Virus record (IMG/VR): IMGVR_UViG_2675903505_000004 | Length of the DNA stretch: 4,030 bases | Strand: one strand, 5' to 3' | Origin: a virus | Lineage: Duplodnaviria > Heunggongvirae > Uroviricota > Caudoviricetes | Shown here: piece after piece, positions 1-4,030 of the stretch | How positions within the stretch are numbered: position 1 is the stretch's first letter | Layout of the letters: the number at the start of each line of letters is the position of its first letter | Made by a program: the position numbers and the translations under genes | The notes under the pieces: model-generated | What the model was told of the DNA's origin: nothing | What the model saw: only the letters and a program-made list of their open reading frames with translations | Databases searched by the model: none

Positions 1-77
1 GCCACCGTGTATTTCTGGTCAACAACCAGTTGAGCGGATTCGCGTTTAAACTCTGCGCTAAAATTTCTTTTTTTCAT
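1..77 (-). CDS. insN: IS911 OrfA (InsN-like transposase regulatory/DNA-binding subunit), N-terminal 25 codons only; continues past position 1
   Basis: Revcomp of 1-77 translates [25 protein letters not shown], which matches the N-terminus of IS911 OrfA as I remember it. Start ATG is complement of 75-77. Confidence 0.8.
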
Positions 78-113
78 TGGAGCACCTGTGTTGTTCTGAG
101 GTGAGCATATCAC

Positions 114-149
114 CTCTGTTCAGGTGGCCAAATTCAGTGTGCCACTTCA
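114..149 (-). repeat. IS911-like terminal inverted repeat (IRL), 36 bp
   Basis: Revcomp of 114-149 aligns with 3971-4006 at 24 of 36 positions, including 8/8 terminal bases TGAAGTGG and a shared GGCCACC core. This is the imperfect-IR pattern typical of IS3-family ends. Confidence 0.75.
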
Positions 150-334
150 CCCATAATGGGCTTTTAATCCTATCGTTTATTGCTTGCATAGTAGAATCTA
201 ACCATCCATCACTCATAGCTAACCCTCGGAAATCTTACATTTCTGTCTATCATAACCACTAGCATCACCTTTAGGAACCATCTGAAACGGGAGGTGTATT
301 TAGACCTTGCTAATCTTAGACAGCCGCCCGGTTC

Positions 335-598
335 ATGCATCACGTCCACACAGTGAATGGTCTGAAAACATCAATGTCGCGTAAAGGTAACTGTTACGAC
401 AACGCTCCGATGGAAAGCTTCTGGGGAACGCTGAAAAATGAGAGCCTGAGCCACTATCGTTTTAATAACCGGGATGAAGCCATCTCAGTAATACGGGAAT
501 ACATTGAGATTTTCTACAATCGTCAGCGTCGTCACTCTCGTCTGGGGAATATCTCCCCGGCAGCCTTCAGGGAAAAATATCATCAGATGGCTGCTTAA
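335..598 (+). pseudogene. IS3-family transposase (OrfB, DDE integrase core) C-terminal fragment; not IS911
   Basis: Translation contains SMSRKGNCYDNAPMESFWGTLKNE and EYIEIFYNRQRRHSRLGNISP, the conserved C-terminal block around the catalytic E of IS3-family OrfB. Only about 85 codons are present; frame is open from 314 but recognisable homology begins near 345. No upstream catalytic domain, so it is a remnant. It differs from the IS911 OrfB C-terminus as I recall it (GNCWDNSPMERFF). Confidence 0.8.
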
Positions 599-838
599 AA
601 AAGAACAAATGGTAGTGTCCGCTATTGCCAGTACACCTCACAACGCCATCCTGACAAGCGTTTTATCTTCAACGGGAATGAGATATGGAAACGTGGAGAA
701 TCAACCACAGAGTATACCCGCGCACACCAGCGAACAATCAGACGACTGCGCAGACTCATCGCCAGGAAACAGTATACAGAAAAATGGTTCAGAAAATATG
801 ACACATGGAGCGCCGGATATTACGAACTGATGGCAACA
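599..838 (+). pseudogene. Possible 3' remnant of a truncated gene (79 codons, no start codon), basic C-terminal tail
   Basis: Frame +2 is open from just after the transposase-fragment stop (596-598) to TGA 836-838 and encodes ...NGNEIWKRGESTTEYTRAHQRTIRRLRRLIARKQYTEKWFRKYDTWSAGYYELMATKPF with no internal Met until the last few codons. Protein-like composition but no family recognised. Confidence 0.2.
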
Positions 839-910
839 AAACCATTCTGACGTAAACGAAATTAACCATGACGCAATTAAATAAGGCAAGCCGAATACAT
901 CAGGAGGACC

Positions 911-1099
911 ATGAACATTTATTTCAGAATAGTTATATCACTGGCAATTATCGCATGTATTTACGGATTAATCGTTCCGGCCCTCATATCAATGAAGGAT
1001 ACGGTAGCAGTGATTTCTGGCTTTGCTCTGGCGTGTCTGACCCCGCCCTGCATTTATGCCATTTATAAGGGTCTTTCTTTTTCTAAGGATAAAAGATGA
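911..1099 (+). CDS. Small membrane protein, 62 aa, two predicted TM helices with basic C-terminus
   Basis: SD-like AGGAGG at 903-908 then ATG 911. Two hydrophobic segments (RIVISLAIIACIYGLIVPALI and VAVISGFALACLTPPCIYAIY) separated by a short polar loop. Stop TGA 1097-1099 overlaps the next gene's ATG (ATGA at 1096-1099). Confidence 0.55.
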   Translation: MNIYFRIVISLAIIACIYGLIVPALISMKDTVAVISGFALACLTPPCIYAIYKGLSFSKDKR

Positions 1100-1923
1100 A
1101 AAAAGTTATTCCTGCTTTAGCCCTTGTTCTGCTGACCACCGGACTTGTCGGTTGCGATCGCGTTGAGCCTGGTAATGTTGGCATCAAGGTAAACAAACTG
1201 GGCGACGATAAAGGCGTCGGAGAAGTGGTCGGTGTTGGGCGCTACTGGACGGGATGGAACACTGAGGTTTACATCTTCCCGACCTTCAAACAAATGAAGA
1301 CCTACGATGAGCCATTCAGCTTCCAGATGAGTGACGGTACAACCATCGGCTATCACATCGGCGTGGCCTACAAAGTTGATCCATCCAAAGTTACCACAGT
1401 CTTTCAGACCTACCGCAAAGGCGTGGACGACATTACCGACACCGACCTGCGCCAGAAGATAGCCGACGCACTCAACCGACTGGCCAGCAAAATGACCACC
1501 GACAAATTTATCGACGGCGGCAAGTCTGAGCTGCTGGATGCAGCTCTTAAAGACATTCAGGAAGAAATGACGCCCATCGGTATTCAGGTAATGAGCCTCT
1601 CATATGTGGGTAAGCCGGAGTACCCGCCTACTGTTATCGACAGCATTAATGCCAAAGTCACGGCGAACCAGAAAACCCTGCAATGCGAGCAGGAAGTAAA
1701 ACAGCGCGAAGCGGAAGCCAACATGTTGCGCGCGGAAGCTGCCGGACAGGCAGATGCGATTCGCACAAAAGCCCAGGCCGAAGCCGATGCTATTCGTTTA
1801 CGCGGTGAAGCTCTGCGCCAGAACCCAAACGTTATGGAGCTGGAAGCCATCAACAAGTGGAACGGTACACTGCCGCAATACATGACCAGCGGTGCCAACA
1901 CACCATTTATTCAGGTTAAGTAA
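1096..1923 (+). CDS. SPFH/band-7 (prohibitin/HflC-like) domain lipoprotein, 275 aa, predicted inner-membrane-anchored and periplasm-facing
   Basis: N-terminus MKKVIPALALVLLTTGLVGC is a signal peptide with lipobox LVGC; the residue after the Cys is Asp (CDRVEP), the classic inner-membrane retention signal. The body has an SPFH-like core followed by an Ala/Glu/Arg-rich coiled coil (REAEANMLRAEAAGQADAIRTKAQAEADAIRLRGEA) as in HflC/HflK/prohibitin C-termini. SD AAGGA at 1085-1089. Confidence 0.8.
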   Translation: MKKVIPALALVLLTTGLVGCDRVEPGNVGIKVNKLGDDKGVGEVVGVGRYWTGWNTEVYIFPTFKQMKTYDEPFSFQMSDGTTIGYHIGVAYKVDPSKVTTVFQTYRKGVDDITDTDLRQKIADALNRLASKMTTDKFIDGGKSELLDAALKDIQEEMTPIGIQVMSLSYVGKPEYPPTVIDSINAKVTANQKTLQCEQEVKQREAEANMLRAEAAGQADAIRTKAQAEADAIRLRGEALRQNPNVMELEAINKWNGTLPQYMTSGANTPFIQVK

Positions 1924-1930
1924 TACATAT

Positions 1931-1951
1931 GCCCGGTATTACACGCCGGGC
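1931..1951 (+). promoter_or_regulatory. GC-rich stem-loop in the SPFH to ORF6N intergenic region (6-bp stem GCCCGG/CCGGGC, 9-nt loop)
   Basis: Inverted repeat at 1931-1936 and 1946-1951 read directly from the sequence. It is not followed by a T-run, so it is more likely an RNA processing or stability element, or a partial attenuator, than an intrinsic terminator. Confidence 0.3.
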
Positions 1952-1966
1952 TGTCTGGAGATAAAA

Positions 1967-2716
1967 ATGAATACTGTAACCATCAACAACAAACAGTTTC
2001 CGGTAATCGAATATCGCGGTCAGCGTGTTGTGACGCTGGCGATGATTGATGAAGTCCACCAGCGACCGGAAGGAACCGCGCGTGCAGCATTCAACCGAAA
2101 CCGTGAGCATTTCATCAGCGGTGTGGATTATGCCGAATTAGGTGCGGACGTAATACGTACGGACCTCCCGGAAGGAACATTCTCTAAATTTGCACCATCG
2201 GGGATTGTACTTTTTGAATCAGGTTACCTGATGTTGACGAAGCCATTCAATGACGCCCTTGCCTGGCAGGTTCAGCGCGAACTGGTTAACAGCTACTTCC
2301 GCACTCGCACACCGCTAACGGAAATCGAGATGATCGCTGCGATAGCCGCCGACGCTGTTCGTCAACAGAAGCGCCTGAATCATGTGGAAGAACAGCTCGA
2401 AACAGTCACAGAAGCGGTGGAAACCATCAAACGCGGAAATATGCGCGCCGGATATGTCGGTTACCGCCAGGTGGTAGCCAAAAGTGGAATGAGTGACACC
2501 AAGTGTCGGAATCTGGTGAACGCATATCAAATTCCTACAGACACCCACGAATTCATGACTCCGGACGGTCTGTTGTCTCGCAGGGCTATCGTCGAGCTTG
2601 AGCCATTTATGGCGGCGTTCCACCAAATGATGTCAGAGGCTGACCCACGCGGCACACGCTGGTATCACCCGAAGATGGGGCTTTTCCAGGTGATCGGATG
2701 GGAGGATAAAGCATGA
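1967..2716 (+). CDS. ORF6N/KilA-N-like DNA-binding domain protein (phage antirepressor-like N-domain) with coiled-coil middle and uncharacterised C-terminal domain, 249 aa
   Basis: Start chosen at ATG 1967 (GGAG at 1957-1960, 6-nt spacer) rather than the upstream in-frame ATG 1892 that overlaps the SPFH gene. N-terminus MNTVTINNKQFPVIEYRGQRVVTLAMIDEVHQRPEGTARAAFNRNREHFISGVDYAEL fits the ORF6N/KilA-N pattern. Stop TGA 2714-2716 overlaps the next ATG 2713 (ATGA). Confidence 0.65.
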   Translation: MNTVTINNKQFPVIEYRGQRVVTLAMIDEVHQRPEGTARAAFNRNREHFISGVDYAELGADVIRTDLPEGTFSKFAPSGIVLFESGYLMLTKPFNDALAWQVQRELVNSYFRTRTPLTEIEMIAAIAADAVRQQKRLNHVEEQLETVTEAVETIKRGNMRAGYVGYRQVVAKSGMSDTKCRNLVNAYQIPTDTHEFMTPDGLLSRRAIVELEPFMAAFHQMMSEADPRGTRWYHPKMGLFQVIGWEDKA

Positions 2717-3282
2717 TCATCCAGTCAAAACTTATTCGCGCCGCTCTGGTGTGCGCTGCTAAAAACGACGTTCGTTATTACCTGAACGGTCTTCACATCA
2801 CGCCGAAACATATTGAGGCAACCAATGGTTCCGTGGCACTGCGCATGGCTCACGGCATCCGGACGAAGAAAAACATCATTGTCCAGTTCGAAGGGGGCGT
2901 CCCGGCCAAAGCCGAAACGACAGAGCTGATTTTTAGTAAAGAGCCGATCGCTGTTCATCGCGACCAGTTTCAGCGACGACTGTCCATTACCGGCATTAAA
3001 CTGGTGGACGGTTGTTTTCCGGATTTGGATCGCATCATTCCGAAAAAGTTTGACCGCTGTACTCACCCGGTGCTCCAGGCGGGTTACCTGAGTTATCCAG
3101 AGAAGATGTTTGGTCGTGAGCGTAAATTTATTCCCGTCCAGTTACGTCCCTCCGGTGACGGGCAAGCGGTCAGAATTCAGTTTGATTCCATCATCAACTC
3201 AATGTATGGCAATCCTGAATTTGTTGTGATGCCTTGTCGTGATCATGGCGATTTCAACGTGGCTCAGGAGCATCCGGAATGA
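2713..3282 (+). CDS. DNA polymerase III beta sliding clamp (DnaN) domain II-III-like protein; truncated clamp homolog lacking domain I, 189 aa
   Basis: Three blocks align with E. coli DnaN as recalled: AKNDVRYYLNGLHI vs AHQDVRYYLNGMLF (domain II), IKLVDGCFPDLDRIIPKK vs SKLVDGRFPDYRRVLPKN (domain II/III junction), and EFVVMPCR vs AYVVMPMRL (extreme C-terminus). The domain III equivalent is shortened. Own SD GGAGGA at 2701-2706. Stop TGA 3280-3282 overlaps the next ATG 3279. Confidence 0.65.
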   Translation: MIIQSKLIRAALVCAAKNDVRYYLNGLHITPKHIEATNGSVALRMAHGIRTKKNIIVQFEGGVPAKAETTELIFSKEPIAVHRDQFQRRLSITGIKLVDGCFPDLDRIIPKKFDRCTHPVLQAGYLSYPEKMFGRERKFIPVQLRPSGDGQAVRIQFDSIINSMYGNPEFVVMPCRDHGDFNVAQEHPE

Positions 3283-3401
3283 AAATCGAATACCAGGACG
3301 CCGCAGGAGGTGAATCAATGAGCTGGCCTGATGCAATCGTAACTCTGGGGATGGTATTCGCAGTAGCGTTTGTTGTGTACTCGATTTGTCGATGGGGATA
3401 A
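3279..3401 (+). CDS. Tiny single-TM membrane peptide (40 aa from ATG 3279; alternative start ATG 3318 gives 27 aa)
   Basis: Not in the supplied ORF track (too short). Translation MKIEYQDAAGGESMSWPDAIVTLGMVFAVAFVVYSICRWG, stop TAA 3399-3401. ATG 3279 is ATGA-coupled to the clamp-like gene with AGGAG at 3266-3270; the internal ATG 3318 is preceded by a strong AGGAGG at 3305-3310. Hydrophobic core LGMVFAVAFVVYSI. Confidence 0.3.
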   Translation: MKIEYQDAAGGESMSWPDAIVTLGMVFAVAFVVYSICRWG

Positions 3402-3405
3402 CCAC

Positions 3406-3648
3406 ATGTTCGCTTTGATTCAACGCGGGCAGATATACACAGACAGAGCCGGATACCCAGTAGAAATTACTCGCAGTACTGAGCACTCAGTGTTCTTTCG
3501 GAGGATGGACGGACGTACCGGGCGAGTACGCATCGGTGAATTCAGTAGCCTGTTCGAGCATATTGACCACCTGGAATATCACAAGATTCTGGCTGAAACA
3601 GAACAAGAAAAGCACCTGAAGAAATTACGCGCAATGCAAAGGAAGTAA
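3406..3648 (+). CDS. Small phage-type protein, DUF4222-like, 80 aa
   Basis: Start ATG 3406 (MFALIQRGQIYTDRAGYPVEITRSTEHSVFFRRMDGRTGRVRIGEFSSLFEHID...) preferred over the track's ATG 3370, which would overlap the upstream peptide. The spacing of YxDxxG, V.IT, V.F.RR and GEF...F resembles DUF4222 proteins from lambdoid prophages as I recall them. Stop TAA 3646-3648. Confidence 0.45.
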   Translation: MFALIQRGQIYTDRAGYPVEITRSTEHSVFFRRMDGRTGRVRIGEFSSLFEHIDHLEYHKILAETEQEKHLKKLRAMQRK

Positions 3649-3651
3649 AAA

Positions 3652-3798
3652 ATGAATAAAGCGTTTGAGCTATGGGTCCACCAGCGTTACGGCAACCACT
3701 ACGACCTGACGCGAGATGTTGACGGTTTCTACTGTCGTGAAATTGTGAAACGAATGTTTGAGGTCTGGTGCCACTGCCGTGGGCTGAGTGTTGTGTGA
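3652..3798 (+). CDS. Small Cys/His-containing protein, 48 aa
   Basis: Not in the supplied ORF track. SD AGGAAG at 3638-3643, then ATG 3652, only 3 nt after the upstream stop. Translation MNKAFELWVHQRYGNHYDLTRDVDGFYCREIVKRMFEVWCHCRGLSVV, stop TGA 3796-3798. Possible metal ligands C28, C40, H41, C42. Confidence 0.3.
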   Translation: MNKAFELWVHQRYGNHYDLTRDVDGFYCREIVKRMFEVWCHCRGLSVV

Positions 3799-3806
3799 GG
3801 TAATGC

Positions 3807-4004
3807 ATGGGCAATGTGATTCAACTGGCTCCCAATGAATGGGTTTGTGAAAGCGTTCTAATCGCAATTACCGGGCTCAAACCAGGCACAATTCTTCGGA
3901 CCCGGAAAGAATGCTGGATGGTTGGAAGAGAGTATATTCACGTATCACCAGACGGTAATCCAAAGCCTTCTGAAGTGGTCAACAAAAACTGGCCACCGAG
4001 TTAG
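3807..4004 (+). CDS. Excisionase-like (phage Xis/DUF1233-like) protein, 3' end disrupted by IS911-like insertion; chimeric ORF whose last 10 codons and stop are IS-derived
   Basis: SD GAGG at 3797-3800 then ATG 3807. Translation MGNVIQLAPNEWVCESVLIAITGLKPGTILRTRKECWMVGREYIHVSPDGNPKPS resembles excisionase-like small DNA-binding proteins of lambdoid prophages (recalled motif TGLKPGTI...RK.CWM.GREY.H..PDGNPKP). From codon 3972 onward the reading frame lies inside the IS inverted repeat (EVVNKNWPPS, then stop). Confidence 0.5.
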   Translation: MGNVIQLAPNEWVCESVLIAITGLKPGTILRTRKECWMVGREYIHVSPDGNPKPSEVVNKNWPPS

Positions 4005-4006
4005 AG
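3971..4006 (-). repeat. IS911-like terminal inverted repeat (IRR), 36 bp
   Basis: 24 of 36 positions identical to the revcomp of 114-149, including the terminal TGAAGTGG and the GGCCACC core. Confidence 0.75.
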
Positions 4007-4030
4007 TTTTTCCAGTATCGATTTTCCGAT
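3971..4030 (-). mobile_element. IS911-like (IS3 family) insertion sequence, partial: IRR end; element body continues beyond window end
   Basis: 3971-4006 reads TGAAGTGGTCAACAAAAACTGGCCACCGAGTTAGAG, the imperfect inverted-repeat partner of the element end at 114-149. The outer tip is at 3971 and the body extends rightward, so the element is in the same (minus) orientation as the left copy. Confidence 0.75.

Follow-up and report, generated by a model that had tools for sequence, protein, structure and literature searches.

A segment of DNA with an insertion-sequence end at either edge raises the question of whether two copies of the element bracket a mobile unit or whether something else has produced this picture. 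The stretch of 4,030 nucleotides analysed here (hereafter the window) has an IS911-like terminus at each side of a group of prophage genes (Table 1), and the original prediction had been that the cargo lies between IS911 copies in direct repeat, as in a composite transposon or a translocatable unit. The window is identical to the complete draft contig LAHX01000239.1 (4,030 bp; assembly GCA_001017165.1), a short-read draft contig whose source is a Shigella flexneri-type genome. We have compared it with seven finished chromosomes, representatives of the 25 contigs read.

Table 1. Features of the window, in order of position.
Feature	Position	Strand	Basis or remark
IS911 IRL end	1..149	-	36-bp IRL 114-149, tip 149; 100% identical to L001 8416-8564 (annotated IS911) and L005 11265-11413
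orfA of IS911	start 77, leftward off contig	-	reading frame
End of a different element integrated mid-yecE	150..312	-	99.5% identical to E. coli NT1F10 (L003 5001-5163)
yecE (DUF72), 45-bp internal fragment	313..357	+	matches L002 11451-11495 inside DUF72 CDS
Blunt join of yecE' to IS600 position 981	357..358	.	sole link setting IRL end left of cargo
IS600 3' 283 bp (positions 981-1264), OrfB C-terminus	358..640	+	right tip 640; 99.6% alignment to IS600 981-1264
Lambdoid (phiP27-like) prophage early-left module	641..3970	+	Pfam and collinear prophages
62-aa membrane protein	911-1099	+	ORF
SPFH/Band 7 lipoprotein	1096-1923	+	Pfam
ORF6N-domain protein	1967-2716	+	Pfam
189-aa protein	2713-3282	+	ORF
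ORF	3279-3401	+	ORF
DUF4222 protein	3406-3648	+	Pfam
ORF	3652-3798	+	ORF
xis' (DUF1233 excisionase, cut at codon 55)	3807-3970	+	Pfam
IS911 IRR end	3971..4030	-	36-bp IRR 3971-4006, tip 3971; body rightward off contig; 100% identical to L005 10165-10224

Identity of the IS911 ends and of the copy they belong to

The left terminus, IRL, is TGAAGTGGCACACTGAATTTGGCCACCTGAACAGAG (the reverse complement of window 114-149) and the right one, IRR, is TGAAGTGGTCAACAAAAACTGGCCACCGAGTTAGAG (window 3971-4006); 24 of their 36 positions agree, among them those of the 8-bp tip TGAAGTGG and of a GGCCACC block. Window 1-149 and 3971-4030 match the ends of the annotated IS911 of E. coli FDAARGOS_944 (named in RefSeq 'IS3-like element IS911 family transposase') at 100% and 98.3%, respectively, and the IS911 copy of the finished chromosomes matches both at its ends with 100% identity. 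Because these matches to a known element are long and exact, the resemblance is, judged by sequence comparison, not a matter of chance. With orfA running leftward and the end of orfB, likewise on the minus strand, situated rightward of 3971, both bodies are minus-oriented and extend outside the window, which itself holds just 149 nt and 60 nt of the element. In all of this (inverted-repeat partners with tips at 149 and 3971, both elements minus-oriented with bodies pointing outward) the original prediction was correct.

IS911 is a member of the IS3 family, transposes by a copy-out/paste-in route and was first described in Shigella dysenteriae. In the finished genomes the full copy ends in 36-bp imperfect inverted repeats tipped 5'-TG...CA-3'. 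Its OrfA is 100 aa long, an A6G slippery site lies at position 324 and the long orfB is read in the -1 frame; the copy shares 99.0% identity with a RefSeq-annotated IS911 that bears the 'programmed frameshift' mark. Its 389-aa transposase (read in L006 and L007) contains HTH_Tnp_1 (PF01527), rve (PF00665) and PF13683. The copy therefore has the length, the inverted repeats, the orfA/orfB frameshift and the HTH_Tnp_1 and rve domains of IS911, and departs from it only in its target site: whereas a 3-bp duplication is usual at a simple IS911 insertion, and an independent copy in FDAARGOS_944 has GTA on both sides, none is found at this copy, which is flanked by TTC on the IRR side and CCC on the IRL side. 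Such a lack is expected after a later deletion or recombination and is no argument against the identity of the element. The original prediction had looked to these flanks, extended beyond the window, for the target-site duplications of two full copies; in the finished chromosomes they turn out to belong to a single one.

A circular permutation of a chromosomal stretch

In every finished chromosome read, a single IS911 separates window 358-4030 from window 1-357; it measures 1,249 bp from IRR tip to IRL tip in five of the seven, 1,247 bp in one and 3,519 bp in another that contains an intron. The identity is 99.9-100% throughout, the two parts corresponding in L005 to 6552-10224 and 11265-11621, respectively. 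The chromosomal order is: an inverted lambdoid Q/RusA region, a full IS600, the 3.3-kb prophage early-left module, xis', one minus-strand IS911, a 208-bp remnant, the remaining yecE', yecN, cmoA and cmoB (in the finished chromosome CP026788.1, within the region 377,295-397,492). LAHX01000239.1 is a circular permutation of a 5,070-bp stretch of this chromosome. The cargo between the two IS911 ends is not homogeneous, as window 150-357 derives from the far side of the same IS911.

This 208-bp remnant has two parts, the end of a second element integrated in yecE and 45 bp of yecE itself. Window 150-216 encodes, on the minus strand, the first 22 codons of a 277-aa hypothetical gene that is interrupted by IS911, and 217-312 is the upstream or border DNA of that gene; no Pfam family was found for the element at 150-312, whose counterpart in E. 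coli NT1F10 adjoins a 5'-truncated DUF72/yecE. In the finished chromosomes window 313-357 continues into yecE'-yecN-cmoA-cmoB; the L005 copy of window 1-357 (100%), for example, is followed by DUF72 and MAPEG genes, and the yecE' sequence ending in GTGAA continues in the reference chromosome as GCTATTCGCG. An apparent break after window 336 in L012 reflects divergence or noise in that record and not an insertion.

On the other side of the locus, the left border of the prophage module is an IS600 with its tip at window 640. The finished chromosomes contain this IS600 at full length (L005 5572-6834), with the left flank GCGGGTACCATAT|TGAGGTAGCC; the window holds positions 981-1264 alone, and rve_3 and rve_2 are the Pfam domains detected at 358-640. 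The module itself is collinear, at 93-95%, with prophages at yecE or mlrA (E. coli, EIEC) that run on into an intact xis-int, and it has a 92% match to phiP27 over part of its length. With the phiP27-like and Stx-phage-like lambdoid prophages found at yecE in EIEC and E. coli it shares the gene order SPFH lipoprotein, ORF6N, 189-aa protein, DUF4222, xis and, next to yecE, int. In contrast to them, the module seen here is a remnant, cut on the left by IS600 and on the right by IS911, with int gone. The proposal that the IS911 pair had severed the module from both flanks therefore holds on the right, where IS911 lies in xis, but not on the left, where the border is IS600.

The join at 357/358 and its possible origins

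It is because of the 357/358 join alone that the window appears to be bracketed by IS911. The join is blunt, attaching the yecE fragment directly to IS600 position 981. No microhomology or shared k-mer of the kind that might account for a mis-join in a de Bruijn graph was found at it, the longest word shared within 150 bp on either side being 8 nt and off the join. A 40-mer across it has zero matches in genome_contigs and metagenome_contigs, and the 87-aa ORF that spans it occurs in LAHX01000239.1 only. A sibling contig of the same assembly, LAHX01000141.1, begins at the same IS911 base and shares window 1-333, followed by an extra C and then by IS600 base 981, making its junction 24 bp shorter; it leaves IS600 into yciI-tonB-yciABC. 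To judge from these two sequences, at least one of the joins must be wrong. Position 981 of IS600 has the look of a node boundary in the assembly; as a natural breakpoint it was not seen in ten loci with the 74-aa IS600 tail ORF, where IS600 breaks at 976 and 989-994 (E. coli) and never at 981. A search of E. coli genomes for the yciI-IS600 junction of the sibling contig found an IS600 near yciI in two of them, which says little about Shigella.

In our assessment the window is quite likely a permuted draft contig that carries the two ends of one IS911, and not an IS911-bracketed composite transposon; the 357/358 join is probably an artefact of assembly or scaffolding, as opposed to an event specific to the strain. 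This assessment builds on direct observations: the finished genomes have a single copy, the contig is permuted relative to them, its join was seen nowhere else, a sibling contig conflicts with that join, and the IS911 copy has no target duplication. The contig would have broken inside IS911 on both sides because this multicopy repeat could not be crossed by the assembler, and the first 357 bases, whose proper place is on the right of IS911, would have been joined instead to the left side of the IS600 3' end; with these bases misplaced, the two IS911 ends would be those of one copy. Repeat-induced breaks and mis-joins in short-read assemblies have the same features: contig ends that fall within a multicopy IS, here by 149 nt and 60 nt, and a 333-bp piece used twice with both joins at one position of another multicopy IS. 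In other drafts, contigs with the IRL junction are mostly 10-20 kb long (255 blocks) and those with the xis' junction mostly 2-5 kb (238 blocks); the one IRL-junction contig read (L023) continues into yecE'-yecN-cmoAB. Scaffold KN150717.1 (L020), considered as an alternative arrangement, was discarded as merely contigs parted by 100 Ns. More generally, a short draft contig edged by IS ends on both sides usually reflects an assembly break at a multicopy repeat and calls for caution, and a permuted or mis-joined contig is able to mimic a composite transposon.

Some features of the locus fit an artefact less well. Random chimeras rarely join points just 5 kb apart, which counts against it, and an exact head-to-tail permutation of a contiguous 5,070 bp is also to be expected from a true tandem duplication or an excised circle. 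Moreover, both LAHX contigs exit yecE' at 333-357 rather than continuing into yecE, and the strain may differ for real at that point.

The local 5-kb head-to-tail permutation, less typical of random chimeras, leaves room for a real tandem duplication of the 5,070-bp segment (the IS600 part from 981 on, the cargo, xis', IS911 and the 208-bp piece), which we nevertheless regard as unlikely. Illegitimate recombination of IS600 980/981 with yecE' would have produced it, and its two direct IS911 copies would be products of the duplication and not independent insertions. An exact circular permutation with a same-strand join is the signature of such an event, the joined points are merely 5 kb apart, and there is a precedent at the locus, CP026788.1 having torZ...yecE'-208 bp-IS911 twice, 17.6 kb apart. 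Against this, the junction is present in one assembly only, that same assembly has a second junction to the same IS600 base with another exit flank, leaving the path through IS600 ambiguous, and microhomology is lacking at 357/358. A 5.07-kb head-to-tail amplification or circle of the prophage remnant plus IS911, formed in the GCA_001017165.1 isolate by homology-free recombination of IS600 981 with yecE', is similarly unlikely. If the amplification were true, two direct IS911 copies would surround the SPFH/ORF6N module and make it prone to further amplification or loss.

Less probable again is a real rearrangement in this strain that joins yecE' to a truncated IS600 by yciI, as in LAHX01000141.1, with LAHX01000239.1 taking the wrong IS600 exit. 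The sibling contig does have the same 208-bp piece on IS600 981-1264 and then yciI-tonB, and neither LAHX contig continues into yecE'. Such a rearrangement, however, requires yecE and the yciI region to have recombined illegitimately, although the two loci are widely separated on the map of E. coli K-12, and the junctions of the two contigs differ.

An extrachromosomal circle of 5,070 bp, made up of the cargo, one IS911 and the 208-bp piece and abundant enough to assemble, would yield the same permuted contig with one IS copy, but we think it very improbable: the segment is without a replication gene or origin, xis is truncated and int absent, and the 357/358 junction has no IS tip and is not that of an IS911 or IS600 transposition circle; furthermore, no plasmid record matches and the sibling contig conflicts. 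A plasmid or other small replicon was rejected as well, since no plasmid sequence with IS911 on either side of the segment matched it at >94% identity, and the segment lacks a replication function. The original prediction had conceded that a single IS copy on a small circular replicon would look the same; a single copy does indeed give this picture, and its source is the permuted contig and not such a replicon. One-ended transposition of IS911 with a surrogate end, suggested by a faint likeness of TGAA followed by TGGTCTGAAAAC at the join to the IRR tip TGAAGTGGTCAACAAAAAC, was also rejected, the join being 208 bp from the IRL tip with no IS tip involved.

The proposal least able to survive is that two independently inserted direct copies of IS911 flank a 3.8-kb cargo as a composite transposon or translocatable unit; we give it almost no credence, even though the contig topology alone would suggest it, IS911 is multicopy in these genomes and another direct copy lies ~17 kb away in CP026788.1. 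In all cargo-bearing finished chromosomes read, the left neighbour of the cargo is a full IS600 and the right one a single IS911, beyond which 208 bp of the supposed cargo are located; the module is seen at the yecE locus only with no exact copy on plasmids, and the inner flanks, TTC and CCC, show no sign of paired insertions. The sole likeness to composite transposons of the Tn10/Tn5 type and to IS26-type translocatable units is that, in the contig, a short segment has an IS end at either side. Composite transposons have two complete copies of the same IS, and they are found at varied sites or with an outer target duplication, whereas the module here was found in the yecE-linked context only, with no second IS911 copy that could give an outer duplication. 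IS911, an IS3-family element, is not known to form IS26-style translocatable units, and the junction of such a unit or of an IS3-family circle lies at the IS termini, unlike 357/358, which is 208 bp from the IRL tip and at an internal IS600 position.

IS911 as a scar of rearrangement

The single IS911 of the finished chromosomes has a history of its own at this locus. It sits in xis, where it cuts the excisionase, and the sequence beyond its IRL lacks the remainder of xis, int and half of yecE. This loss, together with the lack of a target duplication, indicates that the IS911 copy is a rearrangement scar, left by an IS911-mediated adjacent deletion or by recombination between two IS911 copies. 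Adjacent deletions and inter-IS recombination in the decay of Shigella genomes likewise involve outward loss from one IS tip with the IS kept and no target duplication; this is their textbook outcome and nothing unusual. As the IS-driven genome decay of Shigella is already well documented, the IS911 case adds nothing new in kind.

The original prediction had also suggested that recombination between the IS pair could delete the cargo, and had recommended a comparison with related strains. That comparison bore out IS-driven loss of the cargo, though the IS pair itself found no support: in other strains further deletions begin exactly at the IRR tip and remove the cargo, over 4,547 bp in one (L017) and 5,060 bp in two (L018 and L021). 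One IS911 thus truncates the prophage excisionase, deletes int and locks in the remnant, and in some strains later adjacent deletions remove the remnant itself.

The IS911 ends and their chromosomal counterparts

The two termini of the original prediction, with tips at 149 and 3971, do belong to IS911: the ends of the IS911 of E. coli FDAARGOS_944, which RefSeq annotates as an 'IS3-like element IS911 family transposase', match window 1-149 at 100% and 3971-4030 at 98.3% identity. As predicted, they are inverted-repeat partners, equal at 24 of 36 positions (the 8-bp tip among them), and both elements are minus-oriented; orfA starts at 77 on the minus strand and heads leftward, and both IS911 bodies lie outside the window.

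The entire window is the complete 4,030-bp draft contig LAHX01000239.1 (assembly GCA_001017165.1), found by looking up the ORF across 357/358, and the flanks beyond it were taken from finished genomes. The accessions compared (CP026788, CP012137, CP020086 and others) we take to be S. flexneri; the records carrying names are Shigella flexneri SFBU1023 and 'E. coli' ECMA0423. With respect to our reference locus L005 (CP026788.1 377,295-397,492), window 358-4030 corresponds to 6552-10224 (99.9-100% identity in seven finished chromosomes) and window 1-357 to 11265-11621 (100%). Because the IRR and IRL tips are only 1,249 bp apart there (in five of the seven; 1,247 bp in one and 3,519 bp in another, which has an intron), the two ends in the window belong there to a single IS911 copy. 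This chromosomal element has a 100-aa OrfA, an A6G slippery site at position 324, orfB in another frame, HTH_Tnp_1 and rve domains, and 99.0% identity to the annotated E. coli copy. In CP020086.1 (L010 10165-13683) a group II intron of 2,270 bp, with an RVT_1/GIIM ORF and a 64.9-bit match to Rfam Intron_gpII, splits it after IS911 position 762.

Read in window orientation, the chromosomes carry, in order, Q and RusA (minus strand) – full IS600 (L005 5572-6834) – prophage module – xis' – IS911 (minus) – 208-bp piece – rest of yecE' (DUF72) – yecN, cmoA, cmoB and torZ. Among other drafts, the IRL junction is mostly on contigs of 10-20 kb (255 blocks) and the xis' junction on contigs of 2-5 kb (238 blocks), the pattern expected of a single IS911. 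One IRL-junction draft contig (L023) continues into yecE'-yecN-cmoAB, and the 65-aa ORF running from xis' into IRR is present in numerous assemblies, among them 39 collection blocks whose contigs exceed 1 Mb.

The join at 357/358

Apart from the absent middle of IS911, the window corresponds exactly to the 5,070-bp stretch L005 6552-11621 in circularly permuted form. Its only novel adjacency, yecE' ...CACAGTGAA / TGGTCTGAAAAC..., falls at IS600 position 981 and has no microhomology. The 87-aa ORF spanning it is recorded in LAHX01000239.1 alone, and a 40-mer across it had zero matches in species-representative genomes and JGI metagenomes. The 52-aa ORF that crosses the IRL junction is also found in another contig from this assembly, LAHX01000141.1 (59,426 bp), which has the same IS911 starting base as the window, is identical through window 333, and then enters IS600 at that same base, 981, through a junction of its own (...CCCGGT-C-TGGTCTG...) with 24 further yecE bases missing. 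Its IS600-tail A-run has one extra A relative to the window's, and it leaves IS600 into yciI-tonB-yciA-yciB-yciC, not the prophage module.

Since a single-copy 333-bp piece cannot adjoin both flanks, at least one of these two contigs is mis-joined, and the IS600 coordinate shared by two different junctions suggests that the boundary of an assembly-graph node, not a biological breakpoint, lies there. We consider it quite probable that the real genome has no pair of IS911 copies around the module. Neither contig runs on into yecE', so there may nevertheless be a real difference in the isolate at this gene. A genuine 5.07-kb tandem duplication would equally produce a head-to-tail join of two points just 5 kb apart, as would an in-vitro circularisation (mate-pair) artefact; we regard the duplication as unlikely. 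An excised circle would leave the same join and is more doubtful still; as a transposon circle or translocatable unit, the latter also originally predicted, it founders on a novel junction that involves no IS tip. Little probability likewise attaches to a rearrangement with the yciI-side IS600. The composite transposon of the original prediction is also improbable and falls at its first defining feature, two copies of the same IS flanking the cargo: the finished chromosomes compared that carry the module have a single IS911, with the full IS600 on the other side of the module.

At window 354-372, TGAA/TGGTCTGAAAAC is loosely similar to the tip of the IS911 IRR, TGAAGTGGTCAACAAAAAC; with no IS tip participating in the join, this was taken as coincidence.

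Composition of the predicted cargo

The sequence between the two IS911 ends is a mosaic of several origins.

Features of the window, in window coordinates
Feature	Position	Strand	Remarks
IS911 IRL	114-149 (tip 149)	minus (body)	reverse complement TGAAGTGGCACACTGAATTTGGCCACCTGAACAGAG
Border of a different element integrated mid-yecE	150-312		99.5% identity to E. coli NT1F10
First 22 codons of a 277-aa hypothetical gene	150-216	minus	
Internal yecE fragment	313-357		45 bp
IS600 positions 981-1264	358-640		
phiP27-like early-left module	641-3970		
IS911 IRR	3971-4006 (tip 3971)	minus (body)	reads TGAAGTGGTCAACAAAAACTGGCCACCGAGTTAGAG

The module encodes a small membrane protein, an SPFH/Band 7 lipoprotein, an ORF6N-domain protein, a 189-aa protein, a DUF4222 protein and a DUF1233 excisionase (xis') cut at codon 55; in E. 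coli and EIEC the same module runs into intact xis and int beside yecE or mlrA. RefSeq labels the 189-aa ORF (2713-3282) 'beta clamp domain-containing protein'; its Pfam DNA_pol3_beta_2 match covers residues 6-33 only, at E=0.007, below cut-off, so that it may be a prophage clamp-like protein neighbouring the ORF6N one.

SFBU1023 (L012 2627-3406) and ECMA0423 (L013) carry a ~780-bp insertion with IS1-like ends at window 1087-1095, where a 62-aa ORF ends and the SPFH gene starts, with ~9 bp duplicated. SFBU1023 also diverges from all other chromosomes over ~35 bp of yecE' (L012 7727-7760), with scattered differences beyond, which looks like assembly consensus noise and not biology.

Rearrangement scars and recurrent deletions

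Neither IS is flanked by a target duplication (a 3-bp one was sought at IS911: TTC on the IRR side versus CCC on the IRL side; for IS600, TAT versus CAA). Both are scars of rearrangement, not simple insertions. An independent IS911 in FDAARGOS_944 xisR, which served as positive control, has GTA on both sides. The most likely history would begin with insertion of IS911 into xis; int, the remainder of xis, the 5' half of yecE and the bulk of the second element would then have been lost, either in an adjacent deletion driven by this IS911 or when it recombined with another IS911 copy.

Three finished chromosomes of other strains, in which the same IS911 has acted again, lack the whole module, with or without most of IS600: CP026871.1 lacks L005 5618-10164, and LR213452.1 and CP026776.1 lack 5105-10164. 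All three deletions begin exactly at the IRR tip and are nested IS911 adjacent deletions, by which the module is being lost repeatedly. Loss of the cargo through IS activity thus survives from the original prediction, with one copy at work and not recombination between two. In CP026788.1 the segment torZ-cmoB-cmoA-yecN-yecE'-208 bp-IS911 is present twice in direct orientation, ~17.6 kb apart (L005 and L016, 365,367-371,525), the second copy having an HD-domain gene, flhB and flhA on the IRR side in place of xis'; IS911 copies seem to have mediated a duplication here.

All these parts are ordinary and of known kinds: IS911 and IS600 are both IS3 family members, the deletions are like other IS-mediated deletions in Shigella, the module is a lambdoid prophage remnant at yecE, and the contig reflects repeat-induced breaks.

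The independent FDAARGOS_944 IS911 (L001 7316-8564) has the same orientation and belongs to a related prophage at mlrA, where its site is ~7 codons upstream of the one in Shigella; the xisR excisionase is 55% identical to the window's xis' gene (3807-3970). That homologous xis genes were hit at sites only ~20 bp from each other may point to a target preference of IS911. EIEC strains (RMDEC364, L002 5274-6537) have a full IS600 at another site in the same module, with window 910-912 duplicated; given this different site, IS600 has entered the module at least twice.

Follow-up and report, generated by a model that had tools for sequence, protein, structure and literature searches.

Two overlapping genes lie on the plus strand of the window (the whole stretch of 4,030 nt that was analysed), the first encoding a 62-aa protein with two predicted transmembrane helices (911–1099) and the second a 275-aa SPFH/Band-7 protein with a predicted lipoprotein signal peptide (1096–1923). 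Their start and stop codons (ATG, 1096–1098; TGA, 1097–1099) merge in an ATGA (1096–1099), a signature of translational coupling, and each gene has a Shine-Dalgarno-like sequence: AGGAGG at 902–907, 3 nt 5′ of the ATG of the small ORF, and AAGGA at 1085–1089, within the 3′ end of the small ORF, for the SPFH gene. The ORF list and the hydropathy profile agree in this with a preliminary description of the same DNA, which had reported the two-helix ORF, the SPFH ORF and the ATGA overlap. The small protein matches PHROG 1130 (E 6.6e-24) and the large one PHROG 200 (E 6.4e-114), and by these profile matches the pair is a copy of a widespread phage accessory module, the gp19/gp20 family of coliphage N4.

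These are genuine genes and not a chance pair of ORFs, because the predicted lipidation site of the SPFH protein (Cys20) is invariant, dN/dS is low (0.02–0.05 for the SPFH gene and 0.11–0.28 for the small gene) and, of 80 close viral loci, 78 have an ORF with two transmembrane helices ahead of the SPFH gene. Both genes are under purifying selection. The 4-nt ATGA-type overlap recurs in most of these 80 loci and also in BcepF1, IG49 and Pacha_bin_1.

The SPFH lipoprotein and its two-helix partner

The 275-aa protein begins with MKKVIPALALVLLTTGLVGC-DR, in which a positively charged n-region and a hydrophobic h-region lead to the lipobox LVGC (aa 17–20; signal peptide at 1096–1155). Cys20 (1153–1155) would be the lipidated N-terminus of the mature protein and is followed by Asp21, as the preliminary description had it. 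The lipobox was judged by the pattern [LVI][ASTVI][GAS]C in the sequence and by its conservation in alignments, and the cysteine is present in all 13 diverse and all 25 closer homologues (alignments A1 and A2). The SPFH domain (aa 22–208; 1159–1719) covers positions 2–176 of the 176 in the Pfam Band_7 profile (PF01145), with 108.2 bits against a cut-off of 23.6 (E 6.3e-31). Because it starts two residues after Cys20, there is no tether between the predicted lipid anchor and the domain.

The AlphaFold2 monomer (pLDDT 78.7) has an SPFH fold, with strands and helices at residues 19–175, followed by a 65-residue Ala/Glu-rich helix at residues 178–242 (1627–1821, by DSSP on the model), which a full-length Foldseek alignment equates with the coiled-coil wall of SPFH cages. 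The C-terminal segment (aa 243–275; 1822–1920) carries the motifs K-W-N-G-x-L-P (aa 254–260) and P-F-[IV]-x-V; W255, G257 and P260 are invariant in both alignments, and pLDDT falls below 50 at residues 249–275 of the monomer. This segment is a candidate cap or oligomerisation element. The best Foldseek match is HflK/HflC (E 4e-14), followed by prohibitin, erlin, stomatin, flotillin and QmcA-YbbJ, with a probability of 1.00 for HflK/C, prohibitin, erlin, stomatin and flotillin, so that the SPFH domain named in the preliminary description is borne out by both profile and fold. From this full-length structural match to cage subunits we infer that the protein may assemble into an oligomeric ring or cage. 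At the sequence level the relationship to HflK/C is distant: the sole PDB sequence match is HflK, a marginal one (E 3e-4, 16–18% identity), and the NCBIfam profile search returned HflK, HflC and FloT matches only, all sub-threshold, the HflK/HflC equivalogs (TIGR01933, TIGR01932, NF008181 and NF008259) scoring 15–24 bits against cut-offs of 134–660. The SPFH gene is single, both in the window and in all related loci inspected, and does not form an hflK/hflC pair.

At which membrane would this lipoprotein reside? Its residues +2 and +3, Asp and Arg (1156–1161), are shared by 80 of 80 enterobacterial relatives. A 'strong' Lol-avoidance signal in E. coli is Asp+2 without adjacent basic residues (PMC6469965), and Arg+3 weakens the predicted inner-membrane retention signal of the window protein. 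Across the wider family Asp+2 is not conserved, N4 gp20 having Tyr+2 and Asp+3 in place of Asp+2 and Arg+3, and other members Ser-Lys, Glu-Arg, Gly-Tyr or further pairs. In about nine N-terminal variants, six of which retain the partner, a plain hydrophobic helix replaces the lipobox directly before the domain, and some of the Cys-less variants, with AxA-like sites, may be cleaved, soluble periplasmic proteins instead of membrane-anchored ones. For part of the family an outer-membrane location is conceivable, since sorting rules outside the Enterobacteriaceae are unclear. The preliminary description had predicted retention in the inner membrane with the topology of HflK/C. The topology, with a periplasmic SPFH domain close to the membrane, is plausible because the domain lies two residues from the cysteine and the predicted inner-membrane partner has a short periplasmic loop; the retention signal on which that prediction was built holds less well, being confined to part of the family and weakened by its neighbour. 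The constancy of Asp+2 among the enterobacterial copies, the missing linker between Cys20 and the domain, and the variants with a hydrophobic helix in place of the lipobox are in favour of the inner-membrane side.

The 62-aa protein has hydrophobic stretches at residues 1–29 and 32–48 (Kyte-Doolittle, window 17). Hydropathy and alignment place a predicted first helix at aa 3–22 (IYFRIVISLAIIACIYGLIV; 917–976) and a predicted second helix, with the invariant Gly37 inside it, at aa 32–52 (1004–1066). Between them lies a conserved loop, PALISMKDT (aa 23–31; 977–1003), and after them a basic tail, KGLSFSKDKR (aa 53–62; 1067–1096), which is predicted to be cytoplasmic. Lys/Arg-rich tails are found throughout the family, and because of them the loop is predicted, by the positive-inside rule, to face the periplasm. 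In an alignment of 19 diverse small proteins, P23 and S27 reach at least 90% conservation and G37 is invariant, and the loop motif of the family, [LV]-P-x-[LM]-[IVL]-S-x-x-[DN]-[TS], is also found in independent matches. The family forms 34 clusters at 50% identity, all of 36–91 aa. The window protein has no Pfam match at E≤0.01, and NfeD is absent among the 25 most-matched families of the 46 obtained with 19 family members (E≤1), in agreement with the earlier view that the partner is not a canonical NfeD protein. A 347-aa protein (P0002) that appeared to be a fusion of the small and the SPFH protein is a read-through of a 20-nt overlap in a P1-like type (8 member sequences) and was treated as a frameshift or annotation artefact.

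Distribution and genomic setting

Coliphage N4 is where this gene pair was first annotated, as gp19 and gp20, and the Moo19 record names its own pair 'similar to N4 gp19' and 'similar to N4 gp20'. N4 gp20 (278 aa) shares 63% identity with the window protein and is likewise a lipoprotein with the conserved lipobox cysteine, and N4 gp19, a membrane protein of 68 aa, has the same two-helix hairpin and loop motif as the small protein of the window. Order and strand are the same in both, whereas the stop/start overlap is 8 nt in N4 and 4 nt here, and N4 is a lytic podophage whereas the window copy belongs to a decayed lambdoid prophage. The order of small gene, then SPFH gene is seen in lambdoid, P2-like and P1-like phages as well as in a set of obligately lytic ones (N4-like, Vequintavirinae, Pseudomonas, Burkholderia, Vibrio, Rhizobium, jumbo and crAss-like phages), and the N4 gp19/gp20-type arrangement is present in hundreds of phage genomes. 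What had been described as an unusual SPFH operon architecture is therefore the standard one of a large phage family.

A first IMG/VR scan and protein-word searches returned almost only close relatives, with identities of at least 63–75%, and diverse loci were drawn from GenBank phage matches and from three scans seeded with distant members. When an HMM of the small protein was applied to 147 such viral loci, 115 of its 116 matches lay 5′ of the SPFH gene on the same strand and none on the opposite strand; 93 matches end at most 60 nt from the SPFH start. Between 93 and 114 of the 147 loci have a partner 5′ of the SPFH gene and on the same strand, and 32 have none detectable with this HMM. Partners with which the HMM had not been seeded were recovered in SSE121 (7e-15), in PUTH1 (2e-6) and, as an unannotated ORF, in the crAss-like phage cr128_1 (1e-4). 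Among complete E. coli genomes, 716 of 5426 (~13%) carry a copy; many of these copies are on plasmid replicons, P1-like records among them. Presence across phages is patchy, and canonical P1 is without the pair. In P1-like variants the pair occupies the variable region that holds Plp in canonical P1. An identity with P1 Plp/Upl was ruled out, canonical P1 Plp being a 125-aa protein on the other strand.

The pair lies in the pL-side arm of lambdoid phages, and in the P2-like phage P88 it is found among early genes between cox and the replication gene, a position that we take to be in the Pe operon of P2-like phages. In P1-like variants it sits between dmt and ban, and the equivalent stretch of canonical P1 is downstream of the C1-controlled Pban. 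Taxonomy lines identify obligately lytic carriers in the Schitoviridae, Vequintavirinae, Ounavirinae and Dolichocephalovirinae (phiCbK-like); the LUZ24-like Pseudomonas podophages among the carriers are lytic too. As judged from these gene neighbourhoods, the module belongs to early lytic operons in temperate phages and is not a lysogeny-specific device, because it is found in lytic as well as temperate phages. Functional work on phage SPFH proteins did not turn up in our search of the literature, which yielded only remarks in genome annotations, and a June 2026 paper calls the role of the gene in an N4-like phage unclear (PMC13239085).

The copy in the window

By its flanks, the pair of the window is stranded in an IS-decayed prophage of the Shigella flexneri type and cut off from its native upstream operon. 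Homology to an intact prophage of E. coli E110019 begins only at nt 640, where an IS3-family transposase remnant (335–598) and an IS911-like end immediately precede it. Neither the integrase nor the repressor and replication region is present, Q and RusA are inverted upstream, the excisionase ORF is interrupted by another IS, and the same junction occurs in Shigella flexneri. A promoter scan found no sigma-70-like promoter at 550–2100. The same interval has four terminator-like matches, a number within the shuffle expectation and each of them on the minus strand, and a GC hairpin that follows the stop codon (1930–1950) was not called a terminator because it lacks a T-run.

Separated as it is from the native upstream operon, the window copy may be poorly expressed or silent. 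That it is an inert passenger, intact ORFs without a native promoter in a prophage remnant, is a real possibility that we place somewhat below even: the late start of homology, the lost, cut and inverted genes, the lack of a recognisable promoter and the identical junction in Shigella flexneri all speak for it, whereas neither ORF nor its ribosome-binding site is damaged, outward promoters can come from IS ends, and the exact 275-aa protein is found in 2576 assembly-index blocks, a number that possibly reflects mere clonality. The window itself is thus more ordinary than the module, a member of a known, annotated family in a decayed prophage.

Possible function of the module

Two known kinds of SPFH system invite comparison. 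The HflK/HflC-FtsH complex (PDB 7WI3, 7VHP/7VHQ and 9CZ2) likewise combines an SPFH domain, a long helix and a C-terminal segment, and holds the SPFH domain in the periplasm against the membrane, as predicted for the window protein. Nevertheless, HflK and HflC have an N-terminal transmembrane helix in place of the predicted lipid anchor, and are encoded by two genes (419 and 334 aa) instead of one SPFH gene of 275 aa with a dedicated two-helix partner. QmcA and YqiK face the cytoplasm, whereas the window SPFH protein is predicted to be exported. Their SPFH-NfeD operons (QmcA-YbbJ, PDB 8Z5G; YqiK-YqiJ), like that of archaeal stomatin-STOPP, also have an adjacent, co-oriented gene for a small multi-helix membrane protein that is the presumed partner, but such partners carry an NfeD/OB-fold and, in the long forms, a ClpP-type protease, and the N4-type small protein has neither.

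The reading that we favour, with a slight balance of probability on its side, is that of an N4-type accessory module that forms an SPFH cage on the periplasmic face of the inner membrane during lytic growth. The hairpin of about 60 aa would sit in the inner membrane with both termini in the cytoplasm and its P-x-L-I-S-x-x-D-T loop toward the periplasm. The SPFH domain of the lipoprotein would lie flat on the periplasmic leaflet, because it starts directly after the lipidated cysteine, and the long helix and C-terminal motif would most probably close the subunits into a ring or cage, for which solved relatives with the same domain layout (HflK/C, prohibitin, erlin, stomatin, flotillin and QmcA) provide the precedent. 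The small protein would be the membrane-embedded partner, in the place that NfeD has in cellular SPFH operons, and the pair would be expressed with early or middle lytic genes and not as a lysogen-specific moron. Its role would most likely be to fence off or sequester a client in the inner membrane during infection. The analogy with HflK/C and prohibitin makes an FtsH-type AAA protease the foremost candidate for this client; blocking the DNA entry of a superinfecting phage would be the main alternative role.

That alternative deserves to be weighed as an explanation in its own right, in which hairpin and periplasmic lipoprotein form a shield that blocks DNA translocation or other periplasmic steps of a second phage. 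T4 Imm/Sp, HK97 gp15 and the lipoprotein Ltp are the known analogues of such exclusion. Like the present pair, T4 Imm/Sp, HK97 gp15 and TP-J34 Ltp are early, accessory small inner-membrane hairpins and/or periplasm-side lipoproteins, but they have no SPFH domain and no sequence or fold relation to it. The module is accessory, patchy and located in variable early regions, early expression would suit lytic phages, and PHROG files the small protein under 'moron, auxiliary metabolic gene and host takeover'. In N4 and Moo19, moreover, the pair lies directly 3′ of gp18, a P22 gp17-like 'superinfection exclusion' protein (phrog_1510, 1.8e-51), and in the Vi01-like phage PhiSH19 the SPFH gene adjoins a 'superinfection exclusion protein' gene (PMC3220722). 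This association is positional only and limited to two lineages, no such neighbour being present in the lambdoid, P2-like and P1-like copies; PADLOC-DB v2 matched no defence family to either protein or to the neighbours (E≤0.01), a cage-type protein of 275 aa is far larger than known exclusion proteins, and conservation from Enterobacteria phages to crAss-like phages points to a generic host target and not to particular phages. We therefore regard exclusion as unlikely, albeit with a chance that must be taken seriously. A role in lysis timing, in which the SPFH lipoprotein restrains or organises a class II holin- or antiholin-like hairpin and so delays lysis or stabilises the energised membrane, seems to us improbable. 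Class II holins have two transmembrane helices, an N-in/C-in topology and a basic tail, features that the small protein resembles in its size, its helices and its charged C-terminus; N4 is noted for very delayed lysis, and SPFH assemblies organise membrane microdomains. However, holin models match only 2 of 19 family members, sub-threshold, with one model (Phage_holin_3_6, best E 0.038) and inconsistently across the family, the lambdoid carriers have ordinary lysis cassettes elsewhere, and endolysin or spanin genes never adjoin the pair in the loci inspected, where the neighbours are early, regulatory or DNA-metabolism genes.

Two further explanations fare worse. The lipoprotein might act at the outer membrane or in vesicles, independently of the small protein, and serve lysogenic conversion or virulence. 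Among phage-borne SPFH proteins, our literature search brought up experimental data for one alone, PM0222 of Pasteurella multocida, a prophage-encoded 'HflK/C-like' protein (PMC9872710). It is reported to occur in outer-membrane vesicles and to be a TLR1/2 agonist and virulence factor (PMC9872710), but it is at most a putative relative of the N4-type family. Many family members lack Asp+2, and the retention signal of the window protein is weakened by Arg+3; against this, a conserved, coupled inner-membrane partner with a 9-residue loop and a lipoprotein without a tether are hard to reconcile with an outer-membrane site, the scan found no sigma-70-like promoter for the pair, and carriage by lytic phages makes a conversion role unlikely. 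We consider this explanation very improbable. The least probable, in our judgement, is a mimic of HflK/C that tunes how FtsH breaks down CII/CIII-type regulators and thereby biases the decision between lysis and lysogeny, an idea of the HflK/C type already proposed in genome papers (PMC10269572; PMC4936722) and raised, for CII stability, in the preliminary description. HflK is both the only sequence match in the PDB and, with HflC, the best structural one, the predicted periplasmic topology is that of HflK/C, and a CII-like regulator gene (phrog_4836) lies in the same arm of the intact E. coli relative. The idea nevertheless has little support because the pair sits in early lytic operons and in lytic phages: carriers abound among phages with an obligately lytic life, for which the choice of lysogeny does not arise (N4-like, Vequintavirinae, Ounavirinae and phiCbK-like, and the LUZ24-like Pseudomonas phages), and the P2-like and P1-like carriers have different lysogeny switches. 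In addition, HflK/HflC equivalog scores reach only 22–24 bits against cut-offs of 134–159, and a single SPFH gene replaces the K/C pair.

What could be learnt from such a module? SPFH cages (HflK/C, prohibitin, stomatin, flotillin and erlin) have recently been solved, but opinions still differ on how they choose their clients. The phage version is reduced to one predicted lipid-anchored subunit and one transmembrane partner of 60 aa, encoded in a two-gene, non-essential-looking module of model phages (N4, P1-like and lambdoid) that is easy to delete and to express, and that could therefore reveal how a periplasmic SPFH cage acts and what a phage gains from it. A bolder form of the favoured reading, about which we are rather doubtful, is that the pair is a phage-universal host-takeover device: a self-contained SPFH nanocage in the periplasm, assembled around a mini transmembrane subunit of its own and installed in the inner membrane early in infection by phages from coliphage N4 to crAss-like phages, that would capture a universal machine of the envelope, such as FtsH or the entry route of phage DNA. 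If true, phages would encode a membrane compartment of a new functional kind, and the pair would offer a minimal and genetically tractable system in which to study client choice by SPFH cages.

The gene pair and the SPFH fold

The 62-aa ORF (911-1099, +), whose product has two hydrophobic stretches followed by the basic tail KGLSFSKDKR, is coupled to the 275-aa SPFH ORF (1096-1923, +) by an ATGA overlap (1096-1099, +), in which the ATG of the latter lies on the TGA of the former. Shine-Dalgarno-like sequences precede both, AGGAGG at 902-907 (+) and, within the small ORF, AAGGA at 1085-1089 (+). The SPFH protein begins with MKKVIPALALVLLTTGLVGC-DR, a lipoprotein signal peptide with the lipobox LVGC, Cys20 and Asp at +2, and its residues 22-208 match Pfam Band_7 (E 6.3e-31). 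Its AlphaFold2 model (pLDDT 78.7) contains the SPFH alpha/beta domains, one 65-residue cage-type helix (178-242), a short helix and a low-confidence C-terminus. Foldseek against the PDB matched it to the full-length cage subunits HflK/HflC (7VHQ, 7WI3, 9CZ2; E about 4e-14) and also to prohibitin, erlin, stomatin, flotillin, QmcA-YbbJ and major vault protein, at 12-18% sequence identity. These results bear out what the preliminary description had read from the sequence, namely the overlapping ORFs, the lipobox with Asp+2 and the SPFH domain. The 275-aa protein is a genuine member of the SPFH superfamily.

Although HflK/C is the best structural match, the phage module has a single SPFH gene and the protein scores 15-24 bits against cut-offs of at least 134, which rules out an HflK or HflC orthologue. 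An SPFH-NfeD operon is likewise ruled out: in such operons the partner carries the defining NfeD domain, which is missing from the mini-partner of the phage pair. A PADLOC search of the pair gave no match. In GenBank the lipoprotein is widely labelled "serine protease" or "putative serine protease" (e.g. phiP27 AJ298298, Stx2 phages LC5678xx), which looks like a mislabel inherited from old HflC annotations; the small gene upstream is left unannotated in the phiP27 and Stx2-phage records.

Both genes are under purifying selection, with a dN/dS of 0.02-0.05 in the SPFH gene and of 0.11-0.28 in its small partner. Compared with the related locus L019 (IMGVR_UViG_648276671_000019; 99%-identical protein), the small gene shows no synonymous differences against a dS of 0.28 in the SPFH gene, which points to a recombination breakpoint inside the module or at its edge. 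Directly 3′ of the SPFH stop codon lies a GC-rich hairpin, GCCCGG-N9-CCGGGC (1930-1950), not scored as an intrinsic terminator for want of a T-run.

The small partner and the side of the membrane

How constant is the association between the two genes? Within a close set of 80 IMG/VR loci (SPFH protein at least 79% identical), a 58-83-aa two-helix ORF ends at the SPFH start in 78, mostly through an ATGA overlap, and these ORFs comprise at least five diverged sequence types with only 17-30% mutual identity. An HMM seeded with 13 diverse members of the small-protein family matched, outside its seed loci, SSE121 gp211 (7e-15; one gene separates it from the SPFH gene), a PUTH1 ORF (2e-6) and an unannotated ORF of the crAss-like phage cr128_1 (1e-4). 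The last encodes two helices in about 66 aa, lies at about 945-1145 of locus L017 (NC_055885.1, about 10924-11124) and overlaps the SPFH start by 8 nt. Because this arrangement recurs in 57 of 77 crAss-type IMG/VR loci, crAss-like phage annotations miss the partner gene.

The HMM was also run on every ORF of 35-200 codons (10,205 over six frames) in 147 diverse loci, collected with Pseudomonas-, Vibrio- and crAss-type queries (counts are approximate, since a few contigs came back from two queries). At E<=1e-3 there were 116 matches, 115 of them on the same strand and upstream of the SPFH gene (93 with their end no more than 60 nt from its start, 21 at 60-1500 nt), with one downstream, none on the opposite strand, and no match in 32 of the 147 loci. 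This bias in strand and position shows that the matches are not generic hydrophobic ORFs. The sole downstream match (L106, 3232-3510), just 3′ of the SPFH gene at a contig end, may be a second module or a rearrangement. In the protein P0002 (347 aa, 8 member sequences), a P1-type small protein runs in frame with the SPFH lipoprotein through the 20-nt overlap; an artefact of frameshift or annotation is the likeliest cause, a natural fusion a less probable one.

The small proteins, all of 36-91 aa, form 34 clusters at 50% identity and matched no Pfam family, with neither the NfeD nor the holin models above threshold. The partner is deeply conserved and has a conserved loop, the inter-helix motif being [LV]-P-x-[LM]-[IVL]-S-x-x-[DN]-[TS], with P23 and S27 at least 90% conserved and an invariant Gly37 where helix 2 begins. 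Since the C-terminus is basic, the positive-inside rule predicts that this loop faces the periplasm. The loop of this predicted inner-membrane hairpin has only 9 residues.

Every sequence in two alignments of the SPFH protein, one of 13 diverse homologues and one of 25 closer ones, has Cys20, and the SPFH domain begins two residues after it, so that the domain must sit on the membrane holding the lipid. Asp occupies +2 in all 80 enterobacterial copies and in BcepF1, which speaks for the proposed retention in the inner membrane, but +3 of the window protein is Arg, and the strong Lol-avoidance signal of E. coli is Asp+2 without adjacent basic residues (PMC6469965). Moreover, N4 gp20 has Tyr-Asp at +2/+3 instead of Asp-Arg, and copies from other hosts have Ser-Lys, Glu-Arg, Gly-Tyr and other pairs. 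In about nine distinct N-terminal variants (L114, L121, L122, L129, L130, L146, L149, L157 and L166) the Cys is absent and a plain hydrophobic helix immediately precedes the SPFH domain; six of them retain the small partner. This helix may serve as a TM anchor or as an SPase-I signal peptide, and some variants may be cleaved, given their AxA-like sites. Asp+2, the short loop of the partner hairpin and these variants make it likely that the SPFH protein lies on the inner membrane, facing the periplasm. With a helix in place of the lipobox in these members, the two anchors appear to be interchangeable in the family.

Distribution and prophage surroundings

A tblastn search with the SPFH protein found relatives in 491 GenBank phage records, many of them lytic phages by their taxonomy lines; the module occurs in lytic and temperate phages, in early operons and under purifying selection. 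Carriers include N4 and Shigella virus Moo19 (Schitoviridae), SSE121 (Vequintavirinae), Erwinia Kolesnikvirus (Ounavirinae), Caulobacter CcrSwift (Dolichocephalovirinae), Burkholderia BcepF1, the Salmonella jumbo phage PHA46, crAss-like cr128_1 and 45-kb Pseudomonas podophages, which we take to be LUZ24-like. In N4, gp19 (68 aa, membrane protein) and gp20 (278 aa, lipoprotein) overlap by 8 nt, compared with 4 nt in the window, and the pair in the Moo19 record is annotated as "similar to phage N4 gp19" and "similar to phage N4 gp20". The P2-like phage P88 carries the module too, and P1-like phage-plasmids have it between dmt and ban, a stretch occupied by plp/upl/tciABC in canonical P1. Among complete E. 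coli genomes, megablast matched 716 of 5426, with 390 places on plasmids. The family is already catalogued, as PHROG 200 "lipoprotein", PHROG 1130 "membrane protein" and N4 gp19/gp20.

The window opens with the end of an IS911-like element (1-168, -; start of orfA, terminal inverted repeat around 120-168) and the last 87 codons of an IS3-family transposase (rve_3/rve_2 C-terminus, 335-598), a remnant ending at about 640. Homology to an intact prophage of E. coli E110019 starts exactly at nt 640 and continues to 3454. The SPFH gene is followed by an ORF6N antirepressor-type gene, a 189-aa ORF, a 40-aa ORF, DUF4222, a 48-aa ORF and a 65-aa DUF1233 excisionase ORF; within 3807-4030, the inverted repeat of a further IS3-family element takes the place of the 3′ end of this ORF from about 3975. 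In the intact relatives (E110019, phiP27, phage Fraca), a repressor, several small early genes, the small ORF, the SPFH gene, the ORF6N gene, xis and int are all co-oriented, so that the pair lies in what is, in a lambdoid phage, the early-left arm on the pL side. The identical 275-aa protein is found in chromosomes of about 4.65 Mb, in a prophage remnant adjoining yecE-yecN-cmoA-cmoB that has lost the repressor and replication region and the integrase; the IS/prophage junction is present in Shigella flexneri. No sigma-70-like promoter was found at 550-2100. With that region lost and the junction lying upstream, the pair is intact yet severed from its native upstream operon.

The 189-aa ORF (2713-3282), conserved in these prophages, weakly matches the beta-clamp central domain of DNA polymerase III (Pfam 0.007, TIGR00663 1e-4, PHROG "processivity factor" 2e-4) and may encode a half-size clamp-like protein; its best PHROG, 3007 (6e-65), is labelled "RusA-like resolvase", probably a mislabel. 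The 40-aa ORF (3279-3401), with one hydrophobic helix, overlaps its stop by ATGA; it is annotated in E110019 and called in only part of the source assemblies.

Possible role of the module

We propose that copies of the SPFH lipoprotein would assemble at the inner membrane, on its periplasmic leaflet, into a ring or cage resembling HflK/C. The small protein would be the partner embedded in the membrane, in the role that NfeD has in cellular operons, and the assembly would act on an inner-membrane client during lytic growth. Among the bacterial SPFH cages characterised so far, HflK/C is, to our knowledge, alone in facing the periplasm. By analogy, FtsH is the leading candidate client, because FtsH-type proteases are enclosed both by HflK/C and by prohibitin, its counterpart in mitochondria, and because FtsH occurs in all host phyla of the carriers.

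The main rival is superinfection exclusion by the pair. In N4 and Moo19 the pair comes after a P22 gp17-like "superinfection exclusion" gene (phrog_1510), and in a Vi01-like phage an exclusion gene adjoins the SPFH gene (PMC3220722); however, this association was not found outside those phages. The preliminary suggestion that the pair controls the lysis/lysogeny decision through CII is weak, since carriers outside Enterobacteria are mostly lytic and those of P1 and P2 type rely on different switches. Lesser rivals are a lysis-timing device, an outer-membrane or virulence role of the SPFH protein, for which Pasteurella PM0222 (PMC9872710) offers a comparison, and, for the window's decayed copy, simple inertness.

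In the published literature we found neither a description of the conserved small-gene/SPFH pairing nor a function for it; according to a paper of June 2026, why an N4-like phage has the SPFH gene "remains unclear" (PMC13239085), and other genome papers offer only speculation on HflC-like lysogeny control (PMC10269572, PMC4936722). The pair is a phage-specific combination of an exported, lipid-anchored SPFH protein and a non-NfeD mini-partner, of which the window copy is an ordinary member within a decayed prophage, and the family represents an accessible, unexplored system.

Follow-up and report, generated by a model that had tools for sequence, protein, structure and literature searches.

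Eight tightly packed genes next to the excisionase gene of a yecE-integrated lambdoid prophage: very probably a chain of exchangeable cassettes

Background

A 4,030-nucleotide stretch of viral DNA (in the following called the window) carries eight small plus-strand genes, the last of them excisionase-like, and the question it raises is whether these genes constitute one functional unit. The original prediction regarded them as a single accessory module, possibly a sensor/effector abortive-infection system. Our answer is that positions 641-3970 very probably come from a yecE-integrated lambdoid prophage and form the promoter-distal end of its leftward early (lambda pL-type) operon, composed of separately exchangeable cassettes and bounded by insertion sequences in S. 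flexneri.

Data sets

About 270 related loci together with 5,426 E. coli genomes were used for comparison. The IMG/VR sets of loci are redundant, as they hold many near-identical prophages, and adjacency counts therefore overstate the number of independent events.

Boundaries of the prophage DNA

Positions 1-151 are the left end of an IS911 copy on the minus strand, with the orfA start codon at 77 reading leftwards and the terminal inverted repeat ending at 151. The RefSeq feature under this match is 'IS3-like element IS911 family transposase', and the segment is 100% identical to positions 13105-13255 of the related locus L006, where HTH_Tnp_1 and rve genes are called. Positions 152-357 (no strand assigned) are DNA from the yecE/DUF72 side, found to the right of IS911 in reference S. 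flexneri genomes. This DNA is not collinear with the rest of the window: positions 1-357 correspond to L006 13105-13461, whereas positions 358-4030 correspond to L006 8392-12064. A 39-mer across the 357/358 joint was not found in IMG/VR or JGI metagenome contigs. An IS600 3' fragment on the plus strand follows at 358-640, identified by rve_3 and rve_2 matches and by the RefSeq feature 'IS3-like element IS600 family transposase'; it holds the C-terminal part of the transposase with its stop at 598, and the IS ends at 640.

Prophage homology begins directly after this fragment, at 640/641; the DNA from 641 to 3970 is the part of the lambdoid prophage's leftward early operon that lies farthest from the promoter, the prophage being integrated at yecE. 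Positions 3971-4030 are the IS911 right end (TGAAGTGGTCAACAAAAACTGGCCACC...) on the minus strand, in the same orientation as the copy at 1-151, and correspond to L006 12005-12064, where a minus-strand rve-domain transposase gene comes next. The exact proteins of the block are found in S. flexneri chromosomes, where the flanks have been removed by IS600, IS911 and, in some strains, IS1. The S. flexneri copy is an IS-bounded prophage remnant, in which the upstream part has been replaced by IS600, xis has been cut by IS911 at 3970/3971 and int has been lost.

Gene layout

Eight plus-strand open reading frames were confirmed (911-1099, 1096-1923, 1967-2716, 2713-3282, 3279-3401, 3406-3648, 3652-3798 and 3807-4004), here called g1 to g7 and xis'. 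The domain calls made earlier were correct for Band_7/SPFH (E=6e-31), ORF6N (2e-12), DUF4222 (1e-15) and DUF1233 excisionase (7e-23), as was the clamp-like call, for which the match to the DnaN central domain is weak and the fold confirms it. All genes except the 40-aa g5 belong to already known phage families, and an experimentally known function was found for none of the block genes in the libraries and literature searched.

The ATGA overlaps at 1096-1099, 2713-2716 and 3279-3282 are present in the sequence and, apart from a 43-bp spacer, the remaining intergenic gaps measure 4, 3 and 8 nt. Phage early operons normally have overlapping or nearly abutting genes, and the fixed stoichiometry that had been read from them does not follow. 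The spacer, at 1924-1966, does contain a GC-rich plus-strand hairpin with a 7-bp stem (1931-1951, dG -14.4 kcal/mol), but the stem is not significant (z -1.65; 11 of 200 shuffles were equally good). The hairpin also lacks a T tract and, judged by its sequence, is no terminator.

Position 911 is not the start of the operon. A truncated phage ORF precedes it at 641-850 on the plus strand, the 3' remnant of a gene cut by the IS600 fragment; the intact form has 130 aa, the remnant aligns to the gene at 11819-12211 of locus L001, and its cluster (g0) is present in many related loci. In an intact relative the same tight packing runs through about 10 further plus-strand genes, back to the repressor region. 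The position assigned to the block was borne out: in the intact relative in E. coli 10671 (94% identity) the same genes end a plus-strand run that starts at the HTH repressor region and leads to xis, int and yecE. This is the accessory position that adjoins xis-int on the upstream side, where the leftward early operon of a lambdoid prophage ends.

Assortment of the cassettes

When conservation of gene order was checked, non-synteny was found at the level of cassettes, and the eight genes do not hold together as one module. Gene g1 is directly upstream of the SPFH gene g2 in 80 of 80 loci, and the gene after SPFH (80 loci, proteins at least 96% identical) is DUF5406 in 55 and ORF6N in 18. The clamp-like gene directly follows ORF6N in 21 of 70 loci (proteins at least 84% identical); the other genes found there are of four unrelated kinds, one of them PrtN-like. 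Gene g7 directly follows g6 in all 72 loci, and is itself followed by xis in 108 and by int in 25 of 140 loci. Alternative genes in the accessory region of relatives include Ea22-like, DUF551 and DUF5406.

At a cover of at least 80%, g1 and g2 are present in 218 E. coli genomes, g3 in 65, g4 in 60 and the whole block in 51, where it is conserved at about 94% identity; the SPFH pair is found in 218-716 E. coli genomes. Of the 60 genomes that contain g4, 51 have the complete block, which is thus stable in one prophage lineage. In all likelihood the block is a chain of separate cassettes, A (g1 and g2), B (g3 and g4) and C (g6, g7), and not one unit. The cassettes would share a transcript only because phage early operons pack genes so tightly; on genomics alone, functional interplay between them could still exist. 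The two conserved gene pairs are of modest interest.

It is highly improbable that all eight genes together encode a single co-translated system of prophage defence or abortive infection, in which g1 and g2 are the membrane effector and the ORF6N and clamp-like proteins nucleic-acid-directed sensors. The common strand with near-zero spacing, the slot adjoining xis and the conservation of the whole block in the 51 genomes would fit such a system, but the cassettes assort independently, PADLOC models were matched by none of the block's proteins, the same packing extends into the upstream genes, and one 'gene' is a recombination joint and another a truncated xis. Furthermore, no link between SPFH and anti-phage defence was found in the literature searched. 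A crude consensus test found no sigma70-like promoter site inside the window or block, where 4.6 were expected, and an internal site for expression in the lysogen is thus missing as well; nothing suggests the behaviour of a lysogen-expressed moron.

The SPFH lipoprotein and its small partner

Gene g1 (911-1099, plus strand) encodes a protein of 62 aa in which two spans are hydrophobic; it matches phrog_1130 'membrane protein' (E=7e-24). Gene g2 (1096-1923, plus strand) encodes a 275-aa SPFH/Band-7 lipoprotein, with a Band_7 score of 108 bits against a cut-off of 23.6 and a match to phrog_200 'lipoprotein' (E=6e-114). It consists of a signal peptide, the lipobox LVGC, Asp at position +2, the SPFH domain and an Ala/Glu-rich helical region; matches to HflC/HflK are weak and below threshold. 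The lipobox Cys-Asp is invariant in five phage lineages. Upstream of SPFH, Fraca, P88 and Cyrano have diverged g1 counterparts (19-66% identity, 10 invariant positions), and RCS47 has an unannotated 78-aa ORF. A small two-TM gene upstream of SPFH is also found in Hendrixvirinae, P2-like, P1-like and SSU5-like phages, and the mature SPFH protein remains 79-92% identical. The pair occurs in 716 of the 5,426 E. coli genomes, and about half of the places lie on phage-plasmids.

Asp at +2 would keep the lipoprotein in the inner membrane, so that the SPFH domain would face the periplasm. By analogy with HflK/C, the protein may assemble into an oligomeric cage that sits on the inner membrane's outer face. 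Cassette A most likely modulates a membrane process important to temperate phages, e.g. the breakdown of CII/Xis-type proteins by way of FtsH or the entry of superinfecting DNA.

That cassette A works by itself, as a complete device for superinfection exclusion or membrane protection that many temperate coliphages have as a moron, is unlikely. The strict conservation of the pair across four unrelated temperate phage lineages in differing genomic slots points that way, as do its frequency in E. coli and the envelope location inferred from the lipobox; additionally, inner-membrane Sie proteins such as P22 SieA (PMC10883804) are an established class. Against this, no promoter-like site is present upstream of g1 within the window, PADLOC gives no match, an experimental report was not found in the literature searched, and a regulatory role of the FtsH/HflKC type fits the same data.

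The ORF6N protein and the DnaN-like protein

Cassette B would consist of a DNA-binding protein of the ORF6N/Rha class and a reduced DnaN homologue, normally with a 74-aa gene behind them. The first, g3 (1967-2716, plus strand), is a 249-aa ORF6N (KilA-N-type) protein matching phrog_1726 'anti-repressor' (E=1e-69); its putative anti-repressor activity is an annotation. A long predicted helix links ORF6N to a C-terminal domain (about 116-249), for which no Pfam family was found and in which phrog_6610 matches residues 122-247. A Photorhabdus pRha-type protein has this C-terminal domain at 50% identity, there joined to a pRha N-terminus.

The second, g4 or 'mini-beta' (2713-3282, plus strand), has 189 aa, comprising DnaN domain II and half of domain III, and belongs to phrog_3007 (E=6e-65). 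Its AlphaFold model has a pLDDT of 91.8, and the top PDB fold matches are all DnaN (Foldseek probability 1.0, E about 1e-6). This fold is at odds with the label 'RusA-like Holliday junction resolvase' that PHROG gives to phrog_3007. The family profile matches E. coli beta with E=2.5e-17; residues 5-158 pair with beta 136-293, and the C-terminus pairs with beta 360-365. In this alignment the family-invariant residues R21, Y22, Y23, L24, T37, G39, P103 and R176 correspond to beta R152, Y153, Y154, L155, T172, G174, P242 and R365, and the near-invariant H40, R107, V172, M173 and P174 correspond to beta H175, R246, V361, M362 and P363. By this alignment mini-beta keeps residues of the partner-binding (peptide-binding) cleft, although the same residues are the most conserved in DnaN generally and subsite 2 has lost a part (beta 294-345). 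The family is matched at E<=1e-10 by at least 2,531 clusters (50% identity), and the best 150 of them are mostly matches over the full length, of about 170-215 aa. A functional study of such proteins was not found in the literature searched.

An ORF6N-family gene lies directly upstream of mini-beta in 72 of 77 IMG/VR loci, and upstream or one gene off in Xenorhabdus, Serratia, Citrobacter and Providencia, in some with an ORF6N domain only 23-30% identical. Next to four distant mini-beta genes (about 30% identity) there is no ORF6N gene. Common ancestry within enterobacterial lambdoids, instead of function, could explain the adjacency of ORF6N and mini-beta.

Lacking domain I and half of domain III, g4 cannot form the canonical head-to-tail dimer. 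We infer that mini-beta binds partners with clamp-binding motifs, or host beta, instead of encircling DNA as such a dimer, and it may act on replication early in lytic growth. A genuine processivity clamp, i.e. a two-domain protomer trimerising like PCNA or T4 gp45 for phage replication or recombination next to an unrelated ORF6N gene, seems quite improbable. The high-confidence DnaN fold, structurally matching proteins of 180-250 aa that are annotated in many phages as 'DNA polymerase III beta subunit', and distant members near DnaB, primase and methylase genes favour it. However, the second domain amounts to just half of a clamp domain (alpha-beta-beta-alpha-beta, residues about 120-175), domain II is short of one helix, and in the regions seen these lambdoid prophages themselves encode neither a polymerase nor a clamp loader. 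Most phages that carry the same ORF6N gene are without g4, so the gene is also dispensable.

In the S. flexneri g4, Ser replaces the family-conserved cleft His, and the clamp gene is frameshifted in some related loci. Both observations, together with the IS600, IS911 and IS1 insertions, the lost int, the truncated xis and the missing promoter-proximal region, are what would be expected of an untranscribed prophage relic whose ORFs are intact only because it began to decay recently; we see an even chance that the S. flexneri block is decaying junk of this kind. All seven complete ORFs are nevertheless intact, 2,783 blocks of the assembly collection contain exactly this ORF6N protein, and the matter concerns the S. 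flexneri copy only, not gene function in intact phages.

The genes next to xis

The 40-aa ORF g5 (3279-3401, plus strand) is a recombination joint, and neither a PHROG nor a Pfam family was found for it. Its first 21 nt are identical to the start of the 74-aa gene (cluster c13) that usually follows the clamp-like gene; it then diverges and has its own AGGAGG (3304-3309), followed by an ATG at 3319. The third ATGA overlap is thus a probable scar of recombination. The likely product is a hydrophobic peptide of 27 aa with ATG 3319 as its start codon, the first 7 codons of the ORF being a relic of the 74-aa gene.

Cassette C would consist of small proteins travelling with xis: the 80-aa DUF4222 protein g6 (3406-3648, plus strand; phrog_285, E=1e-34) and the 48-aa g7 (3652-3798, plus strand; phrog_3871, E=9e-35), usually just upstream of xis. 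The eighth ORF is excisionase-like as predicted, but not intact. This DUF1233-type gene, xis' (3807-3970, plus strand), is truncated by IS911 at codon 55 and covers profile positions 1-55 of 70. Intact relatives have 78 aa, and homology to them ends at 3970 while the ORF reads on to 4004 inside the IS911 right end; the last 10 codons and the stop are thus IS-derived.

Comparison with known systems

With respect to the repressor region, xis, int and attachment site, the block is placed and oriented like the accessory region at the distal end of the lambdoid early-left operon (in lambda the ea/b-region side, next to xis-int), and its genes are likewise small, tightly packed, non-essential and mosaic. 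In contrast, the lambda ea, exo-bet-gam and kil genes are all absent from the window, and the content is specific to the yecE-integrating lineage and IS-truncated here.

With HflK/HflC (the periplasm-facing SPFH cage around FtsH) and bacterial SPFH-NfeD operons g2 shares a Band_7/SPFH domain followed by a helical region, a bulk predicted on the periplasmic side of the inner membrane and a small membrane protein encoded beside it. HflK is its best sequence match of solved structure and HflC/HflK are its best NCBIfam matches, yet it scores far under the family cut-offs (23.9 vs 134.4 bits), its anchor is a lipid and not a TM helix, and a single SPFH gene is present instead of the K/C pair. The partner, g1, is a 62-aa hairpin without NfeD domain.

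Gene g3 resembles the ORF6N/KilA-N/Rha-type regulators ('anti-repressors') in its N-terminal ORF6N domain, which is over the Pfam cut-off, in its best PHROGs, all labelled anti-repressor, and in a modular build with swapping of N- and C-terminal domains, as in the pRha case; it differs in lacking an ANT domain and in a C-terminal domain outside Pfam.

With the DnaN beta clamp g4 shares the fold and the motifs RYYLNG, T-x-G-H, FPD..R..P and VVMP-x-R lining the partner-binding cleft, whereas it has 189 aa against 366, no domain I, a halved domain III and a TIGR00663 score of 21 against a cut-off of 138 bits. It is a direct member of the short phage 'DNA polymerase III beta'-like proteins of phrog_3007; nothing sets it apart from these, and its structural twins in BFVD have 180-210 aa and a TM of about 0.8.

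Gene content and layout

Eight plus-strand ORFs are carried by the window, and PHROGs holds existing phage families for seven of the eight proteins, the exception being the 40-aa g5. The first, g1 (911-1099), is a 62-aa two-TM protein of phrog_1130 'membrane protein', followed by g2 (1096-1923, 275 aa), an SPFH lipoprotein matching Band_7/SPFH in Pfam (E=6e-31, 108.2 bits vs a gathering score of 23.6, residues 22-208) and phrog_200 'lipoprotein'. The third, g3 (1967-2716, 249 aa), has an ORF6N domain (Pfam E=2e-12, 47.6 bits vs a gathering score of 27.8, residues 13-92) and belongs to phrog_1726 'anti-repressor'; the ANT domain (PF03374) that would mark a phage anti-repressor gave no Pfam match in g3. 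The fourth, g4 (2713-3282, 189 aa), here called mini-beta, belongs to phrog_3007 and shows in Pfam a sub-threshold match to the DnaN central domain only. The remaining ORFs are g5 (3279-3401), g6 (3406-3648, 80 aa, DUF4222 in Pfam with E=1e-15, phrog_285), g7 (3652-3798, 48 aa, phrog_3871) and an eighth ORF (3807-4004, 65 aa) matching the DUF1233 excisionase in Pfam (E=7e-23) and the phrog_539 excisionase.

The sequence and the ORF listing confirmed the eight ORFs, three ATGA overlaps (at 1096, 2713 and 3279) and 43-bp spacer of the original prediction. The remaining gaps are 4, 3 and 8 nt, and a Shine-Dalgarno-like motif is found at every one of the eight ORF starts. No sigma70-like promoter was found anywhere in the window (0 vs 4.6 expected). 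The hairpin of the spacer (1931-1951) was considered as a terminator or a regulatory RNA and rejected, as it has no T tract, it does not stand out significantly from shuffled sequences (z=-1.65), and an Rfam search of the window gave no credible match and no family for the hairpin.

Both edges of the block are IS scars and do not mark the ends of an operon. On the left are the left end of IS911 (1-151, minus strand), the 3' part of IS600 (358-640) and the tail of another phage gene cut by IS600 (641-850), and on the right is the right end of IS911 (3971-4030). Similarity to intact 78-aa excisionases ends at 3970, so the eighth ORF is an xis truncated at codon 55 and reading into IS911; its DUF1233 domain covers profile positions 1-55 of 70 before the IS911 cut at 3970/3971. 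The proposed excisionase identity is thus correct, for a gene that is no longer intact. A complete DUF1233 excisionase with a downstream integrase is absent from the window, and int is missing from the source genomes; relatives have both intact xis and int.

An identical ORF6N protein is present in the S. flexneri chromosomes CP026765, CP026788 and CP012735, among others, and S. flexneri SFBU1023 was also retrieved by the genome scan. In S. flexneri the block occupies the yecE (DUF72) locus with IS600 on one side and IS911 on the other, int is gone, and IS elements are found in place of the immunity and replication regions. In some S. flexneri strains (loci L005 and L010, 8347-9044) g1 is interrupted by an IS1 and gene calling no longer finds what was left of xis, so that decay of the same prophage remnant is continuing.

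An intact relative of 94% identity is found in E. coli 10671 (L001). There the genes come at the end of a long, tightly packed plus-strand run that starts at two HTH regulators and leads on to xis, int and yecE; the helicase, primase-like and Q genes lie divergently on the opposite strand. This is the lambdoid early-left arrangement, on one strand downstream of the immunity regulators and ending with xis-int at the attachment site, and Fraca, phi467 and phiP27 have the same layout. The placement in the accessory slot of a leftward early operon was therefore right. As the tight packing continues upstream in the intact relative, the gene number 'eight' is an accident of the deletion endpoint; the compact packing that had been described holds, the eight-gene boundary does not. 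The early operon of L001 also contains, a few genes farther upstream (11604-11822), a gene for a 'ParE family toxin-like protein', in a segment deleted from the window.

The window is not collinear with any retrieved genome, the break being at 357|358. In every S. flexneri and E. coli locus the DNA of positions 1-357 is found some 1 kb rightward of position 4030, across one IS911, and the joint fuses this yecE-side DNA to the middle of IS600 without homology. Such a novel joint could have come from a 5,070-bp tandem duplication or from a circular form, or could be artefactual. A 39-mer spanning the joint was absent from IMG/VR and JGI metagenome contigs.

Neighbour and genome counts

For each of three anchors (SPFH, g4 and ORF6N) 80 IMG/VR loci were taken, their plus-strand ORFs were called and clustered, and the immediate neighbours were counted. 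We used these adjacency counts instead of tblastn presence/absence, which overstated the linkage of SPFH and ORF6N because a second gene, on the opposite strand, has the same C-terminal domain as g3. Genome counts were made on 5,426 complete E. coli genomes at a cover of at least 80%.

The original prediction treated the eight genes as one module and proposed a search for the same gene order in other prophages; in that search the eight genes do not stay together. With SPFH as anchor (all at least 96% identical), g1 is upstream in 80/80 loci, and the gene 3' of SPFH is DUF5406 in 55/80, ORF6N in 18/80 and another gene in 6/80. With ORF6N as anchor (at least 84% identical), g4 is next in only 21 of the 70 loci with room for it, and in the others this place is taken by any of four unrelated genes, coding for 123, 112, 72 and 87 aa, of which the 87-aa one is PrtN-like. 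Seen from g4, an ORF6N-family gene is directly upstream in 72/77 loci, and downstream is a 74-aa gene (c13) in 54 loci and g5 in 12. The order g6 then g7 is found in 72/72 loci, and g7 then xis in 108/140.

The genome counts differ in the same manner. The whole block is found in 51/5,426 E. coli genomes, g3 in 65/5,426 and g4 in 60/5,426, vs 218 genomes for the g1/g2 pair at the same cover and 716/5,426 with any match to it; nearly half of the places of this pair in E. coli are on phage-plasmids. Among named phages, phiP27 and the Stx2 phages have the SPFH pair without ORF6N or g4, phi467 has ORF6N without SPFH or g4, Fraca has SPFH and ORF6N without g4, and P88 (P2-like), RCS47 (P1-like) and Cyrano (SSU5-like) have the SPFH pair only. 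Across divergent genomes the eight genes thus do not all keep company in one order as a single multigene system would, and these counts and phages together show that the eight genes are one lineage's combination of cassettes and not a conserved system. The block does have co-directional genes with overlaps or minimal gaps, but so, equally, do the flanking early genes of the intact relative, and tight spacing therefore does not discriminate one system.

A single sensor/effector module, as had been suggested, is likewise unsupported, since the cassettes are shuffled and none of the eight proteins matched a PADLOC-DB v2 model at E<=0.1 (0 families). Taken as a whole, the locus is ordinary: it represents, in decayed form, the mosaic accessory end that lambdoid early operons have, and it is present as decayed prophage cargo in very many public Shigella flexneri assemblies. 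The earlier observation on the window was largely accurate. Two conserved pairs, the SPFH protein with its two-TM partner and ORF6N/Rha with mini-beta, are real sub-units, and they are the only parts of the locus worth follow-up.

Of the short genes, g5 begins with 21 nt, ATGA overlap included, that it has in common with the 74-aa gene c13 and is unrelated in sequence after that; g5 is a mosaic joint. Its divergent part has AGGAGG and an ATG at 3319, giving a putative 27-aa hydrophobic peptide. Only 4 alleles of the 40-aa ORF are available, which is too few for a coding test by substitution pattern. g6 (DUF4222) and g7 (phrog_3871) are established families carried next to xis.

The two-TM protein and the SPFH lipoprotein

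A small two-TM gene is located upstream of SPFH in every lineage examined. The counterparts of g1 are 66% identical in Fraca, 19% in P88 and 31% in Cyrano, with ten invariant positions, and the mature SPFH protein has 79-92% identity across the Fraca, P88, RCS47 and Cyrano copies. In RCS47 an unannotated 78-aa two-TM ORF (L255, 2231-2467) overlaps the start of the SPFH lipoprotein gene and is the g1 counterpart; the pair is in what we take to be the place where P1 has other cargo, between the tRNA genes and ban. DNA similarity to the P1-like, P2-like and SSU5-like SPFH copies starts just past the signal peptide (window positions ~1144-1156, or 505-517 of the block query used against the E. coli genomes), which places a recombination joint inside the SPFH gene. 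The small upstream gene and the SPFH signal peptide are lineage-specific.

The lipobox of g2 reads LVGC-D, and L[VT]GC-D is invariant in five phage lineages. By sequence, g2 thus has the features expected of an inner-membrane lipoprotein, a lipobox L-x-[GA]-C after a signal peptide and Asp at +2. Under the E. coli +2 rule (Lol avoidance), a lipoprotein with Asp at +2 stays anchored in the inner membrane, its body lying on the periplasmic side. This is the location predicted for g2, with HflK/C topology.

By analogy, g2 would assemble at the periplasmic face into a cage like that of HflK/C, and g1 might be the anchor or a client of this cage. Such a cage might influence proteolysis of the FtsH type where it matters for lysogeny, or the entry of superinfecting DNA. 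In the literature library searched there was no functional study of the g1/SPFH pair and no paper tying SPFH proteins to anti-phage defence or exclusion. What makes the pair of interest is that a strictly paired cassette of a small membrane protein and an SPFH lipoprotein circulates among four unrelated temperate coliphage lineages and is found in about 13% of complete E. coli genomes, and that an SPFH cage made by the phage and facing the periplasm could affect lysogeny decisions under FtsH control or the exclusion of superinfecting DNA.

The ORF6N protein and mini-beta

The AlphaFold model of g4, made from an alignment of 35 sequences of g4 relatives, has a clamp fold with a pLDDT of 91.8. 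Its top 50 PDB fold matches are all bacterial DnaN, and its top viral matches are phage proteins of 180-250 aa, several of them annotated 'DNA polymerase III beta subunit'. A profile of the g4 family matches E. coli beta with E=2.5e-17, aligning residues 5-158 with beta 136-293 and the C-terminal VVMPCR with beta 360-365. From this alignment g4 consists of domain II plus the first half and the last strand of domain III, without domain I.

Four groups of family-invariant or near-invariant residues are aligned with E. coli beta: R21 Y22 Y23 L24 with R152 Y153 Y154 L155, T37 G39 H40 with T172 G174 H175, P103 R107 with P242 R246, and V172 M173 P174 R176 with V361 M362 P363 R365. According to published clamp-peptide structures, beta R152, L155, T172, G174, H175, P242, R246, V361, M362, P363 and R365 form the partner-binding hydrophobic cleft, and in the alignment the corresponding positions of the mini-beta family are invariant or at least 90% conserved. 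The part of subsite 2 formed by beta 294-345 is absent from g4, and K131/F133 of mini-beta are at the beta I272/L273 interface position. We infer that mini-beta binds clamp partners or host beta and does not form a canonical ring.

In the S. flexneri mini-beta, codon 40 (window 2830-2832) encodes Ser, where at least 90% of the family has the His aligned with beta His175; constraint on the remnant copy may have relaxed. In L231 and 17 other loci (cluster c46) mini-beta is split, with a separate 58-aa ORF corresponding to its C-terminus, and in this part of the lineage, the IMG/VR prophages with the split gene, mini-beta is a pseudogene.

The match of g4 to phrog_3007 is full-length (E=5.9e-65, residues 1-179 on profile positions 3-188 of 190). 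The family comprises at least 2,531 clusters (50% identity) at E<=1e-10, the best 150 of which are mostly full-length matches of about 170-215 aa. Ten distant members were sampled, and all are phrog_3007 with the DnaN beta-clamp fold and motifs. The phrog_3007 label 'RusA-like Holliday junction resolvase' looks wrong, being contradicted by the DnaN fold. Mini-beta represents a very large phage group of half-size DnaN homologues that appears to have kept the residues of the partner-binding cleft, and fixing the label and learning the partners would be useful for phage annotation and replisome biology.

For g3, AlphaFold with a 24-sequence alignment gave an unusable model (pLDDT 44), because the homologues are 81-95% identical. 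Scanned by itself against Pfam at E<=10, the C-terminal domain yielded noise only. We also considered the C-terminus (..HPKMGLFQ..) as a clamp-binding motif for mini-beta and dropped this as unsupported. The motif is equally conserved in ORF6N proteins without a mini-beta neighbour, its counterpart in a distant relative reads W-x-HP-x-F-G-x-F, and these comparisons suggest a structural motif.

In Citrobacter, Serratia, Xenorhabdus and Providencia an ORF6N-type gene is found upstream of mini-beta or one gene away, and the ORF6N domain of these neighbours is in some species just 23-30% identical. In Photorhabdus the g3-type C-terminal domain (50% identity) is joined to a pRha N-terminus, and the gene has a 4-nt overlap with mini-beta. 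Four distant mini-beta genes on environmental phage contigs have no ORF6N-type neighbour, and replication and methylase genes are around them. The link of mini-beta to the ORF6N/Rha C-terminal domain may be functional.

In L074 (2228-1830, minus strand) and similar loci, an opposite-strand gene has a domain 76% identical to the g3 C-terminal domain, which indicates that this domain is shuffled among N-terminal modules and operons. These are prophages that lack the ORF6N gene next to SPFH.

A reading which we consider rather improbable is that the ORF6N/Rha-type protein and mini-beta form a two-part early-lytic device, in which mini-beta, by means of its retained clamp cleft and interface, would capture the clamp partners of the host, or cap host beta, at sites on the DNA that ORF6N/Rha selects. 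If true, temperate phages would have a so far undescribed means of hijacking the host replisome or shutting it off, and the large, mislabelled phrog_3007 family would gain a function. A literature search found nothing functional on short DnaN-like phage proteins, or on ORF6N in prophages for these genes.

Comparison with known systems

The DnaN beta clamp has three domains and forms a head-to-tail dimer, unlike the 189-aa g4, which scores 21.2 bits with TIGR00663 vs the 137.65 bits required. HflK and HflC are the best sequence matches of g2, yet far sub-threshold, with 23.9 vs 134.4 bits for the equivalog TIGR01932 and 22.3 vs 159.4 bits for TIGR01933. The SPFH-NfeD operon differs in its partner, as g1 has no NfeD match in Pfam and its sole match is a sub-threshold one to DUF6320; a small two-TM partner of the SPFH protein is nonetheless conserved.

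Follow-up and report, generated by a model that had tools for sequence, protein, structure and literature searches.

A conserved GC-rich hairpin without a uridine tract downstream of the SPFH gene of lambdoid prophages as a candidate operon-internal protective stem-loop

Genetic setting of the SPFH cassette

The DNA analysed here (the window, 4,030 nt) is a prophage remnant with insertion-sequence fragments on both sides, namely an IS911 end at positions 1–152 (start and end of orfA, minus strand), the 3' part of IS600 at 358–651, and a third fragment at 3971–4030. The phage part, from about 640 to 3970, is collinear with the early-left operon of the lambdoid prophages located beside yecE/yecN in E. 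coli. The intact relative in E. coli RMDEC364 has a LexA-family repressor, several small genes, a small membrane protein, and the SPFH lipoprotein, followed by ORF6N, a beta-clamp-like gene, DUF4222, excisionase, and integrase, on one strand throughout, and phage Fraca (Hendrixvirinae) carries the same core with about 79% DNA identity. Moreover, an SPFH protein of 100% identity, together with the same junction sequence, is present in one Shigella flexneri and one E. coli chromosome. The prophage in the window has neither the repressor/promoter region nor the integrase, and its excisionase gene (3807–4004) ends in a C-terminus that, beyond 3970, consists of insertion sequence.

The two-gene SPFH cassette begins with a gene for a small hydrophobic protein of 62 amino acids (911–1099, + strand, from the open reading frame list), which overlaps the SPFH start by 4 nt and gave no match in a Pfam search; the same small gene lies upstream of SPFH in Fraca, P88, Cyrano, and E. 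coli prophages. The second gene (1096–1923, + strand) encodes an SPFH/Band 7 lipoprotein of 275 amino acids (PF01145, E = 6e-31; 'SPFH domain-containing protein' in RefSeq). It is followed by a gene for an ORF6N-domain protein of 249 amino acids (1967–2716, + strand, Pfam PF10543), whose start at 1967 is preferred over an in-frame GTG at 1892 since it matches the RefSeq and Fraca annotations and the start of homology at 1964. The Pfam domains recognised in the window are Band 7/SPFH, ORF6N, DUF4222, and the DUF1233 excisionase. The 189-residue protein encoded at 2713–3282 bears the RefSeq name 'beta clamp domain-containing protein', with only a sub-threshold Pfam similarity to the central domain of the DNA polymerase III beta subunit (E = 0.007), and resembles a clamp at about half size in a phage early operon. 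PADLOC found no anti-phage defence match among the four proteins around the SPFH–ORF6N junction, and a literature search on SPFH prophage or exclusion functions returned nothing relevant.

According to the open reading frame list, neighbouring genes from 911 onward either overlap or are separated by 3–8 nt, with the exception of the 43-nt spacer between SPFH and ORF6N. A preliminary description of this DNA had taken that spacer for the only sizeable gap of the operon, with 8 nt or less at every other junction, which holds from 911 onward and fails upstream, where a second long, AT-rich spacer of 61 nt (850–910) separates a 5'-truncated gene ending at 849 from the small membrane gene. Neither a hairpin nor a promoter-like match was found in this second spacer. 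Thus, the SPFH cassette is bracketed by the only two long spacers, the 61-nt gap upstream and the 43-nt gap downstream. In RMDEC364, an IS3-family element is inserted in the spacer equivalent to 850–910, just before the ATG.

The hairpin of the SPFH–ORF6N spacer

The SPFH gene ends with a TAA stop codon at 1921–1923 (+ strand), and the 43-nt spacer that follows it (1924–1966, + strand) contains a GC-rich hairpin, for which the coordinates and sequence given in the preliminary description proved exact. On the + strand, seven nucleotides (1924–1930) lead from the stop codon to the stem base, and the hairpin then comprises a 5' arm of GCCCGG (1931–1936) plus U1937, a loop of sequence AUUACAC (1938–1944), and a 3' arm of G1945 plus CCGGGC (1946–1951), the nine nucleotides between the 6-bp arms being TATTACACG. 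The 3' flank (1952–1966, + strand) has no U-tract and contains TGTCT at 1952–1956 and, 5 nt past the stem, the GGAG Shine-Dalgarno sequence of ORF6N at 1957–1960, ahead of the ATG at 1967.

RNAfold predicts the six GC pairs and a seventh pair, U1937·G1945. The folding energy, which the preliminary description had put forward as a check, is not negligible, as it reaches −13.7 kcal/mol for 1928–1954 (z = −3.0, matched or bettered by 2 of 200 dinucleotide shuffles) and −14.4 kcal/mol for the whole 43-nt spacer (z = −2.2, matched or bettered by 4 of 200), while an extended fold of 1900–1990 gains only weak AU pairs. Among 8,002 sliding windows of 30 nt, the hairpin ranks fourth in energy, and second on the + strand. 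Energy by itself makes the hairpin only borderline unusual and not unique; that it exceeds chance follows from its conservation in relatives and not from its folding energy. A hairpin of equal stability (−14.0 kcal/mol) lies in the coding region of ORF6N at 2019–2040 (GTCAGCGT...ACGCTGGC), and it looks largely lost from the orthologous sequence of Fraca.

A perfect 7-nt inverted repeat, GTAATAC/GTATTAC, spans the stop codon and the hairpin loop in the window type only, and is absent in phiP27, Fraca, and other types. The competing helix that it would form (GUAAUAC, 1920–1926, with GUAUUAC, 1936–1942) consists of AU pairs except at its ends, is much weaker than the GC stem, and was set aside as a chance pairing. 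An Rfam search of the whole window at E ≤ 1 left the hairpin unmatched and returned only two meaningless eukaryotic matches elsewhere.

Occurrence of the hairpin in related phages

SPFH homologues and the DNA on either side of them were taken from viral contigs, reference genomes, metagenomes, GenBank phages, and E. coli genomes, and the sequences following the stop codon were compared. In the enterobacterial lambdoid group, 41 distinct sequence types share one arrangement, in which the stop codon is followed by 7–8 nt, GCCCGG, 6–9 nt, and CCGGGC. The 7–8 nt between the stop codon and the stem are conserved in length and not in sequence across these 41 types. The loop varies freely in both sequence and length, and between groups no alignment is possible for it, for the 5' spacer, or for the 3' flank. 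In the 22 types that were aligned, the core six bases of the 5' arm are invariant without exception. Most of the distant types form a 7-bp helix, GCCCGGC/GCCGGGC, with a loop of 4–5 nt.

The tail of the hairpin and transcription termination

The hairpin resembles an intrinsic terminator in its GC-rich stem of 6–7 bp, within the range of about 5–12 bp typical of terminators, in its short loop, and in its position directly after the last gene of the cassette, but it differs in that the uridine-rich tract is missing in all lineages and the next ribosome-binding site follows within 1–12 nt. The tail after the stem in the window is UGUCUGGA. None of the 22 aligned types has a U-tract at this place, with at most three T within 8 nt, and most tails consist of the purine-rich ribosome-binding sequence of the next gene. 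A scan of the window with a terminator consensus did not call the hairpin.

Phage Fraca does use canonical terminators elsewhere. The complete Fraca genome contains ten intergenic, perfect, GC-rich hairpins, eight of which are followed by T runs of 5–7, mostly in the late region, and a ninth by TTT only. The hairpin after SPFH is the sole such hairpin of the Fraca early-left operon and has no T-rich tail on either strand. Since the other hairpins of Fraca mostly carry T5–T7, the U-less state is specific to the SPFH hairpin and not a habit of the phage.

True terminators also occur after SPFH itself in more distant members of the family. Cyrano and elements of Kluyvera, Buttiauxella, and Yersinia carry a canonical terminator after SPFH (GGCGTCC-ACTT-GGACGCC-TTTTTT), another locus (L137) has ACCCGC-TTCG-GCGGGT-TTTTT in the same place, and textbook terminators follow more distant SPFH homologues at two further loci (L215 and L302). 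In P2-like phages, there is a different GC hairpin that is again U-less, CCGGCCAG...CTGGCCGG, and in a Lelliottia element (L093) the hairpin is followed by TTTT and then by the ribosome-binding site. Among the examples examined, cassettes that close their transcription unit have a U-tract, and those with a co-oriented gene directly behind them lack one. This pattern fits a stem of the terminator type that persists with no U-tract in an operon where polymerase must pass through to xis and int. A P1-like element (L102, MH422554) has an apparent tRNA gene, recognised by eye (GGCCCTTTAGCTCAGTGGTTAGAGC...), about 30 nt past the SPFH stop codon, rather than a hairpin or terminator.

Phage 'moron' cassettes are reportedly closed by terminators. 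Promoter scans upstream of the SPFH cassette in the window, in a Stx-type prophage, and in Fraca found no promoter-like site, which sets this cassette apart from such morons and leaves the idea of a self-contained moron with its own promoter unsupported.

A partial attenuator, as the preliminary description had suggested, would be a leaky non-canonical terminator or a pause hairpin at which some polymerases stop after SPFH, and the expression of the antirepressor-like gene, xis, and int would then be limited unless phage antitermination is active. Terminators typically have GC-rich stems like this one, and the true terminators at the same position in more distant homologues, the TTTT of the Lelliottia element, and the U at three of the first five tail positions in the window type speak for such a role. 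However, U content is not the conserved feature, as no U-tract exists in any of the 22 aligned types, the tail is mostly ribosome-binding sequence, the consensus scan was silent, and Fraca employs canonical terminators elsewhere, with eight hairpins followed by T5–T7. Moreover, U-less hairpins inside E. coli operons gave no sign of termination when tested experimentally (PMC5927463). Attenuation is therefore a weak candidate and an unlikely explanation of the hairpin.

Linkage of the hairpin to SPFH and not to ORF6N

The preliminary description had presented the hairpin as a feature upstream of ORF6N, and the comparison of relatives contradicts this, since the hairpin moves with SPFH. At least ten different, unrelated genes are found after it, including ORF6N, DUF5406-like genes (phiP27 and Stx2 phages), excisionase-like and clamp-like genes, and several unknowns. 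In BLAST comparisons, phages that share only SPFH are homologous as far as 1923, 1936, or 1952, and phages that share only ORF6N are homologous from 1964 onward, which places the 3' flank with its Shine-Dalgarno sequence in the downstream module. ORF6N homologues in phi467 and CharmingMan have a different upstream gene and an 11-nt junction without a hairpin. The linkage to SPFH, the variety of downstream genes, the BLAST breakpoints, and the hairpin-less ORF6N homologues all show that the SPFH module ends, on its 3' side, with the hairpin. The joint of the mosaic thus lies immediately 3' of the hairpin, and the proximity of the stem to the ORF6N ribosome-binding site is incidental, with ORF6N a neighbor of the hairpin and not its partner.

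A translational element, which would insulate or modulate the downstream ribosome-binding site or enforce coupling to SPFH translation, could account for the Shine-Dalgarno sequence being found 1–12 nt past the stem in every lambdoid context, and abutting the stem in the phiP27 type. Nevertheless, SPFH keeps its hairpin when a different gene, with another ribosome-binding site, comes to stand downstream, and the spacing between stop codon and stem is conserved whereas that between stem and Shine-Dalgarno is variable. Moreover, the Shine-Dalgarno lies outside the stem, and other phages have ORF6N genes with no hairpin before them. A translational function is therefore improbable.

At four phiP27-type loci (L070, L072, L080, and L278), the start of the DUF5406-like gene reads ATA and not ATG (GCAGATAAAC), in loci that are otherwise intact; the same four also carry the G·U stem variant GTCGGGC.

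Constraint on the stem and the strand on which it acts

Even types whose SPFH genes retain a third-codon identity to the window of only 0.45–0.55 have the same 12 core stem bases. If the stem evolved at the third-codon rate, an identity of 12 of 12 bases would be expected with a probability of approximately 0.5^12 = 2e-4 per comparison, by the arithmetic of this analysis. Stem alleles that break one pair are rare and comprise a C-to-A change at four loci (L007, L035, L175, and L261) and a G-to-A change at one (L135).

These data bear on whether the hairpin might be a functionless relic, namely a former cassette terminator devoid of its U-tract that hitch-hikes with the SPFH gene. The canonical terminators after distant homologues and the few natural alleles that break a pair are what such a relic would leave. 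However, where third-codon identity has fallen to about 50%, all 12 stem bases have been kept although the sequences next to them, namely spacer, loop, and flank, have been randomised, and alleles that break a pair are rare whereas those that preserve it as G·U are common, so that a relic is doubtful at best.

In the 22-type alignment, 98.7% of the cells of the 7-bp helix are standard pairs, compared with 18–52% in a control in which the 3' partner was slid by 1–3 columns. The closing (seventh) pair is C-G in 15 types, U·G in 5, and U-A in 2. Two-sided change is confined to one of the seven pairs, and a covariation score as high as the observed one was obtained in 38 of 500 column shuffles; the covariation support is weak, and the case rests on sequence conservation. 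The widespread variants of the stem are mostly C-to-U changes on the 3' arm that give G·U pairs in the + strand RNA, affecting G1931 and, in two backgrounds, G1936. These variants fit an RNA of the + strand, because a G·U pair there would be an A·C mismatch in a minus-strand transcript and would be meaningless for a DNA palindrome bound by protein. It is very probable that this is a real hairpin, conserved, linked to SPFH, free of a U-tract, and acting as + strand RNA.

The stem GCCCGG/CCGGGC might also be recognised in a sequence-specific manner by an RNA-binding factor of the phage or the host, for instance one belonging to a so far unnoticed system of processing, antitermination, or localisation associated with the membrane-protein cassette. 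Such recognition would account for a stem that is frozen, essentially without compensatory change, in lineages close to saturation at neutral sites, and that accompanies the cassette into many phage backgrounds, but its probability is considered slim.

Further matches to the pattern GCCCGG-N9-CCGGGC (L100, 2699–2719; L130 and its relatives; CharmingMan) all lie inside the excisionase gene, where they encode K-P-G-T-I-L-R-A, and the xis gene of the window has no such palindrome. A repeated element was therefore rejected, and these matches were considered a coincidence of coding. Only a single copy is present at each locus, which, together with the coding origin of the other matches, speaks against a REP/BIME palindrome, as such elements are dispersed in many copies per genome and share the REP consensus. 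The BLAST matches of the junction in E. coli are all linked to SPFH or ORF6N and occur in at most three places per genome, with the proviso that an isolated 21-nt hairpin would escape detection by this search.

A role at the level of DNA, as a palindromic protein-binding site or as a recombination-prone joint between modules of mosaic genomes, is very improbable, since the position of mosaic breakpoints within or immediately 3' of the hairpin and the conservation of the stem sequence beyond its pairing, which would both suit it, are outweighed by an inter-arm distance of 6–9 nt that is ill-suited to a dimeric DNA-binding protein, by tolerated variants of the G·U type that pair only in + strand RNA, by a single copy per phage, and by the likelihood that six bases would be too few to drive homologous recombination.

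A putative operon-internal 3' protective stem-loop

In E. coli operons, a stable hairpin without a uridine tract ends 26 of 34 upstream genes that are selectively stabilised, with the stable mRNA end located immediately after a strong hairpin, and malE-malF is the classic case (PMC5927463, Dar and Sorek 2018). Salmonella and Enterobacter have retained the sequence of these protective hairpins (PMC5927463). The SPFH hairpin is similar to the malE-malF type in being a stable GC-rich stem-loop just past the upstream cistron, 7 nt after the SPFH stop codon and inside a polycistronic unit, in its lack of a uridine tract, in the conservation of its sequence and structure across related genomes, and in having a presumably more abundant structural or membrane product encoded upstream. 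It differs in being a simple stem of 7 bp, whereas malE-malF has a REP-type element, and in residing in a horizontally mobile phage cassette, whereas the known set belongs to chromosomal operons. Judged by its sequence, the SPFH hairpin shows every computationally checkable feature of operon-internal 3' protective hairpins.

Thus, it is tentatively proposed that the hairpin could be the U-less, operon-internal 3' protective stem-loop of the SPFH cassette, serving as an exonuclease barrier, a reading that is quite possible by analogy with the E. coli cases and the most likely of those considered. The preliminary description had envisaged an RNase processing or stability element separating the expression of the membrane pair from that of the downstream genes. 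Of these, stability and the partitioning of expression agree with the U-less protective class (PMC5927463) and remain the best-supported reading. Processing by RNase III does not fare as well. RNase III sites require about two helical turns, roughly 20 bp of duplex, and the 7-bp stem is too short for them.

According to the proposed mechanism, a cis-acting RNA stem-loop would form the 3' end of the mobile two-gene cassette, which encodes the small membrane protein and the SPFH lipoprotein, in the early-left operon of lambdoid (HK97/phiP27/Stx-type) prophages. The hairpin would be transcribed within the polycistronic + strand mRNA and, without a U-tract, RNA polymerase would continue into the next gene. 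Once an endonuclease had cut the transcript within the downstream cistrons, PNPase and RNase II would degrade it from the new 3' end as far as the stem, and the message of the membrane pair would outlast the ORF6N, clamp-like, and xis part, giving a differential decay within the operon in the manner of malE-malF. A stem of 6–7 GC pairs is reported to lie near the lower limit for stalling PNPase, which counts against such a barrier. The conserved distance of 7–8 nt from stop codon to stem would place the base of the helix at about the mRNA channel entrance of a ribosome positioned on the stop codon, judging from the known ribosomal footprint, and the hairpin could therefore remain folded during full translation of SPFH. 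As for its origin, the stem may derive from a terminator of the cassette whose U-tract disappeared or was never present.

Another short GC stem-loop of the early-left transcript of lambdoid phages is the lambda-type nut boxB, which lies just downstream of the early promoter with a boxA nearby and has a conserved, GNRA-like pentaloop recognised by an N protein; the Fraca-type loops GUAAA and GCAAA look GNRA-like. Unlike boxB, the SPFH hairpin has a variable loop (AGGCC, UGAAU, GAGA, AUUACAC, and others), no boxA was identified with it, and it sits behind an accessory gene in mid-operon, several genes past the repressor/promoter region in intact relatives. The variability of the loop in sequence and length rules out a boxB.

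Protection of the upstream message, if it is the correct reading, would mean that a small RNA stability element is packaged with an accessory gene cassette and carried between mosaic phage genomes, and that a horizontally acquired gene pair brings its own post-transcriptional expression setting without blocking the read-through to the essential xis and int genes. Operon-internal protective hairpins are a known kind of element, and what would be new is the modest addition of their inheritance together with a mobile phage cassette. The SPFH hairpin would be well suited to studying differential decay in the early operons of phages. It marks the 3' module boundary of the cassette, and its annotation as a terminator or as an ORF6N regulator is inadvisable. 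Because the remnant in the window, flanked by insertion sequences, has lost the early promoter, the element may be out of use there, and may possibly be a fossil in this DNA even if it is functional in intact relatives.

SPFH relatives in metagenomes and unexpected hosts

A scan of metagenomes with a degenerate pattern for the SPFH C-terminus yielded mostly chance matches, with about 25 SPFH relatives among the 120 loci listed; among these listed matches, one new hairpin type and several terminator-type ends were found. Three loci assigned to unexpected organisms, namely a 399-nt contig of Rhizobium wenxiniae (L095), an archaeal metagenome-assembled genome (L096), and Vagococcus sp. (L098), carry, on short contigs or as partial matches, SPFH sequence like that of enterobacterial phages, with 63–84% protein identity, and the Vagococcus locus has the P2-type hairpin. 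They look like assembly contamination rather than a true host range.

What the first reader, a model, noticed from the sequence alone, without database searches (positions are those of the whole stretch)
2713..3282. Stand-alone truncated beta-clamp (DnaN domain II-III-like) gene inside a prophage operon
The 189-aa product keeps three recognisable DnaN signatures (DVRYYLNG, KLVDG.FPD, and the C-terminal VVMP.R) but lacks domain I and has a shortened domain III. It is diverged, has its own SD and start, and is translationally coupled on both sides, so it looks like an evolved gene rather than a fragment of host dnaN. In DnaN the ring-closing dimer interface pairs domain I of one protomer with domain III of the other. 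A protein with only the II-III half could in principle cap or poison host clamp dimers, or titrate clamp-binding partners. That would make it a candidate host-takeover, replication-control or abortive-infection effector.
Basis: partly seen in the sequence, partly recalled or inferred. Interest (0 to 1): 0.78.

Follow-up and report, generated by a model that had tools for sequence, protein, structure and literature searches.

The report
Truncated phage sliding-clamp pocket protein
This prophage gene encodes a quarter-sized relative of the bacterial DNA sliding clamp that keeps the pocket where replication and repair proteins dock but lacks the parts needed to close a ring, so it probably binds clamp partners and does not act as a clamp; it belongs to a large, unstudied phage family.

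Summary

One correction: the protein is DnaN domain II joined to the second half of domain III. E. coli residues ~251-312 and all of domain I are missing.

All 18 residues of the clamp-binding-motif pocket fall in the retained parts. Across 159 diverse relatives, on average 69% carry the E. coli residue at those positions, against 20% elsewhere. The idea of titrating clamp partners is supported.

The gene is not a one-off. There are 2,435 clusters at E<=1e-10, mostly 165-215 aa. Median dN/dS is 0.079. Homologs occur in temperate and virulent phages, with or without their own polymerase, and the gene appears dispensable in phage seszw.

Databases already call it "beta clamp domain-containing", "Pol III beta subunit" or, wrongly, "RusA-like". 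I found no functional study.

This copy sits in an IS-bracketed prophage remnant and carries a rare H175->S change. Peptide binding, target and oligomeric state remain untested.

The parts
2701..2706 (+). Shine-Dalgarno GGAGGA, 6 nt upstream of the ATG; it lies inside the 3' end of the upstream gene
   Evidence: Read directly from the sequence
2713..3282 (+). Gene for the 189-aa truncated beta-clamp homolog (21.4 kDa, pI 9.2); ATGA overlaps at both ends
2713..3042 (+). aa 1-110: module like DnaN domain II (E. coli ~133-249). Holds DVRYYLNG (2767-2790; R152, L155) and T37-N-G-S40 (2821-2832; T172, G174, H175->S)
   Evidence: 52-57 bits vs domain II, below 0 vs domain I and either half of III; residue map
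2830..2832 (+). Codon 40 (TCC, Ser), the equivalent of pocket-bridging His175. His in 90% of the family; S, F or C in the clade that is >=94% identical in protein sequence
2998..3045 (+). aa 96-111: KLVDGCFPDLDRIIPK, the last strand of domain II plus the inter-domain linker (E. coli K235-K250; P242, R246, V247 of subsite I)
3061..3240 (+). aa 117-176: module matching the second half of DnaN domain III (E. coli ~316-365). Helix with Q122/Y125 (N320/Y323), two strands, a short inserted helix, then the final strand FVVMPCR (V360-R365)
   Evidence: Family C-terminal profile: 29.0 bits vs DnaN 308-366, 3.6 bits vs 245-312; secondary structure of the model; residue map
3241..3279 (+). aa 177-189: C-terminal tail; pLDDT falls to 74 in residues 171-180 and is below 50 for 182-189 (disordered). 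Absent in distant subfamilies
   Evidence: alignment A1
1967..2716 (+). Upstream, translationally coupled gene: ORF6N N-terminal domain plus a conserved C-terminal module ending RWYHPKMGLFQVIGWEDKA
   Evidence: PF10543 E 2e-12; phrog_1726 anti-repressor; ATGA overlap in 67 of 76 related loci, C-module in 62 of 75
3279..3401 (+). Downstream coupled gene for a 40-aa protein with a hydrophobic C-terminal stretch (predicted small membrane protein); matches no family
640..3970 (+). Prophage early-left operon remnant: 62-aa membrane protein (911-1099), SPFH lipoprotein (1096-1923), ORF6N gene, clamp-like gene, 40-aa ORF, DUF4222 (3406-3648), 48-aa ORF (3652-3798), 5' part of the excisionase (3807-3970)

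Best explanation
The gene encodes a small, stand-alone derivative of the beta sliding clamp. It consists of DnaN domain II joined directly to the last beta-alpha-beta-beta-beta half of domain III. These are the elements that together form the hydrophobic cleft where clamp-binding motifs (QLxLF type) dock. Domain I and the first half of domain III are gone; they carry both faces of the ring-closing interface and nearly all dsDNA contacts.

The most likely mechanism is that the protein does not encircle DNA. Instead it acts as a soluble receptor for clamp-binding-motif peptides and competes with host beta for one or more proteins that carry such a motif. This would be an early, accessory, host-directed phage function.

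Shown here: the architecture, the homology, conservation of the pocket, purifying selection, wide distribution in phages, and dispensability for lytic growth in one phage.

Inferred, not shown: that it binds peptides, which protein it binds, its oligomeric state, and the benefit to the phage.
For: Architecture:
- N-terminal 110 aa match domain II at 52-57 bits. The C-terminal 68 profile positions match DnaN 316-366 at 29.0 bits, against 3.6 bits for 245-312.

Pocket:
- All 18 pocket residues listed in PMC11139829 fall in retained segments.
- In 159 diverse members the fractions identical to E. coli are R152 .98, L155 .96, T172 .93, G174 .99, H175 .90, P242 .99, Y323 .90, M362 .97, P363 .92, R365 .84 and N320 .72.
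- The mean is .69 at pocket positions against .20 elsewhere. Conservation is higher at Mann-Whitney p = 4e-6. The window protein is identical at 11 of 18 pocket positions against 30 of 141 elsewhere.

Ring features lost:
- I272, L273, E298 and E304 lie in the deleted segment, and I78, F106 and R103 are in the absent domain I.
- The dsDNA contacts Q15, G23, R24, R73 and R80 are in domain I.
- The model has no helix between strands 55-60 and 69-73, where a conserved Pro64 sits.

A real, selected gene:
- 2,435 clusters at E<=1e-10. Of the 147 newly returned representatives among the best 150, 138 are 165-215 aa and none is 300 aa or more.
- Median dN/dS is 0.079.

Accessory and host-directed:
- It lies in the int-proximal early operon of lambdoid prophages.
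- It lies in small islands near Lar, Dam and Dcm genes in siphophages.
- It is gp01, at one genome end, of a T7-like Ralstonia phage.
- It occurs in a Dhillonvirus that has its own Pol I.
- No neighbour is conserved across subfamilies.
- It is present at >=99% identity in 47 seszw-lineage records, against 72 for the coat gene, so viable deletion mutants appear to lack it (PMC9825161).
Against: - Nothing here shows that it binds peptides.
- Oligomeric state could not be modelled.
- Pocket residues are also the most conserved residues of DnaN in general. Part of their retention may serve folding of the II-III junction or reflect how relatives were found.
- The window copy has a rare H175->Ser change, plus R176V, L177A, V344G and M364C.
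- The family is basic (window pI 9.2, family median 8.4) whereas DnaN is acidic (5.25). The decoy model does not predict this, and it could point to nucleic-acid binding.
- Lambdoid phages depend on host Pol III, so indiscriminate titration of clamp partners would harm the phage. Any target must be selective.
- This copy lies in an IS-bracketed remnant with no recognisable sigma-70 promoter.
Confidence: 0.5

Rival explanations
1. It assembles into a non-canonical oligomer. Two copies could pair their orphan half-domains to rebuild a pseudo-domain III, and four copies (4 x 1.5 domains) could then close a six-domain ring. That ring would serve as an alternative clamp or DNA-tracking platform.
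For: Removing half of domain III should expose the core of that domain. The two halves of a clamp domain are pseudo-symmetric (established knowledge of the fold; also the reason hhalign chose the wrong half). The protein spans three of the twelve half-domain units of a ring. The family is basic. Some records call relatives 'processivity factor'.
Against: There is no domain I and no canonical interface residues. The model lacks the helix expected between strands 55-60 and 69-73 in the domain II-like part. I saw no clamp loader or clamp-dependent polymerase next to it in the loci examined, and it occurs in phages with Pol I-type polymerases. It appears dispensable in seszw. The multimer model could not be run.
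Confidence: 0.1
2. It caps or poisons host beta. A free edge strand pairs with an open host clamp protomer and blocks ring closure.
For: The last strand of the domain II-like part (aa 89-97) is the repeat-equivalent of the domain I strand that pairs with domain III in the beta dimer, and it has no intramolecular partner here. This is inferred from the repeat topology of the fold, not tested.
Against: The interface-equivalent residues are not notably conserved; the positions conserved in >=70% of members are mostly pocket residues or their motif neighbours. Poisoning the host clamp would also block replication of lambdoid phages that need Pol III.
Confidence: 0.07
3. In the enterobacterial prophage lineage it is the partner of the upstream antirepressor-like protein. 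The conserved C-terminal HP-x-x-G-x-F motif of that protein (here KMGLF, resembling delta AMSLF and Pol II QLGLF) docks in the pocket.
For: ATGA coupling in 67 of 76 loci. The upstream C-terminal module is kept in 62 of 75 loci while the N-terminal domain varies between ORF6N, BRO-N and others. The motif is also present on an unrelated upstream protein with a Cys-rich, zinc-ribbon-like segment.
Against: ORF6N homologs at 82-87% identity, with H234 and M237-G238-L239-F240 of the motif invariant in the alignment, are followed by other small genes in Atlantibacter, Enterobacter and Klebsiella. Distant subfamilies show no such motif in neighbours. There is no clean co-variation with pocket residues. 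Relaxed motif hits in the operon are at chance level, 2 against 1.4 expected. The AF2 model of the upstream protein is unusable, pLDDT 41.6.
Confidence: 0.1
4. The family is functional, but this particular copy is an inert passenger: unexpressed or functionally altered within a decaying prophage remnant.
For: Prophage homology runs only from 640 to 3970. IS911 and IS600 fragments lie on the left, and an IS911 end cuts the excisionase gene at 3971. No sigma-70-like promoter was found, 0 against 4.6 expected. The H175 equivalent is Ser, seen in 2 of 159 diverse members.
Against: The ORF is intact and identical in several independent records. The close clade still has dN/dS of about 0.2. The S/F/C variation at codon 40 occurs on otherwise conserved proteins, which looks more like retuning than decay.
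Confidence: 0.15

Closest known systems
Bacterial beta sliding clamp DnaN (E. coli b3701; Pfam DNA_pol3_beta_2/_3; TIGR00663)
   Same: Homologous fold and sequence over domain II and the second half of domain III. The clamp-binding-motif pocket residues are largely kept.
   Different: 189 aa instead of 366. It has no domain I and no first half of domain III, so it has no canonical dimer interface and almost none of the dsDNA contacts. It is basic, not acidic. It scores below all curated family cut-offs.
Short phage proteins annotated 'DNA polymerase III beta subunit' or 'beta clamp domain-containing protein' (phrog_3007)
   Same: Same family: phrog_3007 E 6e-65 over the full length; BFVD models of 178-215 aa with TM-score about 0.8 in both directions; homologs in 253 phage records.
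   Different: None in kind; the window protein is one member. It differs by the H175->S change and by a 13-residue tail and a short inserted helix typical of the enterobacterial subfamily. The family name 'RusA-like Holliday junction resolvase' appears to be wrong.
E. coli beta* (UV-inducible 26-kDa product of an internal dnaN start; Skaliter, Paz-Elizur, Livneh and colleagues, 1996). Recalled from memory; not found in the searchable library
   Same: A natural clamp product that starts at the beginning of domain II and lacks domain I.
   Different: As I recall it, beta* keeps a complete domain III and was reported to oligomerise and support processive synthesis. The protein here lacks half of domain III, including the interface residues.
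Non-ring clamp-fold processivity factors of herpesviruses (UL42, UL44, PF-8, BMRF1)
   Different: They have two full domains, bind their own viral polymerase and DNA directly, and show no specific sequence relationship. In the loci examined, no polymerase gene lies next to the clamp-like gene here.
Phage proteins that target the host clamp system (Twort Gp168; N4 gp8 against clamp-loader delta, the latter from memory)
   Same: Possible functional analogy: small early phage proteins that interfere with the clamp interaction network (PMC11139829).
   Different: No homology. Gp168 plugs the DNA channel of beta. The protein here is itself a clamp fragment and would act by offering a competing pocket.

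Membership tests
DnaN beta sliding clamp | Three homologous domains in about 366 aa | tested here: not met
   189 aa. Only domain II and the second half of domain III are matched; domain I scores below 0 bits.
DnaN beta sliding clamp | Score above the curated family cut-offs (TIGR00663; PF02767; PF02768) | tested here: not met
   TIGR00663 21.2 bits vs 137.65. PF02767 17 bits vs 27. No PF02768 hit.
DnaN beta sliding clamp | Clamp fold and homology of the retained domains | tested here: met
DnaN beta sliding clamp | Head-to-tail dimer interface (I78, F106, R103 with I272, L273, E298, E304) | tested here: not met
   All of these residues lie in segments with no counterpart in the protein.
DnaN beta sliding clamp | Clamp-binding-motif pocket (subsites I and II; 18 residues) | tested here: met
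   All 18 map to retained segments. The window protein is identical at 11 of 18; the family mean is 0.69 identical. Binding itself was not tested.
DnaN beta sliding clamp | Closed ring loaded on DNA by the clamp loader | not testable with these tools
Indirect evidence argues against it.
Short phage clamp-like family (phrog_3007) | Full-length match to the family profile and a length of about 170-215 aa | tested here: met
   E 5.9e-65, residues 1-179 on profile positions 3-188 of 190. Representatives have a median length of 187 aa.
Short phage clamp-like family (phrog_3007) | Family-invariant motifs (RYYL.G, T.GH, FPD, Y125, MP.R) | tested here: met
   All present except H40, which is Ser here.
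RusA Holliday junction resolvase (the name attached to phrog_3007) | RusA fold or the Pfam RusA domain (PF05866) | tested here: not met
   No RusA hit in Pfam at E<=1. The fold is a clamp. A genuine RusA gene (PF05866) sits elsewhere in locus L084.
Anti-phage defence systems (PADLOC-DB) | Match to any defence-protein model | tested here: not met
   No hit at E<=0.1 for this protein or six neighbours.
E. coli beta* (internal-start DnaN product) | Complete domains II and III | tested here: not met
   The first half of domain III is absent. The definition of beta* is from memory.

The most novel reading that the evidence does not exclude
The protein is a quarter-ring protomer. Orphan half-domains pair across a two-fold axis, and four copies close a six-domain ring with pockets on both faces. 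This would be a fourth sliding-clamp architecture (4 x 1.5 domains), alongside 2 x 3 (beta) and 3 x 2 (PCNA, gp45), and it would be encoded by many phages.
Probability: 0.08. Interest if true: 0.85.

Novelty: new variant of a known kind. Interest (0 to 1): 0.6.

Why it matters
The beta clamp is the hub through which bacterial replication, repair and regulatory proteins reach DNA, and its peptide pocket is an antibiotic target.

A large phage family that has kept just that pocket would be a natural minimal pocket module. If it binds clamp-binding motifs, it would represent a way for phages to tap or rewire the clamp interaction network by offering a competing pocket, rather than by attacking the clamp itself.

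It would also give a small, soluble scaffold for studying or screening pocket ligands.

On a practical level, many deposited phage genes are currently labelled 'DNA polymerase III beta subunit', which implies a working clamp, or 'RusA-like Holliday junction resolvase', which appears to be wrong. A correct description would improve phage annotation.

Tried and rejected
- **Homodimer model.** Oligomeric state is therefore untested.
- **AFDB50 fold search.** The library was unavailable.
- **Pattern search with a very diverse alignment (A3).** No conserved stretch was usable. I used annotated phage records instead.
- **First residue map.** MAFFT with --keeplength shifted the E. coli numbering and gave a wrong table. 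I discarded it and redid the map with hmmalign.
- **hhalign placement of the C-terminus.** It ran contiguously into the first half of domain III. I rejected this after a direct competition between the two halves; pseudo-symmetry of the fold explains the error.
- **Clamp-binding motifs in operon neighbours.** No canonical Q-type motif was found, and relaxed hits were at chance level.
- **Upstream KMGLF motif as ligand.** Followed up and downgraded, because the motif is conserved in homologs that have no clamp-like gene downstream.
- **AF2 of the upstream protein.** pLDDT 41.6, uninformative.
- **Defence-system membership.** No PADLOC hit.
- **Recent duplication of host dnaN.** Rejected.
- **Literature.** Searches for a description of the family or of beta* found nothing usable. 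The supplement of the seszw study is not held.
Full report
**1.

The window has an ORF at 2713-3282 (+), 189 aa. GGAGGA lies at 2701-2706, 6 nt before the ATG. ATGA start/stop overlaps join the gene to the upstream gene (2713-2716) and the downstream gene (3279-3282).

As a single sequence the protein is only weakly DnaN-like:
- PF02767: E 0.007, 17 bits against a cut-off of 27.
- TIGR00663: 21 bits against a cut-off of 137.65.
- PDB phmmer: E about 2e-3.

With family information the homology is secure:
- hhalign of the family alignment against E. coli DnaN gives 98.7% probability, E 4e-16.
- The AF2 model is confident, pLDDT 90.9 and pTM 0.86.
- The 50 Foldseek PDB hits listed (of 62 at E<=0.001) are all bacterial beta clamps.

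It is not a recent copy of host dnaN. Amino-acid identity is 28%, and at the nucleotide level only two short patches, corresponding to the motifs, match.

**2. What the architecture really is**

The N-terminal 110 residues match DnaN domain II at 52-57 bits. They score below 0 against domain I and against either half of domain III.

hhalign extended the match contiguously into the first half of domain III. This is an artefact of the internal pseudo-symmetry of clamp domains. I built a profile from 159 diverse family members. Its C-terminal 68 positions match DnaN 316-366 (IGFN-x-x-Y-L helix, three strands, VVMPMRL) at 29.0 bits, against 3.6 bits for DnaN 245-312.

So the protein is DnaN ~133-250 joined to ~313-366. 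Domain I and the first half of domain III (~251-312) are absent.

**3. What is kept and what is lost**

I used the residue lists in PMC11139829 and an hmmalign map onto E. coli numbering. All 18 residues of the clamp-binding-motif pocket fall in retained segments.

Fraction of 159 diverse members identical to E. coli at each pocket position:

| Residue | Fraction | Residue | Fraction |
|---|---|---|---|
| R152 | .98 | N320 | .72 |
| L155 | .96 | Y323 | .90 |
| T172 | .93 | M362 | .97 |
| G174 | .99 | P363 | .92 |
| H175 | .90 | R365 | .84 |
| P242 | .99 | | |

- The mean is .69 at pocket positions and .20 at the other 141 aligned positions. Conservation is higher at pocket positions (Mann-Whitney p = 4e-6).
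- The window protein is identical at 11 of 18 pocket positions, against 30 of 141 elsewhere (Fisher p = 8e-4).
- Of the 25 positions conserved in at least 70% of the family, most are pocket residues or their motif neighbours.

By contrast, the hydrophobic core of the ring-closing interface is missing. I272 and L273, together with E298 and E304, lie in the deleted segment. I78, F106 and R103 are in the absent domain I. Five of the six named dsDNA-contact residues (Q15, G23, R24, R73, R80) are in domain I. The model also has no helix between strands 55-60 and 69-73, where a conserved proline (P64, 77%) sits. From my knowledge of the E. coli structure, that is the position of the second channel-lining helix of domain II.

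**4. It is a large, selected phage family**

- A word-index search found 78 relatives of about 188 aa in Enterobacterales and about 179 aa in more distant members.
- The exhaustive profile search found 11,861 clusters at E<=1e-3, 2,435 at E<=1e-10 and 60 at E<=1e-30. Of the 147 newly returned representatives among the best 150, 138 are 165-215 aa (median 187) and none is 300 aa or more.
- Median pairwise dN/dS among 63 unique enterobacterial alleles is 0.079.
- tblastn finds homologs in 253 phage genome records from Salmonella, Escherichia, Klebsiella, Vibrio, Acinetobacter, Proteus, Burkholderia and other hosts.
- BFVD holds many phage models of 178-215 aa with TM-scores of about 0.8 in both directions.

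The annotation is inconsistent. Names in use include 'beta clamp domain-containing protein' (PGAP), 'DNA polymerase III beta subunit', and 'RusA-like Holliday junction resolvase' (the phrog_3007 label). The last is unsupported: there is no RusA domain and the fold is a clamp.

I found no paper that describes or tests the family. The searchable library is incomplete.

**5. Genomic context**

In intact relatives the gene lies in the early-left operon of a lambdoid prophage. In E. coli PEC240 the order is repressor-type HTH genes, small ORFs, a ParE-like gene, an SPFH lipoprotein, the ORF6N protein, this gene, a 40-aa ORF, DUF4222, a 48-aa ORF, xis and int, and the prophage is integrated beside yecE (DUF72). 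In strain FDAARGOS_944 the prophage sits next to mlrA. This lineage is present in 60 of 5,426 complete E. coli genomes.

Distant members sit in other settings:
- Early or 'nin'-type regions and small accessory islands, next to NinX, DUF551, RusA, DnaB-type helicase, primase, ParB-like proteins, Lar and Dam/Dcm methyltransferases.
- As a lone opposite-strand gene among structural genes in Dhillonvirus TheodorHerzl, which has its own Pol I.
- As gp01, the first annotated gene at one end of the genome, in a T7-like Ralstonia phage. That would be the early region if the record follows the usual T7 orientation, which I did not confirm.

No neighbour is conserved across subfamilies, and the gene does not track the phage's replication strategy.

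In the genome-reduction study of Skatevirus seszw (PMC9825161), the deposited genomes allow a direct count. The coat gene is present at >=99% identity in 72 records. The clamp-like gene is present in 47. About a third of the viable mutants therefore appear to lack it, so it seems dispensable for lytic growth in the laboratory. This is an indirect count; I did not inspect individual deletions.

**6. Most likely mechanism**

The conserved part of the protein is the docking cleft, and the ring-forming and DNA-contacting parts are gone. The best-supported reading is a soluble, non-ring receptor for clamp-binding-motif peptides that competes with host beta for one or more motif-bearing proteins, as an early accessory function.

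- Shown: architecture, pocket conservation, selection, distribution, dispensability.
- Inferred: peptide binding, the target, and the benefit to the phage.

Lambdoid phages need the host Pol III holoenzyme, so the target is probably selective rather than the whole interactome.

Points the model does not explain:
- The basic charge: window pI 9.2 and family median 8.4, against 5.25 for DnaN and 6.1 for the equivalent DnaN segments.
- The behaviour of codon 40.

**7. Codon 40**

The equivalent of His175, one of the two residues that bridge the subsites, is His in 90% of the family. In the E. coli/Shigella clade, whose proteins are at least 94% identical, it is Ser (TCC), Phe (TTC) or Cys (TGC). 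It is Arg in a Klebsiella-type clade. Repeated change at the centre of the pocket on otherwise conserved proteins could mean retuning of specificity or relaxed constraint. I cannot tell which.

**8. A lead that weakened**

The upstream protein ends in RWYHPKMGLFQVIGWEDKA, and 'KMGLF' resembles delta AMSLF and Pol II QLGLF.

In favour of a partnership:
- Across 76 related loci, 67 show the ATGA overlap.
- The upstream C-terminal module is conserved in 62 of 75 loci, while the N-terminal domain varies between ORF6N, BRO-N and others.
- The HP-x-x-G-x-F motif also appears on an unrelated upstream protein with a Cys-rich, zinc-ribbon-like segment.

Against it:
- ORF6N homologs at 82-87% identity, with H234 and M237-G238-L239-F240 of the motif invariant in the alignment, are followed by other small genes in Atlantibacter, Enterobacter and Klebsiella.
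- Distant subfamilies lack such a motif in neighbours.
- Co-variation with pocket residues is not separable from phylogeny.
- The AF2 model of the upstream protein is unusable.

I keep this as a minor rival. The slot after the ORF6N gene looks like a variable cargo position.

**9. This particular copy**

Homology to prophages runs only from about 640 to 3970. Positions 1-149 look like an IS911 end read in reverse, and 335-598 encodes the C-terminal part of an IS3/IS600-family transposase. A second IS911-type end (TGAAGTGGTCAAC...) starts at 3971 and cuts the excisionase gene, as in E. coli FDAARGOS_944. No sigma-70-like promoter is detected in the window, 0 against 4.6 expected. The upstream protein is 100% identical to a Shigella flexneri record. 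Whether this copy is expressed is unknown.

**10. Verdict**

- The family is already recognised as clamp-like in databases, so its existence is not new.
- The pocket-only architecture and its functional implication are, as far as I could find, undescribed.
- I rate it a new variant of a known kind, with interest 0.6.

Noticed in passing
window 1-149, 335-598 and 3971-4030: The prophage segment is bracketed by IS elements. An IS911-type end lies in reverse at 1-149. A 3' fragment of an IS3/IS600-family transposase gene lies at 335-598. A second IS911-type end (TGAAGTGGTCAAC...) starts at 3971 and truncates the excisionase gene; the same insertion is seen in E. coli FDAARGOS_944. The two ends share 20 of their first 30 bases.
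   Followed up: partly
window 2830-2832 (codon 40): The equivalent of pocket-bridging His175 is Ser here. Within the clade that is >=94% identical in protein sequence it switches between TCC (Ser), TTC (Phe) and TGC (Cys). It is His in 90% of the wider family and Arg in a Klebsiella-type clade.
   Followed up: partly
window 2656-2716 (C-terminus of the ORF6N protein): A conserved motif RW-x-HP-x-x-G-x-F, here HPKMGLF, resembles the clamp-binding motifs delta AMSLF and Pol II QLGLF. It is conserved even in homologs with no clamp-like gene downstream, so it might bind host beta or might simply be structural.
   Followed up: partly
phrog_3007 and phage GenBank records (e.g. NC_031924.1 gp47, NC_054891.1 gp01): The PHROG family is labelled 'RusA-like Holliday junction resolvase', and the name has spread to many phage records. 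The protein has a clamp fold and no RusA domain, so this looks like a propagated misannotation.
   Followed up: yes
loci L098-L105 (Atlantibacter, Enterobacter, Klebsiella prophages): The position directly after the ORF6N gene holds different small genes in different prophages: an 87-aa PyocinActivator-family gene, a 123-aa unknown, a 73-aa unknown, or the clamp-like gene. This suggests a variable cargo slot next to xis/int.
   Followed up: partly
window 1-4030: No sigma-70-type promoter-like site was found on either strand (0 found, 4.6 +/- 2.1 expected from shuffles). This is consistent with a long co-transcribed operon whose promoter has been cut off by the IS insertion.
   Followed up: no
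window 3406-3648 (DUF4222 protein, aa 44-52): Contains GEFSSLFEH, a relaxed x-S-L-F match to the end of clamp-binding motifs. Such matches are at chance level across the operon (2 found, 1.4 expected).
   Followed up: partly
Salmonella phage Fels-1, NC_010391.1 2529-2849: Fels-1 holds only a partial match (residues 80-187, 70% identity), annotated as two hypothetical proteins. It may be a disrupted copy.
   Followed up: no
seszw mutant genomes (MZ375295-MZ375332 series): The clamp-like gene is present at >=99% identity in 47 records, against 72 for the coat gene. Many viable genome-reduced mutants therefore appear to have lost it, yet the smallest genome listed (39.9 kb) retains it.
   Followed up: partly
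window 2713-3282, whole protein: The protein is basic (pI 9.2; family median 8.4), whereas DnaN is acidic (pI 5.25; 6.1 for the equivalent segments). No explanation considered here accounts for this shift.
   Followed up: no
L001 11604-11822 and L097 2604-2822 (intact relatives of this operon): A ParE family toxin-like gene lies a few genes upstream in the same early-left operon of intact prophages. It is not present in the window because of the IS truncation.
   Followed up: no

Follow-up and report, generated by a model that had tools for sequence, protein, structure and literature searches.

Two micro-ORFs, ORF A and ORF B, are part of an operon without gaps in the degraded remnant of a lambdoid prophage, and the question they raise is whether such short frames are real genes and, if so, what their products do. 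The initial annotation took both for small protein-coding genes with ribosome-binding sites of their own. As many as 71 ORFs of at least 20 aa were detected in the window, the whole 4,030-nt stretch of DNA analysed here, so that the existence of an ORF is by itself not significant; both micro-ORFs stand above chance because of their conservation. The two reading frames were found to be conserved, and not lost, in homologous regions, in agreement with the proposal of two real genes. From sequence comparison, we estimate a probability of about 60% that ORF A is a genuine phage micro-gene with a coupled 27-codon unit, that ORF B encodes a mini-protein of PHROG 3871, and that both play the roles proposed below.

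Organization of the prophage remnant

The remnant is bordered by IS600 on one side and by IS911 on the other, and its prophage host is most likely Shigella flexneri. Similarity to intact prophages stops at position 3970 of the window (query position 1271), where IS911 begins. The setting of the two micro-genes is the accessory region directly upstream of xis, which matches the position of lambda's exo-xis region (Table 1). No promoter-like site was detected within 2600-4030, and neither micro-gene carries a promoter-like site, a terminator-like site, or an Rfam match (E up to 1). Since xis is truncated and IS elements are present on both sides, both micro-genes may now be silent in this Shigella-type remnant.

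The exo-xis genes of lambda and Shiga-toxin phages (Orf60a, Orf61, Orf63, Orf73, Ea22, Ea8.5, and Orf55) are small, non-essential, and early, form a run that ends at xis, and are reported to tune the lysis-lysogeny decision (PMC8614690; PMC10834534). The micro-genes resemble these accessory genes in the type of neighbourhood, and in phage 933W the peptide of ORF A is encoded directly after an Ea22-like gene. In contrast to this locus, lambda lacks homologues of all three products, namely the peptide, the DUF4222 protein, and the 48-aa protein. The terms 'transmembrane' and 'DUF4222' do not occur in a review of the exo-xis proteins. Orf55 of lambda was considered as a counterpart of the DUF4222 protein, and was rejected because it shows no similarity.

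Table 1. Positions of the features in and around the two micro-genes
Feature	Position	Strand	Remarks
Shine-Dalgarno sequence AGGAG	3266..3270	+	Read from sequence; 8 nt before ATG 3279; originally that of the deleted 74-aa gene
40-aa ORF (RefSeq WP_255625547.1)	3279..3401	+	13-aa junction-derived extension plus 27-aa peptide
Relic of the 74-aa gene, first 7 codons (MKIEYQD)	3279..3299	+	Comparison with locus L095
Relic of an upstream gene of the DUF551/Ea22 type: its final codons (...PQEVNQ*) with TGA	3300..3321	+	Homology to other loci
ORF A, conserved 27-aa micro-gene MSWPDAIVTLGMVFAVAFVVYSICRWG	3318..3401	+	Predicted single-pass membrane peptide
Shine-Dalgarno sequence of the DUF4222 gene, GGGGA	3394..3398	+	Within ORF A codons W26-G27; 7 nt before ATG 3406
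DUF4222 (RgdR-family) gene	3406..3648	+	Pfam PF13973 (score 57.1 bits, cut-off 27); between both micro-ORFs
Shine-Dalgarno sequence of ORF B, AAGGAAG	3639..3645	+	Read from sequence; within the last DUF4222 codons; 6 nt before ATG
ORF B, 48-aa gene MNKAFELWVHQRYGNHYDLTRDVDGFYCREIVKRMFEVWCHCRGLSVV (RefSeq WP_001030135.1)	3652..3798	+	PHROG 3871; predicted helix-hairpin-helix
Shine-Dalgarno sequence of the excisionase gene, GAGG	3797..3800	+	Read from sequence; overlaps the TGA of ORF B; excisionase ATG at 3807
Excisionase (DUF1233) gene	3807..3970	+	Pfam PF06806, E 7e-23; cut by the IS911 end at about 3970

Translation start of ORF A

Two candidate starts of ORF A, 3279 and 3318, are each preceded by a good Shine-Dalgarno sequence in this window. 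The initial annotation described an ORF of 27-40 aa, coupled through ATGA to the clamp-like gene, and its coordinates, overlap, and Shine-Dalgarno sequence are as claimed: ATG 3279 shares bases with the TGA that ends the clamp-like gene (ATGA, 3279-3282). This start is, however, that of a gene stump, and the conserved start is located at 3318. In the Salmonella locus L095, the identical junction, ...GGGAGCATCTGGGATGAAAATCGAATACCAGGAC, stands in front of a 74-aa gene, which from this ATGA onwards reads MKIEYQDYGAVANIV...; the gene comes after the clamp-like gene in the related Salmonella prophage. At other loci, the upstream genes terminate as ...PEPPQEVNQ* with CAGGAGGTGAATCAATGA. The relic of such a gene in the window holds the GGAGG of the peptide (3306-3310), 7 nt before ATG 3318, as well as the ATGA overlap of the ancestral arrangement (3318-3321). 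We placed the recombination joint at about 3293-3300, and homology to loci having different upstream genes starts at 3287-3318.

The 13-aa extension is unchanged even on a diverged allele of the peptide (P0058), indicating that it goes with the junction rather than with the peptide. These observations altogether demonstrate that a deletion in this lineage joined the stump of another gene in frame with the micro-gene, and that the additional candidate start at 3279 and RefSeq's 40-aa form arose in this way. Judged from the alignments, the 3279 start is a deletion-junction chimera, and the family start is ATG 3318, giving 27 codons rather than 40.

Conservation and selection of the 27-codon frame

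Conservation of ORF A was analysed for 22 protein alleles, 33 DNA alleles, and 111 distinct contexts. The frame is intact and exactly 27 codons long in 173 of 174 related loci, and the two other sense frames over it contain stops in all 33 DNA alleles. The pooled pN/pS ratio is 0.33 (pS 0.52 vs pN 0.17), indicating purifying selection along the entire ORF; the conservation and dN/dS check proposed with the initial annotation thus came out in favour of a coding function, as it also did for ORF B (see below). For the deep alleles, pS ranges from 0.34 to 0.69 and pN from 0.10 to 0.26; these alleles are only 65-78% identical in DNA, yet start, stop, length, and key residues are all kept. Among close alleles, the differences are mainly non-synonymous (3 Nd vs 0 Sd).

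The Shine-Dalgarno sequence and ATG are present in every context, with GGAGG located 6-9 nt upstream from ATG. The gene upstream is variable, and ORF A is almost always start/stop-coupled to it: its ATG overlaps the upstream stop as ATGA in 105 of the 111 contexts, the exceptions being the junction class of the window and a few cases of TGATG. Since GGAGG lies within the last codons of whichever gene is situated upstream, translation of ORF A would be coupled to upstream termination.

One antisense frame over ORF A is mostly open and gives a pN/pS of 0.36, against 0.33 for the sense frame, so that pN/pS alone cannot pick the strand. The strand was assigned on the conservation of Shine-Dalgarno sequence, ATG, and stop, and because that antisense frame contains no ORF of at least 20 aa in the window. 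This frame bears on the view that one or both micro-ORFs are chance frames or decaying relics, with the signal arising from an opposite-strand gene or from recent common ancestry. Antisense ORFs have indeed been annotated over ORF A (POCJ13 gp73 and Stx2 II ORF C38), close alleles lack synonymous differences, and the element carrying the locus is a degraded remnant. The frames of these annotated antisense ORFs are, however, broken by stops in 9 or 16 of the 33 alleles, the flanks of the open antisense frame vary among contexts, and neither the integrity of its deep alleles nor the 73-81% protein identity of ORF B at saturated synonymous sites is in line with decay. We regard this view as hardly credible.

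Selection could also act on translation as such, if ORF A were a coupling or relay ORF that hands ribosomes on to the DUF4222 gene or keeps the mRNA end stable, the peptide itself being irrelevant. The arrangement invites such a reading, since the DUF4222 gene follows ORF A after a gap of 4 nt, has its Shine-Dalgarno sequence in the last two codons of ORF A, and is located immediately downstream in 62 of the 111 contexts. Against it, 46 of the 111 contexts have no ORF of at least 40 aa beginning within 60 nt downstream, and the frame there is still of 27 codons with the same invariant residues; purifying selection also acts on the amino acids over the full ORF. A relay function is thus very improbable, and the 46 contexts suggest that the product of ORF A, and not merely its translation, matters. 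The W26-G27 codons are retained even in contexts without DUF4222 downstream, and a terminator-like hairpin is located downstream from ORF A in both of the contexts inspected among the 46 (n=2).

Distribution and annotation of ORF A

Among 5426 complete E. coli genomes, 1021 (about a fifth) carry ORF A, some of them as many as 5 times; it was also detected in 90-95 phage records including 933W and VT2-Sakai, on 180 plasmids, and in at least 496 IMG/VR stretches. The exact sequences of ORF A (40-aa form) and of ORF B are each present on at least 1000 public contigs. No ORF A turned up by six-frame HMM search in the K-12 cryptic prophages CPS-53, Rac, DLP12, e14, and Qin (all E > 0.1), and no homologue was found in lambda's exo-xis region.

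Annotation of ORF A is missing in all 13 inspected records with the bare 27-codon form, among them 933W, BP-4795, ArgO145, Av-05, O157:H7 PA20, and O104:H4 C227-11; in a fourteenth record, Stx2 II, no sense-strand gene is given over ORF A. Neither the 40-aa nor the 27-aa form gave a significant match to Pfam, NCBIfam, PHROGs, or PADLOC. The peptide sequence strings were not found in the papers searched, nor in the supplementary data of the Sakai small-gene paper or of the Enterobacteriaceae microproteome preprint. The initial description of both ORFs as unannotated, and of such proteins as often missed, therefore holds for the bare 27-aa peptide. It does not hold for the 40-aa form, which is a RefSeq protein, nor for the 48-aa protein, which is known to both RefSeq and PHROGs (Table 1). 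In RefSeq, the two are listed as hypothetical proteins.

Some named relatives were considered and rejected. A DUF883_C glycine-zipper anchor was matched at E 0.029 by 3 of 8 alleles, that of the window not included, which is below the Pfam gathering score. YpdJ, YlcG, and YdaE turned out to be unrelated.

Predicted membrane insertion and possible role of the peptide

The best 19-residue window of ORF A, residues 6-24, has a mean Kyte-Doolittle hydropathy of 2.42, and the hydrophobic segment is present in all 22 protein alleles. The transmembrane segment proposed at the outset is thus clearly predicted. M1, W3, G11, A15, R25, and W26 are invariant, and S22 is replaced by A in one allele. A conserved helical face was looked for and not supported, as 6801 of 10000 shuffles gave a conservation moment at least as large (not significant).

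From these features, the product of ORF A would be a single-pass inner-membrane peptide, with the acidic N-terminus (W3-P4-D/E5) in the periplasm and R25-W26 at the cytoplasmic face. As ORF A is without its own promoter, the peptide would be made together with the phage early genes, early in lytic growth. Its target may be a membrane protein of the host or of the phage, bound through helix-helix contacts of the invariant G11xxxA15 motif together with the small residue 22, and this partner might be modulated during lytic development or the lysis-lysogeny decision.

A number of small single-pass inner-membrane proteins are known in E. coli, including AcrZ, MgtS, KdpF, CydX, and YohP, and those studied bind a larger membrane protein. 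Small proteins of E. coli were reportedly identified by ribosome-binding-site models and ribosome-profiling screens (by Hemm et al. in 2008 and Weaver et al. in 2019). ORF A is similar to the small membrane proteins of E. coli in being shorter than 50 aa, in its one hydrophobic helix and strong Shine-Dalgarno sequence, and in being missed by standard gene callers. It differs from them in that it has no sequence relationship with them, is phage-borne, and is always coupled to an upstream early gene instead of being free-standing.

Another group of small hydrophobic proteins is that of the type I toxins (Hok/Gef, Ldr, Ibs, and TisB), which ORF A resembles in size, hydrophobicity, and its presence on prophages; in 933W, it adjoins hokW/sokW. 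ORF A could accordingly be pictured as a membrane-damaging toxin in the style of Hok, Ldr, Ibs, TisB, or a holin, which kills or permeabilises the host upon switch-on of the early operon. The peptide of 27 residues is nearly all hydrophobic with a single C-terminal Arg, lambdoid phages have other small genes for host killing in their early operons (kil, kilR, dicB, and ydfD), and ORF A is located directly upstream of hok/sok in Stx phages. The adjacency to hok/sok is, however, limited to some contexts, and ORF A, unlike type I toxins, resides within an operon, coupled to ordinary early genes and outside the lysis cassette, without antisense RNA, regulatory leader, promoter of its own, or Rfam match. 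The fifth of complete E. coli genomes that carry ORF A tolerate as many as 5 copies with no linked antitoxin, and the invariant small residues G11 and A15 suit specific helix packing better than generic disruption of the membrane. A toxin is therefore unlikely. Membership in a type I toxin-antitoxin system was rejected on the ground that there is no cognate antisense or overlapping sRNA and no independent transcript, an Rfam match and a promoter-like site being lacking. A holin or antiholin was rejected since ORF A is found among early accessory genes by xis, or between the replication and nin genes, and not in a lysis cassette with an endolysin.

Returning to the single-pass peptide with a membrane partner, a more specific and tentative proposal, to which we give a limited chance, is that the 27-aa peptide might be a widespread overlooked effector used by enterobacterial phages, temperate ones as well as some that are lytic, 933W and VT2-Sakai among them. 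At an early stage of infection or induction, it would enter the inner membrane, bind through G11xxxA15 to a specific host machine such as a protease, a transporter, or a DNA-entry component, and thereby shift the lysis-lysogeny balance or block superinfection.

The 48-aa protein of ORF B

As described at the outset, ORF B starts 3 nt past the DUF4222 stop (TAA 3646-3648), and its Shine-Dalgarno sequence, as read from the DNA, is conserved in all 29 downstream variants. The 48-aa product matches the PHROG 3871 profile with E 9e-35, residues 1-48 being aligned with positions 1-48 of 48; phrog_17609 is a related family. This family comprises 238 clusters over Enterobacterales, annotated as hypothetical, with lengths of 44-48 aa. 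The dN/dS ratio is 0.04-0.18, and synonymous sites are saturated against the Salmonella and metagenome alleles at a protein identity of 73-81%. Besides its site after DUF4222, the family occurs without DUF4222 beside xis in Salmonella, after RusA in the nin region, and after a DUF7740 gene. These comparisons show a family under strong purifying selection that is mobile between phage contexts.

An AlphaFold2 model of ORF B (pLDDT 87.8) consists of helices 3-13 and 30-43. The product would thus be a soluble cytoplasmic mini-domain of the helix-hairpin-helix kind, in which the conserved residues, aromatic and charged, may form a small core and a surface that binds another macromolecule. A search for sequence or structural relatives having a known function found none, and for this reason 'binding protein' is only a default assignment, suggested by the model.

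The CxnCHC arrangement was initially considered to be a metal-binding knuckle, and ORF B might on this account be a small zinc-binding Cys/His protein, perhaps metal-bound as a dimer. C28, C40, H41, and C42 are present in most members (C42 in at least 90%), and a 71-aa protein with CxC...CPFC is found in L095. Two accessory proteins from such regions, lambda Ea8.5 and Orf73, are zinc proteins (PMC8614690; PMC10834534), and neighbouring accessory proteins in such regions often are. Nevertheless, none of the Cys and His residues is invariant among 43 homologues, and each candidate ligand is substituted in otherwise well-conserved ones: C28 gives way to F or A, C40 to R, Y, S, or H, H41 to Y, E, F, or S, and C42 to H, R, or L. 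The family consensus has R in place of both H10 and H16, and aromatic or charged residues occupy the positions that at least 90% of the members share. The AlphaFold2 model places the motif along one predicted helix, with C28 just ahead of helix 30-43 and C40/H41/C42 in its last turn; C28 and C40/C42 would thus be unable to share one ion in a monomer, a geometry derived from predicted secondary structure and not from coordinates. Zinc-finger models were unmatched, except for Cmr2_Zn-bd with E 0.064 in one of the 43 members. The knuckle assignment is accordingly not supported: zinc binding is quite unlikely, and ORF B is probably not a zinc binder.

Linkage of the two micro-genes with DUF4222

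RgdR (ECs1581) is a DUF4222 prophage regulator of LEE type III secretion, for which the RGD motif is reported to be important for activity (PMC3378721; for a further RgdR paper, see PMC10877973). The DUF4222 protein of the window shares the Pfam family of RgdR, with 80 aa against 99 for RgdR. It has Q-R-G-Q at residues 6-9 (RGQ at 7-9), a putative equivalent of the RGD of RgdR.

In phage BP-4795, ORF3, a member of PHROG 3871, occupies the same place as ORF B, between DUF4222 and xis. An obligate module of peptide, DUF4222, and 48-aa protein was nevertheless rejected, as each member is found without the others. DUF4222 genes 37-41% identical to that of the window have neither a hydrophobic micro-ORF upstream nor a member of the ORF B family downstream. 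A scan for P0063 gave no match. As judged from these occurrences, the trio is a recent mosaic cassette, not an obligate module. Three fusions, of DUF4222 with the 48-aa protein (P0081), of the 48-aa protein with Xis (P0114), and of NinH with the 48-aa protein (P0136), were not accepted as evidence of functional linkage, and were read as read-through or assembly artefacts of adjoining genes.

Implications for phage biology

The value of the 48-aa protein is mostly negative, as it is already catalogued and the zinc-knuckle reading fails against its relatives. The 40-aa 'gene' of RefSeq is an annotation artefact, in which a deletion put a dead start codon in frame with the real micro-gene. Apart from this accidental form, the 27-aa peptide is missing from Pfam, PHROGs, NCBIfam, and the inspected annotations. 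It belongs to the dark matter of phages, being carried under purifying selection by roughly one in five complete E. coli genomes and by the best-studied Shiga-toxin phages. Genes of the exo-xis region have been reported to modulate prophage induction, and hence toxin release (PMC10834534). If the target of the peptide is a membrane protein of the host, the prophage-induction decision would gain a new factor; and if the effector reading is true, it would provide a new and tractable player in the poorly understood exo-xis region.

Gene organization around the micro-ORFs

The window represents the integrase-proximal end of a remnant lambdoid prophage, in which the plus-strand genes are arranged head to tail. 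The closest matches of positions 2700-3970 were E. coli and Shigella chromosomes (99.8% identity), and the remnant is enclosed by insertion sequences, as is typical of genome decay of the Shigella type. The integrase comes next in intact relatives, and the element adjoins yecN-cmoA. Both micro-ORFs sit in the variable accessory stretch directly upstream of xis, lambda's exo-xis region, in which small early genes reportedly affect the lysis-lysogeny decision (PMC10834534, PMC8614690).

Features of the prophage remnant and its flanking insertion sequences
Feature	Position	Strand	Remarks
IS3-family orfA start	1-77	-	reads leftwards from 77
IS600-type transposase gene, 3' end	335-598	+	left side of the window
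Membrane protein, 62 aa	911-1099	+	PHROG 1130, 'moron' category
SPFH/Band-7 lipoprotein, 275 aa	1096-1923	+	PHROG 200; lipobox-like LVGC at residues 17-20
ORF6N antirepressor-like protein	1967-2716	+	
Beta-clamp-like protein, 189 aa	2713-3282	+	
Micro-ORF A	3279-3401 (40-aa form), 3318-3401 (27 codons)	+	between beta-clamp-like and DUF4222 genes
DUF4222 protein	3406-3648	+	
Micro-ORF B, 48 aa	3652-3798	+	between DUF4222 and excisionase genes
DUF1233 excisionase	3807 onward	+	cut at ~3970 by IS911 end
IS911 end	3971-4030		cuts excisionase gene

The micro-ORFs, coordinates and ribosome-binding sites described in the initial annotation were all present in the sequence. ATG 3279 overlaps the TGA of the clamp-like gene and has AGGAG 8 nt upstream, while the in-frame ATG 3318 has GGAGG 7 nt upstream; the frame common to both ends at 3401. 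The 48-aa ORF begins 3 nt past the DUF4222 stop, is preceded by AAGGAAG, and its own stop overlaps the Shine-Dalgarno sequence of the excisionase gene. No promoter, terminator or RNA family of its own was found on either micro-gene. With 71 ORFs of 20 aa or longer in the window, chance alone readily yields frames of this size, and conservation was therefore the deciding question.

Two other genes of the operon deserve description. The 62-aa membrane protein gene is ATGA-coupled to the SPFH/Band-7 lipoprotein gene, forming a further membrane-directed pair within the peptide's operon. SPFH proteins such as HflK/C regulate FtsH, and such regulation would bear on lysogeny control. The 189-aa protein bears a weak resemblance to the central DNA polymerase III beta-clamp domain (Pfam, E 0.0073; TIGR00663, E 1.2e-4) and is called 'beta clamp domain-containing protein' in newer RefSeq annotations; the label of its best PHROG (3007, E 5.9e-65), 'RusA-like Holliday junction resolvase', looks wrong.

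Translation start of the membrane peptide

Loci were gathered from IMG/VR, GenBank phages and E. coli genomes, centred either on DUF4222 homologues or on the peptide itself. The ATGA-coupled start at 3279, proposed for the peptide, belongs to a real ORF but is not the start of the family. Whichever upstream gene was present (DUF551-type, Ea22/EaA-type, coiled-coil or clamp-like), similarity to the window began at 3287-3318, at the peptide ribosome-binding site. The ORF was exactly 27 codons long in 173 of 174 loci; across 111 distinct contexts, it has 22 protein alleles and 33 DNA alleles. Its ATG overlaps the upstream stop as ATGA in 105 contexts and as TGATG in a few; the junction of the window falls in neither class. 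Of the two starts, only 3318 is that of the family. The sole broken copy (L065; IMG/VR UViG_2609459844_000008) carries an extra G in a GGGGG run, and the resulting frameshift may reflect a sequencing error or a genuine inactivation.

Since the last codons of the upstream gene (...QEVNQ* or ...EDILR*) make up the Shine-Dalgarno sequence of the peptide, they recombine together with it. In the CPS-53 prophage of E. coli K-12, yfdT (L181:12150-12185) ends in ...SQQEVK* with CAAGAGGTGAAATAA, the same tail that carries the peptide ribosome-binding site in other phages. No peptide ORF follows yfdT there; K-12 apparently retains the docking site but lacks the micro-gene.

The 13 extra residues of the 40-aa form arose by accident. 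In the related Salmonella prophage locus L095, the same ATGA couples the clamp-like gene to a 74-aa gene beginning MKIEYQD, of which the window retains the first 7 codons (3279-3299). A deletion joint at CCAGGAC/CCAGAAC microhomology then leads to the final codons of a DUF551-type gene (window 3279-3321 versus L095:1590-1650), and this tail, fused to the 7-codon stump in frame with the peptide, yields the 40-aa ORF annotated by RefSeq. The extension is a property of the junction, since the diverged peptide allele P0058 has it unchanged. Good Shine-Dalgarno sequences precede both starts, and this lineage may thus make both the 40-aa and the 27-aa forms.

Coding evidence and proposed role of the membrane peptide

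Deep peptide alleles are 65-78% identical in DNA, with pS of 0.34-0.69 versus pN of 0.10-0.26 and a pooled pN/pS of 0.33 (15 pairs from six deep alleles). The two other sense frames contain stops in every one of the 33 alleles. One antisense frame gave a similarly low ratio (0.36), as expected because third codon positions coincide; within the window this frame holds no ORF of 20 aa or more, and its flanks vary between contexts. Antisense ORFs across the peptide gene are annotated in POCJ13 (gp73) and Stx2 II (ORF C38) (L189:606-734 and L188:101-850, both on the minus strand). These calls are probably spurious, because their frames contain stops in 9 or 16 of the 33 alleles.

The peptide consensus is M-[STN]-W-P-[DE]-A-x-x-x-[VL]-G-x-[AV]-x-A-[VA]-A-[LF]-V-V-[YF]-S-I-C-R-W-G, with M1, W3, G11, A15, R25 and W26 invariant in all alleles seen. 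A mean hydropathy of 2.42 over residues 6-24 marks a clear transmembrane segment and supports the proposed TM peptide. The hydrophobic span is flanked by two interfacial Trp, with the sole acidic residue N-terminal and the sole basic residue C-terminal; by the positive-inside rule, this charge placement predicts an N-out, C-in topology. G11xxxA15 and a small residue at 22, on one side of the helix, might serve helix packing, which stays a suggestion as the conservation-moment test was not significant.

The peptide would be a single-pass inner-membrane micro-protein, produced alongside early genes via termination-reinitiation coupling. We prefer the reading that it may act by binding a membrane partner; action as a membrane-damaging toxin is unlikely. 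That the ORF is a mere coupling device, relaying ribosomes to DUF4222, is highly improbable, as in 46 of the 111 contexts no ORF of at least 40 aa begins within the 60 nt downstream. A terminator-like hairpin lies directly 3' of the peptide ORF in ArgO145 and vB_EcoS-666R9, and in 933W the hok/sok locus comes next.

The 48-aa protein

The 48-aa protein matched PHROG 3871 over its full length (E 9e-35), and ORF3 of BP-4795 is the same gene. A profile search detected 238 clusters in Escherichia, Shigella, Salmonella, Citrobacter, Klebsiella, Enterobacter, Cronobacter, Pantoea and Hafnia; nearly all measure 44-48 aa and carry the name hypothetical or 'bacteriophage protein'. Against the window allele, dN/dS was 0.04-0.18; synonymous sites are saturated relative to Salmonella and metagenomic alleles, with the proteins still 73-81% identical. 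Comparative sequence analysis has shown both micro-ORFs to be conserved coding genes, well equipped for translation, within early operons. They may be silent in this degraded Shigella-type remnant.

A confident AlphaFold2 model (33-sequence alignment; pLDDT 87.8) consists of helix 3-13, a short hairpin and helix 30-43. No solved structure resembling it was found, and matching predicted viral structures were uncharacterised proteins only. A 'CxnCHC' metal knuckle had been proposed for this protein. Zinc binding is decidedly unlikely, since none of the Cys or His residues is invariant in 43 homologues, each proposed ligand being replaced somewhere among them, and C28 is predicted at the opposite end of one helix from C40/C42. 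The family consensus has Arg at the H10 and H16 positions. Residues described as aromatic or charged make up the positions conserved in 90% or more of members: F5, E6, Y13, G14, Y17, D18, L19, D22, G25, Y27, R29, E30, V32, K33, R34, M35, E37 and W39. The protein would be a soluble mini-domain that binds another macromolecule. Directly upstream of its homologue in L095, a 71-aa protein (L095:2289-2504) has a CGC...CPFC pattern (MTSKRRLRRKQCGCKKRH...YRCPFCNNYH) and is a far better zinc-ribbon candidate.

The family occurs in a 44-aa form (...CHCRG*) and a 48-aa form (...CHCRGLSVV*), with the break point falling on a recombination boundary (window 3782). Decayed copies are occasional (L070-type, 3 loci; L015): one variant is truncated at 29 aa, and another has lost its start and begins at an internal Met. 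The 90% protein cluster containing the 48-aa protein (window:3652-3795) includes 80-aa DUF4222 proteins as well, seemingly linked through read-through fusions. There are single-cluster fusions with DUF4222 (P0081), Xis (P0114) and NinH (P0136); artefacts of frameshift or assembly between adjacent genes probably account for them.

Relation to DUF4222

The peptide, DUF4222 and 48-aa genes do not form an obligate module. The peptide was found without DUF4222, and so was the 48-aa gene, which is mobile: it adjoins xis in Salmonella and elsewhere follows RusA in a nin region or a DUF7740 gene. DUF4222 genes only 37-41% identical to that of the window have neither neighbour. Together, the three genes make up a recent cassette that has been successful among lambdoid phages of E. 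coli and Shigella. DUF4222 is a small family (20 representatives at E up to 0.001 among 1.8 billion proteins) and includes RgdR, a prophage protein regulating LEE type III secretion in O157:H7 (PMC3378721, PMC10877973). The DUF4222 protein of the window has RGQ (residues 7-9) at the inferred position of RgdR's functionally important RGD.

Distribution and annotation

The peptide region was detected in 1021 of 5426 complete E. coli genomes, with a maximum of 5 copies per genome, in 496 or more IMG/VR stretches and in 90-95 phage records, among them 933W, VT2-Sakai, Min27, Stx1 and Stx2 converting phages, BP-4795, ArgO145 and the Vequintavirinae phage Av-05. It is also carried by 180 plasmids (154 Escherichia, 25 Salmonella, 1 Klebsiella), mostly non-mobilisable replicons of ~90-105 kb that we take to be phage-plasmids.

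The micro-ORFs, called unannotated, were missing from the ORF track then used but are present in RefSeq as hypothetical proteins; the name 'bacteriophage protein [Shigella flexneri]' is given to the exact 40-aa and 48-aa products, each found on 1000 contigs or more. Oversight in annotation holds for the bare 27-codon ORF, left out of the annotation in all 13 records inspected that carry it, but not for the 48-aa gene, already known as a hypothetical family. The observation of the initial annotation is confirmed, and its interpretation partly supported, with the start codon and the annotation status corrected and the metal knuckle rejected. Stx2 II lists no sense-strand gene over the peptide, Pfam, NCBIfam, PHROG and PADLOC hold no family for it, and no mention of its sequence was found in the literature, including supplements of the Sakai small-gene paper and the Enterobacteriaceae microproteome preprint. 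Lambda and five K-12 cryptic prophages contain no relative; we suggest that small-protein screens in K-12 missed the peptide because of this absence. The 27-aa peptide is an unnamed, new member of the small phage and bacterial membrane proteins, notable mainly for its wide spread and its consistent oversight in annotation.

Follow-up and report, generated by a model that had tools for sequence, protein, structure and literature searches.

The Stx2e-converting phage phiP27 has a recognised integration site at yecE (PMC6256387), and the gene order in phiP27 and in E. coli prophages is xis, int, att and then yecE. Rac XisR (YdaQ) of E. coli K-12 belongs to the same Pfam family as the phiP27-type excisionase and is encoded at the same position, directly upstream of the integrase. 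XisR induces Rac excision and binds attR (PMC4632033). It is full length, has an intact intR alongside and shares ~29% identity with the phiP27-type protein. The role in excision and att binding has been shown for Rac XisR only, and the phiP27-type protein is a putative excisionase. In Shigella, IS911 and IS600 are among the five IS types that have expanded in all members of the genus (Hawkey et al. 2020, PMC7373316). Both disrupt genes and give rise to deletions between their copies, pseudogenes and deletions of this origin being the norm in Shigella, and a large share of the insertion sites is common to S. flexneri lineages (PMC7373316).

The stretch of DNA analysed here (the window, 4,030 bp) is the entire contig LAHX01000239.1 of the S. 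flexneri draft assembly GCA_001017165.1. Very probably, it carries an inactive excisionase gene that forms the right margin of a heavily decayed, phiP27-like lambdoid prophage at yecE in S. flexneri, where the gene was cut short in an IS911-associated deletion. A 65-aa ORF with an ATG start is located at 3807-4004 on the plus strand (translation MGNVIQ...NPKPSEVVNKNWPPS). Its native part, xis', occupies 3807-3970 on the plus strand and comprises codons 1-54 and two bases of codon 55 of an excisionase pseudogene of the phiP27/XisR type (DUF1233); every alignment of intact relatives to the window ends at 3970. The next 36 bp (3971-4006, minus strand), tgaagtggtcaacaaaaactggccaccgagttagag, agree at every letter with oligo IRRa, the published 36-bp right inverted repeat (IRR) of IS911 (PMC2909936). 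The third base of codon 55 (tct, 3969-3971) is supplied by IS911, and codons 56-65, which encode the tail EVVNKNWPPS, are IS911 sequence, with the TAG stop at 4002-4004 inside the IRR (tail and stop at 3972-4004, plus strand). The first-pass annotation of the window had described an xis-like frame that runs across an IS tip at 3971 to this TAG and gains an IS-encoded tail, and both points are borne out by direct reading of the frame and by the identity with the IRR. The three frames that can enter the IRR tip give an immediate TGA, 10 codons and 23 codons, so that the 10-codon read-through of the chimeric ORF is no more than a chance by-product of the frame.

Beyond the IRR, positions 4007-4030 (minus strand) belong to the IS911 interior at the 3′ end of orfB, where the contig end cuts the element. 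They match four S. flexneri loci (L003, L004, L007 and L009) at 100%, reaching locus position 10224. The right end of this IS911 is also identical at 59 of 60 bases with the annotated IS911 of E. coli FDAARGOS_944 (L002), which is described there as 'IS3-like element IS911 family transposase, programmed frameshift'. The identical 65-aa product is found on 285 contigs named Shigella flexneri, complete chromosomes included; its presence there and in seven complete genomes rules out a draft-assembly artefact at 3971. Among 5,426 complete E. coli genomes, no site covers at least 80% of a 151-bp query for the xis'::IS911 junction.

The chimeric ORF matches Pfam PF06806 (DUF1233, putative excisionase) with 80.5 bits (cutoff 22, E=7e-23) and PHROG 539 'excisionase' with E=1.3e-27, both of which support its earlier assignment to an excisionase family. 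The PF06806 match spans profile positions 1-55 of 70 only, and NCBIfam has no model that matches either the truncated or the intact Xis. An intact 78-aa protein in E. coli STEC799 is identical with the native part of the window ORF at 54 of 55 residues and continues past codon 55 as SECMYNRKAIDAWVASMKNKQPR (residues 56-78). When this protein is aligned with the phiP27 Xis, all 77 residues of the alignment match (coverage 99%), as do all 78 with the excisionase of phage PhiR49_2. Intact homologs are 78-82 aa long, and an alignment of 26 family members reveals a conserved C-terminus (S56, Y60, N61, A64 and W68); the window ORF lacks this block and has the IS tail in its place. The earlier statement that xis is truncated is therefore upheld by the alignment to intact homologs that had been proposed as its check: the missing C-terminus amounts to 23 residues, that is, the last 23 codons relative to the 78-aa homologs. 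The single residue at which the native part differs from the STEC799 protein is at codon 32 of xis' (3898-3900), an A32T change in the predicted second helix, at a column that is invariant in 22 intact homologs. This change would fit relaxed constraint on a pseudogene, a single change being weak evidence.

An AlphaFold model of an intact homolog, for which a shallow alignment of 22 close relatives served as input and whose confidence is moderate (mean pLDDT 67.8), has a strand at 12-14, helices at 15-22 and 26-35, strands at 43-46 and 57-61, and a helix at 62-74. Residue 55 is placed in the loop preceding strand 57-61. In a structural search with this model, the best match is the putative excisionase 2KVV (E=2.5e-4, TM 0.67), and TorI (1Z4H) is also recovered, more weakly than 2KVV. 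A PDB sequence search likewise gives 2KVV as its sole match (E=8e-4), its JmjC matches having been set aside as noise. Because residue 55 lies in the modelled loop before strand 57-61, the cut would fall in the wing loop of a winged-helix fold, and the last (third) beta-strand and the C-terminal helix would be lost. Since the predicted strand 3 and C-terminal helix are missing and there is no int or att to act on, the 65-aa product is most likely the non-functional product of a pseudogene. A lambda Xis that ends at residue 55 remains able to bind DNA, and by this analogy the 65-aa product may possibly retain some DNA binding.

IS911 sequence is found at both ends of the window. The left end of the element lies at 1-149 (minus strand), with the tip of the left inverted repeat (IRL) at 149 and the orfA start at 77 reading leftward, and is 100% identical to the IS911 of FDAARGOS_944. 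In comparison with the seven complete S. flexneri genomes, window positions 358-4030 correspond to locus positions 6552-10224 (100% identity in L004), and positions 1-357 correspond to locus positions 11265-11621 in five of the seven (100% in L004), with equivalent positions in L003 and L009. The two IS ends in the window (1-149 and 3971-4030) are the two ends of one ~1.25-kb IS911 in all seven complete genomes (10165-11413, 1,249 bp, in L004), and the separate right IS copy that the first-pass annotation had assumed does not exist. The element extends rightward from 3971, and the gene calls in L004-L006 place its orfA and orfB on the minus strand, the transposase gene being called at 10173-11341 on the minus strand with a 389-aa fused product (L005 and L006). 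The operon is antisense to the transposase genes, as had been noted from the window. Two IS ends on one short contig can thus belong to a single IS copy, which is a pitfall in the reading of draft contigs. In the complete chromosome CP020086 (L009, ~10225-13534), the IS911 copy is ~2.27 kb longer than those of the other strains and contains a gene for a 507-aa protein with RVT_1 and GIIM domains (reverse transcriptase, group II intron maturase), which suggests that a group II intron has inserted into this IS911.

On the far side of IS911, positions 150-357 (plus strand) are, in the complete genomes, the start of an element gene and, after it, what is left of yecE. A WP_001279596.1-like hypothetical gene is represented by its first 22 codons at 150-216 on the minus strand. 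According to the annotation of E. coli NT1F10, this gene closes a ~12-kb element with a serine recombinase, by which yecE is split, and the far flank has the same arrangement as the right end of that element. The part of yecE that has been retained, its 3′ part, starts at 313 (313-357, plus strand; L004 from 11577 onward, equal to yecE from position 10181 of locus L001). The 5′ part of the gene is gone, the sequence from window position 313 beginning ~430 nt into yecE, and downstream of the truncated yecE are yecN, cmoA and cmoB. Matches of 97.6-99.5% to the 150-357 region are seen in the 12 E. coli genomes listed of 48, annotated as 'hypothetical protein' and 'DUF72'. A second chimeric ORF of 52 aa is present at 58-216 on the minus strand, in which 22 codons of the WP_001279596.1-like gene are followed by the left inverted repeat of IS911.

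IS911 is flanked by TTC on one side and CCC on the other. Because there is no 3-bp target duplication, the best reading is that IS911 marks a deletion junction rather than a simple insertion. Had IS911 simply inserted, the rest of xis, int and attR would be intact beyond the IS, and the split xis alone would lock the prophage. Exactly such a case exists in the mlrA prophage of E. coli FDAARGOS_944, in which a GTA duplication is present and the C-terminal half of the gene and int follow the IS. At the S. flexneri locus, however, a simple insertion is hardly credible, as the target duplication is lacking, all seven complete genomes have the unrelated gene start and the truncated yecE beyond the IS, and no int, att core or xis 3′ end occurs within 10 kb. 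A 1.85-kb segment of STEC799 that runs from the 3′ end of xis through int and attR into the 5′ part of yecE gave no BLASTN match in the seven 20-kb S. flexneri loci (+/-10 kb). The phiP27 att core TTAACTGCGTG follows int in the two intact E. coli prophages, but neither the window nor any of the seven loci contains it. Given their absence over 10 kb to each side, the xis 3′ end, int and att core have most likely been deleted. It had been suggested that the native C-terminus, int and att were displaced beyond the IS and that their remnants might be sought there; the far flank contradicts this, and the DNA beyond the IS holds no int or att remnant within +/-10 kb in the seven complete genomes.

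A more distant displacement could have come about by inversion between inverted IS911 copies, with the xis 3′ end, int and attR moved to a remote chromosomal site. Such an event would be compatible with the many IS911 copies and the IS-mediated rearrangements of Shigella chromosomes (PMC7373316), and also with the +/-10 kb scope of the search in which int and the 3′ end of xis were missing. Against it, the far flank consists of the yecE 3′ part and yecN-cmoA-cmoB, the normal neighbours of int, in their normal orientation. A local deletion is far more parsimonious for this reason, and we consider the inversion very unlikely.

The local deletion can be placed in a proposed history of the locus, the order of which we infer from the junctions. 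IS911 would first have inserted into xis behind codon 55, its transposase genes facing in the antisense direction. Afterwards, a deletion would have extended from IS911 to codon 22 of the last gene of the neighbouring serine-recombinase element, either by recombination with a second IS911 copy or as an IS-promoted adjacent deletion. This step would have cost the locus the end of xis (23 codons), int and attR, as well as the 5′ part of yecE. The outcome would be a single IS911 between two truncated genes, each of which reads into an IS terminal repeat up to a chance stop (EVVNKNWPPS and its stop at the IRR, and the 52-aa ORF at the IRL). The ancestral side-by-side arrangement at yecE that this history presupposes is put together from different E. 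coli strains, not from one genome.

Early-left ('b-region') genes are found upstream of xis' at 641-3806 on the plus strand, as identified from ORFs, Pfam and PHROG matches. They encode a small membrane protein, an SPFH lipoprotein, an ORF6N anti-repressor-like protein and a 189-aa beta-clamp-like protein, together with a 40-aa ORF, a DUF4222 protein and a 48-aa ORF. This region is collinear, at ~93.7% identity, with prophages at yecE (L001 and L012) and at mlrA (L002). The collinear early-left genes, the phiP27-type xis at their end and the location next to yecE-yecN-cmoA identify the remnant as a phiP27-like prophage. The 189-aa protein (2713-3282) is called 'beta clamp domain-containing protein' in some RefSeq records and matches the Pfam profile for the central domain of DNA polymerase III beta below threshold, at 17 bits vs a cutoff of 27; its strong match to PHROG 3007 'RusA-like Holliday junction resolvase' conflicts with the beta-clamp annotation. 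PADLOC assigns no defence-system family to any protein of the window.

To the left of the early-left genes, positions 358-640 (plus strand) are the 3′ end of IS600, comprising the orfB C-terminus with rve_2/rve_3 domains and the right inverted repeat, and are annotated as IS600 in relatives. The full IS600 (L004 5571-6834) is flanked by TAT and CAA, with no target duplication. The genes to its left are RusA and Q, which lie on the opposite strand, and a few tail genes, with an IS110-family element between Q and the head-tail genes. There is no immunity or replication region between the early-left genes and RusA/Q, which are separated by IS600, and the DNA left of IS600 has no similarity to the repressor/regulatory regions found upstream in relatives. 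IS600 marks a second IS-marked deletion junction, at which the immunity/early-promoter region of the prophage has been removed. The remnant falls short of a complete inducible prophage: it has no int and no attR, its immunity region is replaced and there are large gaps among its structural genes. The first-pass annotation had called the prophage excision-defective, or 'locked in', as a result of the truncated xis. It is correct that the element cannot excise, but the xis truncation is not the cause; the defect is overdetermined, because int and attR are missing and the immunity region is replaced at IS600.

The 65-aa chimera might instead be a retained, functional DNA-binding regulator, and read-through of its operon might damp the IS911 transposase by antisense. 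The ORF still has its start codon, preceded by a Shine-Dalgarno-like GAGG motif, as well as the portion of the fold that forms the helix-turn-helix, and it is identical across the 285 contigs. The operon runs antisense to orfAB, and no terminator-like site is predicted on the plus strand in 3807-4030. Such S. flexneri-wide identity, however, is expected from recent common ancestry alone, A32T affects an otherwise invariant residue, strand 3 and helix 3 are missing, and the partner int and att are gone. The antisense effect is opposed by the deletion of the native early promoter region and by the promoter prediction, a simple scan of the window giving 0 sigma-70-like sites vs 4.6 expected in shuffles. 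A hybrid outward promoter was also considered and rejected: TTGACC in the IS911 IRR faces outward, and by eye no good -10 partner is found in the xis' flank. We give very little credence to a functional chimera, and any antisense damping of transposition would be speculation drawn from the orientation of the genes. Rather than as a protein of 65 aa, the ORF is best annotated as a pseudogene fragment ('excisionase, partial'). At NCBI, a 55-aa product is already labelled 'excisionase family protein, partial [Shigella flexneri]', and several sources list the chimeric ORF as an ordinary 'excisionase' or 'DNA-binding protein'.

Four independent IS insertions have been found in the xis family, at codons 49-68, including IS911 at codon 55 in S. 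flexneri and at codon 49 in E. coli FDAARGOS_944. In Citrobacter freundii (L016 3190-3280), an IS911-like element with the tip TGTAGTGGTCAACTAAAACTGGCCAC follows W68 of xis in the same orientation. In E. coli (L017 3160-3409), an IS66-family element with the tip GTAAGCGTACAGCC follows xis codon 57, and a TnpA-like ORF comes next. The three IS911-type insertions share one orientation. It is conceivable, though very unlikely, that the 3′ third of xis is a recurrent and perhaps favoured IS target and that an IS in xis is then a common first step in locking prophages. Because our search for IS-hit xis genes was biased toward proteins that retain the N-terminus, we make no claim of a hot spot. Similarity between the target and the IS911 ends was tried as a cause of the repeated insertions and dropped, as the resemblance is loose and was seen by eye only.

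The contig has one further joint of its own. At 357/358, the truncated yecE flank (L004 11621) is joined without homology to an internal point of IS600 orfB (L004 6552), and both this junction and the resulting 87-aa ORF (335-598) are found in this contig only; other draft contigs with xis' are ~3.33-3.39 kb long. Set against the complete genomes, the contig looks as if it contained the new joint that a tandem duplication or circle of 5,070 bp would produce. The junction could reflect a real 5.07-kb tandem duplication or a circular form carrying xis'-IS911. Other possible origins are a further rearrangement (a second deletion) together with a misjoin at a repeat, and a chimera of the assembly.

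The closest described gene to xis' is the excisionase of phiP27 (P27p02, NP_543054.1; also WP_000528718.1, 'excisionase family protein'), whose first 55 residues are the same except for A32T. The upstream neighbourhood in phiP27 is also the same as in the window (the SPFH lipoprotein, DUF4222 and others), as is the chromosomal locus, yecE. In contrast to the phiP27 protein, the window copy is without residues 56-78 and has 10 IS911-encoded residues instead, and the int and att that follow xis in the phage are absent at the window locus. The nearest counterpart of the junction itself is xisR::IS911 in the mlrA prophage of E. coli FDAARGOS_944 (I6H01_RS04685 / RS04695, L002 9169-10675), in which IS911 has the same orientation as in the window and lies ~20 bp upstream of the position equivalent to the window insertion, the gene being annotated as an 'incomplete' excisionase. 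That insertion is simple, with a 3-bp duplication (GTA) and with both gene halves and int kept, whereas the window IS911 lacks a duplication; the truncated xisR frame stops at once on the TGA of the IS tip, whereas the window frame runs for 10 codons. The two insertions arose independently, and they differ in both prophage and site.

Because the xis'::IS911 junction occurs in none of the 5,426 complete E. coli genomes (0/5,426), it could serve as a lineage marker. The locus also provides a worked example of how IS911 and IS600 together turn a phiP27-like prophage at yecE into an immobile remnant. As a process it is ordinary IS-driven prophage decay, already known and already annotated. Among the described cases of IS-driven decay in Shigella (PMC7373316), the window locus is a specific instance of the same kind, one that the searched text does not single out.
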